From: Scyliorhinus canicula
Taxonomy: Eukaryota
Assembly (NCBI RefSeq): GCF_902713615.1
Contig: NC_052159.1
Location: 4,972,018 to 5,036,017, forward strand
Direction of reading: 5' to 3'
DNA length: 64,000 bases
Below are positions 1 through 64,000 of the stretch, piece after piece (the first letter of the stretch is position 1; each line of letters opens with the position of its first letter). A program made the position numbers and the translations under genes. The notes beneath the pieces are model-generated. The model worked only from the letters and a program-made list of their open reading frames with translations, made no database searches and had not been told where the DNA came from.

Positions 1-2800
1 GAGAGGAAGATTGTCCAGATTAGGGCGCAGGATAGGGGCTGGTTTTGACTCAGAAGGTGAATAGGGTATTTAGGGCTTTCTACGAGGAATTATACAGGTT
101 CGAAACACCTCGGGATAATTGGAATATGGTGGAATTTCTGGGGGAGCTGGAGTTTCCCCAGGTGGGGAAGGAGTTGCGGGAAGAACAAGGTGCTCCAATG
201 GAGGAGATCAAGGAGGCCCAATGGGCTCCCAGTGAAATTTTAGAAGAAATTTGTAGATCAGCTGGGCTCTCTGTTGTTGGGGATGTTCAGGGATTCCTTT
301 GAGGGGCCTTGCCAGTCGCTAGGGCAGGCATCGATTTCTCCGCTCCTGAAGAAGGACAAAGGCCCCACAGACTGTGGGTCATATCATCCGATCTCCCTGT
401 TAAATGTGGATACGAAGTTTCTAGCTAAGGTGTTAGCGTTAAGACTGGGTGGAGTATGGTCTCCGGGAGGTGCTGGGGAAAGACCAAATGGGATTTTTAA
501 AGGAGCAGAGGTTGATGGCAAACCGGAGACGGTTATTGAACATGGTTCTTACCACTGGGGAGGGTCTGGTTCCGGAGATCATTGTCCTGCTTGATACGGA
601 GAAAGCATTTGACCGGGTAGAGGGAGATTGCATGTTCACAATACTGGTGAAATTTGGGTTTGGGCCAAAACTCAACAAGCCCGGTGGTAGAGGCCACATT
701 CGAAATTTGAAGACAACTCTGTCAACATTTCAATTTGAAGGCTCCCTCAAGGCTAGCTCCCATCTGTGCAAACCAGTTATTCATGCCTGCTACGCTGAAT
801 GCGAGGATAAGGGAGTGGAAGGAAAAGGGCTGGAGAAGGTAGATTTATTTTTAGAAGTTCGGTTCACTAGCCTGGGGGAGCTGAAGGAGAAATATGGGCT
901 TAATGATGCTGATGGATTCAGGTATCTCCAGGTGCTTAGCTGGGTCAAAATGTCCTTTCCAGCCTTCCCCTTCTACCTTGCTCGAGTGGATTTTATCCTG
1001 CTTGGTGTCAAAGGTGGTCAGTATGTCAAGCATATGCCAGAGGATATTGAGGGAGGAGACGGGCTGGGTTGAGAGAGTGATGGCAGAATGGGGAGAAGAG
1101 CTGGGGTCAATTTTGGAGGAGGAGGAAATTTGGAGTGAGACAGTGAGGAGGGTGAACATGCCCTCATCCTTTCCGAAGTTGAGTCTCTTTCAGTGAAAAG
1201 TCACGAAGGTTAGAACGAGCTGGTTTTTCGATGGGGTGGAGGATAGATGCGATCAAGGCCGAGTAATTAGCGCCCTTCTATACTCCATATACACACACGA
1301 CTGTGTGGCAAAATTTGGCTCCAACTCCATCCACAAGTAAGCTGATGACACAATCATAGCGGGTCAGATCTCAAGCAACGATGAGTCAGAGTGCAGGAGG
1401 GAGATACAGACCCGAGTAACGACAACAATCTATCCCTCAATGCCAGCAAAACTAAGGAGCTGGCCATTAACTTCAAGTATCGTACTGTCTGCATCAATGG
1501 TGCCGAGGTGGAGATTCTCAGCAGCTTCAAATTCCTAGGTATGCACATCACCAAAAACCTGTCCTGGTCCACCCATGTATTTTTAATAAACTTCCAGAGT
1601 ACCCAATTCATTTTTTCCAATTAAGGGGCAATTTTAGTGTGGCCAATCCATCTACTCTGCACATCTTTGGGTTGTGGGGGCGAAACCCACGCAAACACTG
1701 GTCCACCCATGTTGACGCTCCGATCAAGAAAGCACAACAGTGCCTATACTGTCTCAGGAAAATAAGAAAGCTAAGGAAATTCGGCATGTCCACATTGATT
1801 CTTACCAATTTTTACAGATGCACCATATAAAGCATCCTATCTGGTTGCATCTGGCAACTGCTCGGCCCAAGACCATAAGAAACAACAGAGAGTCGTGAAT
1901 ACCCTCCAGTCTATCACCCGGAATCGTCTCCCATCCATTGACTCTGTCTACACCCCCCCCCCCCCCCCCCCCCCCGCTGCCTTGGGAAAGCGGGCAGCAT
2001 AATCAAAGACCCCTCCCACCCGGGATATTCACTCTTCCAATCTGGCAGGAGATACAAAAGTCTGAGAACATGCACCAGCAGATTCAAAATCAGCTTCTTC
2101 CCCGCTGTTACCAGACTCCTAAACGACCCTCTTATGGACTGAACTGAATTCTTCACACATCTTAGCGCTGCATTCTGTATGCTCATCTGATATCTGTGTC
2201 TATGTATTTACATTGTGTATTTATGTATGTCCTATGTTTTTTCATGTATGGAACAATCTGTCTAGACTGTACGCAGAACAATACTTTTCCCTGTACATCG
2301 ATACACGTGACGATAAAACAAATCCAAATCGTTGTTCGAGTGGGCCGACACACCACGCGCACTTGTTCTGCTCATGCTTCAAACTGGAGGGTTTCTGCAG
2401 GTCCTTTTTTGATACCATGTTAGCAATCCTGAACATTGGGTTGGAGCCTTGCACACCGGTAGTAATTCTTCGGTTTTTGGATGTGCCAGAGCTCCGGACA
2501 GGGGCAGACGTTCTGGCGTTTATGGCACGGAGGCAGGTCCTCTTAGTTTGAGTTTGACTGCACCGTCAAATGCCTCGGCGCGGCTGGGGAAGTTTTTGGA
2601 ACTCAGGAAGGTCAGGTTCACCAAGAGAGGGTCAGTGGAAGGGTTTTACCACAGATGGTGGCAGGTTAAGATGTACTTTAAGGAGTTGGTCACTGTTAGC
2701 TGTTGGTGGGGGTGGTTTCGTTTATGCTGTTGGGGAGGGGATTATTTTTGTTATTGTTTGGTTTTTGTAAACTTTGTAACAAAAATTTTAAATTACAAAA
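1..2800 (+). mobile_element. Degenerate L1/Tx1-clade LINE ORF2 fragment (RT to C-terminal Cys/His knuckle), split by a Rex-Babar insertion at ~1262-2330
   Basis: Peptides FRAFYEELY, SYHPISLLNVDTKFLAKVLALRL and LDTEKAFDRVE with frameshifts; C-terminal RCSSGPTHHAHLFCSC resumes at ~2330; A-rich tail near 2790. Confidence 0.75.
1262..2330 (+). mobile_element. Rex1/Babar-type LINE 3' fragment containing a truncated V-SINE (1579-1697) with a 15-bp TSD
   Basis: NNLSLNASKTKELAINF and FKFLGMHITKNLSWSTH motifs; tail ...GTGACGATAAAACAAATCCAAATC; TSD CTGGTCCACCCATGT at 1564-1578 and 1698-1712. Confidence 0.75.
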
Positions 2801-2837
2801 ACAATTGCCAGCCAGTGAATGTTGTGATTTCAAATTG

Positions 2838-3585
2838 AAGGGAGGCAGTGGCTTAGTGATATGGTCACTGGGCTAGTAATCCACATGTCCAAGGTAATGC
2901 TCTGGGGATCGAGGTTCAAATTCCATCGTAGCAGATGGTAAAATTTGAATTCAACAAAACTCTGGAATTAAAAGTTTAATGATGACCATGAAACTATTGT
3001 CTTTTTTAAATTTAGAGTACCCAATTATTTTTTTCCCCAATCAATTTAATGTGACCAATCCACCTACCCTGCACATCTTTGGGTTGTGGGGGTGAGACCC
3101 ACGCAAACACAGGGAGAATGTACAAACTCCACACAGACAGAGAGTGGTGAGCATTTGGAACGGGCTGCCAGAGGCAGTGGGAGAGGCGGGTACAATTTTG
3201 TCCTTTAAAAAGCAGTTAGACAGTTACATGGGCAGGGTGGGTATAGAGGGATATGGGCCAAATGCAGGCAAGCGGGACAAGCTTAGTGATAGAAACTGGG
3301 TGGCAAGGACCAGCTGGGCTGAAGGGCCTGTTTCCATGCTGTAAACATCTATGACAGTGACCCGGATTGGGATCGAACCCAGGAAAACCATTCTCAAATG
3401 TTGTAAAAACCCATCTGGTTCACTAATGTCCTTTAGGGAAGGAAATCTGCCGTCCTTACCCAGTCTGGTTTACATGTGACTACAGATCCGATCCGCAGTA
3501 ATGTGATTGGCTCTAAATATCCTCAGGGATGGGCAATAAGTGCTGGCCCAGTCAGTGATGCCTACATCCCTTAACAAATATATTT
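2838..3585 (+). mobile_element. Non-autonomous bipartite retroelement (5' end and 3' tail of the LINE at 34900-39050) with nested V-SINE and CR1 pieces
   Basis: 2838-3000 and 3395-3515 resemble 34900-35140; 3525-3570 resembles the 3' tail at 38985-39030. Confidence 0.55.
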
Positions 3586-5239
3586 TTAAAATTGGATGTG
3601 GGTGGGAACGGGATTCGTGGACGCTTCTGGTTCTGCCTTCCAAGGGTGAAATTCTACCCATCGATTACTTCCAGAATTTATTGCAGTTTGTCACTATTTT
3701 AAGGTTTTTAAATATGTCTGCACTGCTCTGCCTCAAAGTAATCAAATTCAGCTCCTGCCATCTCCATTTGTAACTCGTCAGCTAACAAGACAGCCTTTCT
3801 GTTGAATCCTGCGTTTCAATCGGGACATGGGTGCATTAAAAGTTTTTAATTATATTATAACTGTCTTAGACAAGAAACAAATGTGCCTGCTATTTTTATT
3901 AATCTATGACATTTGACACTGTTGATCATTCTATTCTTACAAAACATTTGCGTGACATTGGTTTTCATAAGGATTTCCTTGCAGGGTTCACATGAAATTC
4001 CTTTCTAATCATATTCAATGTGTCAAATCCAAATATGAAAGCAAAGCATAATTTGAAAGACCGGCTTGTTTCTGTCCCTCTTACAGTTAAAAAGGGTGAC
4101 CCACAGGGTTCCCGTTTAGGTCCTGTTCTTTTTCTATTTATATAAACAATGTGCTTCAACCAACAGACAGCTCCTTTATCCATCTGTATGCATGTGACAC
4201 AATCTTATATTCTGTAGGCCCGTCCATTCCTTCCCTTTCGCACAATTTGCAACACAGTTTTGCTAATATACAACACACGTTATTTGGTCTTCACTAGCTG
4301 CTAAACTCAACCAAGTCCAAGTTTATGCTGCTTAAAGGAAAAGGTCTTACTCTATCTGTATTCAGAAAATCTTAACGCTCGATAACTCTGAACTTGAGCG
4401 AGTTCCACATAAATATCTCGGAATCTAGCTTGACCATGCTTTGACTTTTAATTCCCAGGTTGACATTTTACAAGCCAAGGTTGGTATTCGGTATCACAAT
4501 AAGTCCTGCTTCACACACTCTACCAGATACACCATAGTGCAAATGTCTACCCTGCCCGTTTTTAGATGACGGTGACCTAATTTATAAAATGGCCCCCAAA
4601 TCTCCCTTGGTGAGTTACACGTTCTGTTTCACTCTGCAATTAAATTTGTGACTAGTGCCCCTTTTCCTACCCATCACTGTGACCTGTGCTCCCCGATAAA
4701 CTGACCCTCGTTGCACCTGTTAATTTATTAAACCTTGCTCGGGAAACATCCTCAATACAATTGTAAAGTGGTTGAAGTATCAGTGGGGAAACATTTTGCA
4801 GTGATCATAACTCCGTTAGATTCAAGATTGTTACGGAAAAGGACAAGGATGGGCCTGAAATTAAAGTTATAAACTGGAAGAAGGCGGATTTAATAAAATG
4901 AGATATAATTTGGCCAGGGATAACTGGGAGCAGACATTTTTAGGTAAATCTGTGACAGAACAGTGGCACGCATTCAAGAAGGAAACAGGGAGAGTTCAGG
5001 GCCAACATGTTTCAATTAAGAATAAGGGTGGGACCAACAAATCCAGTGAACCCTGTATATTGAGGGATATACAGCACTGGATTAGGGGAAAAAGGGAGGC
5101 TGATGGCAGATATCAAGGACACACAACGAATCATAGAATTTACAGTGCAGAAGACCATTCGGCCCATGAAGTCTGCACCGACCCTTGGAAAGTGCGCCGT
5201 ACCTAAGCCCACACCTCTACACTATCCCCGTAACCCCGT

Positions 5240-8078
5240 AGTATTCGGAATAAAGTAAATGAGTTGATGGCGCAAATCATCGTGAATGACTATGATTTAG
5301 TGGCCATTACTGAAACATGGTTAAAGGATGGTCACGACTGGGAGTTAAATATCCGAGGGTATCAAACTATTTGGAAGGACAGAGTGGATGGTAAGGGAGG
5401 TGGTGTAGCTCTGTTATTTAAGGATGACATCCGGGCAATAGTTAGGGATGATATCGATGCTATGATGGATAAGGTTGAATCCATTTGGGTGGAAATCAGG
5501 AATAGTAAGGCGAAAAAGTCACTGATAGGAGTAGTCTATCGGCCACCAAATAGTAACATTATGGTGGGGCAGGCAATAAACAAAGAGATAACTGATGCAT
5601 GTAGAAATGGTACAGCAGTTATCATGGGGGATTTTAATCTACATGTCGATTGGTTTAACCAGGTCGGTCAAGGCAACCTTGAGGAGTTTATAGAATGTAT
5701 CCGCGATAGTTTCCTAGAACAGTATGTAATGGAACCTACGAGGGAACAAGCGGTCCTAGATCTTGTCTTGTGTAATGAAACAGGATTGATTCATGATCTC
5801 ATAGTTAGGGATCCTCTCGGAAGGAGCGATCACAATATGGTGGAATTTAAAATACAGATGGAGGGTGAGAAGGTAAAATCAAATACTAGTGTTTTGTGTT
5901 TAAACAAATGAGATTACAATGGGATGAGAGAAGAACTAGCTAAGGTAGACTGGGAGCAAAGACTTTAAGGTGGAACAGTTGAGGAACAGTGGAGAACCTT
6001 CCAAGCGATTTTTCACAGTGCTCAGCAAAGGTTTATACCCACAAAAAGGAAGGACGGTAGAAAGAGGGAAAATCGACCGTGGATATCTAAGGAAATAAGG
6101 GAGAGTATCAAATTGAAGGAAAGAGCATACAAAGTGGCAAAGATTGGTGGGAGACTAGAGGACTGGGAAATATTTACGGGGCAACAGAAAGCTACTAAAA
6201 AAGCTATAAAGAAGAGTAAGATAGAGTATGAGAGTAAACTTGCTCACAATATAAAAACAGACAGCAAAACATTTTACAAATATATAAAGCAAAAAAAGAG
6301 TGGCTAAGGTAAATATTGGTTTTAATAATGGGAGATGAGGAAATGGCTGAGGAACTGAACAGGTTTTTTGGGTCTGTCTTCACAGTGGAAGACACAAATA
6401 ACATGCCAGTGACTGATAGAAATGAGATTATGACAGGTGATGACCTTGAGAGGATTGTTATCACTAAGGAGGTAGTGATGGGCATGCTAATGGGGCTAAA
6501 GGTAGACAAGTCTCCTGGCCCTGATGGAATGCATCCCAGAGTGCTAAAAGAGATGGCTAGGGAAATTGCAGATGCACTAGTGATGATTTACCAAAATTCA
6601 CTAGACTCTGGGGTGGTCCCGGTGGATTGGAAATTAGCAAACGTGACACCACTGTTTAAAAAAGGAGGTAGGCAGAGAGCAGGAAATTATAGGCCAGTGA
6701 GCTTAACATCGGTAGTAGGGAAGATGCTGGAATCTATCATCAAGGAAGAAATAGCGAGGCATCTGGATAGAAATTGTCCCATTGGGCAGACGCAGCATGG
6801 GTTCATAAAGGGCAGGTCGTGCCTAACTAATTTAGTGGAATTTTTTGAGGACATTACCAGTGCAGTAGATAACAGGGAGCCAATGGATGTGGGATATATG
6901 GATTTCCAGAAAGCTTTTGACAAGGTGCCACACAAAAGGCTGCTGCAGAAGATAAAGATGCATGGCATTAAGGGTAAAGTAGTAGCATGGATAGAGGATT
7001 GGTTAATTAATAGAAAGCAAAGTGTGGGGATTAATGGGTGCTTCTCTGGTTGGCAATCAGTAGCTAGTGGTGTCCCTCAGGGATCCGTGTTGGGCCCACA
7101 ATTGTTCGCAATCTACATAGATGATTTAGAGTTGGGGACCAAGGGCAATGTGTCCAAGTTTGCAGATGACACTAAGATGAGTGGGAAAGCGAAAAGTGCA
7201 GAGGATACTGGAAGTCTGCAGAGGGATTTGGATAGGTTAAGTTAATGGGCTAGGGTCTGGCAAATGGAATACAATGTTGACAAATGTGAGGTTATCCATT
7301 TTGGTAGGAATAACAGCAAATGGGATTATTATTTAAACAACAAAATATTAAAGCATGCTGCTGTGCAGAGAGACCTGGGTGTGCTAGTGCATGAGTCACA
7401 GAAAGTTGGTTTACAGGTGCGACAGGTGATTAAGAAGGCAAATGGAATTTTGTCCTTCATTGCTCGAGGGATGGAGTTTAAGACTAGGGAGTTATGCTGC
7501 AATTGTATAAGGTGTTACTGAGGCCACACCTGGAGTATTGTGTTCAGTTTTGGTCTCCTTACTTGAGAAAGGACGTACTGGCATTGGAGGGTGTGCAGAG
7601 GAGATTCACGAGGTTAATCCCAGAGCTGAAGGGGTTGGATCATGAGGAGAGGTTGAGTAGACTGGGACTGTACTCGTTGGAATTTAGAAGGATGAGGGGG
7701 GATCTTATCGAAACATTTAAAATTATGAAGGGAATAGATAGGATAGATGCGGGCAGGTTGTTTCCACTGGCGGGTGAAAACAGAACTAGGGGGCATAGCC
7801 TCAAAATAAGGGGAAGTAGATTTAGGACTGAGTTTAGGAGGAACTTCTTCACCCAAAGGGTTGTGAATCTATGGAATTCCTTGCCCAGTGAAGCAGTTGA
7901 GGCTCCTTCATTAAATGTTTTTTAAGGTAAAGATAGATAGTTTTTTAAAGAAAAAAGGGATTAAGGGTTATGGTGTTTGGGCCGGAAAGTGGAGCTGAGT
8001 CCACAAAAGATCAGCCATGATCTCATTGAATGGTGGAGCAGGCTACCAGATGGCCTACTCCTGCTCCGAGTTCTTATG
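5240..8078 (+). mobile_element. Young CR1 (HER1-like) LINE, nearly complete ORF2 (APE endonuclease + RT) broken by stops and frameshifts
   Basis: DLVAITETWL, YRPP, GDFN and SDHN (EN); NYRPVSLTS, GVPQGSVLGP, KFADDTK and LEYCVQFWSP (RT); 3' tail CCTACTCCTGCTCCGAGTTCTTATG; inserted within a minus-strand V-SINE. Confidence 0.92.
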
Positions 8079-8079
8079 T

Positions 8080-8575
8080 AACCTAAAGGCAATGTAGCAT
8101 AGCCGATCCACCAAACCTGCACAACTTGAACTGTGGGAGGAAACCGAAGCACCCGGAGGAAACCCACGCAGACACGGGGAGAACATGCAGACTCTGCACA
8201 GACAGTGACCCAAGCCGGCAATCAAACCTGGGACCCTGGAGCTGTGAAGCAACAGTGCTAACCACTGTGCTACCGTGCCAACCATAGTAATAATCTTTAT
8301 TATTGTCACAAGTAGGCTTACATTAACACTGCAATAAAGATACTGTGAAAAGCCCCTAGTTGCCACACTCCCGCACCTGTTTGGTTATGCAGAGGCAGAA
8401 TTCAGAATGTTCAAATTACATAACAGCACGTCTTTCGGGACTTGTGGCAGGAAACCCACACAGACACGGGGAGAACGTGCAGACTCCACACAGGCAGTGA
8501 CCCAAGCGGGAATCGAACCTGGGACCCTGGTGCTGTGAAGCGACTGTGCTAACCAGTGTTACCGTGCCACCCCAG
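8080..8575 (-). mobile_element. Two V-SINE (HE1-like) copies
   Basis: tRNA-like head GGCACGGTAGCACAGTGGTTAGCACTG and V-domain TCTCCCCGTGTCTGCGTGGGTTTCC on the minus strand. Confidence 0.8.
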
Positions 8576-9834
8576 GATTATTTAAGAAAAGGGGCAGGAG
8601 GTTTAGAGGGGATGTGAGCAAAACTTTTTTCACCCAGAGGATGGTAGGAATCTGGAACTCACTGCATGAAAGGGCGGTGAAGGCAGAGACCGGCATAACA
8701 TTTAAGAAGTATTTAGATGTGCACTTGCAATGCCAAGGCAGACAAGGCTATGGGTCAAGTGCTGGAAGATGGGATTTGAATACTTAGGTGGTTGTTTTTT
8801 GCCACTGATTTTTTGCAGGCGCAATGGGCCAAAGGGCATTTTCAATGCTGTAAACTTTTTTTTACGGTCTCATCTTATAATGGGAGGTCATGTGACTTGA
8901 TCAAATTGGTAACTCCAAGAGTGAACGCTGTCTTTGGTTATAATTAATATCTGGAGTCAGGTACAACTAAAGCTGAAGCTAAGTTTATTCCTGTGGATGC
9001 TTTGCGTCGAAGAGCTACGGCTCCGTTGACGGACACTTGTTAAACTGTCAATTCTCTTTCACTGTTAATTAGTGTTTTATTGTTTTTAGTGTTTAATTGT
9101 TGTGTCATTTCTGTCACTGCAACCTTAGCCTCTTGGCCAGATCATTAATGTAAATGAGCATTGGTTCTCAATAGAATCACCTGGCTCAATAAAGGTTAAA
9201 TAAAATATGCCCATATTCCTTCAGCATAACATGCTGTGGTTTGTGTTTGAACACAAGATGCCATTTGCCTGATTCACAACAACAACAGTTTCAATGAAAT
9301 GCACCACAGACCCTGATCATGTGCAGCAACTGTTCCATTCAATTTATAACTCCAATGTTTAGCCTCCTCTTCCTCCCAGAGTTCTGAGAATTGTTTTCAA
9401 GCAGAATATCAAAACCAATAGTAGAATGGAAAAGTAAGTTTCTATTTTTAAACCAAGGTACAGAATATTAAGAGTAGGGAGGTTATGACGGTGCTGTATA
9501 AAATGTTGGTTACGCCATAACTGGAGTAGTGTGCGCAGTTCTGGTCACCACACTATAAGAAGGATGTGATTGCACTAGAAAGATGTAGAAATTTACCAGA
9601 AGATGCCTCGGCTGGAGCGTTTCAGCCATCAAAGGAGACTGGTTAAGCTAGGGTTGTTTTCCTTGGAATGGGGAGGGGGCACAAAGGCTGATTAATTACA
9701 AAATTATGAAGGGCATATACAAGGTTGATCGGAAGGAGCTTTTCCCCTTAGTTGAGGGGTGAATAACCGGGGGGGCAGAGATTTAGAGAGGAAAGCTTTT
9801 TCACCCAGGGAATCTGGAACTCACTACCTGAAAG

Positions 9835-10250
9835 AGTGAAATGAAAAATGAAAATCACATATTGTCACGAGTAGGCTTCAATGAAGTTACTGTGAAAAGC
9901 CCCTAGTCGCCACATTCCGGCACCTGTCCGGGGAGGCTGTACAGGAATCGAACCGTGCTGCTGGCCTGCTTTAAAAGCCAGCGATTTAGCCCGGTGAGCT
10001 AAACCAGCCCCTGGAGTGGACCAGAGTGGAACAGGCAGGAACCAACACAACATTAAAAAAACTATTTAAATAACCTCTTGCAATGCCATAGCAAACAAAG
10101 CTGCAGACCAAATTAAATGAAAATGGCTTATTGTCACAAGTAGGCTTCAAATGAAGTAGGCCACATTCAACAGTAGTCTGTTCAGGGAGGCTGGTACGGG
10201 AATTGAACCTGCACTCTTGGTCTTGTTCTGCTTTACCAGCCAGCCCCTAA
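9835..10250 (-). mobile_element. Two copies of a ~190-bp tRNA-head SINE with a (TTTCA)n tail
   Basis: Same sequence as the intact + copy at 24708-24893; further copies at ~29293, 33990, 36210, 38168 and 59641. Confidence 0.75.
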
Positions 10251-10757
10251 TGGGATTAGGATAGGTGCTTGATGGCCATCCCAGATACGATGGGCCGAAG
10301 GGTTCTTTTCCATGCTGGAAAAGCTCAGAATCACAAAGACATTCAAAACAGGACACCGGCCAAATCAGATGAAGAACCAGAGTGGCCAGCATAAAACTGG
10401 CCACCCTAATAGGGAGGAGCTGTTTGCATTGGTGGGAGCCAGAGGGAAAAGTTATTGCTGAACAGGGTGGGTGGTTGGGATCTGCAATGTTCTGCCCGTG
10501 TGTGTGTGTGTGTGTGGAGTGGGCAGCTTCAAATCCAGGGACTGAAAAGCAGATTGGACAATTATCTGAGCAGGAGGGGGGAGTAGCACCAGGTGGCCTG
10601 CTCCCTCAGAGGGCCAACACTGAGGAGACGGGCCGAATGGCGCCCGTGCTCGAGCGAGGCCGCAGACCAGCCAATGGGACAGGCTGTTTGGGCTGAATGG
10701 CCTCCCCCACCACAATCTTAACCTCTCATTTCACCACAAACACGATTTGCCTCTTAC

Positions 10758-10830
10758 CGAGCAGGCCCCGACTAGGCCGCACATCCTCGGCTTTTATTTT
10801 ATTCCCCCCTCCGCGGGCTCTGACGTCAGT
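10758..10830 (-). other. Candidate non-coding first exon of the divergent gene (NUMA1 by mammalian synteny); 5' boundary uncertain
   Basis: Minus-strand donor TCG|GTAAGA at 10758/10757 on the left edge of the CpG island; identity is inferred from synteny only. Confidence 0.35.
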
Positions 10831-11106
10831 GGCTTTTCAAATGCCAGCCCCGCCTCTCCGCGCTGCGCCACCATTGGCTCAGGGCGCGACACGTGACCCA
10901 ACATCCGGGGCCGTCCCCAACATCCGGGCACTCCACCTGTCTCTTTGCCTCGCTCCCAACCCGCGCAGGCAACGTCATCAACATCCGGGTAATGTTCCCG
11001 CCTTCACCCATCCGGGTAATTCTGCTCCTGTCTGAATGGCCTCACCGCCCCCCAATCCGGGTACGAGCGTGATGAGGTCACGCGCAAACAAGCGGTGCCA
11101 GCCGCC

Positions 11107-11142
11107 ATGGTGGCCGCTGCGTCAGGAACGCCGCCGGTGTAG
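11107..11142 (+). promoter_or_regulatory. Upstream ORF (MVAAASGTPPV*) in perfect Kozak context
   Basis: GCCGCCATGG...TAG ends 11 nt before the predicted LRRC51 ATG. Confidence 0.5.
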
Positions 11143-11153
11143 AGAAAGCCGCC

Positions 11154-11251
11154 ATGTTATCCGAAGAGGCGGTGTCCCCAGATGTCCTGAGCTGGATTGC
11201 GGACCTCCAGGAGCAAAATACCCTACCGTCGACGTCGCGTGATATCGCCGG
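11154..11251 (+). CDS. LRRC51: LRRC51 coding exon 1 (MLSEEAVSPDVLSWIADLQEQNTLPSTSRDIAG)
   Basis: GCCGCCATG start; open frame to donor GG|GTGAGT; phase 2 matches the exon 2 acceptor, and exon 2 has no in-frame ATG. Confidence 0.7.
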
Positions 11252-12439
11252 GTGAGTGTCTCGCTTTGAATCCTGTTAGTTCTCCCCTCCCGCTCACCGG
11301 TAACTTATGCTTTGCTTTTGTGAGTGAAACACGAACGGTTGAAGCGTGCGCGGAAATTCGGCAACTGGGGAGGGGGAGAAATAAGTCACCTCAAATTTAC
11401 TCCGAAGGCCACCGGGGCCGCGCATGGGCCGCCGAGGGCTGTAGTTCTTTTCAGGGATATGTGGCTGGGTGGCGCGGCAGGCGGAACTACATTCCCCCCC
11501 GGGCAGCGCGCGGCCAGTGCTCCGTTGCCCCAGGCAACGCCATGATGCCAATGGTGAGCGTCTTGACAATGGACTAGGAAAAGTGACCACTCAATGGTTT
11601 ATCCCCTGTGATATACTGAAAAACAGCACTTCATCTTTCAATTAGACATTTTACAGCCTTCTGCACTCAGCATTAAGTCCGACAATTTCACACTGTAAAC
11701 TCTTCTGTTTCCTTTTCATTGTATGACTGGGTTTTCCTCTCTTTTTTTTTTCTCTTTCAGATAGTAGTGGACTTGCTTCATGGTCCCTATACAGCAGAAA
11801 GAGTAATCTGCCACCCTACAAAAGAGCACCCCAACCCAGGCTCACTCCCCTGCTCTATCCCTGTAACCTCACCTAATCTTTGGACACTTCAGGGGCAATC
11901 CCTCAAATCCAAAGCCAGCACCCCCAGTGCAGTCTTTGGAGTTGTGAGGTTCCTGTGGTGGAGAGTGGCTGCTGCTCTCTCTGTTGCTATTGTTCAGTTT
12001 GTTGCTTGTTTCCAGTGTTGGTTGCTGCTGAGCTACCTGAAGGAAGGAGAGGTGAGGGAAGAAAGGAGAGAAAGACAATAAGAAGGTGACTTCAACACTG
12101 AGGTGGGAGTAGAGGCCTTTGGACTCAGAATTTACAGGGCAGAAGGAGGCCATTCGACCCATTGAGTCTGCACCGGCTCCTGGAAAGAGCACTCCACTTA
12201 AGTCCACACCTCCACCCTATCCCAGTAACCCCACCTAATCTAAGGACAATTTAGCGTGGCCAAACCACCGAACCTGCACGTCTTTGGACTGTGGGAGGAA
12301 ACCGGAGCACCCGGAGGAAACCCACGCAGACATGGGGAGAACGTGCAGACTCCGCACAGACAGTTACTCAAGCCGGCAATCGAACCTGGGACCCTGGAGC
12401 TGTGAAGTAACTGTGCTAACCACTGTGCTACCCTGCCGC

Positions 12440-15170
12440 CCTGTGGACGGCTGAGGGCCCTGTCTGGCCCGGTTCTCCCAGCTATCAACAAATGCCTCAA
12501 CAAGGACAAAGCCATCCTTCCTCCATCAGGTGTGCTTGTTCCAGGACAGGGGGATCCAGTAGACCGTGTTTGTTGAGCCCCTCCCAGGCTGAAAGCCCAT
12601 ACACTGGCAGCCTCTTTCTGCAAGGAAGACGTCAGACTCCATTGGTTGGTCATTCCAGGGTGGCAGCACGGACTGTGTTTTTTGTTGAGCCCTACTTGGG
12701 CTGAAGACATCGCAAACCAGCGCCTACGTACATTGGTGTGGTCATTCCAGGGTGGGAACACGGATTGTGTTTTTGGCTGAAGATCTGCTTGTGCTCAACT
12801 ATCCTCCCACCCGGACAGCGCAGTGGTTAGCACTGGAACTACAGTGCTGAGGACCCGGGTTAGAACCCCAGCCCTGGGTCAGTGTCTGTGTGGAGTTTGG
12901 TCATTCTCCCTGTGTCTCCGTGGGTTTCACCCCCACAACCCAAAGATGTGTAGTATAGGTGGATTGGCCACGCTAAATTGACCCTTAATGAGGGGGAAAA
13001 AATGGATACTCTAAATTTTAAAAAAACTCTTCTCTCACGCTCCAGTTTCACAGGAGTTTCCACCTCAGGCACCCAATTCATCTACGGCACCTTACCCTCT
13101 TGTGGCGCTATCCCAATCCCACTATGTCCCTTATTCTCTTTTTCCTTCCTTTCCTTCTTCCTAGGGGGGAGAAGAATACATTGTTCCACCTCACCTTTCT
13201 CCTAAAACTCCCCATTATCTATTTTCCAATCTAATACAAACGACAAAGCCCACATCTCCATTCTGGAGCTTTTCCCTGAGTTATTCCCGGATCTGTCCAG
13301 TGGCCCGCTTCGCAAGCGGAACGGGTGTCGGAGCGACTGCCTCCCTCTGGCCCAGTTCCCTGAGAGGAGACCGCGAGGAACCCGTCTGTCTACGATCGAG
13401 GCAGACCCAGGGCTAGTTGGTGGGACCGTGCCGTCCGCCAGGTTCAATGTGGCGGGGGACTTGGTCCCAGAAGGCGGCTGCCCAGAGGAGGACAGCTGTT
13501 CGGTGAGCATGGGGATGATCTTCAGTCCATCGTAGCGAAGGGATAGAATCCCTTGTGCCCAACACCGAGTCGTCCCTCATCCCCCGAGGGGAATTCCTAT
13601 ATGCTGGATTTTCTATATGCCAACCGTGGTCGCCGAAACAGAGTGTAGTTGGCATTCGACCGGTGGTGGGGCATGGCGCAGCTCCTTAAGTCTTCCCATG
13701 CCTACATTAAAGAGGTGGGACGAAGCAGATGTGACTGAGCAGCGCTGGCTGAAGTCTTTCCTCGCTGGACTTCAGAGGGGCACACGCTCCTTTCCAAGCA
13801 CTAAAAAGGTGAAGGTGGCACTTTACTACTGACATGGAGGTGACCATAGCCAGCCTCAACATCAATGGCAGCAGGGACGTGCTCCGCAGGTTCCAGAGCT
13901 TCTCTGTCCTCCGGTACAGGAAGTATGAGCCATGCTTCCTACAAGAAACCCACACCCTTCCGGGAGACAAAGTCACATGGCACCAGGAGTGGTGGTGGGG
14001 GGGTCTACATAGATCACCTAACCTCCCAGTTAGGCGGTGTGGCTATCCTGGTCCCACATCTTTAGCTGGAGATTTTGGGGGTTAAGGAGCCAGTGCCAGG
14101 CTGGTTGCTGTACTTGACTGTCAGTGAAGGGGGCTTGTTTACTTTGAGATTGTTTACGCTCCCCAGGCTGGCCAGCAGCAGATTACTTTCTTTGAGCAAG
14201 TGACCACTCAACTTGGCATCATCACCGCGGGTGAGTTTATCATCCTGGGAGGGGTGTTAATTGCACCCTCAGAACAAAGGACCGCCTCGGTATCCAGTGC
14301 AGCTCTTGTGTGGTGGTGAATTAAAAGAATCTGGTCGGGTTCTTTGACTTAGTGGACGTCTGGCGGACTCTCCATCCTGGCTCCAGCACCTTCACCTTTG
14401 TGAGGCCTGGGGATTGGAGCAGGCAGAATCGTCTGCCTCTACATTTCAAGAGCATACTTGCCCCATGTCCCGACAGCCTCAGTGCAGCAGGTGCCGTGCT
14501 TGGATCACTGTCTGGTGTTGGCGGGGCTCGCCCTGTCTCGCGCTCAGTTGCGGTCCGTGGCATTTTGCTGCTGGAGGATGAGCGGTTCCTGGGCTCATTT
14601 CTTTGTTTCTGGACCAGCTAGAGAAGGAAGCGGGGAAGCTTCCTCTCCTTGAGGCTCTGGTGGGACGTTCGCAAGACTCGCGTGCGTAGCTTCTGTCCAG
14701 AGTATGCGAGGGGGTCGACAAAAAAGCAGAAATCCAGGGTCAAGGAGGTGCTCGATCTGGAGTCACGTCTCAGTCTACCCGATGAGGACCTGGCCCGGTG
14801 TGCTGAGAGAAGGGCGTGCTGCGGTACCTGCAACTTGTCGGGTCCTGCGCCAGATCCTCACCAACATGGACCGCGGCTCCCCATTATTCTCCTCCTTGAA
14901 TAGGCGCAGGATCCGGAGGAGGTCAGGGCCCAAATCCGAAGCTTCTCCAGCGCCCTTTGCTCCCCGGATCCTTCCAGTGAGGATGTTTGCTAAGTTTTAT
15001 GGGAGGACCTACCGGAGGGCGCTGGGAGGCTTGATACCCCTACAAGTCTGGGGGAGCTGGCCAGTGCCCTTGAGGGGCAAAACCCTAGGGCTGGACGAGC
15101 TGGCCGCGGCGTTGTTCATGGCATTCTGGGACATCCTGGGGAAGAAAACCCCACACAATTTTAGTTTGTA
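12440..15170 (+). mobile_element. Degenerate Tx1/L1-clade LINE (ORF1 remnants and endonuclease region) with nested V-SINEs
   Basis: ORF2 start MEVTIASLNINGSRD...FLQETH at 13834; LVDVWRTLHP..TFTF, WWDVRKTRVR and GLDELAAALFMAFWDILG remnants. Confidence 0.7.
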
Positions 15171-16171
15171 AAACTGCGGAAAGAATACGTCACCCTAGAG
15201 TGATGACTAACCAGTAGATATCTCTTATCACATAATCACCGAACCTCTGCAGTGCAGAAGACCATTCGGCCCATCAAGTCTGCACAACCTTTCGAAAGAC
15301 CACCCGATCCAGTCTCATTCCCTTGCCTTATTCCTGCAACCCCACCCTAAGGGGCAATTTATTATGGCCAATCCACCTAACCTGAACAGCTTTGAACTGT
15401 GGGAGGAAACTGGAGCACCTAGAAGAAACCCACGCAGACACGGGGAGAACGTGCAGACTCCGCACAGTCACCTGAGGTTGGAATCGAACCTGGGTCCCTG
15501 CCGCTGTTAGGCAGCAGTGCTGGCCACTGACGCCGCATTATATTAAAACAAACTTTAATTTAAGCACAAAATTAACCGTATTAACATTACAAAGCAAATA
15601 GCTTTAGAATGATCAGTTAAGCAGTTCTTAAACGCAAGGAAAATTTCAACTTACTATCTATACCTGCTACGAACTCCAATTCAGCAACTCAATACTGTTC
15701 AAATGGCACTTATAAATTTAACAATCCGATTACTTGCTTTGTTGTGTAGAGACTTCTGGAGAGAGACATCCTTTCAGGAGCAGAACCAATACACTTCTGC
15801 TCAACCTAACAGCATATGGCAAAACTGCTGTTCAACTTAAAATCCTTCTGTCCTGTCAGACTCGCATCCTATGGCAAACTGCAAAACTACATACAGACCT
15901 GGTTCCTCCCATTAATTACATCATCTATCCCACTAAGATGTCATATGACATGCTTATGTAGGACTAAATATGGACCTCAAATTATCTACTCAAGGGAATC
16001 TCCAGCAGTCAAAACAATATCCCATTATCCCATTAGCACTTTATCTGTAACCAAGTGGTTGGAATGAATCATAACCTCATCTTAGACACACAGTCTGGTT
16101 ACATTAACATTTAGTAATATTACTGCAACCTTGCTTTTAATAACATTATTGTCACAAATATAAAATATATT

Positions 16172-16927
16172 CGGGCAGAAGTGGTAGCACTATGGCTTCA
16201 CAGCACCAGCGTCCCAGGTTCAATTCCCCGCTGGGTCACTGTGCGGAGTCTGCACGTTCTCACCGTGTCTGCGTGGGTTTCCTCCCACAGTCCAAAGACA
16301 TTCAGGGTAGGTGGATTGGCTATGATAAATTGCCCTTAGTGACCAAAAAGGTTAGATGGGGTTATTGGGTTACAGCGATAGGGTGGAAGGGAGAGCTTAA
16401 ATGGGTCAGTGCAGACTTGACAGGCTGAATGGCCTCCTTCTGCACTGTATGTTCTATATCATAGAATTTACAGTGCAGTCGGAGGCCATTCGGCCCCACG
16501 AGTCTGCACCGTCTCTTGGAAAGAGCACCCTACCCAAGTCCACACCTTCACCCTATCCCCATAACCTAGTAACCCCACCCAACACTAAGGGCAATTTATC
16601 TTGGCCAATCCACCTAACCTGCACATCTTTGGTTAGCGCAGTGGTTAGCACTGTTGTTTCACAGCACCAGGGACCTGGGTTTGATTCCCAGCTTGGGTCA
16701 CTGTCTGTGTGGAATCTGCACGTTCTCCCCGTGTCTGCGTGGGTTTCCTCCGGGTGCTCCGGTTTCCTCCCACAAGTCCCGAAAGACTGCTGTTAGGTAT
16801 TTGGACATTCTGAATTCTCCCTCCGTGTACCCGAACACATGCCAGAGTGTGACGACCAGGAGCATTTCACGGTAACTTAATTGCAGTGTTAATGTAAGCC
16901 TACTTGTGACGCTAATAAAGATTATAA
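16172..16927 (+). mobile_element. Cluster of V-SINE (HE1-like) copies
   Basis: tRNA head plus V-domain; one variant carries the GTAAGCCTACTTGTGAC..AATAAAGATTAT tail. Confidence 0.75.
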
Positions 16928-18231
16928 AAAGATTGTCATGAGGTATCACACAGATTTGGTGATTCTAAGGACTGCGCCTTCTCTTTCATATGAGACTTCC
17001 AACCATGAAGAGAGGGAGCTGTGAATTGAATTTTATTCGGTTCTGGTTTTATTTATTACTTTCATAACATAACATTTAAAAAAAAACTCAAGTTAGATTT
17101 GATAGGGTGTTCAAAATCACACTGTGTTTTACTACCTAGCGAATAAATAAAGACAAACGTTCCACCGGCAAAAGGGATAGAAACCAACACACATGGCTCT
17201 TGAGACAAAGAATCCGAAGTGGGATGTTGTTTTTTTTTACACACAGTGAATTGTAATCTGGAACACGCTGCCTGAACGGTGATGGAAGCAGATTCAACAG
17301 AAACTTTCAAACAGAAATTGGATATGTACTTGAAGGAGAAAAGATGTGAGGGACTAAAAGGACAACTTTTTCAAATAGCCAGTACAGGGTTAACAGACTG
17401 AGTAGCCTCTTTCTGTGCGGATTCCCACTTTTTTTTTCTTTATTCTGTCATGGGCTGCGGGTGTTGCCCCTTCGAGGTCAGTTCAGAGTCGACCACATTG
17501 CTGTGCGCCTGGAGTCATTTGTAGGCACGATTACAGATTCCATATTTAGTAATTGAATTTACATTCTACTAGCTACCAGGGTGAGATTTGAACCCATGTC
17601 CCCAGAGCTTTCGCCTGGGGTCTCTGGAGTGCCAGTGATCACAATGTCAAAACGCCCTCTTTGGCTATTTTGTTCTGTGGGGCATAAAGATAATGCAAGT
17701 TGTTGTCGGCACAGGGTGTTGAGAAACTATTCAACAACAGAAGCCAATTCCATTCAAGTTCAGCCTGTTTACTTCGAAAAAATGTAATTGCAGATTTTGT
17801 TTCCAATTAACTTCAATCATTCACAGTGCCCGGATTAGCCTCCTGCGTGTTCACTGTTGCTCATTGGATGTTAGGCTGACAGATTTTTTTTTAAGCTCAT
17901 AAAATGGTTACAGGACAGAAGAAAGCCAGCCAGTCCCATCAGCTAAAAAAAAGATGGATAATACCATGATGACTGAGTACGGTATAGGGGTCAAATCTAT
18001 CTACCCTGCATAGTTAAATCCAATAAAAGCAAATTACTGCGGATGCTGGAATCTGAAACGAAAGAGAAAATGCTGGAAAATCTCAGCCGGTCTGGCAGCA
18101 TCTGTAGGGAGAGAAAAGAGCTAACTTTTCGAGTCCGATGACTTTGTCAAATTATATGATTTCTCCTCCCTGCACCCTCCTACCCCTTAATTTGTACACA
18201 TCAGTAATTTATTTGCACTTTATTCCCACAG

Positions 18232-18314
18232 GTCCATTCTAACACGAGAGTTCGATTCCATCTTGTATGGTCCAATTGTGGATTATTCCTTCAGAAATCT
18301 GGAAACTTTATCTG
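18232..18314 (+). CDS. LRRC51: LRRC51 coding exon 2 (SILTREFDSILYGPIVDYSFRNLETLS)
   Basis: Acceptor TTTATTCCCACAG, donor G|GTGATG; PIVDYSFR matches LRRC51 PPLDYSFR; phase 1 joins exon 3 to give Asp. Confidence 0.85.
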
Positions 18315-18734
18315 GTGATGTCTATCTATAAATCTTCACAAAAACACTACTTTATAGTTTCAATAGCCCCTCGGTTCATTTTGCTCATTAGAAATAATAC
18401 AGAATCAGATGGGGTCATAGACAATACAAAGATGTTTGCAATGTCTTGTGTATAAATGCACAAAAGGTGTTCACAAGGTCCATAAGCTGCAGGCACAAAT
18501 AACCATTTGGGAATGTCATATGGTGATACCAGAGACCTGCCTTAAAAAGGTGATTATTCCTGGGTATGAGATGTTCAGGAAAGTTAGGGAAAGAAAGATT
18601 CCGAAGTCTTATGGCCTTTTAGTTAGCGTCCCTGCCTCTGAGCCAGAAATTCTGTTCAAGTTCAGGATTTGATTGCCATTCAAGGTTTGTTCGTAATACG
18701 GCCAAACAGGTTGAACATTAACCTGCAAAATCCT

Positions 18735-18915
18735 TGTTTTTAAAGTTCCTGTCTCAGAATTGCAAAGCCAAAGCACAGAGTGTACAGGGGGAAACCTCTA
18801 ATCCATCTCTTTGCCTGCTCCAAAAACCAATTCAAATTGAATCCAATTCATGGTCCCCACAAGAGGGACACACCTGATATCACGCTCGATCTTAGCCAAA
18901 AGGCTGACAAGCGAT
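18735..18915 (-). pseudogene. U2 snRNA-derived retroposon (U2 retropseudogene or SINEU-like element)
   Basis: Minus strand starts ATCGCTTGTCAGCCTTTTGGCTAAGATCGAG (U2 5' end) and retains TTTTTGGAGCAGG, GAGATGGA and CAGGAAC; TSD AACCTGCAAAATCCT at 18720-18734 and 18916-18930. Confidence 0.85.
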
Positions 18916-19430
18916 AACCTGCAAAATCCTCAACACACCAATGACAGGGGGTAAGAGTGTGATGGAAATAAATTGGAACCTATCACAATCCATAGATCCA
19001 GGCTACAACATGTGTGTAAAAGTGTACGTTACCTCAGCAACTCGGACTCCTTTGGAGGGACCAGTTAGCTCAGGTGGTTGGACAGTCCGTGTGGACCAGA
19101 TTGGAGCCAACAACACATGATGCAATCCCCATTCCAGCTGGGGTGGATTTCGGACTTGCCTCCTTGCCCAACCCGGGGCCGTGATGGAGATCATGGCCTG
19201 ATGGCTGGGACTTGCCTCCAGACAGAGAACTCAAAAGGGATGGAAGAGGACCATAGAGTATTGATAATGTGAGATGTGAACTATCCAAATATTGAATGGA
19301 AAAACGATTATCAAAGGCAGAGAAAGGAAGGAATTTCTGAGGAGCAATATAAAAGGAAATCCAAGGTTTTTATGTAAATGTTCATGCCAGAAGTGAAATG
19401 ACAAATTATTTGCAGTTTGAATTTGTTACT

Positions 19431-19693
19431 TGTTATAACCTGCCTGCTTACCATTGGCTGCGGACTAATGACAATCCCACAATCCTATGGGAGTATGAGC
19501 TTCCCCAATGAAGGGGGTGGAGAAATCATTAGCAGATTCCCTGCATAAATAGAGCTGGCCAGTTTGGAACCAGCAGAGAGAGGAGTGAGCAGCAAGGGAA
19601 GTTGCTGCTGTTGTATATATGTGTTATTGTAAATAAATGTTATTTCTTTGTATCCTGAAAACGCGTGCTGGATTCTTCGTGGCCCTCACAAAA
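19431..19693 (+). mobile_element. Solo LTR (263 bp)
   Basis: Starts TGTTATAA and ends CACAAAA (degenerate ..CA); 5-bp TSD TTACT at 19426-19430 and 19694-19698; internal ATAAATAG and AATAAA. Confidence 0.65.
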
Positions 19694-20089
19694 TTACTGA
19701 TTTTGATGGAGGTGCAAGGGCTGCATAAATTGTCAGGGGCAGACTAGGTCAATGGAGGAAGATGCACAGTAGAGAGGCAGTCATGGCTGCCCCAGGGAGA
19801 CTGGTGTAATCGGGTCAGCTGAGGCTCTTTTGACACACCTTCCAAACCTGTGACTTCTACCACCTAAAAGGACAAAGCATGCAGATGCAAGGCGCCATTA
19901 CCACCTACAAGTTCATCTCTCAACCACACACATCGTGGCTTAGGCGGTATCATCGTTCCTTCAATGTCCCCTCCCTATCAGCACTGAGTGTACAGATACC
20001 AGATAGAGTGCAGTAGTCAAGAAACCAATGACCATACATTTTTCAACACTTCTCGGTTATTTTCTTCAATGATCCCACAATTGTCTTTT

Positions 20090-20520
20090 TAAATGTATTT
20101 TATTCCAAACATGTATCAAAACAGGTTACAGCGAACAAACACCTGGGAAACATGCTTCCCAACAATCAACTATAGAGTCTGTACAGAGTTTTCCCCTTTT
20201 TCACTCCCCCACGACGAACAGTCCCTCAAACAAGGTCACAAACATCCCCAACCTTTCCTCCAACCCCTCTGAAGAGCCCCTTAACTCATTGCAGGAAGTC
20301 GTACAGATCACCCAACCAAGCCGCTACCCTCGGTGGCAGCGCCGACCACCACTCCAGCAAAATTCACCACCGTGCAATCAGAGAGGTGAAGGCCAAGACT
20401 TCGGCCTTCTTCCTCTCCATGAGCTCCGGCTTCTCGGAGACACCAAATATCGCCACCAAAGGGTCCGGGGATCCCACGATCTTCACTGACTCCCTGATCT
20501 GCTGGTTCCTGATATCCTTT
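20090..20520 (-). mobile_element. L1/Tx1-clade LINE 3' fragment
   Basis: Similar to the 3' ends at 51500-52150 and 57120-57600 (AIFGVSEKP..LAF motif, AATAAAA tail). Confidence 0.6.
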
Positions 20521-21414
20521 TGGATTGGATTTGTTTATTGTCACGTATACTGAGGTACAGTGAACAGTATTTTTCTGCGAGCAGATCATTAAGTACATGG
20601 AAAGAAAAGGGAAGAAAATAAAATATATAATAGGGCAACACAAGATATACAATGTAACTACATAAGCACTGGCATTGGATGAAGCATATAGGGTGTAGTG
20701 TTAATAAGGTCAGTCCATAAGAAGGTGATTTAGGAGTCTGGTGACAGTGGGCAAGAAGCTGTTTTTTAGTCTGTTCGTGTGTGTTCTCAGACGTCTGTAT
20801 CTCCTGCCCAATGGAAGAAGTTGGAAGAGTGAGTAAGCCGGGTGGGAGGGATCTTTGATTATGCTGCCCGCTTTCCCCAGGTAGCGGGAGGTGTAGATGG
20901 AGTCAACGGATGGGAGGTAGGTTCGTGTCATGGACTGAGCGGTGTTCACGACTCTCTGAAGTTTCTTGCAGTCCTGGGCTGAGCAGTTGCCATACCAGGC
21001 TGTGATGCAGCCCGATAGGATGCTTTCTATGGTGCATCTGTAAAAGTTGGTAAGAGTTAATGTGGACATGCCGAATTTCCTTAGTTTCCTGAGGAAGTAT
21101 AGGCACTGTTGTGCTTTCTTGGTCGGAGTGTTGACGTGGGTGGACCAAGACAGATTTTTGGAGATGTGCACCCCTAGGAATTTGAAACTGCTAACCATCT
21201 CCACCTCGGCCCCGTTGATGCTGACAGGGGTGTGTACAGTACTTTGCTTCCTGAAGTCAATGACCAGCTCTTTAGTTTTACTGGCATTGAGGGAGAGATT
21301 GTTGTCGCTACACCACTCCACTAGGTTCTCTATCTCCCTCCTGTATTCTGACTCGTTGCTATTCGAGATCCGGCCCATTATGGTCGTATCGTCAGCAAAC
21401 TTGTAGATGGAGTT
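20521..21414 (-). mobile_element. Rex1/Babar-type LINE 3' fragment with an open 222-aa RT C-terminal frame
   Basis: KFADDTT, NNLSLNASKTKELVIDFRK and FYRCTIESILSGCITAWYG; tail GTGACAATAAACAAATCCAATCC. Confidence 0.85.
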
Positions 21415-21699
21415 CTATTACTCCACATATCCATCTCGGGATCTGCATCTAATTGGTATCCAGTTGTGTTCTCTTACTAATGCCCAAGTTTCAGCACTTT
21501 ATAACGAGTGGTCTCTCAACTGTCTTATAGATTCTTCCCTTCAATTTTAGCGATAATTTTCTATCACATTATACTCCATTGCACTTCTACCAAAGCTAAT
21601 CCATTGCATAATTTCTATTTCCATCTTCTCCCACCACTGACCAAATGCTTGAAACTATTCACTTTCCCCAATTCTTCACCCTCACTCTGATTCTCTTCC

Positions 21700-22350
21700 C
21701 TAGGATTGAAATATTTGATGATGAAGTCAGTGCCATGGAAGTGAAAGAGATTGGATGTGATTTTGGACTAAGGACGGATAGGAACTTCCACATGGAATGA
21801 GTGGTTCTTTATGTTGACTTGGCATATGCTCTTGACATGCCTCACACTTCTTGACAACAACTTCAATGTCATTGTTCATATTTGGCTAATAGACTGTCAC
21901 TCTGGTGAGTCTTCTCATCTGATCAGTGCCCATGTGTGAGTGATGAAGTTGCTGAAGAATATCGGGTCACAAAGATTCCGACATTGACTTTCCTGCCTTT
22001 AAAAATGACTCCCTAGGAGAGCTTGTCCAGTAAGGCCAAAATAGTCTCATGTTCTCATGGACATGTTGAATTGAATCAGGCCATTCTTCAATGATGGCTT
22101 TCCACAGTTTCTGTAGTGTCGATTCTTTCGCCATTTCTTCTTCAGCTGTTGGCATATGCGTTGCTCAAAATGTACCAAATCTATTTGGAGATAATCTTCA
22201 AGTTCAATGTCAATTAAGTGAACTTATAGATCTTTTTGTTTTCACTGGGCTAGGCAATCTGCTAAGAGTATCCAATGTGATCAGCAACTTGCCTGGCTTG
22301 TACCTAATCTCACATCATAACCGTGAATCTTTGTCAAGAGATGTTGCAAT
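21700..22350 (-). mobile_element. Possible Gypsy-type LTR retrotransposon pol remnant
   Basis: TAEEEMAKESTLQKLWKAIIEEWP resembles the RNaseH-integrase linker; highly degenerate. Confidence 0.35.
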
Positions 22351-23184
22351 CTTGGTGGTACACTGCTCTTGCAAGTGTCCCATACGCCACCTTATCTACC
22401 TGTCCCGCTGCCTTCAAGGATCTATGGATATGTACCCCAAGGTCCCTCTAGTAGGGTCCTTACCATTCATTGTTTCTTTCCTTGCCTTGTTAGTTATCCC
22501 AAAATGTATCACCTCACACTTTTCAGGGTTGAATTCCATTTGCCAGTGTTCTGTCTCATATGAGGGGATCTCATAGAATCTTATAAAATTCTAACAGAAT
22601 TAGGATAGATTCGGAAAGAACATTTCTGGTGGGGAGTCCAGAACTAGGGGTCAGAGTTTGAGGATAAGGGGTAAACCTTTTAGGACTGAGGTGAAGAGCA
22701 ATTTCTTCACCCAGAGAGCGGGGAATCTGTGGGATTCGCCACCACAGAAAGTAGTAGAGGCTAAAACGTGTGAATTCAAAAAGGAAATAGATATAGCTGT
22801 TGGGGCTAAAGAGATCAAGGGATATGGAGGGAAGGTGGGATCAGGGTTTTTATTGAACTTGATCAGGCATGATAATGAATGGCGGAGTAGGCTCGAAGGG
22901 CCAAATGGCCTCTTCCTCCTATATATGTTTCTATGTAAGGAGCAGAATGTAGAAGAAGAAGTGAAGGGTTTGGATGCAGAACACAACCGTGCCTCAGCTG
23001 CACAGGGAGGTGATCTGGTCCAGCACAGACTCAATCTCATCAGATGTTATCGATGTCGGGGATCATCTGATTCTGACACAACTCAAGTGGGCCCCTCTGA
23101 CCCAGGAGGAACGGCAAAGTCTCCAGCTCACCCTCTGCTCGCACTTTCATTCAAGACGCAGCCTGGAACATGCAAACTCTTACT

Positions 23185-23790
23185 TTTTTAAAAATTCATT
23201 TAACGGATGTGGGCGTCACTGCTCAGGCCAGCATTTATTGCCCATCCCTAGTTGCGCTTCAGAAAGTGGTGGTGAGCTGCCTTCTTGAACTGCTGCAGTG
23301 CCTGAGGTTTAGGTACACCCACAGTGCGGTTAGGGAGGGTGTTCCAGGATATTGCCCCAGCAACAGTGAAGGAACGGCGATTTCCAAGTCAGGGTGGTGA
23401 GTGACTTGGGGGGGGGGGACCCTCCAGGTGGTGGGGTTCCAAGGTATCTACTGCTCTTGTCCTTCTAGGTAGTGGTGGCTGTGGGTTTGGAAGGTGCTGG
23501 AATCTTGATGAGTTACTGCATTGCATCTTGTAGATGGTACACACGGCTGCCACTGTTCGTCGGTCGTGGAGGGTTTGAATGTTTGTGGAAGGGGGAAGAA
23601 TCAAGCGGGGCTGCTTTGTCCTGGATGATGTTGAGCTGCTTGTGTTGGAGCTGCACTCATCCAGGCAAGTGGAGAGTATTCCATCACACTCCTGACTTGG
23701 GCCTTGTAGATGGTGGACAGGCTTTGGGTAGTCAGGAGGTGAGTTACTCACCGCAGGATTCCCAGCTTCTGACCTGCCCTAGTGGCCACA
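23185..23790 (-). mobile_element. 3' fragment of the same LINE family as 34900-39050
   Basis: TIYKMQCSNS and HDRRTVAAVC; tail GGGATGGGCAATAAATGCTGGCC. Confidence 0.7.
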
Positions 23791-24707
23791 GTGAAGGGAG
23801 TACATCTTCCAGAGGTTTCACCATCACAGGGAACCATTCTCTCCGTCACCACTCGTCCCTTTTTTCTTGTTTTACAATTTAATAAAAGGATGTTTATGCG
23901 ATTGGCTTCATGCTTCAATATTTTTTTTAATTTTAGAGTACCCAATTCATTTTTTCCAATTAAGGGGCAATTTAGCGTGGCCAATCCACCTCGCCTGCAC
24001 ATCTTTGGGTTGTGGTGGTGAGACCCACGCAAACACGGGGAAAATGTGCAAACTCCACACGACAGTAACCCAGAGCTGGGATCGAACCTGGGACTGTGGC
24101 TTCGTGAAGCAGCAGTGCTAACCACTGCACCACCATGCTGCCCTACATGTTTCAATAGTGACGTGATGCTCATCAAGACAACAGTTACAGGTAGAAAACG
24201 CCCCAGGGACCCAATTTGCCCCAAGCAGTGGCTTCTGCACGTGACTACTTCTACACAAAGCTCCCCTTACGGCCTCGTAAGAATTGGATGCAGGCTGCTC
24301 ACTTGCCTCGGCTTGAGAATGAAATGCAAATCGGGTTGTCCTTTTTGTCGAGGTGTCCATGGGATCATCCCTCCCCGAGGCTGCTGCACTACATTGTTAC
24401 AGAGCCAGCCTTTGTCAATGCACAGATGTTGCCACTGTCAGAGGGACAAAGGGGGCTTGTGATGCCCCGTGAGAGGTGACCCCTCGCCCTCGTCAGTAAC
24501 TGCTTCACTCATGGGCTAGTTCTTTGGATGGCTGGAAGGGCCACCAGCAGGGGTGCAGCTGCTATCCCTTCAACGCGCCCCTGCACCGCTGCGGCCCTGC
24601 ACCATCAGCACCCAAACTGCCAAGGCTCCAGATTGTGGAATGCACTGTGAACATCAGTGATTTCCTGCAGTCACTCCATCTGCTGCCACATATAGCCCTA
24701 CAGCCCG

Positions 24708-24893
24708 AGGGGCTGTTTAGCACAGGGCTAAATTGCTGGCTTTGAAAGCAGACCAAGGCAGGCCAGCACCATGGTTCGATTCCCGTAACAGCCTCCCCGA
24801 ACAGGCGCCGGAATGTGGTGACTAGGGGCTTTTCACAGTAACTTCATTGAAGCCTACTCGTGACAATAAGCAATTTTCATTTCATTTCATTTC
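24708..24893 (+). mobile_element. Intact ~190-bp tRNA-head SINE with a (TTTCA)n tail
   Basis: A/B-box-like GGGGCTGTTTAGCACAGGG...GGTTCGATTCCC; tail TTTCATTTCATTTCA. Confidence 0.8.
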
Positions 24894-25371
24894 AAGAGGT
24901 TGGCCACTCTCAATGCAGGGGCTCATGCACACAACACCCTGAGCGATGGTGGCATGAGCAGCATGGCCTCCTCCATTCTGAACCCATCATGGTGCATTAC
25001 CTGACAGAATTCCAAGATGTGGGAGCACATTAATAGTTGCTGGACCTTTCCTGTGATTCCTGAAACCCTGCAATGCACCACTCAGCAAGGCTATGTCTGT
25101 CCTCCATCCCCACAGGAACAGTATTCACAGCTGCCCTTTCTCTGTCACCTTCCCCTTGTGAGGGTCCTGCTCATCACCCACTGCCACCCTATCTAGTTTA
25201 TCAGGGGTCGCTACGGGCAGCAGGATTAGTTTGGGATTGATGCAGGTGGATTGGGAATAGTTTGAGATTGATATAAAGCTATGGGGGGAGAGTGGGCCAA
25301 CATATTTCTTAGAGGGCAGCACGGTGGCGCAGTGGTTAGCACTGCTGCCTCACGACACCGAGGTCCCAGGT

Positions 25372-26782
25372 TCATAAGAACATAAGAACTAGGAGCAGGA
25401 GTAGGCCATCTGGCCCCTCGAGCCTGCTCCGCCATTCAATTAGATCATGGCTGATCTTTTGTGGACTCAGCTCCACTTTCCGGCCCGAACACCATAACCC
25501 TTAATCCCTTTATTCTTCAAAAAACTATCTATCTTTACCTTAAAAACATGTAATGAAGGAGCCTCAACTGCTTCACTGGGCAAGGAATTCCATAGATTCA
25601 CAACCCTTTGGGTGAAGAAGTTCCTCCTAAACTCAGTCCTAAATCTACTTCCCCTTATTTTGAGGCTATGCCCCCTAGTTCTGCTGTCACCCGCCAGTGG
25701 AAACAACCTGCCCGCATCTATTCTCTTCATAATTTTAAATGTTTCTATAAGATCCCCCCTCATCCTTCTAAATTCCAACGAGTACAGTCCCAGTCTACTC
25801 AACCTCTCCTCATAATCCAACCCCTTCAGCTCTGGGATTAACCTAGTGAATCTCCTCTGCACACCCTCCAGCGCCAGTACGTCCTTTCTCAAGTAAGGAG
25901 ACCAAAACTGAACACAATACTCCAGGTGTGGCCGCACTAACACCTTATACAATTGCAACATAACCTCCCTAGTCTTAAACTCCATCCCTCTAGCAATGAA
26001 GGACAAAATTCCATTTGCCTTCTTAATCACCTGTTGCACTTGTAAACCAACCTTCTGTGACTCATGCACTAGCACACCCAAGTCTCTCTGAACAGCGGCA
26101 TGCTTTAATATTTTATCGTTTAAATAATAATCCCGTTTGCTGTTATTCCTACCAAAATGGATAACCTCACATTTGTCAACATTGTATTCCATCTGCCAGA
26201 CCCGAGCCCATTCACTTAACCTATCCAAATCCCTCTGCAGACTTCCAGTATCCTCTGCACTTTTCGCTTTACCACTCATCTTAGTGTCATCTGCAAACTT
26301 GGACACATTGCCCTTGGTCCCCAACTCCAAATCATCAATGTAAATTGTGAACAATTGTGGGCCCAACACGGATCCCTGAGGGACACCACTAGCTACTGAT
26401 TGCCAACCAGAGAAACACCCATTTATCCCAACTCTTTGCTTTCTATTAATTAACCAATCCTCTATCCATGCTACTACATTACCCTTAATGCCATGCATCT
26501 TTATCTTATGCAGCAACCTTTTGTGTGGCACCTTGTCAAAGGCTTTCTGGAAATCCAGATATACCACATCCATCGGCTCCCCGTTATCTACTGCACTGGT
26601 AATGTCCTCAAAAAATTCCACTAAATTAGTTAGGCATGACCTGCCTTTAACGAACCCATGCTGCGTCTGCCCAATGGGACAATTTCTATCCAGGTGCCTC
26701 GCAATTTCTTCCTTGATGATAGATTCCAGCATCTTCCCTATTACCGAAGTTAAACTCACTGGCCGAAGTTAAACTCACTCAC
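25372..26782 (-). mobile_element. Young 5'-truncated CR1 LINE with an uninterrupted 430-aa RT C-terminal frame, inserted in a V-SINE
   Basis: Near-identical to the 6700-8078 copy; (TTCTTATG)2 tail; host SINE halves at 25314-25373 and 26784-26951. Confidence 0.92.
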
Positions 26783-27086
26783 TGGTTCGATCCCGGCCCT
26801 GGGTCACTGGCCATGTGGAGTTTGCACATTTCCCCTGTGTTTGCGTGGGTTTCACCCCCACAACCCAAAGATGTGCAGGGTAGGTGGATTGGCCACACTA
26901 AATTGCCCCTTAATTGGAAAAAATGAATTGGGTACTCTAAAATAAAAAAAAACATATTTCTTGGGCTTCATGGCCTCGATTTGTGCTGCCAAATGTTACG
27001 GGAACTGGTAATTCGATAGTCTCTAGTGTATGATCTATTTCTAGGGCATTTGAACTCCTTTTTGACTGTTTCTCTCCATTATGCAG

Positions 27087-27292
27087 ATTGTGTTAAACTG
27101 ACCCCTCGGTCTGGCTTCCGACCAAACCAATATACAGACGACAAGAAGCTGAAGAGCTGTTCCCTACGCCTGAGCCACAACCGGCTGTGTGAAATGACTG
27201 GATTGGATCAGCTGATTCCCGCCTTGCTTGTGGAACCTGAGCGTTTGTTCTGGATTGACCTCTCCTTCAACACCTTTCCCAGCATTGACCCT
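27087..27292 (+). CDS. LRRC51: LRRC51 coding exon 3 (DCVKLTPRSGFRP...LFWIDLSFNTFPSIDP)
   Basis: 206-nt exon, TGCAG acceptor and GTAGGT donor; LRR motifs SLRLSHNRL and WIDLSFN..SIDP as in LRRC51. Confidence 0.93.
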
Positions 27293-28165
27293 GTAGGTTC
27301 TGGGGTGCTGCTGGGCCAGCTTTTGTTGCAGTGAAATCTATCTTTCTCCTCTCACTTGCCACTATTTCAACAGCAATCAAGGAGCCAAGCTTCATATTCA
27401 CCTGGTTTCATTCTTATCTATCTAATCAAAACCAGAGAATCACTTAAGAGACAAACTCCTTACCTGCTCCTGCACCATTACCTCTGGTGTCCCCCAAGGC
27501 TCTATCCTTGGCCCTTTCCTATTTCTCACCTGTATCAATTTCTACAACCAGCTCTATTGCACCACCAACTCTCCTGTTCTCACTAAATTAGCAGACTGCT
27601 TATCTGATATCCAGTACTGGATGAGCAGAAATGTCCTCCATTAAATATCAGGAAGCCATTGCCTTTAGTGACCACATTGGAGAGAGTACAGAGGAGATTC
27701 ACAAGACTGATTCCACAGATAAAGGACTGTAACTATGAGGCTAGTGTGGAGCAGTTGTGACTGTTTTCCTTGGAGAAAAGAAGGCTGAGAGGACACCTGA
27801 TAGAGATATTCAAGATCCTGAGGGATAAGGAGGGGGTAAAGGGTGAGAAACTGTCCCCACTCAAAACAGCACCTAGAGGGCACAGATTCAAAATAATTGG
27901 CACAAGGAGTGCATTTTATTTAGAAGTTGGGGTCTGGAAGAGAGGGTGGTGGAGGCAGGTTTAATTGAGGTATTCAAAGAGAATTGGATTGCTATCTGGA
28001 AAGAAAAAATGTGCAAGGTTAGGGGCAGTGGGACTCCTGTGGAATGATGTTTGAGAGCCAGTGCAGACTCGATAGGCTGGCCCTAACCCTTCTGCATCGT
28101 AATGGTTCTATGACCCTGAGGGGAGCTTCCAAATATGCACTTGTCCCGTCACTAATTCTGTTTAC

Positions 28166-28275
28166 TTCCATCCTCTGAAACATTGCCAGACTTCACCACT
28201 ATCTTTACTCATCTCACTTGTTCCATCCTCTGAAACATTGCCAGACTTCACCACTATCTTTACTCATCTCACTTG
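28166..28275 (+). repeat. Perfect 55-bp tandem duplication within an L2 remnant
   Basis: TTCCATCCTCTGAAACATTGCC...CTCACTTG twice (28166-28220 and 28221-28275). Confidence 0.9.
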
Positions 28276-31200
28276 TTGCTGAACTCATTTACTTCCAGAC
28301 TTGACTCTCCAATACTCTGTCAGCCTTCCGCACTCTGTAACTTTCTGCTAGTCGGGTCCCATTCACCTATCATCCACTTTACTCCTGACCTACATTGGCC
28401 CTCAGTCCAACAATGCCTTCCTTTATATTAAAATTCTCATCTATGTTTTCAAATCCCTCTATGGTCTCACTTCCTCATCTCTCTAAACCCCTCCGAGATC
28501 TCTGCAATCATGAGTCTAAGAACAATGCAGAAGGAGGCCATTTGGCCTATGAGTCTACACCGACCCTTGGAAAGAGCACCCCCCCCCCCCGCCCCCCGAT
28601 CCCAGTAACCCCACCTAACCTTTGGACACTAAGGGGCAATTTAGCAAAACCAATCCGCCTGCACATCTTTGGACTGTGGGAGGAAACCGGAGCACCCGGA
28701 GGAAGCCCACGCAGACACGGGGAGAACGTGGAGACTCCGCACAGACAGTGACCCAAAGCTGGAATCAAACCTGGGACCCTGGTGCTGTGAGGCAGCAGTG
28801 CTAACCACTGTACCATCGTGGCCTCTTGGAAACCTTGATTTTAATCGCTCCACCATTGACAGCCGTGCCTTCGCCTTCCTGAGATTTCGAGCTCCGGAAT
28901 TCCCTCTCTAAATTCTCTCTGCTTCTCTACTCCTCTTGCCTCTCTACTCTGAAACATTGCTTCTCTGACCAAGCTGTCGGTCATCTTCCTTCTGTTGTGT
29001 ATTTCAGGTTTGGCTTTATGATCTTCCTGTAAAGTGCCTTGAGATATTACAATTAAAGTGAGAAACAAGTTGTTGTTGTAGCTAGCTCTCCAATTCTGGG
29101 AACTTGCTCCAATTGCTCTTGCGTATCTCAGATTTTAATCGCTCACCACTGGTGGCTGCTCCTCACTTGGTGACTTGGTGTCAATTTTCCATTTGATACT
29201 GCCCCAATGAATTGCCTTGGGATGTTTTACAAAATTAAGGACACAACACAAATACACTGGGGGTCTGGTTAGCTCAGTTGGCTGCTCGGCTCATAATAAT
29301 AATTGCTCATTGTCACAAATAGGCTTCAATGAAGTTACTGTGAAAAGCCCCTAGTCGCCACATTCCGGCGCCTGTTCGGGGAGGCTGGTACGGGAATTGA
29401 AACAATGCTGCTGGCCTTGTTCTGCATTACAAGCCAGCTGTTTTAGCCCACTGTGCCAAACCAGCCCCATCTAGCATGCAGATCAGAGTAATGAGAACAG
29501 CACAATCCCCCTTTAAAGCTGAGGTAGACCCAGGGCCTGCCTCCTCACCCTACCCAGAGTCCTGGGTTTCAACTGTTTACTGTGGCTTGTTGAATGATCG
29601 CCAAGGGCCTGCCTTCGTTCAGAGAACAGAAGATGATAAATGCACACTCTCTCCCTGACACTGACTCAAATTTGAGACCATATCACTCCAACGATTGGGT
29701 GACCTGATTGGTGCACAGTATTAAACATGATGCCAAAGCACTCAGTATTAAATACTCGCATCAACTCATCAGTTGAGTAAGGGCAGCACAGTGATTAGCA
29801 CTGTGGCTTCACAGCTCCAGGGTCCCGGGTTCGATTCCCCGCTGGGTCACTGTCTGTGCAGAGTCTGCACGTTCTCATGTCTGCGTGGGTTTCCTCCGGG
29901 TGCTCCGGTTTCCTCCCACAGTCCAAAGATGTGCAGATTAGGTGGATTTACCATGCTAAATTGACCTTAGTGTGCAAAAAAAAAAACAAAATGTTAGGAG
30001 GGGTTATTGGGTTAGGGGGATAGGGTGGAAGTGAGGGCTTAAGTGGGTCGGTGCAGACTCGATGGGCTGAATGGTCTCCTTCTGCACTGTATGTTCTATG
30101 TTCTGATTTGCATCCTAAAACACTGCTTCAGAAATCCAATTGGAGTTTGTGCCATTTTCAGATTGGCTTGGTTGTTGATCTAAACTACTGCATGAGTCAA
30201 TGACGTTCCTAACTCTGCAGTTCTCCCACTGTAAAATTCATACAGCATTGGAGGCCATTCAGTCCATTGTGCCTCTGCAGCCCTTTGAAAGACATTGAAT
30301 TATTCCCGCACTTCTGTCCTTTCCCCATTTCCCTGCAATTTGTTTCCTTTGAACGATTTCGCCAATTCCTTTTCCAAAGCTATTATTGAATTTGCTGCCA
30401 CAGCCCTGTCAGGCAGCGCGTTCGGGATCACAACTCACTGTTTTAATGAAAAATTCTCCGGAGGTGAGCACCCAGTTGTCTGTACATTTATTTCCCACAT
30501 GCCAGCAACCCCTCGGGTCCCCATTAGCCCCCCCCCCCCCCCCCGGCCAATTATTACTGCTGTTTTGGGAGATTATTGTGTTCAGTGTCCAATTCACAGT
30601 CTGCGTATCAGCTGCAGGGATATTCAGGGACTGGGTGATGGTTTGGGTTGAAATCCAGACCCGGCCCTTCTGGCTTTTGGGGAGGTGCCGTTTGTTCGAC
30701 ATGGGTTCGGCTGCCACGATCCACTGTTCAGCAAGCAGATATATGTCCTGTAATACTGCCTTGTGCTGTACCTGTCCTGGGCATGTTTGATGGGGACAGA
30801 GTAGAAGGGAGCACTACTTTCTAAATAACAATGCCTAGGTTTATTTTATTAGGGCGCCGCACTGGTGAGCACTGCTGCCTCACAGCACCAAGGTCCCAGG
30901 TTCGATCCCGGCTCTGGGTCACTGTCCGTGTGGAGTTTGCACATTCTCCCCGTGTTTGCGTGGGTTTCACCTCCACAACCCAAAGAAGTGCAGCATAGGG
31001 TGGATTGGCCACACTAAATTGCCCCTTAATTGAAACAAAAATGAATTGGGTACTTTAAATTTTTTTAAAGTTTTATTTTGTTAACTCAAGTCAAAAAGCA
31101 GATGCTTGGAAATGCTGACAGAATGGACTTGAATGGGTTCTCTTTTCACCATATCAATATTCTTCACCTTCAGCCCAAAAGTGATGAGAAAACAAATGCA

Positions 31201-31676
31201 ATGAAAACATTTCATTATATAGCACCTTTCACATTCCTTACAGCCTATACCTTGTAGTCACCATTGAAATGTAGGAAACGGGGCAGATAATTTGGACTCT
31301 GCAAGCTCCCACAAATAACAACGAGATGATAACTGATCATTTGATTTAGCCTTCCTGGATGATGACTAACTATTGATCCAAGGACCAGGGAGAACTCCCT
31401 GCTTTTCTTCCAATAGTACCATCTTTCACGTCCTTGCTTGATGTCTCGTCTGAAAGACAGTAAGCACAGACAGTGCAGAAGTTTCTCAGCATTGCACTGA
31501 GGGTGTCTGGGAGGTGACTTGAACCCACATGTTCTGAATCAGAGGCATGGCTGTTTTCAGGGATTGGGAATAAGTGCATTGAATTAACTGGTAATGTTTG
31601 AATATAAAGTGCAGCTGCTGTCACTTTGGCTTGGAGATTTTTACCAATGACTCTCACGTGTTTAATCTTTCGACAG

Positions 31677-31825
31677 GTCCTGCTGAAGTTAACCAGGTTG
31701 CAGATCCTCAATCTCCACGCCAACCAGATTAGCGAGCTGTTTGAGGTGGACAAGTTGGTCTCGCTGAACAACCTGCGGAACCTAACATTGCACGGTAACC
31801 CAATGGAGCAGACCAAAGGATACAG
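31677..31825 (+). CDS. LRRC51: LRRC51 coding exon 4 (VLLKLTRLQILNLHANQI...LTLHGNPMEQTKGY)
   Basis: 149-nt exon, CGACAG acceptor and AG|GTACCT donor; LTLHGNPME..KGYR LRR-cap motif. Confidence 0.95.
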
Positions 31826-34368
31826 GTACCTGGGCGGGTAGTCCCTGCCTCCTCTGGCCTCTACAGCTACATGACTTAATTTCCCTTCTCAGTGAACTAC
31901 AGATGAATCCAAGACCAAATATATCTTCTTCTGACAGGCACTGACTACTCTTTTTATATTTAATTTTTTCTTCTCCAAGGGGCAATTTAGCACGACCAAT
32001 CCACCTACACAGCACATCTTTGGGTTGTGGGGGTGAGACCCAAGCAGACACAGGAAGAATGTGCAAACTCCACAAGTGACCCGAGGGCGGAATCAAACCT
32101 AGATCCCTGGTGCTGTGAAGCAGCAGTGCTAACCACTGTACCACCGTGCTGCCAATTCTAGGATTCTATTTTAAACCTTTTCGTCTTCACTCAGGACACT
32201 TTGCCAGAACAGGCGCCGGAATGTGGCGACGAGGGGATTTTCGCAGTAACTTCATTGCCGTGTTAATGTAAGCCCACATGTGACAATAAAGATTATTATT
32301 AGGATAAAGGGAAAATGACTAATTAATAATAAAATCACTTGGTGGTACGGAACTTGAATATTGTTGAAGGGATGCGTTGTCGAAGCTTTTTGTTTTGCAC
32401 ACATCAGGACATTGATGACCTTTTCCTCCTGAGGAGTGCAAGATGAAAAACTTTGGCAAGAGTCTCTTTTCAGCAATAATCAAGAACAACGAGTTGTCAC
32501 GATCTTTCATGTTTGCTAACTTGGGGTGGATGTAAAGGATTCTATCGCACATTTCAAAGAAGAAGAGAATGCTGCTATTTCTTCATGTTTTCTCAAACAG
32601 ATTCCTCATCATTTATCACATTGCACATGGGCCTAAGCTCATTGGAGTTCTGAACCATCTACAACAGTGGTGGGCACCCTGTGGCCAGAGGCCCATCTGA
32701 GTTCGGAGTGTGGCACACGAGACATTTTGTTGACCATTGCCCCCACCACATAGACTGCAGCGGTTCCCCATTGCATCCACAATCAAAACCCTGCTCTCCG
32801 ATAGTCATAGTTAGACATCATTAAATAAAATGCTTTCTTTGTCTCTGAGAATCCGAATATGATATAACACAAGATATGGCCATTCAGCCACTCGTAGATG
32901 TCCAAGCCGATATCTGATGTGTTGGGGATGTAGGAGTCATAATTCCAGACTGCACAAGCCATTTTATTTATGACTTAAGTGTTTAACTGAAACTTCAATC
33001 AGACCCATTCCCCCTGGTCTCTCCCCCCCCCACCCACAGAGCCCTCCATTTTTGTCTTTAAGTATTTATCCAAATTCCTTCTGAAAGTTACTGTTGAATC
33101 TGCTTCACTGCACTTTTAGGCAGTCACAACTAATTCTGTAATCCCCACCAATTTCCTTTCCCCTAATTCCTTGTCCCTAGTCTGCAACCTTTTGTTAATA
33201 GGATCATTGTTGACAGGAATAGAGTATAAAAGCAATGATGTTAAACTGACCCTGTAGAGATGGCTGGTTAGGTCCCTGCGGGAGAACTGAATCAAGTTCT
33301 GTGCACAACACTTCAGTAAAGGTGTCAAGGCCTTGGAGAGGGTGCCACTGAGATTTATCAGAGATACCAGGGATGAATGACTGGAGTTAGGGATTGGAGA
33401 GACTGGCATTGTCCTCTGGATTTAATAGAAACTGCAGGAGGGCCAGGAACCAGAGGACATATGTTTAAGGTCATCAGCAAGAGAATCAGAGGGAGAGATG
33501 AGAATATTTTCTCATTCAAAATTATGATCTTGGGCACACCTCCTGAAACAGCAGCGAGATCAGATTTAATCGTAAATTCAACAGTCACTTGGCTGTATAC
33601 TTGCCTGGATGAGTGCAGCTCCAACAAAACTCCAGTAGCTCAATACCTACCAGGATGTAGCCGCCGTTTGATTGGCATCCCATCCACCACCTTGGCCATC
33701 CACATCCTCCACCGCTGACAGTGGCAGCAATGTACACCGTCTACAACAGTGGTGGGCACCCTGTGGCCAGAGGCCCATCTTTGTTCGGAGTGTGGCCCAC
33801 AAGACATTTTGTTGACCATTGCCCCCACCACATGGACTGCAGCGGTTCAGGAAGAATCCACCTCACCTTCGAGAGCAATTAGGGATGGGTAAAAAATACT
33901 GGTCTGCCAGCAAAGCCCACATTCTAAGGCTTCAAGTCAATGAGGAACTTTGGTAATGCTGCTGTGATATAATTTGGGAGATTTGACATCGAAAATGAAA
34001 TGAAAAATGAAATAAAATGAAAACCGCTTGTCACAAGTAGGCTTCAAATGAAGTTAGTGAAAAGCCCCTAGTCGCCACATTCTGGCACCTGTTCGGGGAG
34101 GCTGGTACGGGAATTGAACCGTGCTGCTGTCCTGCTTTCAAAGCCAGCTCTTTAGCCCTGTGCTAAACCAGCCCAGCCCTGTGCTAAACCAGTGGTATAT
34201 AGTGGCATATTGGTTGCTTTTTGTTGTTGTTGAAAGAGTGGAGCTAATAGGGAAGCTTTTTCAAAGAGCTGACACAGGTACTCTGAGAGGCTGTGACCGC
34301 CTTCTTGACTGCAAGAGTCCATGAATCCTAGGTACCAGAGTTTAACACTCTCTCTCTTTCTCCCCAAG

Positions 34369-34504
34369 GAGTTATGTGGTGGAAGTTATCCCACAGTTAA
34401 AGACACTAGACTACAGTTTAATCACCAAACAAGATCGTTCAACTGCCGCTGTTTTCAAGAAATTCATCAAACGCAAGCATGTTGCAAGGAGAAAATATGA
34501 CTGA
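34369..34504 (+). CDS. LRRC51: LRRC51 last coding exon (RSYVVEVIPQLKTLDYSLITKQDRSTAAVFKKFIKRKHVARRKYD*)
   Basis: Polypyrimidine acceptor TCTTTCTCCCCAAG, phase 2; YV....P.L..LD...IT..DR LRR-cap and basic tail; not in the ORF track. Confidence 0.9.
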
Positions 34505-34701
34505 TTGCAGGTTACATGACAGTGGGTTTGTCCCCTGCACACTGTTGGCACTGGATTCCCCGCTGGAGCAGAGCCGCTCACTAAGGAATGCTGGAACTCT
34601 CTCTGCAACTTTTACAAATTAATTTGATTCCAAAAAGTCCTGCTGATTGCTGCTGATTATTAATAAGATTATTCAATGTCTTTCCCTTCTTGAGGGCGAG
34701 G

Positions 34702-34737
<36 letters not shown>

Positions 34738-34899
34738 TTCCTCCCGCTCCCATTCTGCTTTTCACTCCCTTAGAGGTTTTTCAGCACAAATGGGTAACAG
34801 AGACAGGAACCCTTGAAAAGCCACAGCTGCAGACAAGGCTCCGGACCAAGTGCTGGAAAATAGGTTTGGATAGATAGGTGCTTGATGGCTGGCGCATAG

Positions 34900-37800
34900 G
34901 GGAGGCGGTGGCATTGTCGCTGGACCAGTAATCTGGGGACCCGAGTTCACATCCCACCATGGCAGGTGGTGGACTTCAATCTCCATAAAATATCTGGAAT
35001 TACAAGTCTAATGATAACCATGAAACAATTGTTGTAAAAACCCATTTGGTTCACTAAAGTCCTTTATTGAGAGAAATCTGCTTCCTTAGCTGGTCTGGCC
35101 TACAAGTGACTCCGATGCACAGCAATGTGGTTGACTCTGAAATGACCCAGCAAGCCACTCTGTTGTATTCAACCGCTATGAAAACAAAAGAATGAATCTG
35201 GATGGACAACCTAGCATCAAACCAGGCACCGAACGCGACAACGACAAAGCCCACGCTGCAAAGTCTTCCTTCCTAACATCTGGCAGCTTGTCTCAGACGA
35301 GTCAAGCAGCAGCCTGACATGGTCATACTCACAGAATCATACCTTTCAGACAACGTCCCAGACAGCATTACCACCATTCCTGGGCATGTCCTGTCCCACC
35401 GGCAGGACAGACCCAGCAGAAGTGGCGGCACAGTGGTATACAGTTGGGAGGGAGTTGCCCTGGGAGTCCTCAACATCGATCCTGGACCCATGAAGTCTCA
35501 TAGCTTCAGGTTAAACATGGGCAAGGAAATCACCACGTGCTGACTACCATCAGCTGATGAATCAGTACTCCATGTTTTTTTTTAATACATTTTTAGAGTA
35601 TCCAATTCTTTTTTTCTAATTAAGTGGCAATTTATCGAGGCCAATCCACCTAGCCTGCACATCTTTTTTGGGCTGCGGGGGCGAAATTCACACAAACACA
35701 GGGAGAATGTGCAAACTCCACACGGACAGTGACCCAGAGCCGGGATCGAACCTGGGATCTCGACGCCATGAGGCAGCAGGGCTAACCCACTGTGCTGCCC
35801 TAGTACTCCTCCATGTTGAACACCACTTGGAGGAAGCACAGAGGGTGGCTCGGGTGCAGAATATGCTGTGTGTAGGGGACTTCAATGTCCATCACCAAGA
35901 GTGGCTCAGTGCTACCACCACAGACCAAACTGGCGGGGTCCTAAAGAACATAACTGCTAGACTGGGATTGCAGCAGATGATGAGGGAAAAACATACTTTA
36001 CCTCACCCTCACCAATCTCCCTGCTGCAGACGCATCTGTCCAGATACAGTATCGGTAGAAGTGACCACCGCACAGTCCTTGTGGAGAACTTCCATTGTGT
36101 TGTGTGGCACTACCACCATGCTAAATGGGGGAGACTTTGAACAGATCTAACATCTCAAGACTGAGCATCCATGAGGCGCTGTGGGCCATCAGCAGCAGCA
36201 GAATTGTATTGAAATGAAATGAAAATCGCTTATTGTCACGAGTAGGCTTCAAATGAAGTTACTGTGAAAAGCCCCTAGTCGCCATATTCCGGCGCTTGTT
36301 CGGGGAGGCTGTTACGGGAATCGAACCGTGCTGCTGGCTTGCCTTGGTCTGCTTTCAAAGCTAGCGATTAGCCCTGTGAGCTAAACAGCCCCTGTTCAAC
36401 CATATTCAACCATAATCTGTAACATCATGGCCCGGCATATCCCCCACTCTACCATTACCACCAAGCCAGGGCATCAACCCTGGCTCAATGCAGGAGAGCA
36501 TGCCACGAGCAACACCAGCCATACCAAAAAATAAGGTGTCAATCTGGTGAAGCTACAACACAGGCCTACTTGTGTGCCAATCATAAGCAGCAAGTAATAG
36601 ACAGGGCTAAGCGATTGCACAACAAACGCATCAGATCGAAGCTCTGCAGTCCTGCCACGTCCAGCTGTGAATAGTGGTGGACAATTAAACATTTGTGGAG
36701 GAGACTCCACAAATATCCCCATCCTCAATTATGGAGGAGCCCAGCAGGTCAGTGCTAAAGACAAGGCTGAGGCATTCATAACAATCTGCAGCCAGAAGTG
36801 CCGAGTGGATGATCCATCTCGTTCTCCTCCGGAGGTCCCCAGCATCACAGATGTTAGTTTGCAGCCAATACAATTCACTCCATGTCATATCAAGAAGTGG
36901 CTGAAGGCACTGGAGAGGCGATCAGCCCTGACAACAATCCATAATAGGACTGAAGAGGTTCTCCAGAACTTGCCACACCCCTAGCCAAGCTGTTCCAGTA
37001 CAGCTACAACACTGGCCTCTACCCGGCAACGTGGACCCAGGTGTGTCCTCTACACAAGAAACAGGACAAATCCAACCCAGCCAATTACCACCCTATCAGT
37101 CTACTCTCCATCATTAGCAAAATGATGGAATGAATCATAAACAGTGCTGACAGGGCAGCACGGTGGCCTAGTGGTTAGCACAACCGCCTCACGGCGCTGA
37201 GGTCCCAGGTTCGATCCCGGCTCTGGGTGACTGTCTGTGTGGAGTTTGCACATTCTCCCCGTGTCTGCGTGGGTTTCGCCCCCACAACCCAAAAATGTGC
37301 AGAGGAGGTGGATTGGCCAGGCTAAATTGCCCCTTAATTGGAAAAAATAATTGGGTAATCTAAATTTAAAAAAAAAATAAACTGCTGACAAGCAGCACTT
37401 ACTCGGCAATAACCTGCTAACGGACGCTCAGTTTGGGTGCTGCCAGGGTCACTCAGCTCCTCACCTCATTACAGCCATGGTTCAAACATGGACAAAAGAG
37501 CTGAATGCCAGAGGTGAGGCGAGAGTGATTACCCTTGACATCAAAGAGCCCTAGCGAAACTGGAGTCAGTGGGAATCAGGAAAAAACTCTCCGCTGGTTG
37601 GAGTCATACCTGGCACAAAGGAAGATGGCTGTGGTGGTTGGAGGTCAATCATCTCAGCTCCAGGACATCACTGCAAGAGATCCTCAGGGTAGTGTCCTAG
37701 CCCCAACCATCTTCAGCTACTTCATCAATGACCTGCCTTCCATCATAAGGTCAGAAGTGGGGATGTTTGCGGATGACTGCACAATGTTCAGCACCATTTG

Positions 37801-39050
37801 CAACTCCTCAAGTAATGAAGCAGTCCATGTCCAAATGCAGCAAGACCTGGACAATATCCAGGCTTGGACAGAAAAGTGGCCAGTTACATTTGCACCACAC
37901 ATCAATGCCAGGCAATGACCATCTCCTACAAGCCAGGATCTAACTACCACCCCTGGACATTTAATGGCATTACCATCGCTGAACCCCCACAATCAACATC
38001 TTGGAGGGTTACCATTGATCAGAAACTGAACTGGACTAGCCATAATTAGTACTGTAGCTACCAGAGCAGATCAAAGGCTAGTATTACAATGGTGGGTAAC
38101 TCGGCTCCTGACCCCCCCACCCCCCCAAAGCCTGTACACCATCTACAAGGTACAAGTCAGGAGTGTAATGAAAATTGCTTATTGTCACAAGACAACGTCA
38201 AATGAAGTTACTGTGAAAAGACCCTAGTCGCCACATTCCGGCGCCTGTTCGGGGAGGCTGGTAAGGGAATTGAACCCGCGCTGCTGGCCTTATTCTGCTT
38301 TTATAAACCAGCTGTTTAGCCCACTGTGCTAAACCAGCCCCCGAGTACAGCTTAAACAACACTCAAGAAGCTCAACACCATCCAGGACAAAGCAGCCCCG
38401 CTTGATTGCTTCCCCCTTCCACAAACATTCACTCCCTCCACCACTGATGAACATCAGCAGCTGTGTACACCATCTATAAGATGCACTGCAGTAACTCACC
38501 ATGGCTCCTTAGACAGCAACTTCCAAAGCCACGACCACTACCATCAAGAAGTATACCTGGGAACCCAGGTATACTTCTCTGGGGGAATACCTACTTGCGG
38601 ATATTTACTGGTCTCTTGGGGGGGGGGGGGGGGAAAGAGAGAATCACATAGGATGCTAAACATGCAGAAAAAGGAGATGGCATATGGGAGAGCAGGATTA
38701 CCTCTAGCCCATCAGGAACCCAGCAGCAGGGATGCAGCAGGTATTTCAGAGTAAATAACTCCGCCCCCCCAAAGAACACCCAGCAGATACCTGGGAACCC
38801 CACCACCTGGAGGTTCCCTTCCAAGTCACTCACCACCCCGACTTGGAAATATATCACCGTTACTTCACTGTCACTGGGGCAACATCCTGGAACTCCCTTC
38901 CTAACAGCACAGTGGGTGTACCTACACCTCAGGGACTGCAGCGGTTCAAGAAGGCAGCTCACCACCACCTTCTGAAGGGCAACTAGGGATGGGCAAGAAA
39001 TGTTGGCCTAACCAGCAATGCCCACATCCCATAAATTAATTTAAGAAAGA
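34900..39050 (+). mobile_element. Nearly full-length degenerate CR1/L2-group LINE (EN + RT, no obvious ORF1) with four nested SINEs
   Basis: QPDMVILTESYL, RQDR..GGTVVY and GDFNVHHQEWL (EN); PQGSVLAPTIFSYFINDL and MFADDCT (RT); SINEs at ~35575-35800, 36210-36393, 37153-37378 and 38168-38342. Confidence 0.75.
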
Positions 39051-40389
39051 CACAATTGGCCAAAGGGCCTCTTTTTGTGCTGTAAACTCAATGATATGAA
39101 TACCACCCCACCACATTCCCTGCAACCTTTTCTCAGTAACGTCTCCTGGGAGAGTCGAAAACTCAGATTTGAAATACCCGAGGCCAAGTGAAGGGTAAAA
39201 GCAACCCGATGAACGATTGTACCTACTCACTGTAAGATACAAAGTGTCCCATCCATACACTGACCCAATGCTCTCTGGAAGGCATACAGTGAATCATTGC
39301 TCACCACATATCATTTGTTTTCCCTTTACAAATGATATTCCTGCCGTGTCCTGATGAGTGCAAGTCAAAAAGCTTCGACATGTCTTTTCCAACAATACTT
39401 TGAGTGGAGTCACTGTTGTAATGTTTGAAACGAGATGGTGAATTTGTACCCAGCAAGGTCCCACAAACTTTGGAGCAGGGTTCCCCCAGAGCCCAGCAGG
39501 CACCCGGGAGCAGGTTCGCCCTCCCCAAACAAGACCACAAACAACATGATAATGACCAGGTAATCTGTTTTTGTGATGTTGAATGAGGGATAAATATTGG
39601 CCCCAAGACGGTTGCGAAATCTTCTCATACCCTAATTCAAAACTGCATCATAGGATTATTTTTAGATATGTCTGAAAAGGTAGATTGGGGTCTGTGTATC
39701 TCATCTGCACAGCATCTCCCAACAACGCAGCTCTCTCTCTCAATACCGTGCTGCATTGTCAGACTGGTCTCCAAATCACAAGATTACGAGTTCAAAAATA
39801 CTGGCACCCGACACACCTTCACAGGAATGACTAGAGTTCGCACCCAGTCTCAAGTGACCATGCTAATGTGAAGATTTTAAACAGCAGCAAATGTGTAAAC
39901 AGTTATCTAAATGATTCAGTTACAGAAGTGTGGAAGTGAGTCTGTGTCTAATTTAAGATGTGGGGAGAGAATTACATAGGACGCTAAACATGCAGAAAAA
40001 GGAGATGGCATATGGGAGAGCAGGATTACCTCTAGCCCATCAGGAACCCAGGAGCAGGGATGCAGCAGGTATTTCAGAGTAAATAAAAATAACTCCGCCC
40101 CCCGCCCCCCCCCAAAGAGACCAGTAAATATCCACAAGTAGGTATTCCCACCTGAAGCCCAGCAGGTCCACAGGAGCAGAAATTCCCCGGAGCCCAGAGA
40201 ATAGGCATCTCTCCAGAGCACAGCAGGTACCAGAGAGCAGGGATCTCCCTGGAGACCAGGAGGTAACCGGGAGCAGGATTCCCCTGGAACCCAGGAGCAG
40301 GGATCTCCCCAGAACTCAGCAGCTCGCCGAGAGCAGGTATCTCCCCAGAGCCCAGCGCGTATTCAGGAGTGATCACCCAGAACCCAGGT

Positions 40390-42700
40390 GTCCGGGAGCA
40401 GGGATTCCCCCCGGGAGCAGGGATTCCCCCAGAGCCCAGGAGCAGGGATTCCCCCAGAGCCCAGGAGCAGGGATTCCCCCAGGAGCAGGGATTCCCCCGG
40501 AGCAGGGATTTCCCCCAGAGCCCGGGGAGCAGGGATTCCCCCAGGAGCAGGGATTTCCCCCAGAGCCCGGGGAGCAGGGATTCCCCCAGGAGCAGGGATT
40601 TCCCCCAGAGCCCGGGGAGCAGGGATTCCCCCAGGAGCAGGGATTTCCCCCAGAGCCCGGGGAGCAGGGATTCCCCCAGGAGCAGGGATTTCCCCCAGAG
40701 CCCGGGGAGCAGGGATTCCCCCAGGAGCAGGGATTCCCCCGGGAGCAGGGATTCCCCCAGAGCCCGGGAGCAGGGACTCCCCCGGGAGCAGGGATTCCCC
40801 CAGAGCCCGGGAGCAGGGACTCCCCCGGGAGCAGGGATTCCCCCAGAGCCCGGGAGCAGGGACTCCCCCGGGAGCAGGGATTCCCCCAGAGCCCGGGAGC
40901 AGGGATTCCCCCAGAGCCCGGGAGCAGGGATTCCCCCAGAGCCCGGGAGCAGGGATTCCCCCAGAGCCCGGGAGCAGGGATTCCCCCAGAGCCCGGGAGC
41001 AGGGATTCCCCCAGAGCCCGGGAGCAGGGATTCCCCCAGAGCCCGGGAGCAGGGATTCCCCCAGAGCCCGGGAGCAGGGATTCCCCCAGAGCCCGGGAGC
41101 AGGGATTCCCCCAGAGCCCGGGAGCAGGGATTCCCCCAGAGCCCGGGAGCAGGGATTCCCCCAGAGCCCGGGAGCAGGGATTCCCCCAGAGCCCGGGATT
41201 CCCCCAGAGCCCGGGAGCAGGGATTCCCCCAGAGCCCGGGAGCAGGGATTCCCCCAGAGCCCGGGAGCAGGGATTCCCCCAGAGCCCGGGAGCAGGGATT
41301 CCCCCAGAGCCCGGGAGCAGGGATTCCCCCAGAGCCCGGGAGCAGGGATTCCCCCAGAGCCCGGGAGCAGGGATTCCCCCAGAGCCCGGGAGCAGGGATT
41401 CCCCCAGAGCCCGGGAGCAGGGATTCCCCCAGAGCCCGGGAGCAGGGATTCCCCCCGAGCCCGGGAGCAGGGATTCCCCCAGAGCCCGGGAGCAGGGATT
41501 CCCCCAGAGCCCGGGAGCAGGGATTCCCCCAGAGCCCGGGTGCAGGGATTCCCCCAGAGCCCGGGTGCAGGGATTCCCCCAGAGCCCGGGAGCAGGGATT
41601 CCCCCAGAGCCCGGAGCAGGGGTTCCCCCAGACCCCGGGAGCAGGGATTCCCCCAGAGCCCGGGAGCAGGGATTCCCCCAGAGCCCGGGAGCAGGGATTC
41701 CCCCAGAGCCCGGGAGCAGGGATTCCCCCAGAGCCCGGGAGCAGGGATTCCCCCAGAGCCCGGGAGCAGGGATTCCCCCAGAGCCCGGGAGCAGGGATTC
41801 CCCCAGAGCCCGGGAGCAGGGATTCCCCCAGAGCCCGGGAGCAGGGATTCCCCCAGAGCCCGGGAGCAGGGATTCCCCCAGAGCCCGGGAGCAGGGATTC
41901 CCCCAGAGCCCGGGAGCAGGGATTCCCCCAGAGCCCGGGAGCAAGTTATTCCCCCAGAGCCCGGGAGCAAGTTATTCCCCCAGAGCCCGGGAGCAGGGAT
42001 TCCCCCGGGAGCAGGGATTCCCCCGGGAGCAGGGATTCCCCCGGGAGCAGGGATTCCCCCGGGAGCAGGGATTCCCCCGGGAGCAGGGATTCCCCCGGGA
42101 GCCGGGATTTCCCCCGGGAGCCGGGATTTCCCCCGGGAGCCGGGATTTCCCCCGGGAGCCGGGATTCCCCCCGGGAGCAGGGATTCCCCCCGGGAGCAGG
42201 GATTCCCCCAGGAGCCGGGATTCCCCCAGGAGCCGGGATTTCCCCCAGGAGCCGGGATTTCCCCCAGGAGCCGGGATTTCCCCCAGGAGCCGGGATTTCC
42301 CCCAGGAGCCGGGATTTCCCCCAGGAGCCGGGATTTCCCCCAGGAGCCGGGATTTCCCCCAGGAGCCGGGATTTCCCCCAGGAGCCGGGATTTCCCCCAG
42401 GAGCCGGGATTCCCCCAGGAGCAGGGATTCCCCCAGGAGCAGGGATTCCCCCAGGAGCAGGGATTCCCCCAGGAGCAGGGATTCCCCCAGGGGCAGGGAT
42501 TCCCCCGGAACCCAGGAGCAGAGATTCCCCCAGAGCCCAGGAGCAGGGATTCCCCCCAGAGCCCAGGAGCAGGGATTCCCCCAGAGCCCAGGAGCAGGGA
42601 TTCCCCCAGGAACAGGGATTTCCCCCAGAGCCCAGGAACAGGGACTCCCCCAGAGCCCAGGAACAGAGATTCCCCCAGAGCCCAGGAGCAGGGATTCCCC
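40390..42700. repeat. GC-rich minisatellite; main unit 25 bp GGGAGCAGGGATTCCCCCAGAGCCC, with 18/19-bp and composite variants
   Basis: Direct reading of tandem units; degenerate related flanks at 40040-40390 and 42700-42920. Confidence 0.97.
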
Positions 42701-43029
42701 CAGAACCCAGCATGTACCCGGGCACAGGGATGTCTCAGAACCCAGCAGGTAACCAAGATGAGGGATTCCACCCCCCCCCCCCCCCCCCCCCCCCGGATGC
42801 CCAGCATGTACGCGGGAGGAGGGATCACCCAGAACCCAGCAGGCACCTGGGAGCAGGGATTCCCCGGGAACCCAGCAAGTGCCCAGGAGCAGGGATTCTC
42901 TCGGAGCCCAGCAGGTACCTTAGAGAATCCAAAATAAGTTAAAAAGCAAGCACGTTAAATGCACGTTTCCCACTCCAGCAGCATTAGATGGAATCTCTTT
43001 GCCAGCATGTACTGTGAACAGGGAGTCAA

Positions 43030-45932
43030 ACTGGGATGTACTTTGAAAGTTTATTTACTTTTATTCCAGACAGGTTGAATTCAGCACATTTTTCTCAATA
43101 TTCCAGCCATACCCAATTCACACTTCCATCTGTTAAATGAGTGTTCGGGTGACATTCTCCTTTCCCTCGTCCCACCTATCCACAGTTTCTCCTGCAAACT
43201 AGCTGTTTGGGGAGGGAGGTGTGATTCAGTTCCACAGGCTCTGTACCTCACTTCAGTGGTTGTTTAATGTACAAAGTGAGTGCCAACCACAGTCAATCCC
43301 AAACCCATCTTCACCCCGCACAGTCACCAGATAGGCACCAGGAAACATCCCAATACATGATTGTCCCCTAAGCTGCGAGAACAATTGTCCAAGTCCCATT
43401 GGCCACACCAGCTGCAGCTCCCGGAGGTACTACATCTCCTGAGAAACCCAACAGTCACAATTTTTATTTTCTTTAAAAGGAGGAAGAGACAGGCAATTAT
43501 AAATGACAAGGTGTTTGCAAAAAGGGTTCACCAGGGGTTCTGCACAAGGTCAAATCGGATTTTATTCCCTAGTTTTTAAAAAAAAAAATCACACCATTCC
43601 ATCATGAAATTGATTGAGATACCAGGAGATTTAACTGCATGACCCACTGTATTTCAGACTGGCAATAGCCACACCGTTAAACTGAACACAGGCAGAGAAC
43701 AAAACATGCCCAAAACACTTGATACGGACAGACCTGTGGAGGTCAGTTAAACGACAATCGAGTTCCTCAGTTAGAGGAAACAGATTAAAAGGCTGGAAAT
43801 TAAAAGGAAGGCTGAGAATATGGAGTGTGTCAGGTTCAGGAGAGAGAGAGAAAACAACCTTTAGCAAAAATCTGTCACTTGAATCTGCATACATCTAAAC
43901 TGTTAACCCAATTCTACAACTGCATTCGATCCTGCAGGAAGTGACAAAGTAGAGGCAGAGTTAATTCAAACAGCTTTCAGCCCGTACCTTGGCATGGATT
44001 TTTTAAAAAGACATGGTCACTCCAGCGAAGAGGCTGGAACTTCACACTCCCTCCCCACCCTCACTGCCAGCTGTTTCAGAGAGCTGACAGTATCTGTGAA
44101 ATAGTAACAGTGCAACCAAAATCATACACACAAAACCCAGGGAAAAGCTGTGTCACCAACAGTTTGGATCCCATGTCAACTGCTGAGGAAAATGCTGGAT
44201 TTTCAACCAGTCTGTGGAAATCAAAGGGGAAAATTAAAATCAAAACAATTTGTACTCAGTGATCAGGTGTACATCGTGAAATAGGAAGTGCTGAGTAAAT
44301 AGGATAGGGGACAAAGTATTTAGGTACTGGTACAAATCCCATTCAGTGGCTCGTTATCGGGGGGGGGGGGGGGGGGGGGGGGGGGATGAGATTTGGAAAT
44401 GAGAAACAAGAAACATCAATCAATTTAATTCTCTATTCTTCTTCTCCATGTATTGAGATTTCCTTCCACTCAAATTCTGATAATGGATTGAAATAACTCA
44501 GACAGGGGATAAATACAGTAAATTAAACCAAACCCTTTCCAGAGCAGTGGATAGAGACACAACAAAGTCCAGTTTCTGGATCGCAGAAAAGATCCCCCTC
44601 CAACTAAATGAAAAATGAATGTTAAAATGATAACAGATAGGAAAGGGAACCTCAAATCTCTCGGCTACCAAGCAGATGTGTTGTGGGGGGTTGAACATAC
44701 GCCACTGTATCAGGATATTTTAAAACTCTGAGCCCAAGACAATTTATGGTCATTTTATCAAATTCAGATTCACAGCTAATTAGTGACTAAGTGAGATTAT
44801 GTGATTGAGGAATGTGGTCTTCACACACAGATTTGTATAGAGTGTTCTGCATCCACATCTATGCCAGTTACTGCTACCGGGACTTTAGGGAGGACAAACA
44901 ATTGCAGGTGAGTAACTAATTCCACCTTCAGAGCAATGCTAGCAGTTCAGCTTTCGCGATCCTGCCGAGATGACTTTGCAAAGCTCTGGGATGAGGTTTA
45001 GGTGGCGATAAATTAACAGAACATGTTCATTATGGAAACCGCTGCCCACTAACCAATACCATCTCTGTACAATTCTGCCCCTCCCAAGGTATGTGCAGTG
45101 GCCCCTGGCAGAGGGGGGGGGGGGGGGGGGGGGGGCTCACAAATGTGCAATTCAATTTCCATTACTTACCCCACGTCCAAACCAAAATAAATAGAATAGC
45201 AGGCACCCTGGGCAGTGCTGGGGCAATTTACACTAACTGACAACCATTGCATTCAAACGTGTCCCCAACACACTGTTTCCTTTGAGCAACCGAGGAAGAG
45301 GAGGGGTGGTAATAGCAGACAGGTTAACTTGAGTGCTAAGACTGTGTCAGTACAGCAACAACCCGCAGCAGCTCAACAACCCGATCACGACAACACTCAG
45401 AACCTGCTCACACTCCAGAGACAGACCATTAAAAAATGAAAATTAACGACAAACATAGTCAAGGGTCTCTTTCCAGAAACACAATTAGAAATTAAATAAA
45501 GTAGAAGCTAAACACAGGGAATAAATGGATATCTCATGACAGAAGGATGTGTCTCTGGGAGCAACAAATGTTAATTTTGTCAGGCATAATATTTAATAAA
45601 ATAAATTCCCACTATCGCTCAGGGTAAATAATGTACAGTTAGTTGCTAAATAGGGGAAAACAAATGAAAGTGTTTAAAAGCAGGTGAAGTATGTTTCACA
45701 AAGTCTCCCAGGTCATAAACCACCTAAAGCTTTAACTCAAAAAAAAAAACACATGGCAATCTAGAAAAATCAAATCAGGTAAATATACAGCACAAGAAGC
45801 TTAATTTAAAAAATAGGCGTGATTTACGGGAGCAGACACCCACTGGCATGGAGGTGTCTCTACATCTCTCTGTGGATAGTTAGTCCCAATGTTAAAGTCT
45901 TCGGAGAATGGGTTCCGATGCAGGTGGAGGGG
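43030..45932 (-). other. LAMTOR1: Probable long 3' UTR of LAMTOR1
   Basis: ~2.9 kb with no recognisable TE after the stop codon; two minus-strand AATAAA (plus-strand TTTATT at ~43050 and ~43060); end point inferred. Confidence 0.5.
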
Positions 45933-46025
45933 TCAGGGAATCGCAAACTGCACTACAAGTTCTTCCTTGGCATCCACTTTGATCTGGGAAAGAGCACTTG
46001 ATGCGTAAGCAGCGATTTTAGTGAC
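45933..46025 (-). CDS. LAMTOR1: LAMTOR1 last coding exon ([30 protein letters not shown])
   Basis: Acceptor TTTCTCTTGTCTCAG; matches the Ragulator p18 C-terminus [30 protein letters not shown]. Confidence 0.97.
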
Positions 46026-46606
46026 CTGAGACAAGAGAAACAAACACTGTTGAACATATCCACAAACGCCTCCATCCAGATTTTATTTTGAAAATAGAAA
46101 CAGGCTGTACAAGTGGCATAAATCCCAGGCAGAATGGAGATGATTGGTCAATTCACTCCTTGACCAACTGCAAAAAGTGACAGACTAATTTTAACACATC
46201 AACAGCACTGGCCTTAGCCATCCTCCCCCCCTCCCCTTTCCCAGGCTCGGCCCTCCTCCATTCCTTCCCCTTCCAGCTCAGTCACCGTCCCCCCCCGCCC
46301 CCGGCCATCCTCCACAACACCCGCCATCAGCCAAAAAAACAGCCCTCAGCTATTCCAAGTGCACAAAGATCATCACTTGTCCATTAAATCATTCCATTGA
46401 GGAAGAACAAGTCACCCAATCTCTCTCCAGCCCACCCAGTGCCCAGTAGGAGACAGCGGCTCCTCTGCAAACCTCGGCCACCCGCTGGTGTCTCAACATT
46501 ATTTTACAGCCAGGAATTGAAAGGGTTAGTAGATTAAGATAACCAACCTACTAGTCATCTCCCAACACCTTGCCACTGGTGCCAAGGAGAGAGCAGTACC
46601 ACATAC

Positions 46607-46730
46607 CTGCTGGATGTCTGAAGGGGGCACGGGTTCACTGGCCAATACTTGGTGTGGTTGGCTGGTCAACGTTGGCAGGGAAGTGACCCGCTTGCATTGC
46701 GTCGAACCGCTGATCATTGCTAACCTCGTG
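46607..46730 (-). CDS. LAMTOR1: LAMTOR1 penultimate exon ([42 protein letters not shown])
   Basis: Acceptor TTTTCATCAG, donor CAG|GTATGT; [13 protein letters not shown] motif. Confidence 0.96.
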
Positions 46731-47139
46731 CTGATGAAAAGAACCAAGGCACAACGTTACAACCCATCTCAGCATAGAGCCACCCATAACCTTGTGACCC
46801 ATTCTCCCATCGTGTATGCATTCAATTCCTTTGAGAAAGTTACTATTGAATCTGCTTCAACTGCCTTTAAGGCAGTGTGTTCCAGATCATAACCCGTTAC
46901 ATTCAAAATAAAAGCCCCATTCTTCTGATTATTTAGCCAATTCCAGTCATTAGGCAGGCCACAGTGAAAAATCAGTATTCTGGAGTTTAAATAACTTTTC
47001 TTTAAAAACTCGTGGGATATGGGTTTTACTGATTAGATCAGCATTTATTGCCGATCCCTAATTGCTGTTGAAAAGGTGATGATGAGCTGCCTTCTTGAAC
47101 CGCTGGAGTCCAAGTGGCGATGGAGTAAGTACGATAGGC

Positions 47140-50100
47140 AGAAATGATCTTGGATTGGAAGACGCAGAGGTAAGAGATGCCAAGAGGAAGATGGCACTGG
47201 TGGGAGTAGTCTATAGGCCCTCTAACATTAGTTGCACTGTAGAATAGAGAATAAATCAGGAGATAATAAAGGCATGTAAATAAAGGCATACTGGGTGACT
47301 TTAACCTTTATGTAGATGAGGAAAACCAAATTGGCAGAGGTAGCTATGGGGACGAATTCGGGAGTATACGGAGCAGTTTCCTGCTATTTTGGATTTGGTA
47401 ATGTGCAATGAGGCAGGTTTAATAAAATATCTCAGAGTAAAAGATCCCCGAGGAAGCAGTAACCATAACATGGTAGAGTTTAGCATTCAATTTGAGAGTG
47501 ATAAACTTGGGTCAGAAACAAATGAGCTAAATTTAAATAAGGGTAATTATAGAAATGAGGGCAGAGTTGGCTGGAGTGGACTGGCGAAGGAGTTTAGCAG
47601 GAAAGATGGTTGATCAGCAGTGGCAAACGTTTAAGAAAATAGTTCATGACTCTCAACAAAATATATCCCAGTGAGGTGGCACAAGGGGCGGCACAGTGGT
47701 TAGCAATCTTGCCTCACAGCTCCAGGCTCCCGGGATCAATTCCGTCCTGAGTGGAGTTCGCACTTTCCCACCATGTCTGCGTGGGTTTCCTCCGGATGCT
47801 CCGGTTTCCTCCCACAGTCCAAAGATGTGCAGGTTGGGTGGATTGGCCATGCTAAAATTTCCCCTTAGAGCAGTGTTCTTCAAAGTCAGGGGCGCAACCC
47901 GCGGGTGTTGGGAGGGTCGCGGAGCCGTTGTCCGCGGCGCTCCTGATAACGCAAATCCACGCGCAGCAGCCGGCTTTTCATAACACCGGCTGAAAGCGGC
48001 CGCGAACATGTTAAAAAAAAAATTTGCCGCATGGGCATTCCGCAAACATGTAAAAAAATTTTGGCCGCACTGCGTGTGTGCCCAATTTGCAGTGTGGCCG
48101 CTATTTTTTTTTTTTTGAAACGGTTGCAGCTTTGTTTTACAAGTTCTGTAGTGGTTTTCATTCATTTATTTTATTATTTTTTTTTACAAGTTCGGGGGGG
48201 GGGGGGGTTTATTTGATAAAATTTTACAGGAAAAAAATTTTGAACTTTGGACAGATGGAGACTCCATACTTTCCGACACCGGAAGGCTTCACCTTCATCC
48301 AACAGGTTCCATTGGAGGAGCGTGTACGAGGACCAAAGGGACCTAAAACCATTTCCTCCATTTTTGTCAGCAGCAAACAAGGTAAGAGAAGATGGTGGGT
48401 CGCTCAGGTCGGCCGGCGTGGGCCCCGAAGGTTGGCCGGTTGGTAAAAATGGGTCCCCAGAAAAAAAGTTTGAGGTACACTGCGTTAGAGTCCAATAAAG
48501 GTTAGGTGTGGTTACTGGGTTACCGGGATAGGGTGGAGGTGTGGGCTAAGTAGGTTGCTCTTTCCAAGGGCCGGTGCAGTCTCGATGGGCCAAATGGCCA
48601 CCTTCTGCACAGTAAATTCTATGGTTCTAGGTCGGCAGCATGGTGCCGCAGTGGTTAGCACTGCTGCTTCACAACGACAAGTATCCAGGTTCGATCCCGA
48701 CCCCGGGTCATTGTCCGTGTCGAGTTTGCACATTTTCCCCTTGCCCACGTGGGTCTCACCCCCACAACCCAAAGATGTGCAGGGTAGGTGGATTGGCCAC
48801 GCTAAATTGCCCTTTAATTGGGAAAAAATAATTGGGTACTCTGAATTAATTTTTTAAAAAGATCAGTGACAAACCAGAGGACTGGGAACATTTAAATCAA
48901 CAGAAGATGATCAAAAAATTAAGATAAACTATGAGGATAAACTAGCAATAGAAAAACAGACAGAAAGAGCCTCTTTAAATATATAAAAGAGAGCGAGGAT
49001 AAGTGAACATTAGGCCACTTAGCAAATGAGACTGGGGAAATTATAATGGGGAACCAGAAAATGGCATAGGAGTTAAAAAAATATTTTGTGGCAGCATTCA
49101 CGGTGGAAGACATTTAATAACATCCCAAAAATAAAATAAAGGGGGTGGGGGGAATAAATACAATAATGAAGCTACTGGGGCTAAAGGGACATCCCCTCGA
49201 TCTGATGGATGGAATCCCGGATATTTAAGGAAGTAGCTACAGATATAGTGGGTGCACTGGTAGAAATCTTCCAAGAGTCCTTAAATTCTGGAAAAGCCCC
49301 AGAAGATTAGAAAACTGCCAATGTAGCACCTTTATTCAAAAAAAAGGAGGAGATAAAAAAAAACAGCTAGAGACCAGTTAGCTTCTGTCATTGGGAAAAT
49401 ATAAAGGATGGAATAGCAGGGCATTTAGAGTCAGCATGGCTTAATGAAGGGGAAATCATGTCTGACAAATGTATTATAATTCTGTGGTAACGAGCAGAGT
49501 AGATGAAGGGGAATATAACTGGATTTCCAATAAGGTGCCACACAAAAGGCTGCTCAAGATAAGAGCCCATGGCGTTGGGGGGTAATATATTAGAATGGGT
49601 AGAGGATTGGCTAACTGGTAGAAGACAGAGTTGGGATAGGAGGGGCATTTTCAACATGGCAATCTGTAACTAGTGCCACAGGACCTGTGCTGGGACCACA
49701 ATTATTTACTATTGTTATTTTCTTGGATGAAAGAAGAGAAAGTCCTATTCCCAAGTTCGTGAATAACACAAAAATAGGCGAGAAGGCAAGTGGTAAGGAT
49801 AACAAAGAGTCTACAGAGAAATATAGGTTAGGTGAGTGGGCAAAGATGTGGCAGACGGAATATAATGTAGGGAAATGTGAAGTTGTGCCCTTTGGTAGGA
49901 AGAATAAAGGAGCTGAATATTATTTAAATGGAGACAGACTGCAGAAAACCGCAGCATAGAGGGATCTGGGGTCCTCATGTATAAATCACACAAAGCGAGC
50001 CTGCAGGTTCAGAAGTTAATTGGGAAGGCAAATGGAAGCTGGTCTTTATTTCAAAAGAAATGGAGTTTAAAAATAGGGAAATCTTGCTGAAACTATAAAG

Positions 50101-50388
50101 AGCACCAGTTAGACCATACCTGGAATTTTTAGCTAAGGGAATATATACCGGCATTGGAGGCTGTCCAGAAAAGGTTCACTCGGCTAATCCCAGGTGTGGA
50201 GGGATTTTCTTATGAGGAGAGGTAGAGTTGGTTGGGCCAGTACTCATTGGAGTTTGAAAGAATGAGACATGACCTTATTGAGTCATTTCAGATTCTCAGG
50301 GGACTTGACAGGGTAAATGCAGAGAGAATGTTTCCCTTTGTGGGAGATTCTAGTTCCAGAGGGCATCATCTCAGAGGAAGGGGTCACC
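47140..50388 (+). mobile_element. Old degenerate CR1 LINE (EN-RT) with nested V-SINEs and a hAT MITE; truncated at the 27-bp array
   Basis: DLVMCNE..SNHNMVEF, LGPQLFT, EYNVGKCEV and YSLEFERMRHDLIE remnants. Confidence 0.75.
47871..48482. mobile_element. Non-autonomous hAT (Charlie-like) DNA transposon inserted in a V-SINE
   Basis: TIRs CAGTGTTCTTCAAA / TTTGAGGTACACTG; 8-bp TSD CCTTAGAG (47863-47870) and CGTTAGAG (48483-48490). Confidence 0.85.
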
Positions 50389-53300
50389 TGTACTGCCCCG
50401 CTCGATCCCCTCACCTGTACTGCCCCGCTCGATCCCCTCACCTGTACTGCCGTGCTCGATCCCCTCACCTGTACTGCCGCGCTCGATCCCCTCACCTGTA
50501 CTGCCGCGCTCGATCCCCTCACCTGTACTGCCGCGCTCGATCCCCTCACCTGTACTGCCGCGCTCGATCCCCTCACCTGTACTGCCGCGCTCGATCCCCG
50601 CACCTGTACTGCCGCGCTCGATCCCCGCACCTGTACTGCCGCGCTCGATCCCCTCACCTGTACTGCCGCGCTCGATCCCCTCAGCTGTACTGCCGCGCTC
50701 GATCCCCTCACCTGTACTGCCGCGCTCGATCCCCTCACCTGTACTGCCGCGCTCGATCCCCTCACCTGTACTGCCGCGCTCGATCCCCTCACCTGTACTG
50801 CCGCGCTCGATCCCCTCACCTGTACTGCGGCGCTCGATCCCCTCACCTGTACTGCCGCGCTCGATCCCCGCACCTGTACTGCCGCGCTCGATCCCCTCAC
50901 CTGTACTGCCGCGCTCGATCCCCTCAGCTGTACTGCCGCACACTGACAGTCAGGGACCTATACACGGACGACAGGATCGCAACACTGGACGAACTGACAG
51001 AGAAATTTCAGCTAGCTGGGGGGAACGAGCTACGGTACCTGCAGCTCAAAAACTTCCTACGAAAGGAGACAAGGACGTACCCACAACCGCCACGACAGAC
51101 ACTACTGGAAGACCTACTGGACGCAAGTATCCTAGAGAAAGGGAACTGTAGTGACATGTATGACCGACTGGTAGATAGGGACGACACCGTACTGGACGCA
51201 ACAAGAAGGAAATGGGAGGACGACCTGGGGATGGAGATGGGGTGGGGACTCTGGAGCGAAGCACGGCATAGGGTCAACTCCACCTCCACGTGCGCAAGGC
51301 TCAGCCTGACGCAACTAAAAGTGGGACATAGAGCCCACTTCACGAGAAACCGTATGAGTAGGTTCTTCCCGGAGGTGGAGGACAAATGTGAGCGGTGCCA
51401 GAGAGGCCCGGCCAACCACGCCCACATGTTCTGGTCTTGCCCCAGACTTGTGGAGTACTGGACAGCCTTCTTCGAGGCTATGTCCAAAGTGGTGGGGGTG
51501 AGGGTGGAGCCATGCCCGATAGTGGCGGTCTTCGGCGTTTCAGACCAGCCAGATCTATTCCTGGGGAGGAGGGCGGACGCCCTTACCTTTGCCTCCCTGA
51601 TTGCCCGCCGTAGAATCCTGTTTGGCTGGCGGTCAGCAGCACCACCCAGAGCTGCAGACTGGCTGTCCGACCTCTCGGAATCTCTCCAAATGGAGAAAAT
51701 CAAATTCGCCATCCGAGGGTCGGACGACGGCTTCCACAGAACGTGGGAGCCATTCATGCAACTGTTCCGGGACCTGTTTGTGGCCAACGTACATGAGGAA
51801 GAATAGTCGGGTGGCCAAGAACCAGGGGAAAATGGACGGGAATCGGGGGAAGGTAGCCGGGGTGGGGGGGGGGGGGGGGTTACGGGCTTGGTATGGGGGT
51901 TTGATGGCAAGCCAAGGCCCAAAACCAAACTGTAAATAAATGCCTATAAACATGTGCCTCGGCCATATTGGGGAATGTAAAATATGTATGCTGGCTAAAG
52001 GGGGCGGCCACAATTATTGTTATGAAGATGCTTACCTGTAAATATTCATGTTAAATTTTTGTGTTTTCCTTTTTTTTTTCTCTCTCTCTAATAACTTGTA
52101 ATTTGTCATATATAAAATATGAAAACTCAATAAAAAAACATTTATAAAAAAAAGCTGTACTGCCGCGCTCGATCCCCTCAGCTGTACTGCCGCGCTCGAT
52201 CCCCTCACCTGTACTGCCGAGCTCGATCCCCTCAGCTGTACTGCCCCGCTCGATCCCCTCACCTGTACTGCCGCGCTCGATCCCCTCACCTGTACTGCGG
52301 CGCTCGATCCCCTCACCTGTACTGCGGCGCTCGATCCCCTCACCTGTACTGCCGCGCTCGATCCCCTCACCTGTACTGCCCCGCTCGATCCCCTCACCTG
52401 TACTGCCGAGCTCGATCCCCTCAGCTGTATTCCGCGCTCGATCCCCTCACCTGTACTGCCGCGCTCGATCCCCTCACCTGTACTGCCGCGCTCGATCCCC
52501 TCACCTGTACTGCCGCGCTCGATCCCCTCAGCTGCACTGCCGCGCTCGATCCCCTCACCTGTACTGCCCCGCTCGATCCCCTCACCTGTACTGCCGAGCT
52601 CGATCCCCTCACCTGTACTGCCGCGCTCGATCCCCTCACCTGTACTGCCCCGCTCGATCCCCTCACCTGTACTGCCGCGCTCGATCCCCTCACCTGTACT
52701 GCCGAGCTCGATCCCCTCAGCTGTATTCCGCGCTCGATCCCCTCACCTGTACTGCCCCGCTCGATCCCCTCACCTGTACTGCCCCGCTCGATCCCCTCAC
52801 CTGTACTGCCGCGCTCGATCCCCTCACCTGTACTGCCACGCTCGATCCCCTCACCTGTACTGCCCCGCTCGATCCCCTCAGCTGTACTGCCGCGCTCGAT
52901 CCCCTCACCTGTACTGCCGAGCTCGATCCCCTCAGCTGTACTGCCCCGCTCGATCCCCTCACCTGTACTGCCGCGCTCGATCCCCTCACCTGTACTGCGG
53001 CGCTCGATCCCCTCACCTGTACTGCGGCGCTCGATCCCCTCACCTGTACTGCCGCGCTCGATCCCCTCACCTGTACTGCCGCGCTCGATCCCCTCACCTG
53101 TACTGCCCCGCTCGATCCCCTCACCTGTACTGCCGCGCTCGATCCCCTCACCTGTACTGCCGCGCTCGATCCCCTCACCTGTACTGCCGCGCTCGATCCC
53201 CGCACCTGTACTGCCCCGCTCGATCCCCTCACCTGTACTGCCCCGCTCGATCCCCTCACCTGTACTGCCCCGCTCGATCCCCTCACCTGTACTGCCGCGC

Positions 53301-55294
53301 TCGATCCCCTCAGCTGCACTGCCGCGCTCGATCCCCTCACCTGTACTGCCCCGCTCGATCCCCTCACCTGTACTGCCGAGCTCGATCCCCTCACCTGTAC
53401 TGCCGCGCTCGATCCCCTCACCTGTACTGCCGCGCTCGATCCCCTCACCTGTACTGCCCCGCTCGATCCCCTCACCTGTACTGCCGCGCTCGATCCCCTC
53501 ACCTGTACTGCCGCGCTCGATCCCCTCACCTGTACTGCCCCGCTCGATCCCCTCACCTGTACTGCCGCGCTCGATCCCCTCACCTGTACTGCCGAGCTCG
53601 ATCCCCTCAGCTGTATTCCGCGCTCGATCCCCTCACCTGTACTGCCCCGCTCGATCCCCTCACCTGTACTGCCCCGCTCGATCCCCTCACCTGTACTGCC
53701 GCGCTCGATCCCCTCACCTGTACTGCCACGCTCGATCCCCTCACCTGTACTGCCCCGCTCGATCCCCTCACCTGTACTGCAGCGCTCGATCCCCTCACCT
53801 GTACTGCCGCGCTCGATCCCCTCACCTGTACTGCCGCGCTCGATCCCCTCACCTGTACTGCCGCGCTCGATCCCCTCACCTGTACTGCCGCGCTCGATCC
53901 CCTCACCTGTACTGCCGCGCTCGATCCCCTCACCTGTACTGCCCCGCTCGATCCCCTCACCTGTACTGCCCGCTCGATCCCCTCACCTGTACTGCCGCGC
54001 TCGATCCCCTCACCTGTACTGCCGCGCTCGATCCCCTCACCTGTACTGCCCTGCTCGATCCCCTCACCTGTACTGCCGCGCTCAATCCCCTCACCTGTAC
54101 TGCCCCGCTCGATCCCCTCACCTGTACTGCCCCGCTCGATCCCCTCACCTGTACTGCCCGCTCGATCCCCTCACCTGTACTGCCCGCTCGATCCCCTCAC
54201 CTGTACTGCCGCGCTCGATCCCCTCACCTGTACTGCCCCGCTCGATCCCCTCACCTGTACTGCCCCGCTCGATCCCCTCACCTGTACTGCCGCGCTCGAT
54301 CCCCTCACCTGTACTGCCGCGCTCGATCCCCTCACCTGTACTGCCCCGCTCGATCCCCTCACCTGTACTGCAGCGCTCGATCCCTCACCTGTACTGCCGC
54401 GCTCGATCCCCTCACCTGTACTGCCGCGCTCGATCCCCTCACCTGTACTGCCGCGCTCGATCCCCTCACCTGTACTGCCGCGCTCGATCCCCTCACCTGT
54501 ACTGCCCGCTCGATCCCCTCACCTGTACTGCCCCGCTCGATCCCCTCACCTGTACTGCCGCGCTCGATCCCCTCACCTGTACTGCCCTGCTCGATACCCT
54601 CACCTGTACTGCCCGCTCGATCCCCTCACCTGTACTGCCCCGCTCGATCCCCTCACCTGTACTGCCCCGCTCGATCCCCTCACCTGTACTGCCCCGCTCG
54701 ATCCCCTCACCTGTACTGCCGCGCTCGATCCCCTCACCTGTACTGCCCTGCTCGATCCCCTCACCTGTACTGCCGCGCTCAATCCCCTCACCTGTACTGC
54801 CCCGCTCGATCCCCTCACCTGTACTGCCCCGCTCGATCCCCTCACCTGTACTGCCCGCTCGATCCCCTCACCTGTACTGCCCGCTCGATCCCCTCACCTG
54901 TACTGCCCCGCTCGATCCCCTCACCTGTACTGCAGCGCTCTATCCCCTCACCTGTACTGCCGCGCTCGATCCCCTCACCTGTACTGCCGCGCTCGATCCC
55001 CTCACCTGTACTGCCGCGCTCGATCCCCTCACCTGTACTGCCGCGCTCGATCCCCTCACCTGTACTGCCGCGCTCGATCCCCTCACCTGTACTGCCGCGC
55101 TCGATCCCATCACCTGTACTGCCGCGCTCGATCCCATCACCTGTACTGCCGCGCTCGATCCCCTCACCTGTACTGCCCGCTCGATCCCCTCACTTGTACT
55201 GCTGCGTGCGATCTCCTCACCTGTACTGCCGCACTCGATCCCCTCACCTGTACTGCCGCGCTCGATCCCCTCACCTGTACTGCCGCGCTCGATC
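50384..55294 (-). repeat. 27-bp minisatellite (~135 units) derived from the LAMTOR1 exon 3 / intron 3 junction
   Basis: Minus-strand unit GATCGAGCGCGGCAGTACAGGTGAGGG; blocks 50384-50939 (~20 units) and 52153-55294 (~116 units); the terminal unit overlaps the exon. Confidence 0.97.
50940..52152 (+). mobile_element. 5'-truncated L1/Tx1-clade LINE inserted in the 27-bp array
   Basis: Open frame ending CERC..PANHAHMFWSCP...WEPF; 3' UTR, AATAAA and poly-A; 14-bp TSD AGCTGTACTGCCGC (50926-50939 and 52153-52166). Confidence 0.9.
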
Positions 55295-55352
55295 CATGTA
55301 CTCGTGCTGCTCCATGCTCTGTGAATCTGCGGCTGACACATCGATGATGTTA
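55275..55352 (-). CDS. LAMTOR1: LAMTOR1 exon 3 ([26 protein letters not shown]); upstream exons not found in the window
   Basis: 78-nt exon, acceptor CCTTCCATCCCCAG, donor CAG|GTGAGG; matches p18 [26 protein letters not shown]; phase 2 joins the exon at 46730. Confidence 0.97.
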
Positions 55353-56094
55353 CTGGGGATGGAAGGACAATCACGTTAGTGAGCTGCAGCAGGGGCCAGT
55401 GGGATATGTTTTTCTAACCCAACATGCCTAGAGTGCCTCGTCTGGTCAACCGGCTCTCAGTCAGCTTCACGAGTGGCGAGAGCAGCAGTGTCGCAAGCGG
55501 GCAGCTTCAGCCACAACAGCAAATCAGACACAAAAAACACACACAGGAAGAGACCAACTGGTCCCAACCAAACACTGCAGTTTCAGAGGTCCTTTAACAC
55601 CCTTCTCCCTACCAGCTCACACACTGCCCACACATCCTTTTGAGAGGCCAAACAGACTGAAAATAAATTGGACAAATGCCCCCGAAATCCTAAAGACATC
55701 CAAGCCTCAGAGTAAATTACATTGGATCATACAACACAGGCCATTTGACCCAACTAGTCCATGCTGGTGTATATGCTCCATCCGAGCCTTCGCCCAGTGT
55801 AGCGAATACCATCAGAGTAACCTTATACTGTATTCCTTTCTCCCTCATCTGCTGAGCTTCCCCCGATGCATCCAATCTATCTGTCTCAATCACCCTTTGT
55901 GGTGAGTTCCACATTCTTCCAACTCTCTGGGTAACAAAAAATGCTCCCCCTCAACTCCCACTTTTATTAATTTATTATTGACAACAACAACAACAAGGGC
56001 AGCAGGGTGGTACAGCGGTTAGCACTGCTGCCTCAGCACCAGGGTGGCATGGTGGTACAGTGGTTAATAATAATAATCACTTATTGTCACAAGT

Positions 56095-59000
56095 ACAAAG
56101 AACAAAGAAAAGTACAGCACAGGAACAGGCCCTTCGGCCCTCCAAGCCCGTGCCGACCATGCAGCCTGTCTTCACAGCGCCAGGGTCCCAGGTTCGATTC
56201 CCCGCTGGGTCACTGTCTGTGTGGAGTTTGCATGTTCTCCCCGTGTCTGCGTGGGTTTCCTCCGGGTGCTCCGGTTTCCTCCCACAGTCCAAAGACGTGC
56301 AGGTTAGGTGGATTGGCTATGCTAAATTGCCCTTAGTGATCAAAAAGGTTAGGAGGGGTTATTGGATTATGGGGATAGGGTGGATGTAAAGGGACTAAGT
56401 GGGTCGGTGCTGACTCGATGGGCCGAATGGCCTCCTTCTGCACTATATGCTCTATGTTCTAAACTAAAATCTTCTACACTTCATGGGTCCGTATCCCTCT
56501 ATTCCCAACATTATTCTTGTATTTGTCAAGATGCCCCTTAAATGTCACTATCGTCCCTGCTTCCAGCACCTCCTCCGGCAGCGAGTTCCAGGCACCCACT
56601 ACCCTCTGTGTAAAAAAATACTCGCCTCGTAAATCTCCTCTAAACCTTGCCCCTCGCACCTTAAACCTATGCCTCCAAGTAATTGACCCCTCTACACTGG
56701 GGAAAAGTCTCCGACTGTCCACTCTGTCTATGCCCCTCATAATTTTGTAGTCCTCTATCAGGTCACCCCTCAACCTCCGTCATTACAGTGAGAACAAACC
56801 GAGTTTATTCAACCGTTCCTCATAGCTAATGCCCTCCATACCAGGCAACATCCTGGTACATTTCTTCTGCACCCTCTCTAAAGCCTCCACATCCTTCTGG
56901 TAGTGTGGCGACCAGAATTAAACACTATACTCCAAACGTGGCCTAACTAAGGTTCTACACAGCTGCAACACGACTTGCCAATTCTTATACTCAATGCCCC
57001 GGCCAATGAAGGCAAGCATGCCGTATGCCTTCTTGACTACCTTCTCCACCTGTGTTGCCCCTTTCAGTGACCTGTGGACCTGTACACCTAGATCGCTCTG
57101 ACTTTCAATACTCTTCATATTTTTTTTTAATAAACAATTTTATTGAGGTAGTTTTTGGCTTTATAAACAGTTACAGACATCATCAGAAAGGAAGCAAAAA
57201 AGGCAAAAATGTGCAAACGTCCACGTACTTTCAATACTTCCATCGTACCGTATTGCACAAGCCCGCTCCCCTCCCACCCGTACTACCCGCCATATTTTCC
57301 CTCCTACTCTACTCTACCCTACCCCCCCCACCCCCCTGCTGACGCTCACTCTCCCGCAAAGAAGTCAATAAATGGTTGCCACCTCGGGGTGAACCCCAGT
57401 ACAGATCCCCTCAAGGCGAACTTAATTTTTTCCATCCCCAGGAAACTTGACATGTCCGCAAGCCACCACTCAGTCTTCGGGGGCTTTGAGTCCCTCCACG
57501 CCAATAATATTCGTCGCCGGGCTATCAGGGAAGCAAAGGCCAGCACATCGGCCGCTTTCTCCCCCTGGACGCCCGGGTCTTCCGAAACCCCAAAAATTGC
57601 CACCCCTGGACTCATCACCACCCTTGTTTTTAGCACCTGGGACATGACCCCCGCAAATCCCTCCCAGTACCCCCTCAGCTCAGGGCATGCCCAAAACATG
57701 TGCACATGGTTCGCTGGTCCTCCCGCGCACCTAGCGCATTTGTCCTCTATCCCGAAAAATTTGCTCATCCGAGCCACCGTCATATGGGCCCGGTGAACGA
57801 CCTTAAATTGGATCAGCCCGAGCCTAGCACATGTCGCGGTCGAGTTTACCCTACTCAGGGCCTCTGCCCACAGCCCATCCTCCATTTCCCCGCCCAGCTC
57901 CTCCTCGACTTTCAATACTCTTGATGGTTCTACCATTCACTGTATATTCCCTACCTGCATTAGACCTTCCAAAATGCATTACCTTACATTTGTCCGGATT
58001 AAACTCCATCTGCCATCTCTCCGCCCAAGTCTCCAACTGATCTAAATCCTGCTGTATCCTCTGACAGTCCTCATCGCTATCCGCAATTCCACCAACCTTT
58101 GTGTCATCTGCAAACTTACTAATCAGACCAGTTTCATTTTCCTCCAAATCATTTATATATACCACAAACAGCAAATGTCCCAGCACTGATCCCTGTGGAA
58201 TACCACTAGTCACAGCCCTCCAATTAGAAAAGCACCCTTCCATTGTTACTCTCTGCCTTCTGTGACCTAGCCAGTTCTGTATCCACCTTGCCAGCTCACC
58301 CCAGATCCCGTGCAACTTCATCTTTTGTACGTCTGCCATGAGGGACCTTGTCAAAGGCCTTATTGAAGTCCATATAGACAACATCCACTGCCTTACCTGC
58401 ATCAGTCATCTTTGTGGCCTCCTCGAAAATCTTGATCAAGTTAGTGAGACACGACCTCCCCTTCACAAAACCATGCTGCCTCTCACTAATACGTCCATTT
58501 GCTTCCAAATGGGAGTAGATCCTGTCTCGAAGAATTCTCTCCAGTAATTACCCTACCACTGACGTAAGGCTCACCGGTCTGTAGTTCCCTGGATTATCCT
58601 TGCTACCCTTCTTAAACAAAGCAATAACATTGGCTATTCTCCAGTCCTCCGGGACATCACCTGAAGACAGTGAGGATCCAAAGATTTCTGTCACGGCCTC
58701 AGCAATTTCCTCTCTTGCCTCTTTCAGTATTCTGGGGTAGATCCCATCAGGCCCTGGAGATTTATCTACCTTAATATTTTTCAAGACGCCCAACATCTCG
58801 TCTTTTTGGATCTCAATGTGACCCAGGCTATCTACACACCCTTCTCCAGACTCAACAACCACCAATTCCTCCTCTTTGGTGAATACTGATGCAAAGTATT
58901 CATTTAGTACCTCGCCCATTTCCTCAGGCTCCTCACATAGATTCCCTTGCCTATCCTTTAGTGGGCCAACCCATTCCCTGGCTACCCTCTTGCTTTTTAT

Positions 59001-59640
59001 GTACGTGTAAAAAGCCTTGGGATTTTCCTTAACCCTATTTGCCAATGACTTTTCGTGACCTCTTCTAGCCCTCCTAATTCCTTGCTTAAGTCCCTTCCTA
59101 CTTTCCTTATATTCCACACAGGCTTTGTCTGTTCCCAGCCTTCTAGCCCTGACAAATGCCTCCTTTTTCTTTTTGACGAGGCCTACAATATCTCTCGTTA
59201 TCCACGGTTCCCGAAATTTGCCATATTTATCCTTCTTCTACACAGGAACATGCCGGTCCTGAATTCCTTTCAACTGACACTTGAAAGCCTCCCACATGTC
59301 AGCTGTTGATTTATCCTCAAACATCCGCCCCCAATCTAGGTTCTTCAGTTCCCGCCTAATATTGTTATAATTAGCCTTCCCCCAATTTAGCACATTCACC
59401 CGAGGGCCACTCTTATCCTTGTCCACCAGCACTTTAAAACTTACTGAATTATGGTCACTGTTCCCGAAATGGTCCCCTGAAACTTCTCCCACCTGGCCGG
59501 GCTCATTCCCCAATACCAGGTCCAGTACAGCCCCTTCCCTAGTTGGACTTATTGTTTTAAGAAGCCCTCCTGGATGCTCCTTACAAACTCTGCCCTGTCT
59601 AAGCCCCTCGCACTACGTGAGTCCCAGTCAATATTGGGGT
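56095..59640 (-). mobile_element. CR1 LINE (partial EN + RT + 3' UTR) with a nested V-SINE (56171-56457) and L1 fragment
   Basis: GDHFGNSDHNSV, KSPGPDGIYP, NYRPVSLTS, KFADDTK and RGDLIE; tail (CTTTGTT)n. Confidence 0.88.
57116..57906 (-). mobile_element. 5'-truncated L1/Tx1-clade LINE inserted in CR1
   Basis: CARCAGGPANHVHMFWACP knuckle; poly-A; 16-bp TSD GACTTTCAATACTCTT (57100-57115 and 57907-57922). Confidence 0.9.
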
Positions 59641-59992
59641 CAAAGTAGGTTTCAATGAAGTTACTGTGAAAAGCCCCTAGTCACCACATTTCGGCACCTG
59701 TTCAGGGAGGCTGGTACGGGAATTGAACTCGCATTGCTGGCCTTGTTCTACATTACAAGCCAGCTGTTTAGCCCACTGTGCTAAACCAGCCCCAAGGTTA
59801 GCACTGTTGCTTCACAGCGCCAGGGTGGCATGGTGGCACAGTGGTTAGCACTGCTGCCTCATAGCGCCAGGGACCCGGCTTCAATTCCGGCCTTGGGTAC
59901 TGTCTGTGCTGTGTTCTCTCAGTGTCTGCGTGGGTTTCCTCCGGGTGCTCCGGTTTCCTTCCACAGTCCAAATGTGCAGGTTAGGTGGATTA

Positions 59993-62900
59993 GAACAAAG
60001 AACAAAGAAAATTACAGCACAGGAACAGGCCCTTCGGCCCTCCCAGCCTGCGCCAATCCAGATCCTTTATCTAAACCTGTCTCCTATTTTCCAAGGTCTA
60101 CTTCCCTCTGTTCCCCACCCGTTCATATATCTGTCCAGATGCTTCTTAAATGATGCTATCGTGCCCGCCTCTACCACCTCCGCTGGTAAAGCGTTCCAGG
60201 CACCCACCACCCTCTGCGTAAAAAACTTTCCACGCACATCTCCCTTAAACTTTCCCCCTCTCACTTTGAAATCGTGACCCCTTGTAACTGACACCCCCAC
60301 TCTTGGGAAAAGCTTGTTGCTATCCACCCTGTCCATACCTCTCATAATTTTGTAGACCTCAATTAGGTCCCCCCTCAACCATACAATCCTAATCTACTCA
60401 ACCTTTCTTCATAGCTAGCACCTTCCATACCAGGCAACATCCTGGTGAACCTCCTCTGCACCCTCTCCAAGGCATCCACATCCTTCTGGTAATGTGGCGA
60501 CCAGAACTGCACGCAGTATTCCAAATGTGGCCGAACCAAAGTCCTATACAACTGTAACATGACCTGCCAACTCTTGTACTCAATACCCTGTCCGATGAAG
60601 GCAAGCATGCTGTATGCCTTCTTGACCACTCTATTGACCTGCCACCTTCAGGGTACAATGGACCTGAACTCCCAGATCTCTCTGCACATCAATTTTTCCC
60701 AAGACCCTTCCATTGACCATATAGCCCGCTCTTGAATTTGATCTTCCAAAATGCATCACCTCGCATTTGCCTGGATTGAACTCCATCTGCCATTTCTCTG
60801 CCCAACTCTCCAATCTATCTATATTTTGTTGTATTCTCTGACAGTCCTCCTCACTATCTGCAACTCCACCAATCTTAGTATCATCTGCAAACTTGCTAAT
60901 CAGACCATCTATACCTTCCCCCAGGTCATTTATGTAGATCGCAAACAACAGTGGTCCAAGCACGGATCCCTGTGGAACACCACTAGTCACCCTTCTCCAT
61001 TTTGAGACACTCCCTTCCACCACTACTCTCTGTCTCCTGTTGCCCAGCCAGTTCTTTATCCATCTAGCTAGTACACCCTGAACCCCATACGACTTCACTT
61101 TTTCCATCAACCTGCCATGGGAAACCTTATCAAACGCCTTACTAAAGTCCATGTATACGACATCTACAGCCCTTCACTCATCAATTAACTTTGTCACTTC
61201 CTCAAAGAATTCTATTAGGTTTGTAAGACATGACCTTCCCTGCACAAAACCATGCTGTCTATCACTGATAAGTCTATTTTCTTCCAGATGTGAATAGATC
61301 CTATCCCTCAGTATCTTCTCCAACAGTTTGCCTACCACTGACGTCAAGCTCACAGGTCTATAATTCCCTGGATCATCCCTGCTACCCTTCTTAAACAAAG
61401 GGACAACATTAGCAATTCTTCAGTCCTCCGGGACCTCACCCGTGCTCAAAGATGCTGCAAAGATATCTGTTAAGGCCCCAGCTATTTCGTCCCTCGCTTC
61501 CCTCAGTAACCTGGGATAGATCCCATCCGGTCCTGGGGACTTGTTCACCTTAATGTCTTTTAGAATACCCAAAACTTCCCCCTTCCATATGACAACTTGA
61601 CCGAGAGTATTTAAACATCCATCCCTAGCCTCAACATCCGTCTTGTCCCTCTCCTTTGGGAATACCGATGCAAAGTACTCATTAAGAATCTCATCCATTT
61701 CCTCTGAGTCCACGCATAAATTTCCTCTTTTGTCTTTAAGTGGGCCAATCCTTTCTCTAGTTACCCTCTTGTTCCTTACATACGAATAAAATGCTTTGGG
61801 ATTTTCCTTAACCCTGTTAGCCAAAGATATTTTATGACCCCTTTTAGCCCTCTTTATTGCGCGTTTGAGATTCGTCCTACTTTCCCGATATTCCTCCAAA
61901 GCTTCATCAGTTTTGAGTTGCCTTGATCCTATGTATGCTTCCTTTTTCATCTTAGCTAGTCTCACAATTGCACCCGTCATCCATGGTTCCCGAATCTTGC
62001 CATTTCTATCTTTCATTTTCACAGGAACATGTCTGTCCTGCTCTCTAATCAACCTTTCCTTAAAAGACTTCCACATTTCAAATGTGGATTTACCCTTAAA
62101 CAGCTGCTCCCAATCCACATTCCCTAGCTCCTGCCGAATTTTGTTATACTCTGCCTTTCCCCAATTTAGCACTCTTCCTTTCGGACCCCTCCTGTCCTTG
62201 TCCATGAGTATTCTAAAACTTACGGAATTGTGATCGCTATTCCCAAAGTAATCACCGACTGAAACATCAACCACCTGGCCGGGATCATTCCCCAATACCA
62301 GGTCCAGTATGGCCCCTTCCCGAGTTGGACTATTTATATACTGCTCTAAAAAACTCTCCTGGATGCTCCTTACAAACTCTGCTCCATCTACGCCTCCAAC
62401 ACTACACGAATCCCATTCAATGTTAGGGAAGTTAAAATCTCCCATCTATAATCTGTCTGCATATATTTGTACCTCTACTTTATGCTCGCTTTTGGGAGGC
62501 CTGTAGTAAAGTCCCAACAATGTTACTGCACCCTTCCTATTTCTCAGCTCCACCCATATTGCCTCAGTGCTCAAATCCTCCATCATGCCCTCCTTAATCA
62601 CAGCTGTGATATCATCTCTGACGAGTAATGCAACTCCTCCACCCCTTCTACTCCCTCTCTATCCCTCCTGAAGCATCTATACCCTGGGATATTCAGTTGC
62701 CAGTCCTGCCCTTCCCTCAACCAAGTCTCAGTAATACCAATAGCATCATATTCCCAGGTACTGATCCAAGCCCTAAGTTCATCTGCCTTACCTGCTACAC
62801 TTCTCGCATTAAAACAAATGCACCTCAGACCACCTTTGCGTTCATCATCTCTTCCCTGTCTACTCTTCCCCTTAGTCACATTGAGTTTATTGTCTCGTAC

Positions 62901-63660
62901 CTTACTGGCTTTAGTTGCTTCTTTACTGACCTCTAACTTCCTAATCTGGTTCCCATCCCCCTGCCACATTAGTTTAAAACCTCCCCAACAGTGTTAGCAA
63001 AAGCACCCCCTAGGACATTGGTTCCAGTCCTGCCCAGGTGTAGACCATCCGGTTTGTAATGGTCCCACCACCCCCAGAACTGGTTCCAATGTCCCATAAA
63101 TCTGAACCCCTCCCCTCCTGCACCATCTCTCAAGCCACGTATTCATTCTGACTATTCTTGAATTTCTACTCTGACTGTCCATGGAACTGGTAGAAATCCT
63201 GAGATTACTACTTTTGAGGTCCTACTTTTTAACTTATCTCCTAACTCCCTAAATTCTGATTGTAGGACCTCATCCCTTTTTTTTGAACCTATATCGTTGG
63301 TGCCTATATGCACCACGACAACTGGCTGTTCACCCTCCCCCTTCAGTATGTCCTGCAGCCGATCTGAGACATCCCTGATCCGAGCACCCGGGAGGCAACA
63401 TACCATTCGGGAGTCTCGTTTTCGACCACAGAAACGCCTGTCTCCTCCCCTTACAATTGAATCCCCTATGACTATAGCCCTGCCAGCCTTTTTCCCGCCC
63501 TTCTGTGCAGCAGAGCTAGCCACGGTGCCATGAGCCTGGCTACTACTGCCTTCCCCTGGTGAGACATCTCCCCCAACAGTATCCAAAACAGCATACCTGT
63601 TTCGGAGGGAGATGACCGCAGGGGACACCTGCACTGCCTTCCTGCTCTTTCTCTGCCTTT
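59993..63660 (-). mobile_element. Nearly full-length CR1 LINE: ORF1 SGNH/GDSL esterase domain plus ORF2 EN-RT, frameshifted
   Basis: IVIGDSIVRG and VVHIGTND (ORF1); CICFNARS, GITETWL, GDFNFP, GVPQGSVLGP and KFADDTK; host V-SINE split at TGGATT (~59985 / 63661). Confidence 0.92.
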
Positions 63661-64000
63661 TGGATTGGCCGTGATAAATTGCCACTTAGTGTCCAGGGAT
63701 GTGCAGGTTGGGTTACGGGGACAGGGTGGGGTGAACAGGGGTGTGGACATATGTACAGCACTCATTTGAAGAGCCGTGCTGGTTAGATGGGCCGAATGGT
63801 GCCCTTCTGCACTGTAAGGATTCTGATTGTACGAAAATCCCAGAGGTAGGTCAGTAACTAGAAGGTGATTGGCAAAAGAATCAATCCGGGGACAATGAGG
63901 AAACATGTCCTATTTTCCAATTGATCTCTGGCAAGGCCCAGCATTTTGAGGGTCCCAGCTGCCCTTGGATTGAGGGTCTTGCTGGACCCCAAAGGAGCAT

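Follow-up and report, generated by a model that had tools for sequence, protein, structure and literature searches.

A boundary-spanning minisatellite reiterates the 5' splice site of LAMTOR1 intron 3 in Scyliorhinus catsharks

Intron 3 of the LAMTOR1 gene of Scyliorhinus canicula begins with a minisatellite that repeats the end of exon 3 together with its splice donor. After the exon's own copy there are 136 further complete copies of a 27-bp unit arranged head to tail, reaching position 50384 of the window (the whole stretch of 64,000 nucleotides of contig NC_052159.1 that was analysed; all positions refer to it). The array is best read as a new and much larger case of a known class of exon-boundary minisatellites (F7 IVS7, IFI6, CBS). 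It is probably, at a rough probability of 0.65, a boundary minisatellite of the Scyliorhinus lineage in which the authentic donor prevails by its position, and which is neutral or carries a mild cost.

The LAMTOR1 locus

The 25-amino-acid translation of exon 3 in the S. canicula window matches the LAMTOR1 chains of Ragulator (E about 1e-10). The product of exons 3-5 matches residues 66-162 of the LAMTOR1 protein at NCBI with 100% identity in both S. canicula and Scyliorhinus torazame; exons 1-2 lie beyond the window limits. Upstream of the exon 3 acceptor AG there is CTCACTAAC and a pyrimidine tract, and the 3' end of the exon (minus strand) reads ...GATCGAGCGCGGCAGTACAG|GTGAGGG. In both catsharks the NCBI protein matches donor 1 joined to exon 4. 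The annotated protein P0125 joins 55275 to 46730, the same exon end and acceptor that had been proposed in the first-pass annotation. The exon 4 acceptor is the sole acceptor open to all of the array donors. Coordinates are collected in Table 1.

Table 1. Features of the LAMTOR1 exon 3-5 region and of the array (positions in the window)
Feature	Position	Strand	Remarks
LAMTOR1 exon 3, 78 nt, residues 66-90	55275..55352	(-)	acceptor AG 55354-55353
Authentic 5' splice site CAG|GTGAGG	55269..55277	(-)	exon end 55275, intron start 55274
In-frame TGA on donor 1 skipping (TAC AGG TGA)	55271..55273	(-)	repeated in every unit
Proximal minisatellite block, 116 units	52155..55274	(-)	last unit cut by retroelement insertion
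Non-LTR (L1-like) retroelement 3' end, 5'-truncated, 1,215 bp	50940..52154	(+)	antisense to LAMTOR1
Distal minisatellite block, 20 units	50384..50939	(-)	TRF
LAMTOR1 exon 4, 124 nt	46607..46730	(-)	acceptor AG 46732-46731
LAMTOR1 exon 5, coding part	45933..46025	(-)	stop 45935-45933

Anatomy of the array

The founding copy of the repeat is the final 21 nt of exon 3 (55295-55275), which encodes the conserved DRARQY. The unit consists of the last 20 nt of the exon (21 with the shared G) and the first 7 intronic nucleotides, GTGAGGG. Its first monomer spans the exon 3/intron 3 junction and the authentic donor is reiterated behind it, in a head-to-tail intronic array with a 27-bp period, as is characteristic of boundary minisatellites. 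TRF detected two 27-bp arrays, one at 52155-55295 (116.8 copies, 95% match) and one at 50384-50939 (20.6 copies, 97%). A search with the consensus unit (up to 3 mismatches) found 123 matches where 0 were expected, all of them on the minus strand and within 50408-55294. These results bear out the first-pass annotation, which had reported a satellite made of the LAMTOR1 exon end and donor, had defined the unit in the same way and had noticed that most units keep an intact donor while a minority are inactivated. Its figure of ~135 tandem copies was close to the 136 complete units found here, but the run is not uninterrupted: a retroelement fragment splits it in two.

By length, 124 of the downstream units are of 27 nt and 12 are of 26 nt. 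Higher-order blocks are visible in the proximal part, for example a 9-unit block that recurs 33 units apart. A perfect CAG|GTGAGG is present in 117/136 downstream units, or at 118 sites counting the authentic donor. The variant sites are 10 CAG|CTGAGG, 4 GTGCGG, 2 GTGATG, 1 CAA|GTGAGG and the degenerate final site of the distal block (CAG|GTGACC at 50388|50387). The array donor 9-mer fits the MAG|GURAGU consensus at 8/9 positions, and every array donor has a GGGG run at +5. The perfect decoys nearest to the authentic donor are located at 55248 (+27 nt) and 55221 (+54 nt). The donors can be told apart by the sequence that lies further than 21 nt upstream of the junction (...TACATGGATCG for the authentic one, ...GTGAGGGGATCG for a decoy). 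Among the six decoys closest to the authentic donor, three are weakened, compared with an overall 13% (p about 0.03, post hoc). Because divergence is generally higher at the array edges, no weight is placed on this difference.

The L1-like fragment carries an A-rich tail at 52154. A 13-bp target-site duplication (GCTGTACTGCCGC) lies on either side of the fragment, at 50927-50939 and 52155-52167. Its zf-RVT match (E 7e-4) is below the Pfam cut-off. No such insertion was found at the LAMTOR1 array of S. torazame. An antisense coding exon beneath the array was also considered and was rejected: conservation with Mustelus is confined to LAMTOR1 exons, the UTR and a few blocks of intron, the last lying outside the array.

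The S. canicula copy number comes from one assembly. Over 19 kb, locus L008 and the window are identical, and L008 therefore provides no independent check on array length. The array could be real while its length, or some of its unit variants, are artefacts of assembly or polishing. The long form is present in that assembly alone, and the twelve 26-nt units deviate in a short run by a single G or C, as is typical of long-read errors. However, the independent assembly of the congener has an array at the same site, and neither the ordered higher-order blocks nor a retroelement with a clean target-site duplication resemble collapse or expansion errors, making this explanation improbable.

The in-frame stop

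Translation past donor 1 gives ...DRARQYR*, and of the 118 identical donors only the first gives an open frame. With any downstream donor, at least 147 nt would separate the TGA from the exon 4/5 junction that follows it, beyond the 50-55 nt from the last exon junction that mark unproductive splicing. Transcripts using a decoy are therefore eligible for nonsense-mediated decay (NMD), and would be without LAMTOR1 residues 89-162. The stop after DRARQYR, the NMD substrate, the deletion of the C-terminal region and the single productive donor among more than 100 had all been proposed from the first reading of the sequence, and each agrees with the translation.

The description of the stop as built in does not hold as a design feature. 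AG|GTGAGG, and hence AGG TGA, is found at this LAMTOR1 junction in 11/11 shark loci examined. Judged from these loci, the stop is ancestral and predates the array. For the same reason, the possibility that the stop codon evolved as a safety device was rejected.

Distribution and evolution

In S. torazame (locus L009) an array is found at the same place and in the same 27-bp register, with 10 extra units and 10/10 perfect donors. The LAMTOR1 junction is single-copy, without an array, in 9 other elasmobranch loci (Mustelus, two lamniform, Heterodontus and five orectolobiform assemblies). The presence of the array in both Scyliorhinus species and the single copy in these nine loci argue for a genus-restricted minisatellite that evolves fast. 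Conservation across species of the kind expected from a poison exon was not found, the array being missing from all 9 non-Scyliorhinus elasmobranch loci. The two congeners differ ~13-fold in copy number (136 vs 10 extra units), and their flanking introns are 88-92% identical.

The units evolve in concert. The variant GGCGG is found in 9/10 S. torazame units but is absent from the exon copy and from all S. canicula units. The S. canicula array contains duplicated multi-unit blocks and, despite 3 CpG per unit, few CpG-decay variants. No signal of selection on the donor positions within units was detected: the 9 donor positions show 4 distinct variant types and the remaining 18 show 13, the latter variation mostly at the CpG-rich positions 16-18. 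The array has persisted since before the split of S. canicula and S. torazame, which fits function as well as neutrality.

Choice of donor

The array probably originated in the Scyliorhinus lineage when a 27-bp segment (20-21 exonic nt and GTGAGGG) was duplicated in tandem; unequal exchange of single units and multi-unit blocks would then have enlarged and homogenised it. Productive splicing is predicted to join the most upstream donor, 55275, to 46730. This donor would be favoured by pairing with a strong acceptor across a short 78-nt exon, and it would also be transcribed first. The 117 identical downstream donors may be functional in principle and lose to donor 1 by position ("oriented scanning" or upstream preference), a behaviour demonstrated by experiment for F7 IVS7. 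Any leak would most likely involve the decoys at 55248 and 55221, and such TGA-bearing transcripts should fall to NMD. Most probably the array is no regulatory device but baggage, either neutral or slightly deleterious. The interpretation given in the first-pass annotation is partly supported; among its alternatives, enforcement of the first site is the one with precedent behind it.

Classical experiments on cis-competition point the other way. With U1 bound at two strong sites, the one closer to the acceptor reportedly wins (Reed and Maniatis 1986; Eperon et al. 1993), and distal units would therefore be favoured over donor 1. There is also a difference of scale, which counts against the explanation by position. 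The precedents have 4-25 pseudo-sites, mostly weaker ones, against 117 strong sites in LAMTOR1, and therefore even tiny usage per site could add up.

Instead, a measurable fraction of transcripts might be spliced from decoys. These transcripts would be led through the TGA to NMD, so that array length would set the output of LAMTOR1, a scaffold of Ragulator and mTORC1. Such copy-number-tunable unproductive splicing agrees with the 117 decoys sharing the 9-mer of the authentic site, with the distance of the TGA from the last exon junction and with the nearest pseudo-sites of IFI6 and CBS being in constitutive use. Nor does any RNA structure conceal the decoys: exon 3 with 9 units folds worse than shuffles (z = +2.3), on which basis masking of the decoy donors by RNA structure was rejected. 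However, the array is limited to one genus and differs ~13-fold in copy number between congeners, and therefore a drifting minisatellite fits better than a tuned device. Moreover, the stop was not gained with the array, the donor positions within units lack excess conservation, and in the F7 experiments identical pseudo-sites did not leak. Tunable splicing is therefore considered unlikely. A protein collection (assembled runs) searched with the exon 3-5 product and residues 1-88 contained no transcript-derived catshark LAMTOR1 fragments, an uninformative result.

The array might also serve as a platform for U1 snRNP, binding many U1 particles that do not engage in splicing and either aiding the gene or acting as a local U1 sink. 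Nuclear U1 is very abundant, and its titration by the intron of one gene is implausible, which speaks against a sink. As a benefit, bound U1 may help recognition of the upstream donor, suppress premature cleavage and polyadenylation in an enlarged intron that bears a retroelement, or boost transcription. About 117 consensus-like U1 sites are concentrated in 3.7 kb, each with its G-run; two reports describe intronic G-runs as splicing enhancers (bioRxiv 10.1101/2024.10.07.617118; PMC1326234), and a third describes an intronic VNTR of ABCA7 that affects splicing by its length (PMC5954066). The case for such a platform is nevertheless inferential throughout, and 10 units suffice in S. torazame and none in the nine other elasmobranch assemblies. 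A role of this kind is very improbable.

Elements of both ideas could be combined in an expanded array that is active, either through cumulative low use of decoys and NMD or through massed binding of U1 and G-run proteins together with R-loop-prone transcription of the G-rich sequence, its length setting LAMTOR1 output. The chances of this are slim. If true, the ~13-fold growth of the array in S. canicula compared with S. torazame would represent a species-specific dosage change of the Ragulator scaffold.

Recursive (multi-step) splicing through the array, another option of the first reading, is disfavoured. A recursive site would need AG|GT with a polypyrimidine tract and a branch site before it. 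AG|GT is present, but only 8/27 nucleotides of the unit (30%) are pyrimidines and no pyrimidine run is longer than 2. CAG|G therefore lacks the polypyrimidine tract that it would need as an acceptor.

Significance

How a choice is made among identical 5' splice sites is still debated, with upstream scanning or exon definition on one side and proximity to the acceptor on the other. Natural models have so far had 4 to 25 pseudo-sites. The LAMTOR1 locus has 117 strong identical decoys, all of them unproductive, in an essential and broadly expressed gene, and S. torazame with its 10 units is a natural control. Junction offsets would come in 27-nt steps and the test is therefore easily scored. The locus could show whether position alone secures fidelity, and whether a very long donor array has any cost or regulatory effect. 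Exclusive use of the first donor would carry the F7 result more than an order of magnitude further. Otherwise, LAMTOR1 would be a rare example of a minisatellite whose length tunes a component of the mTORC1 pathway.

Comparison with known boundary minisatellites

The first-pass annotation had named CBS alone as a precedent and thereby overstated the novelty of the array, since F7, IFI6 (25 pseudo-sites), LMNB2 and PDGFA are also documented. The F7 IVS7 minisatellite has a 37-bp unit in 5-9 repeats (Borensztajn et al. 2006, PMC1557585). In human F7 IVS7 only the most upstream of the identical functional donors is used, and the pseudo-sites, although functional, are silent unless the upstream ones are destroyed (PMC1557585). 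As in LAMTOR1, the first monomer lies across the exon-intron boundary of an essential gene, identical pseudo-donors follow the authentic donor and most of them are unproductive if used. F7 differs in its weak donor (UGG|gugggu), in units that include only 4 exonic nt and in having had its donor usage measured. The catshark unit of 27 bp takes in 20 exonic nt, carries a strong donor and always contains a stop, and it is repeated 136 times.

In IFI6 (6-16) intron 2, a minisatellite reportedly described by Turri, Cuin and Porter in 1995, a donor-bearing unit is likewise reiterated after the authentic site. The IFI6 unit is 12 nt long and in frame, and therefore gives rise to protein isoforms. In catshark LAMTOR1, by contrast, a premature stop follows from every decoy, and the array is about five times the size. 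The 25 pseudo-sites of IFI6 are the largest number among the cases listed in PMC1557585, and the authentic donor and the two nearest pseudo-sites are used. The same pattern of use is reported for CBS IVS13, where a 31-bp VNTR of 15-20 repeats lies across the exon 13/intron 13 boundary (PMC1557585). The CBS array is similar in its position but smaller, and association data exist for it as a polymorphic VNTR in humans. LMNB2 (100-bp unit, 10-15 repeats) and PDGF intron 4 (81-bp unit, 16-18 repeats) have longer units and far fewer copies than LAMTOR1 (PMC1557585). Their arrays also span the boundary, and both LMNB2 and PDGFA use the authentic donor exclusively (PMC1557585), which is the behaviour predicted for LAMTOR1.

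Exon 3 of LAMTOR1 and its donor

Human Ragulator LAMTOR1 chains match the 25-residue translation of 55351-55277 (protein search, E ~1e-10). NCBI protein P0125 represents LAMTOR1 of both Scyliorhinus canicula and S. torazame, and its residues 66-162 are 100% identical to the spliced product of the three exons tabulated below. Mapping of P0125 onto the fetched loci gives five coding exons, which places the array at the exon 3/intron 3 boundary; exons 1-2 are outside the window and the 3' three inside it. The S. canicula assembly locus is identical to the window across 19 kb.

The short exon 3 is preceded by a branch-like CTCACTAAC and a good pyrimidine tract. It ends in ...ATGGATCGAGCGCGGCAGTACAG|GTGAGGG, a donor matching the consensus at 8/9 positions. 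This authentic donor is the junction implied by P0125, an agreement that is weak evidence for its use. Downstream of the LAMTOR1 3' end, TRF detected a perfect 27-G run (44359-44385, plus strand).

Features of the LAMTOR1 locus in window coordinates
Feature	Position	Strand	Basis
LAMTOR1 exon 3	55352-55275	minus	78 nt; P0125 identity
LAMTOR1 exon 4	46730-46607	minus	P0125 identity
LAMTOR1 exon 5, coding part	46025-45933	minus	P0125 identity
27-bp array, proximal block	52155-55295	minus	TRF, 116.8 copies
27-bp array, distal block	50384-50939	minus	TRF, 20.6 copies
Putative L1-like insert	50940-52154	plus	weak zf-RVT, A-rich tail, 13-bp duplication

Array anatomy

The catshark LAMTOR1 array is a real and striking structure. 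That its unit is the exon 3 end plus GTGAGGG, tandemly repeated, had been proposed in the first-pass annotation and is borne out by TRF, unit matches and parsing. The consensus unit was matched 123 times at ≤3 mismatches (0 in shuffles), always on the minus strand and within the array interval. Beyond the exon's own copy there are 136 complete units (124 of 27 nt, 12 of 26 nt) of 22 sequence types. As claimed, most keep CAG|GTGAGG: this 9-mer occurs 118 times, as the authentic donor and 117 decoys. The altered minority comprises CAG|CTGAGG (10), CAG|GTGCGG (4), CAG|GTGATG (2) and CAA|GTGAGG (1), and the terminal donor-like site is a degenerate CAG|GTGACC. Multi-unit blocks recur, one of 9 units appearing twice, 33 units apart. 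Among the six nearest decoys (55114-55248) three are weakened (CAA|GTGAGG at 55194, GTGATG at 55141 and 55114) against ~13% overall. This could be a trace of selection against the decoys that compete best, or no more than the divergence usual at array edges.

The frame past the authentic donor reads TAC AGG TGA, as had been noted, and in mRNA spliced from any decoy this TGA would lie at least 147 nt upstream of the exon 4/5 junction. The stop had been described as built into the array. It is present after the donor, but AG|GTGAGG is found at the exon 3 junction in all sharks examined, so the stop is not an array property. Since array anatomy, donor counts and read-through TGA agree, the original observation is correct in every essential; what it overlooked is 1,215 bp of non-repeat DNA splitting the array.

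The plus strand of this insert codes for a C-terminal cysteine/histidine motif region (zf-RVT, E 7e-4, below Pfam's cut-off) and terminates in an A-rich tail. A 13-bp duplication, GCTGTACTGCCGC, is present on both flanks, where the repeat phase is broken. The insert was not found in the S. torazame locus. It is read as a probable 5'-truncated L1-like retroelement, antisense to LAMTOR1, that entered an already existing array. In the LAMTOR1 transcript across 52030-52160 (minus strand), its antisense A-tail reads as a long T-rich stretch with several AGs behind it, and a strong donor-like CAG|GTAAGC lies near 52037, ~60-90 nt past these AGs. Between the array blocks, these elements could together make up a cryptic exon.

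Unit variation clusters at CpG-rich positions 16-18 and at +1, with little CpG decay overall and few variants of that type. Variation within the S. canicula array gives no sign that donor positions are protected or purged, which leaves room for alternatives to a neutral array. The DNA itself is unusual: the sense strand of 50384-55295 is 66% G+C with a strong G skew (+0.46 to +0.5 across 3.7 kb), and each 27-bp unit carries one GGGG run and 3 CpGs (~400 CpGs array-wide). Such a composition could conceivably affect elongation, R-loops or hnRNP H/F binding. It is prone to R-loops or G-quadruplexes and resembles a CpG island inside a gene body. The regulatory roles proposed for it are unsupported.

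Comparison across elasmobranchs

The LAMTOR1 locus was compared in 10 other elasmobranch assemblies. Nine lack the array (Hemiscyllium, three further orectolobiforms, a second Chiloscyllium, two lamniforms, Heterodontus and Mustelus) and have one ...CA(G/A)TACAG|GTGAGG followed by unrelated intron. S. torazame also possesses this array, in identical register, with just 10 units beyond the exon copy, a perfect donor in 10/10 and the same in-frame TGA. Units evolve in concert within each species, because 9/10 S. torazame units contain GGCGG at the place where all S. canicula units, like the exon copy, contain GGCAG. The two species share 88-92% identity in flanking intron, and intron 3 lengths are 1.2 kb (Mustelus), 4.3 kb (S. 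torazame) and 8.5 kb (S. canicula). Taken together, the comparison describes a minisatellite that predates the split of the two species, is absent outside the genus among available genomes, and has undergone a recent and rapid expansion in S. canicula.

One C>T, at the same CpG (GAGTG), is common to the first S. torazame unit (L009:22585-22611, in that species' locus) and the second S. canicula unit (55247-55221). These could be old edge units that are orthologous, or the CpG transition could have recurred. Outside the array, intron 3 (46731-50383) consists mostly of interspersed repeats, of which the S. torazame locus and those of other sharks contain many copies elsewhere. Between array end and first alignable base, S. 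torazame has ~420 bp missing in S. canicula. By tblastx, blocks 47004-47138 (intron 3) and 56098-56761 (intron 2) can still be aligned to Mustelus asterias; they may represent conserved non-coding elements, or else old repeats common to both species. The M. asterias locus also carries an opposite-strand gene model (L010:22134-28307, 265 aa, faint LRR hits) that overlaps LAMTOR1 in its 3' half, exons 3-5 included. Under the catshark array, no corresponding coding block was seen.

Donor choice and known boundary minisatellites

Decoys share the authentic donor's 9-mer and the 21 nt upstream, and differ only by position and by having G-rich repeat, not exon, further upstream. Folding revealed no RNA structure hiding them: exon 3 plus nine units is less stable than shuffled controls (z = +2.3). 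Multi-step splicing through the array, also suggested in the first-pass annotation, was rejected because the unit has no pyrimidine tract and cannot act as an acceptor. A search of the protein collection found no catshark entries for transcript-derived truncated LAMTOR1 proteins.

The human F7 IVS7 minisatellite has 37-bp monomers, the first of which straddles the boundary of exon 7 (Borensztajn et al., PMC1557585). All its pseudo-sites are functional, but the sole site in use is the most upstream intact one; its destruction activates the next, and even pseudo-sites raised to a consensus value of 91 fail to compete (PMC1557585). Of the other cases listed there, IFI6 (25 pseudo-sites) and CBS IVS13 (15-20 repeats) use the authentic donor and the two nearest sites, and LMNB2 and PDGF intron 4 the authentic donor alone (PMC1557585).

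Given the array's anatomy and these precedents, 55275 is predicted to be used almost exclusively; any leak would come from 55248 and 55221 and then be cleared by NMD. Precedent arrays have at most 25 sites against 117 strong decoys here, so decoy use could arise as small per-site probabilities sum up. In older cis-competition work the acceptor-proximal site was reportedly favoured when both were occupied, which keeps such alternatives alive. The value of the array is that nature supplies an extreme test of how 5' splice sites are chosen, with the 10-unit sister species S. torazame as a control. F7 IVS7 is a direct precedent; the first catshark monomer also spans the exon-intron boundary. Arrays of this kind have been described since the 1990s, and the catshark array is therefore much the largest member, not a new mechanism.
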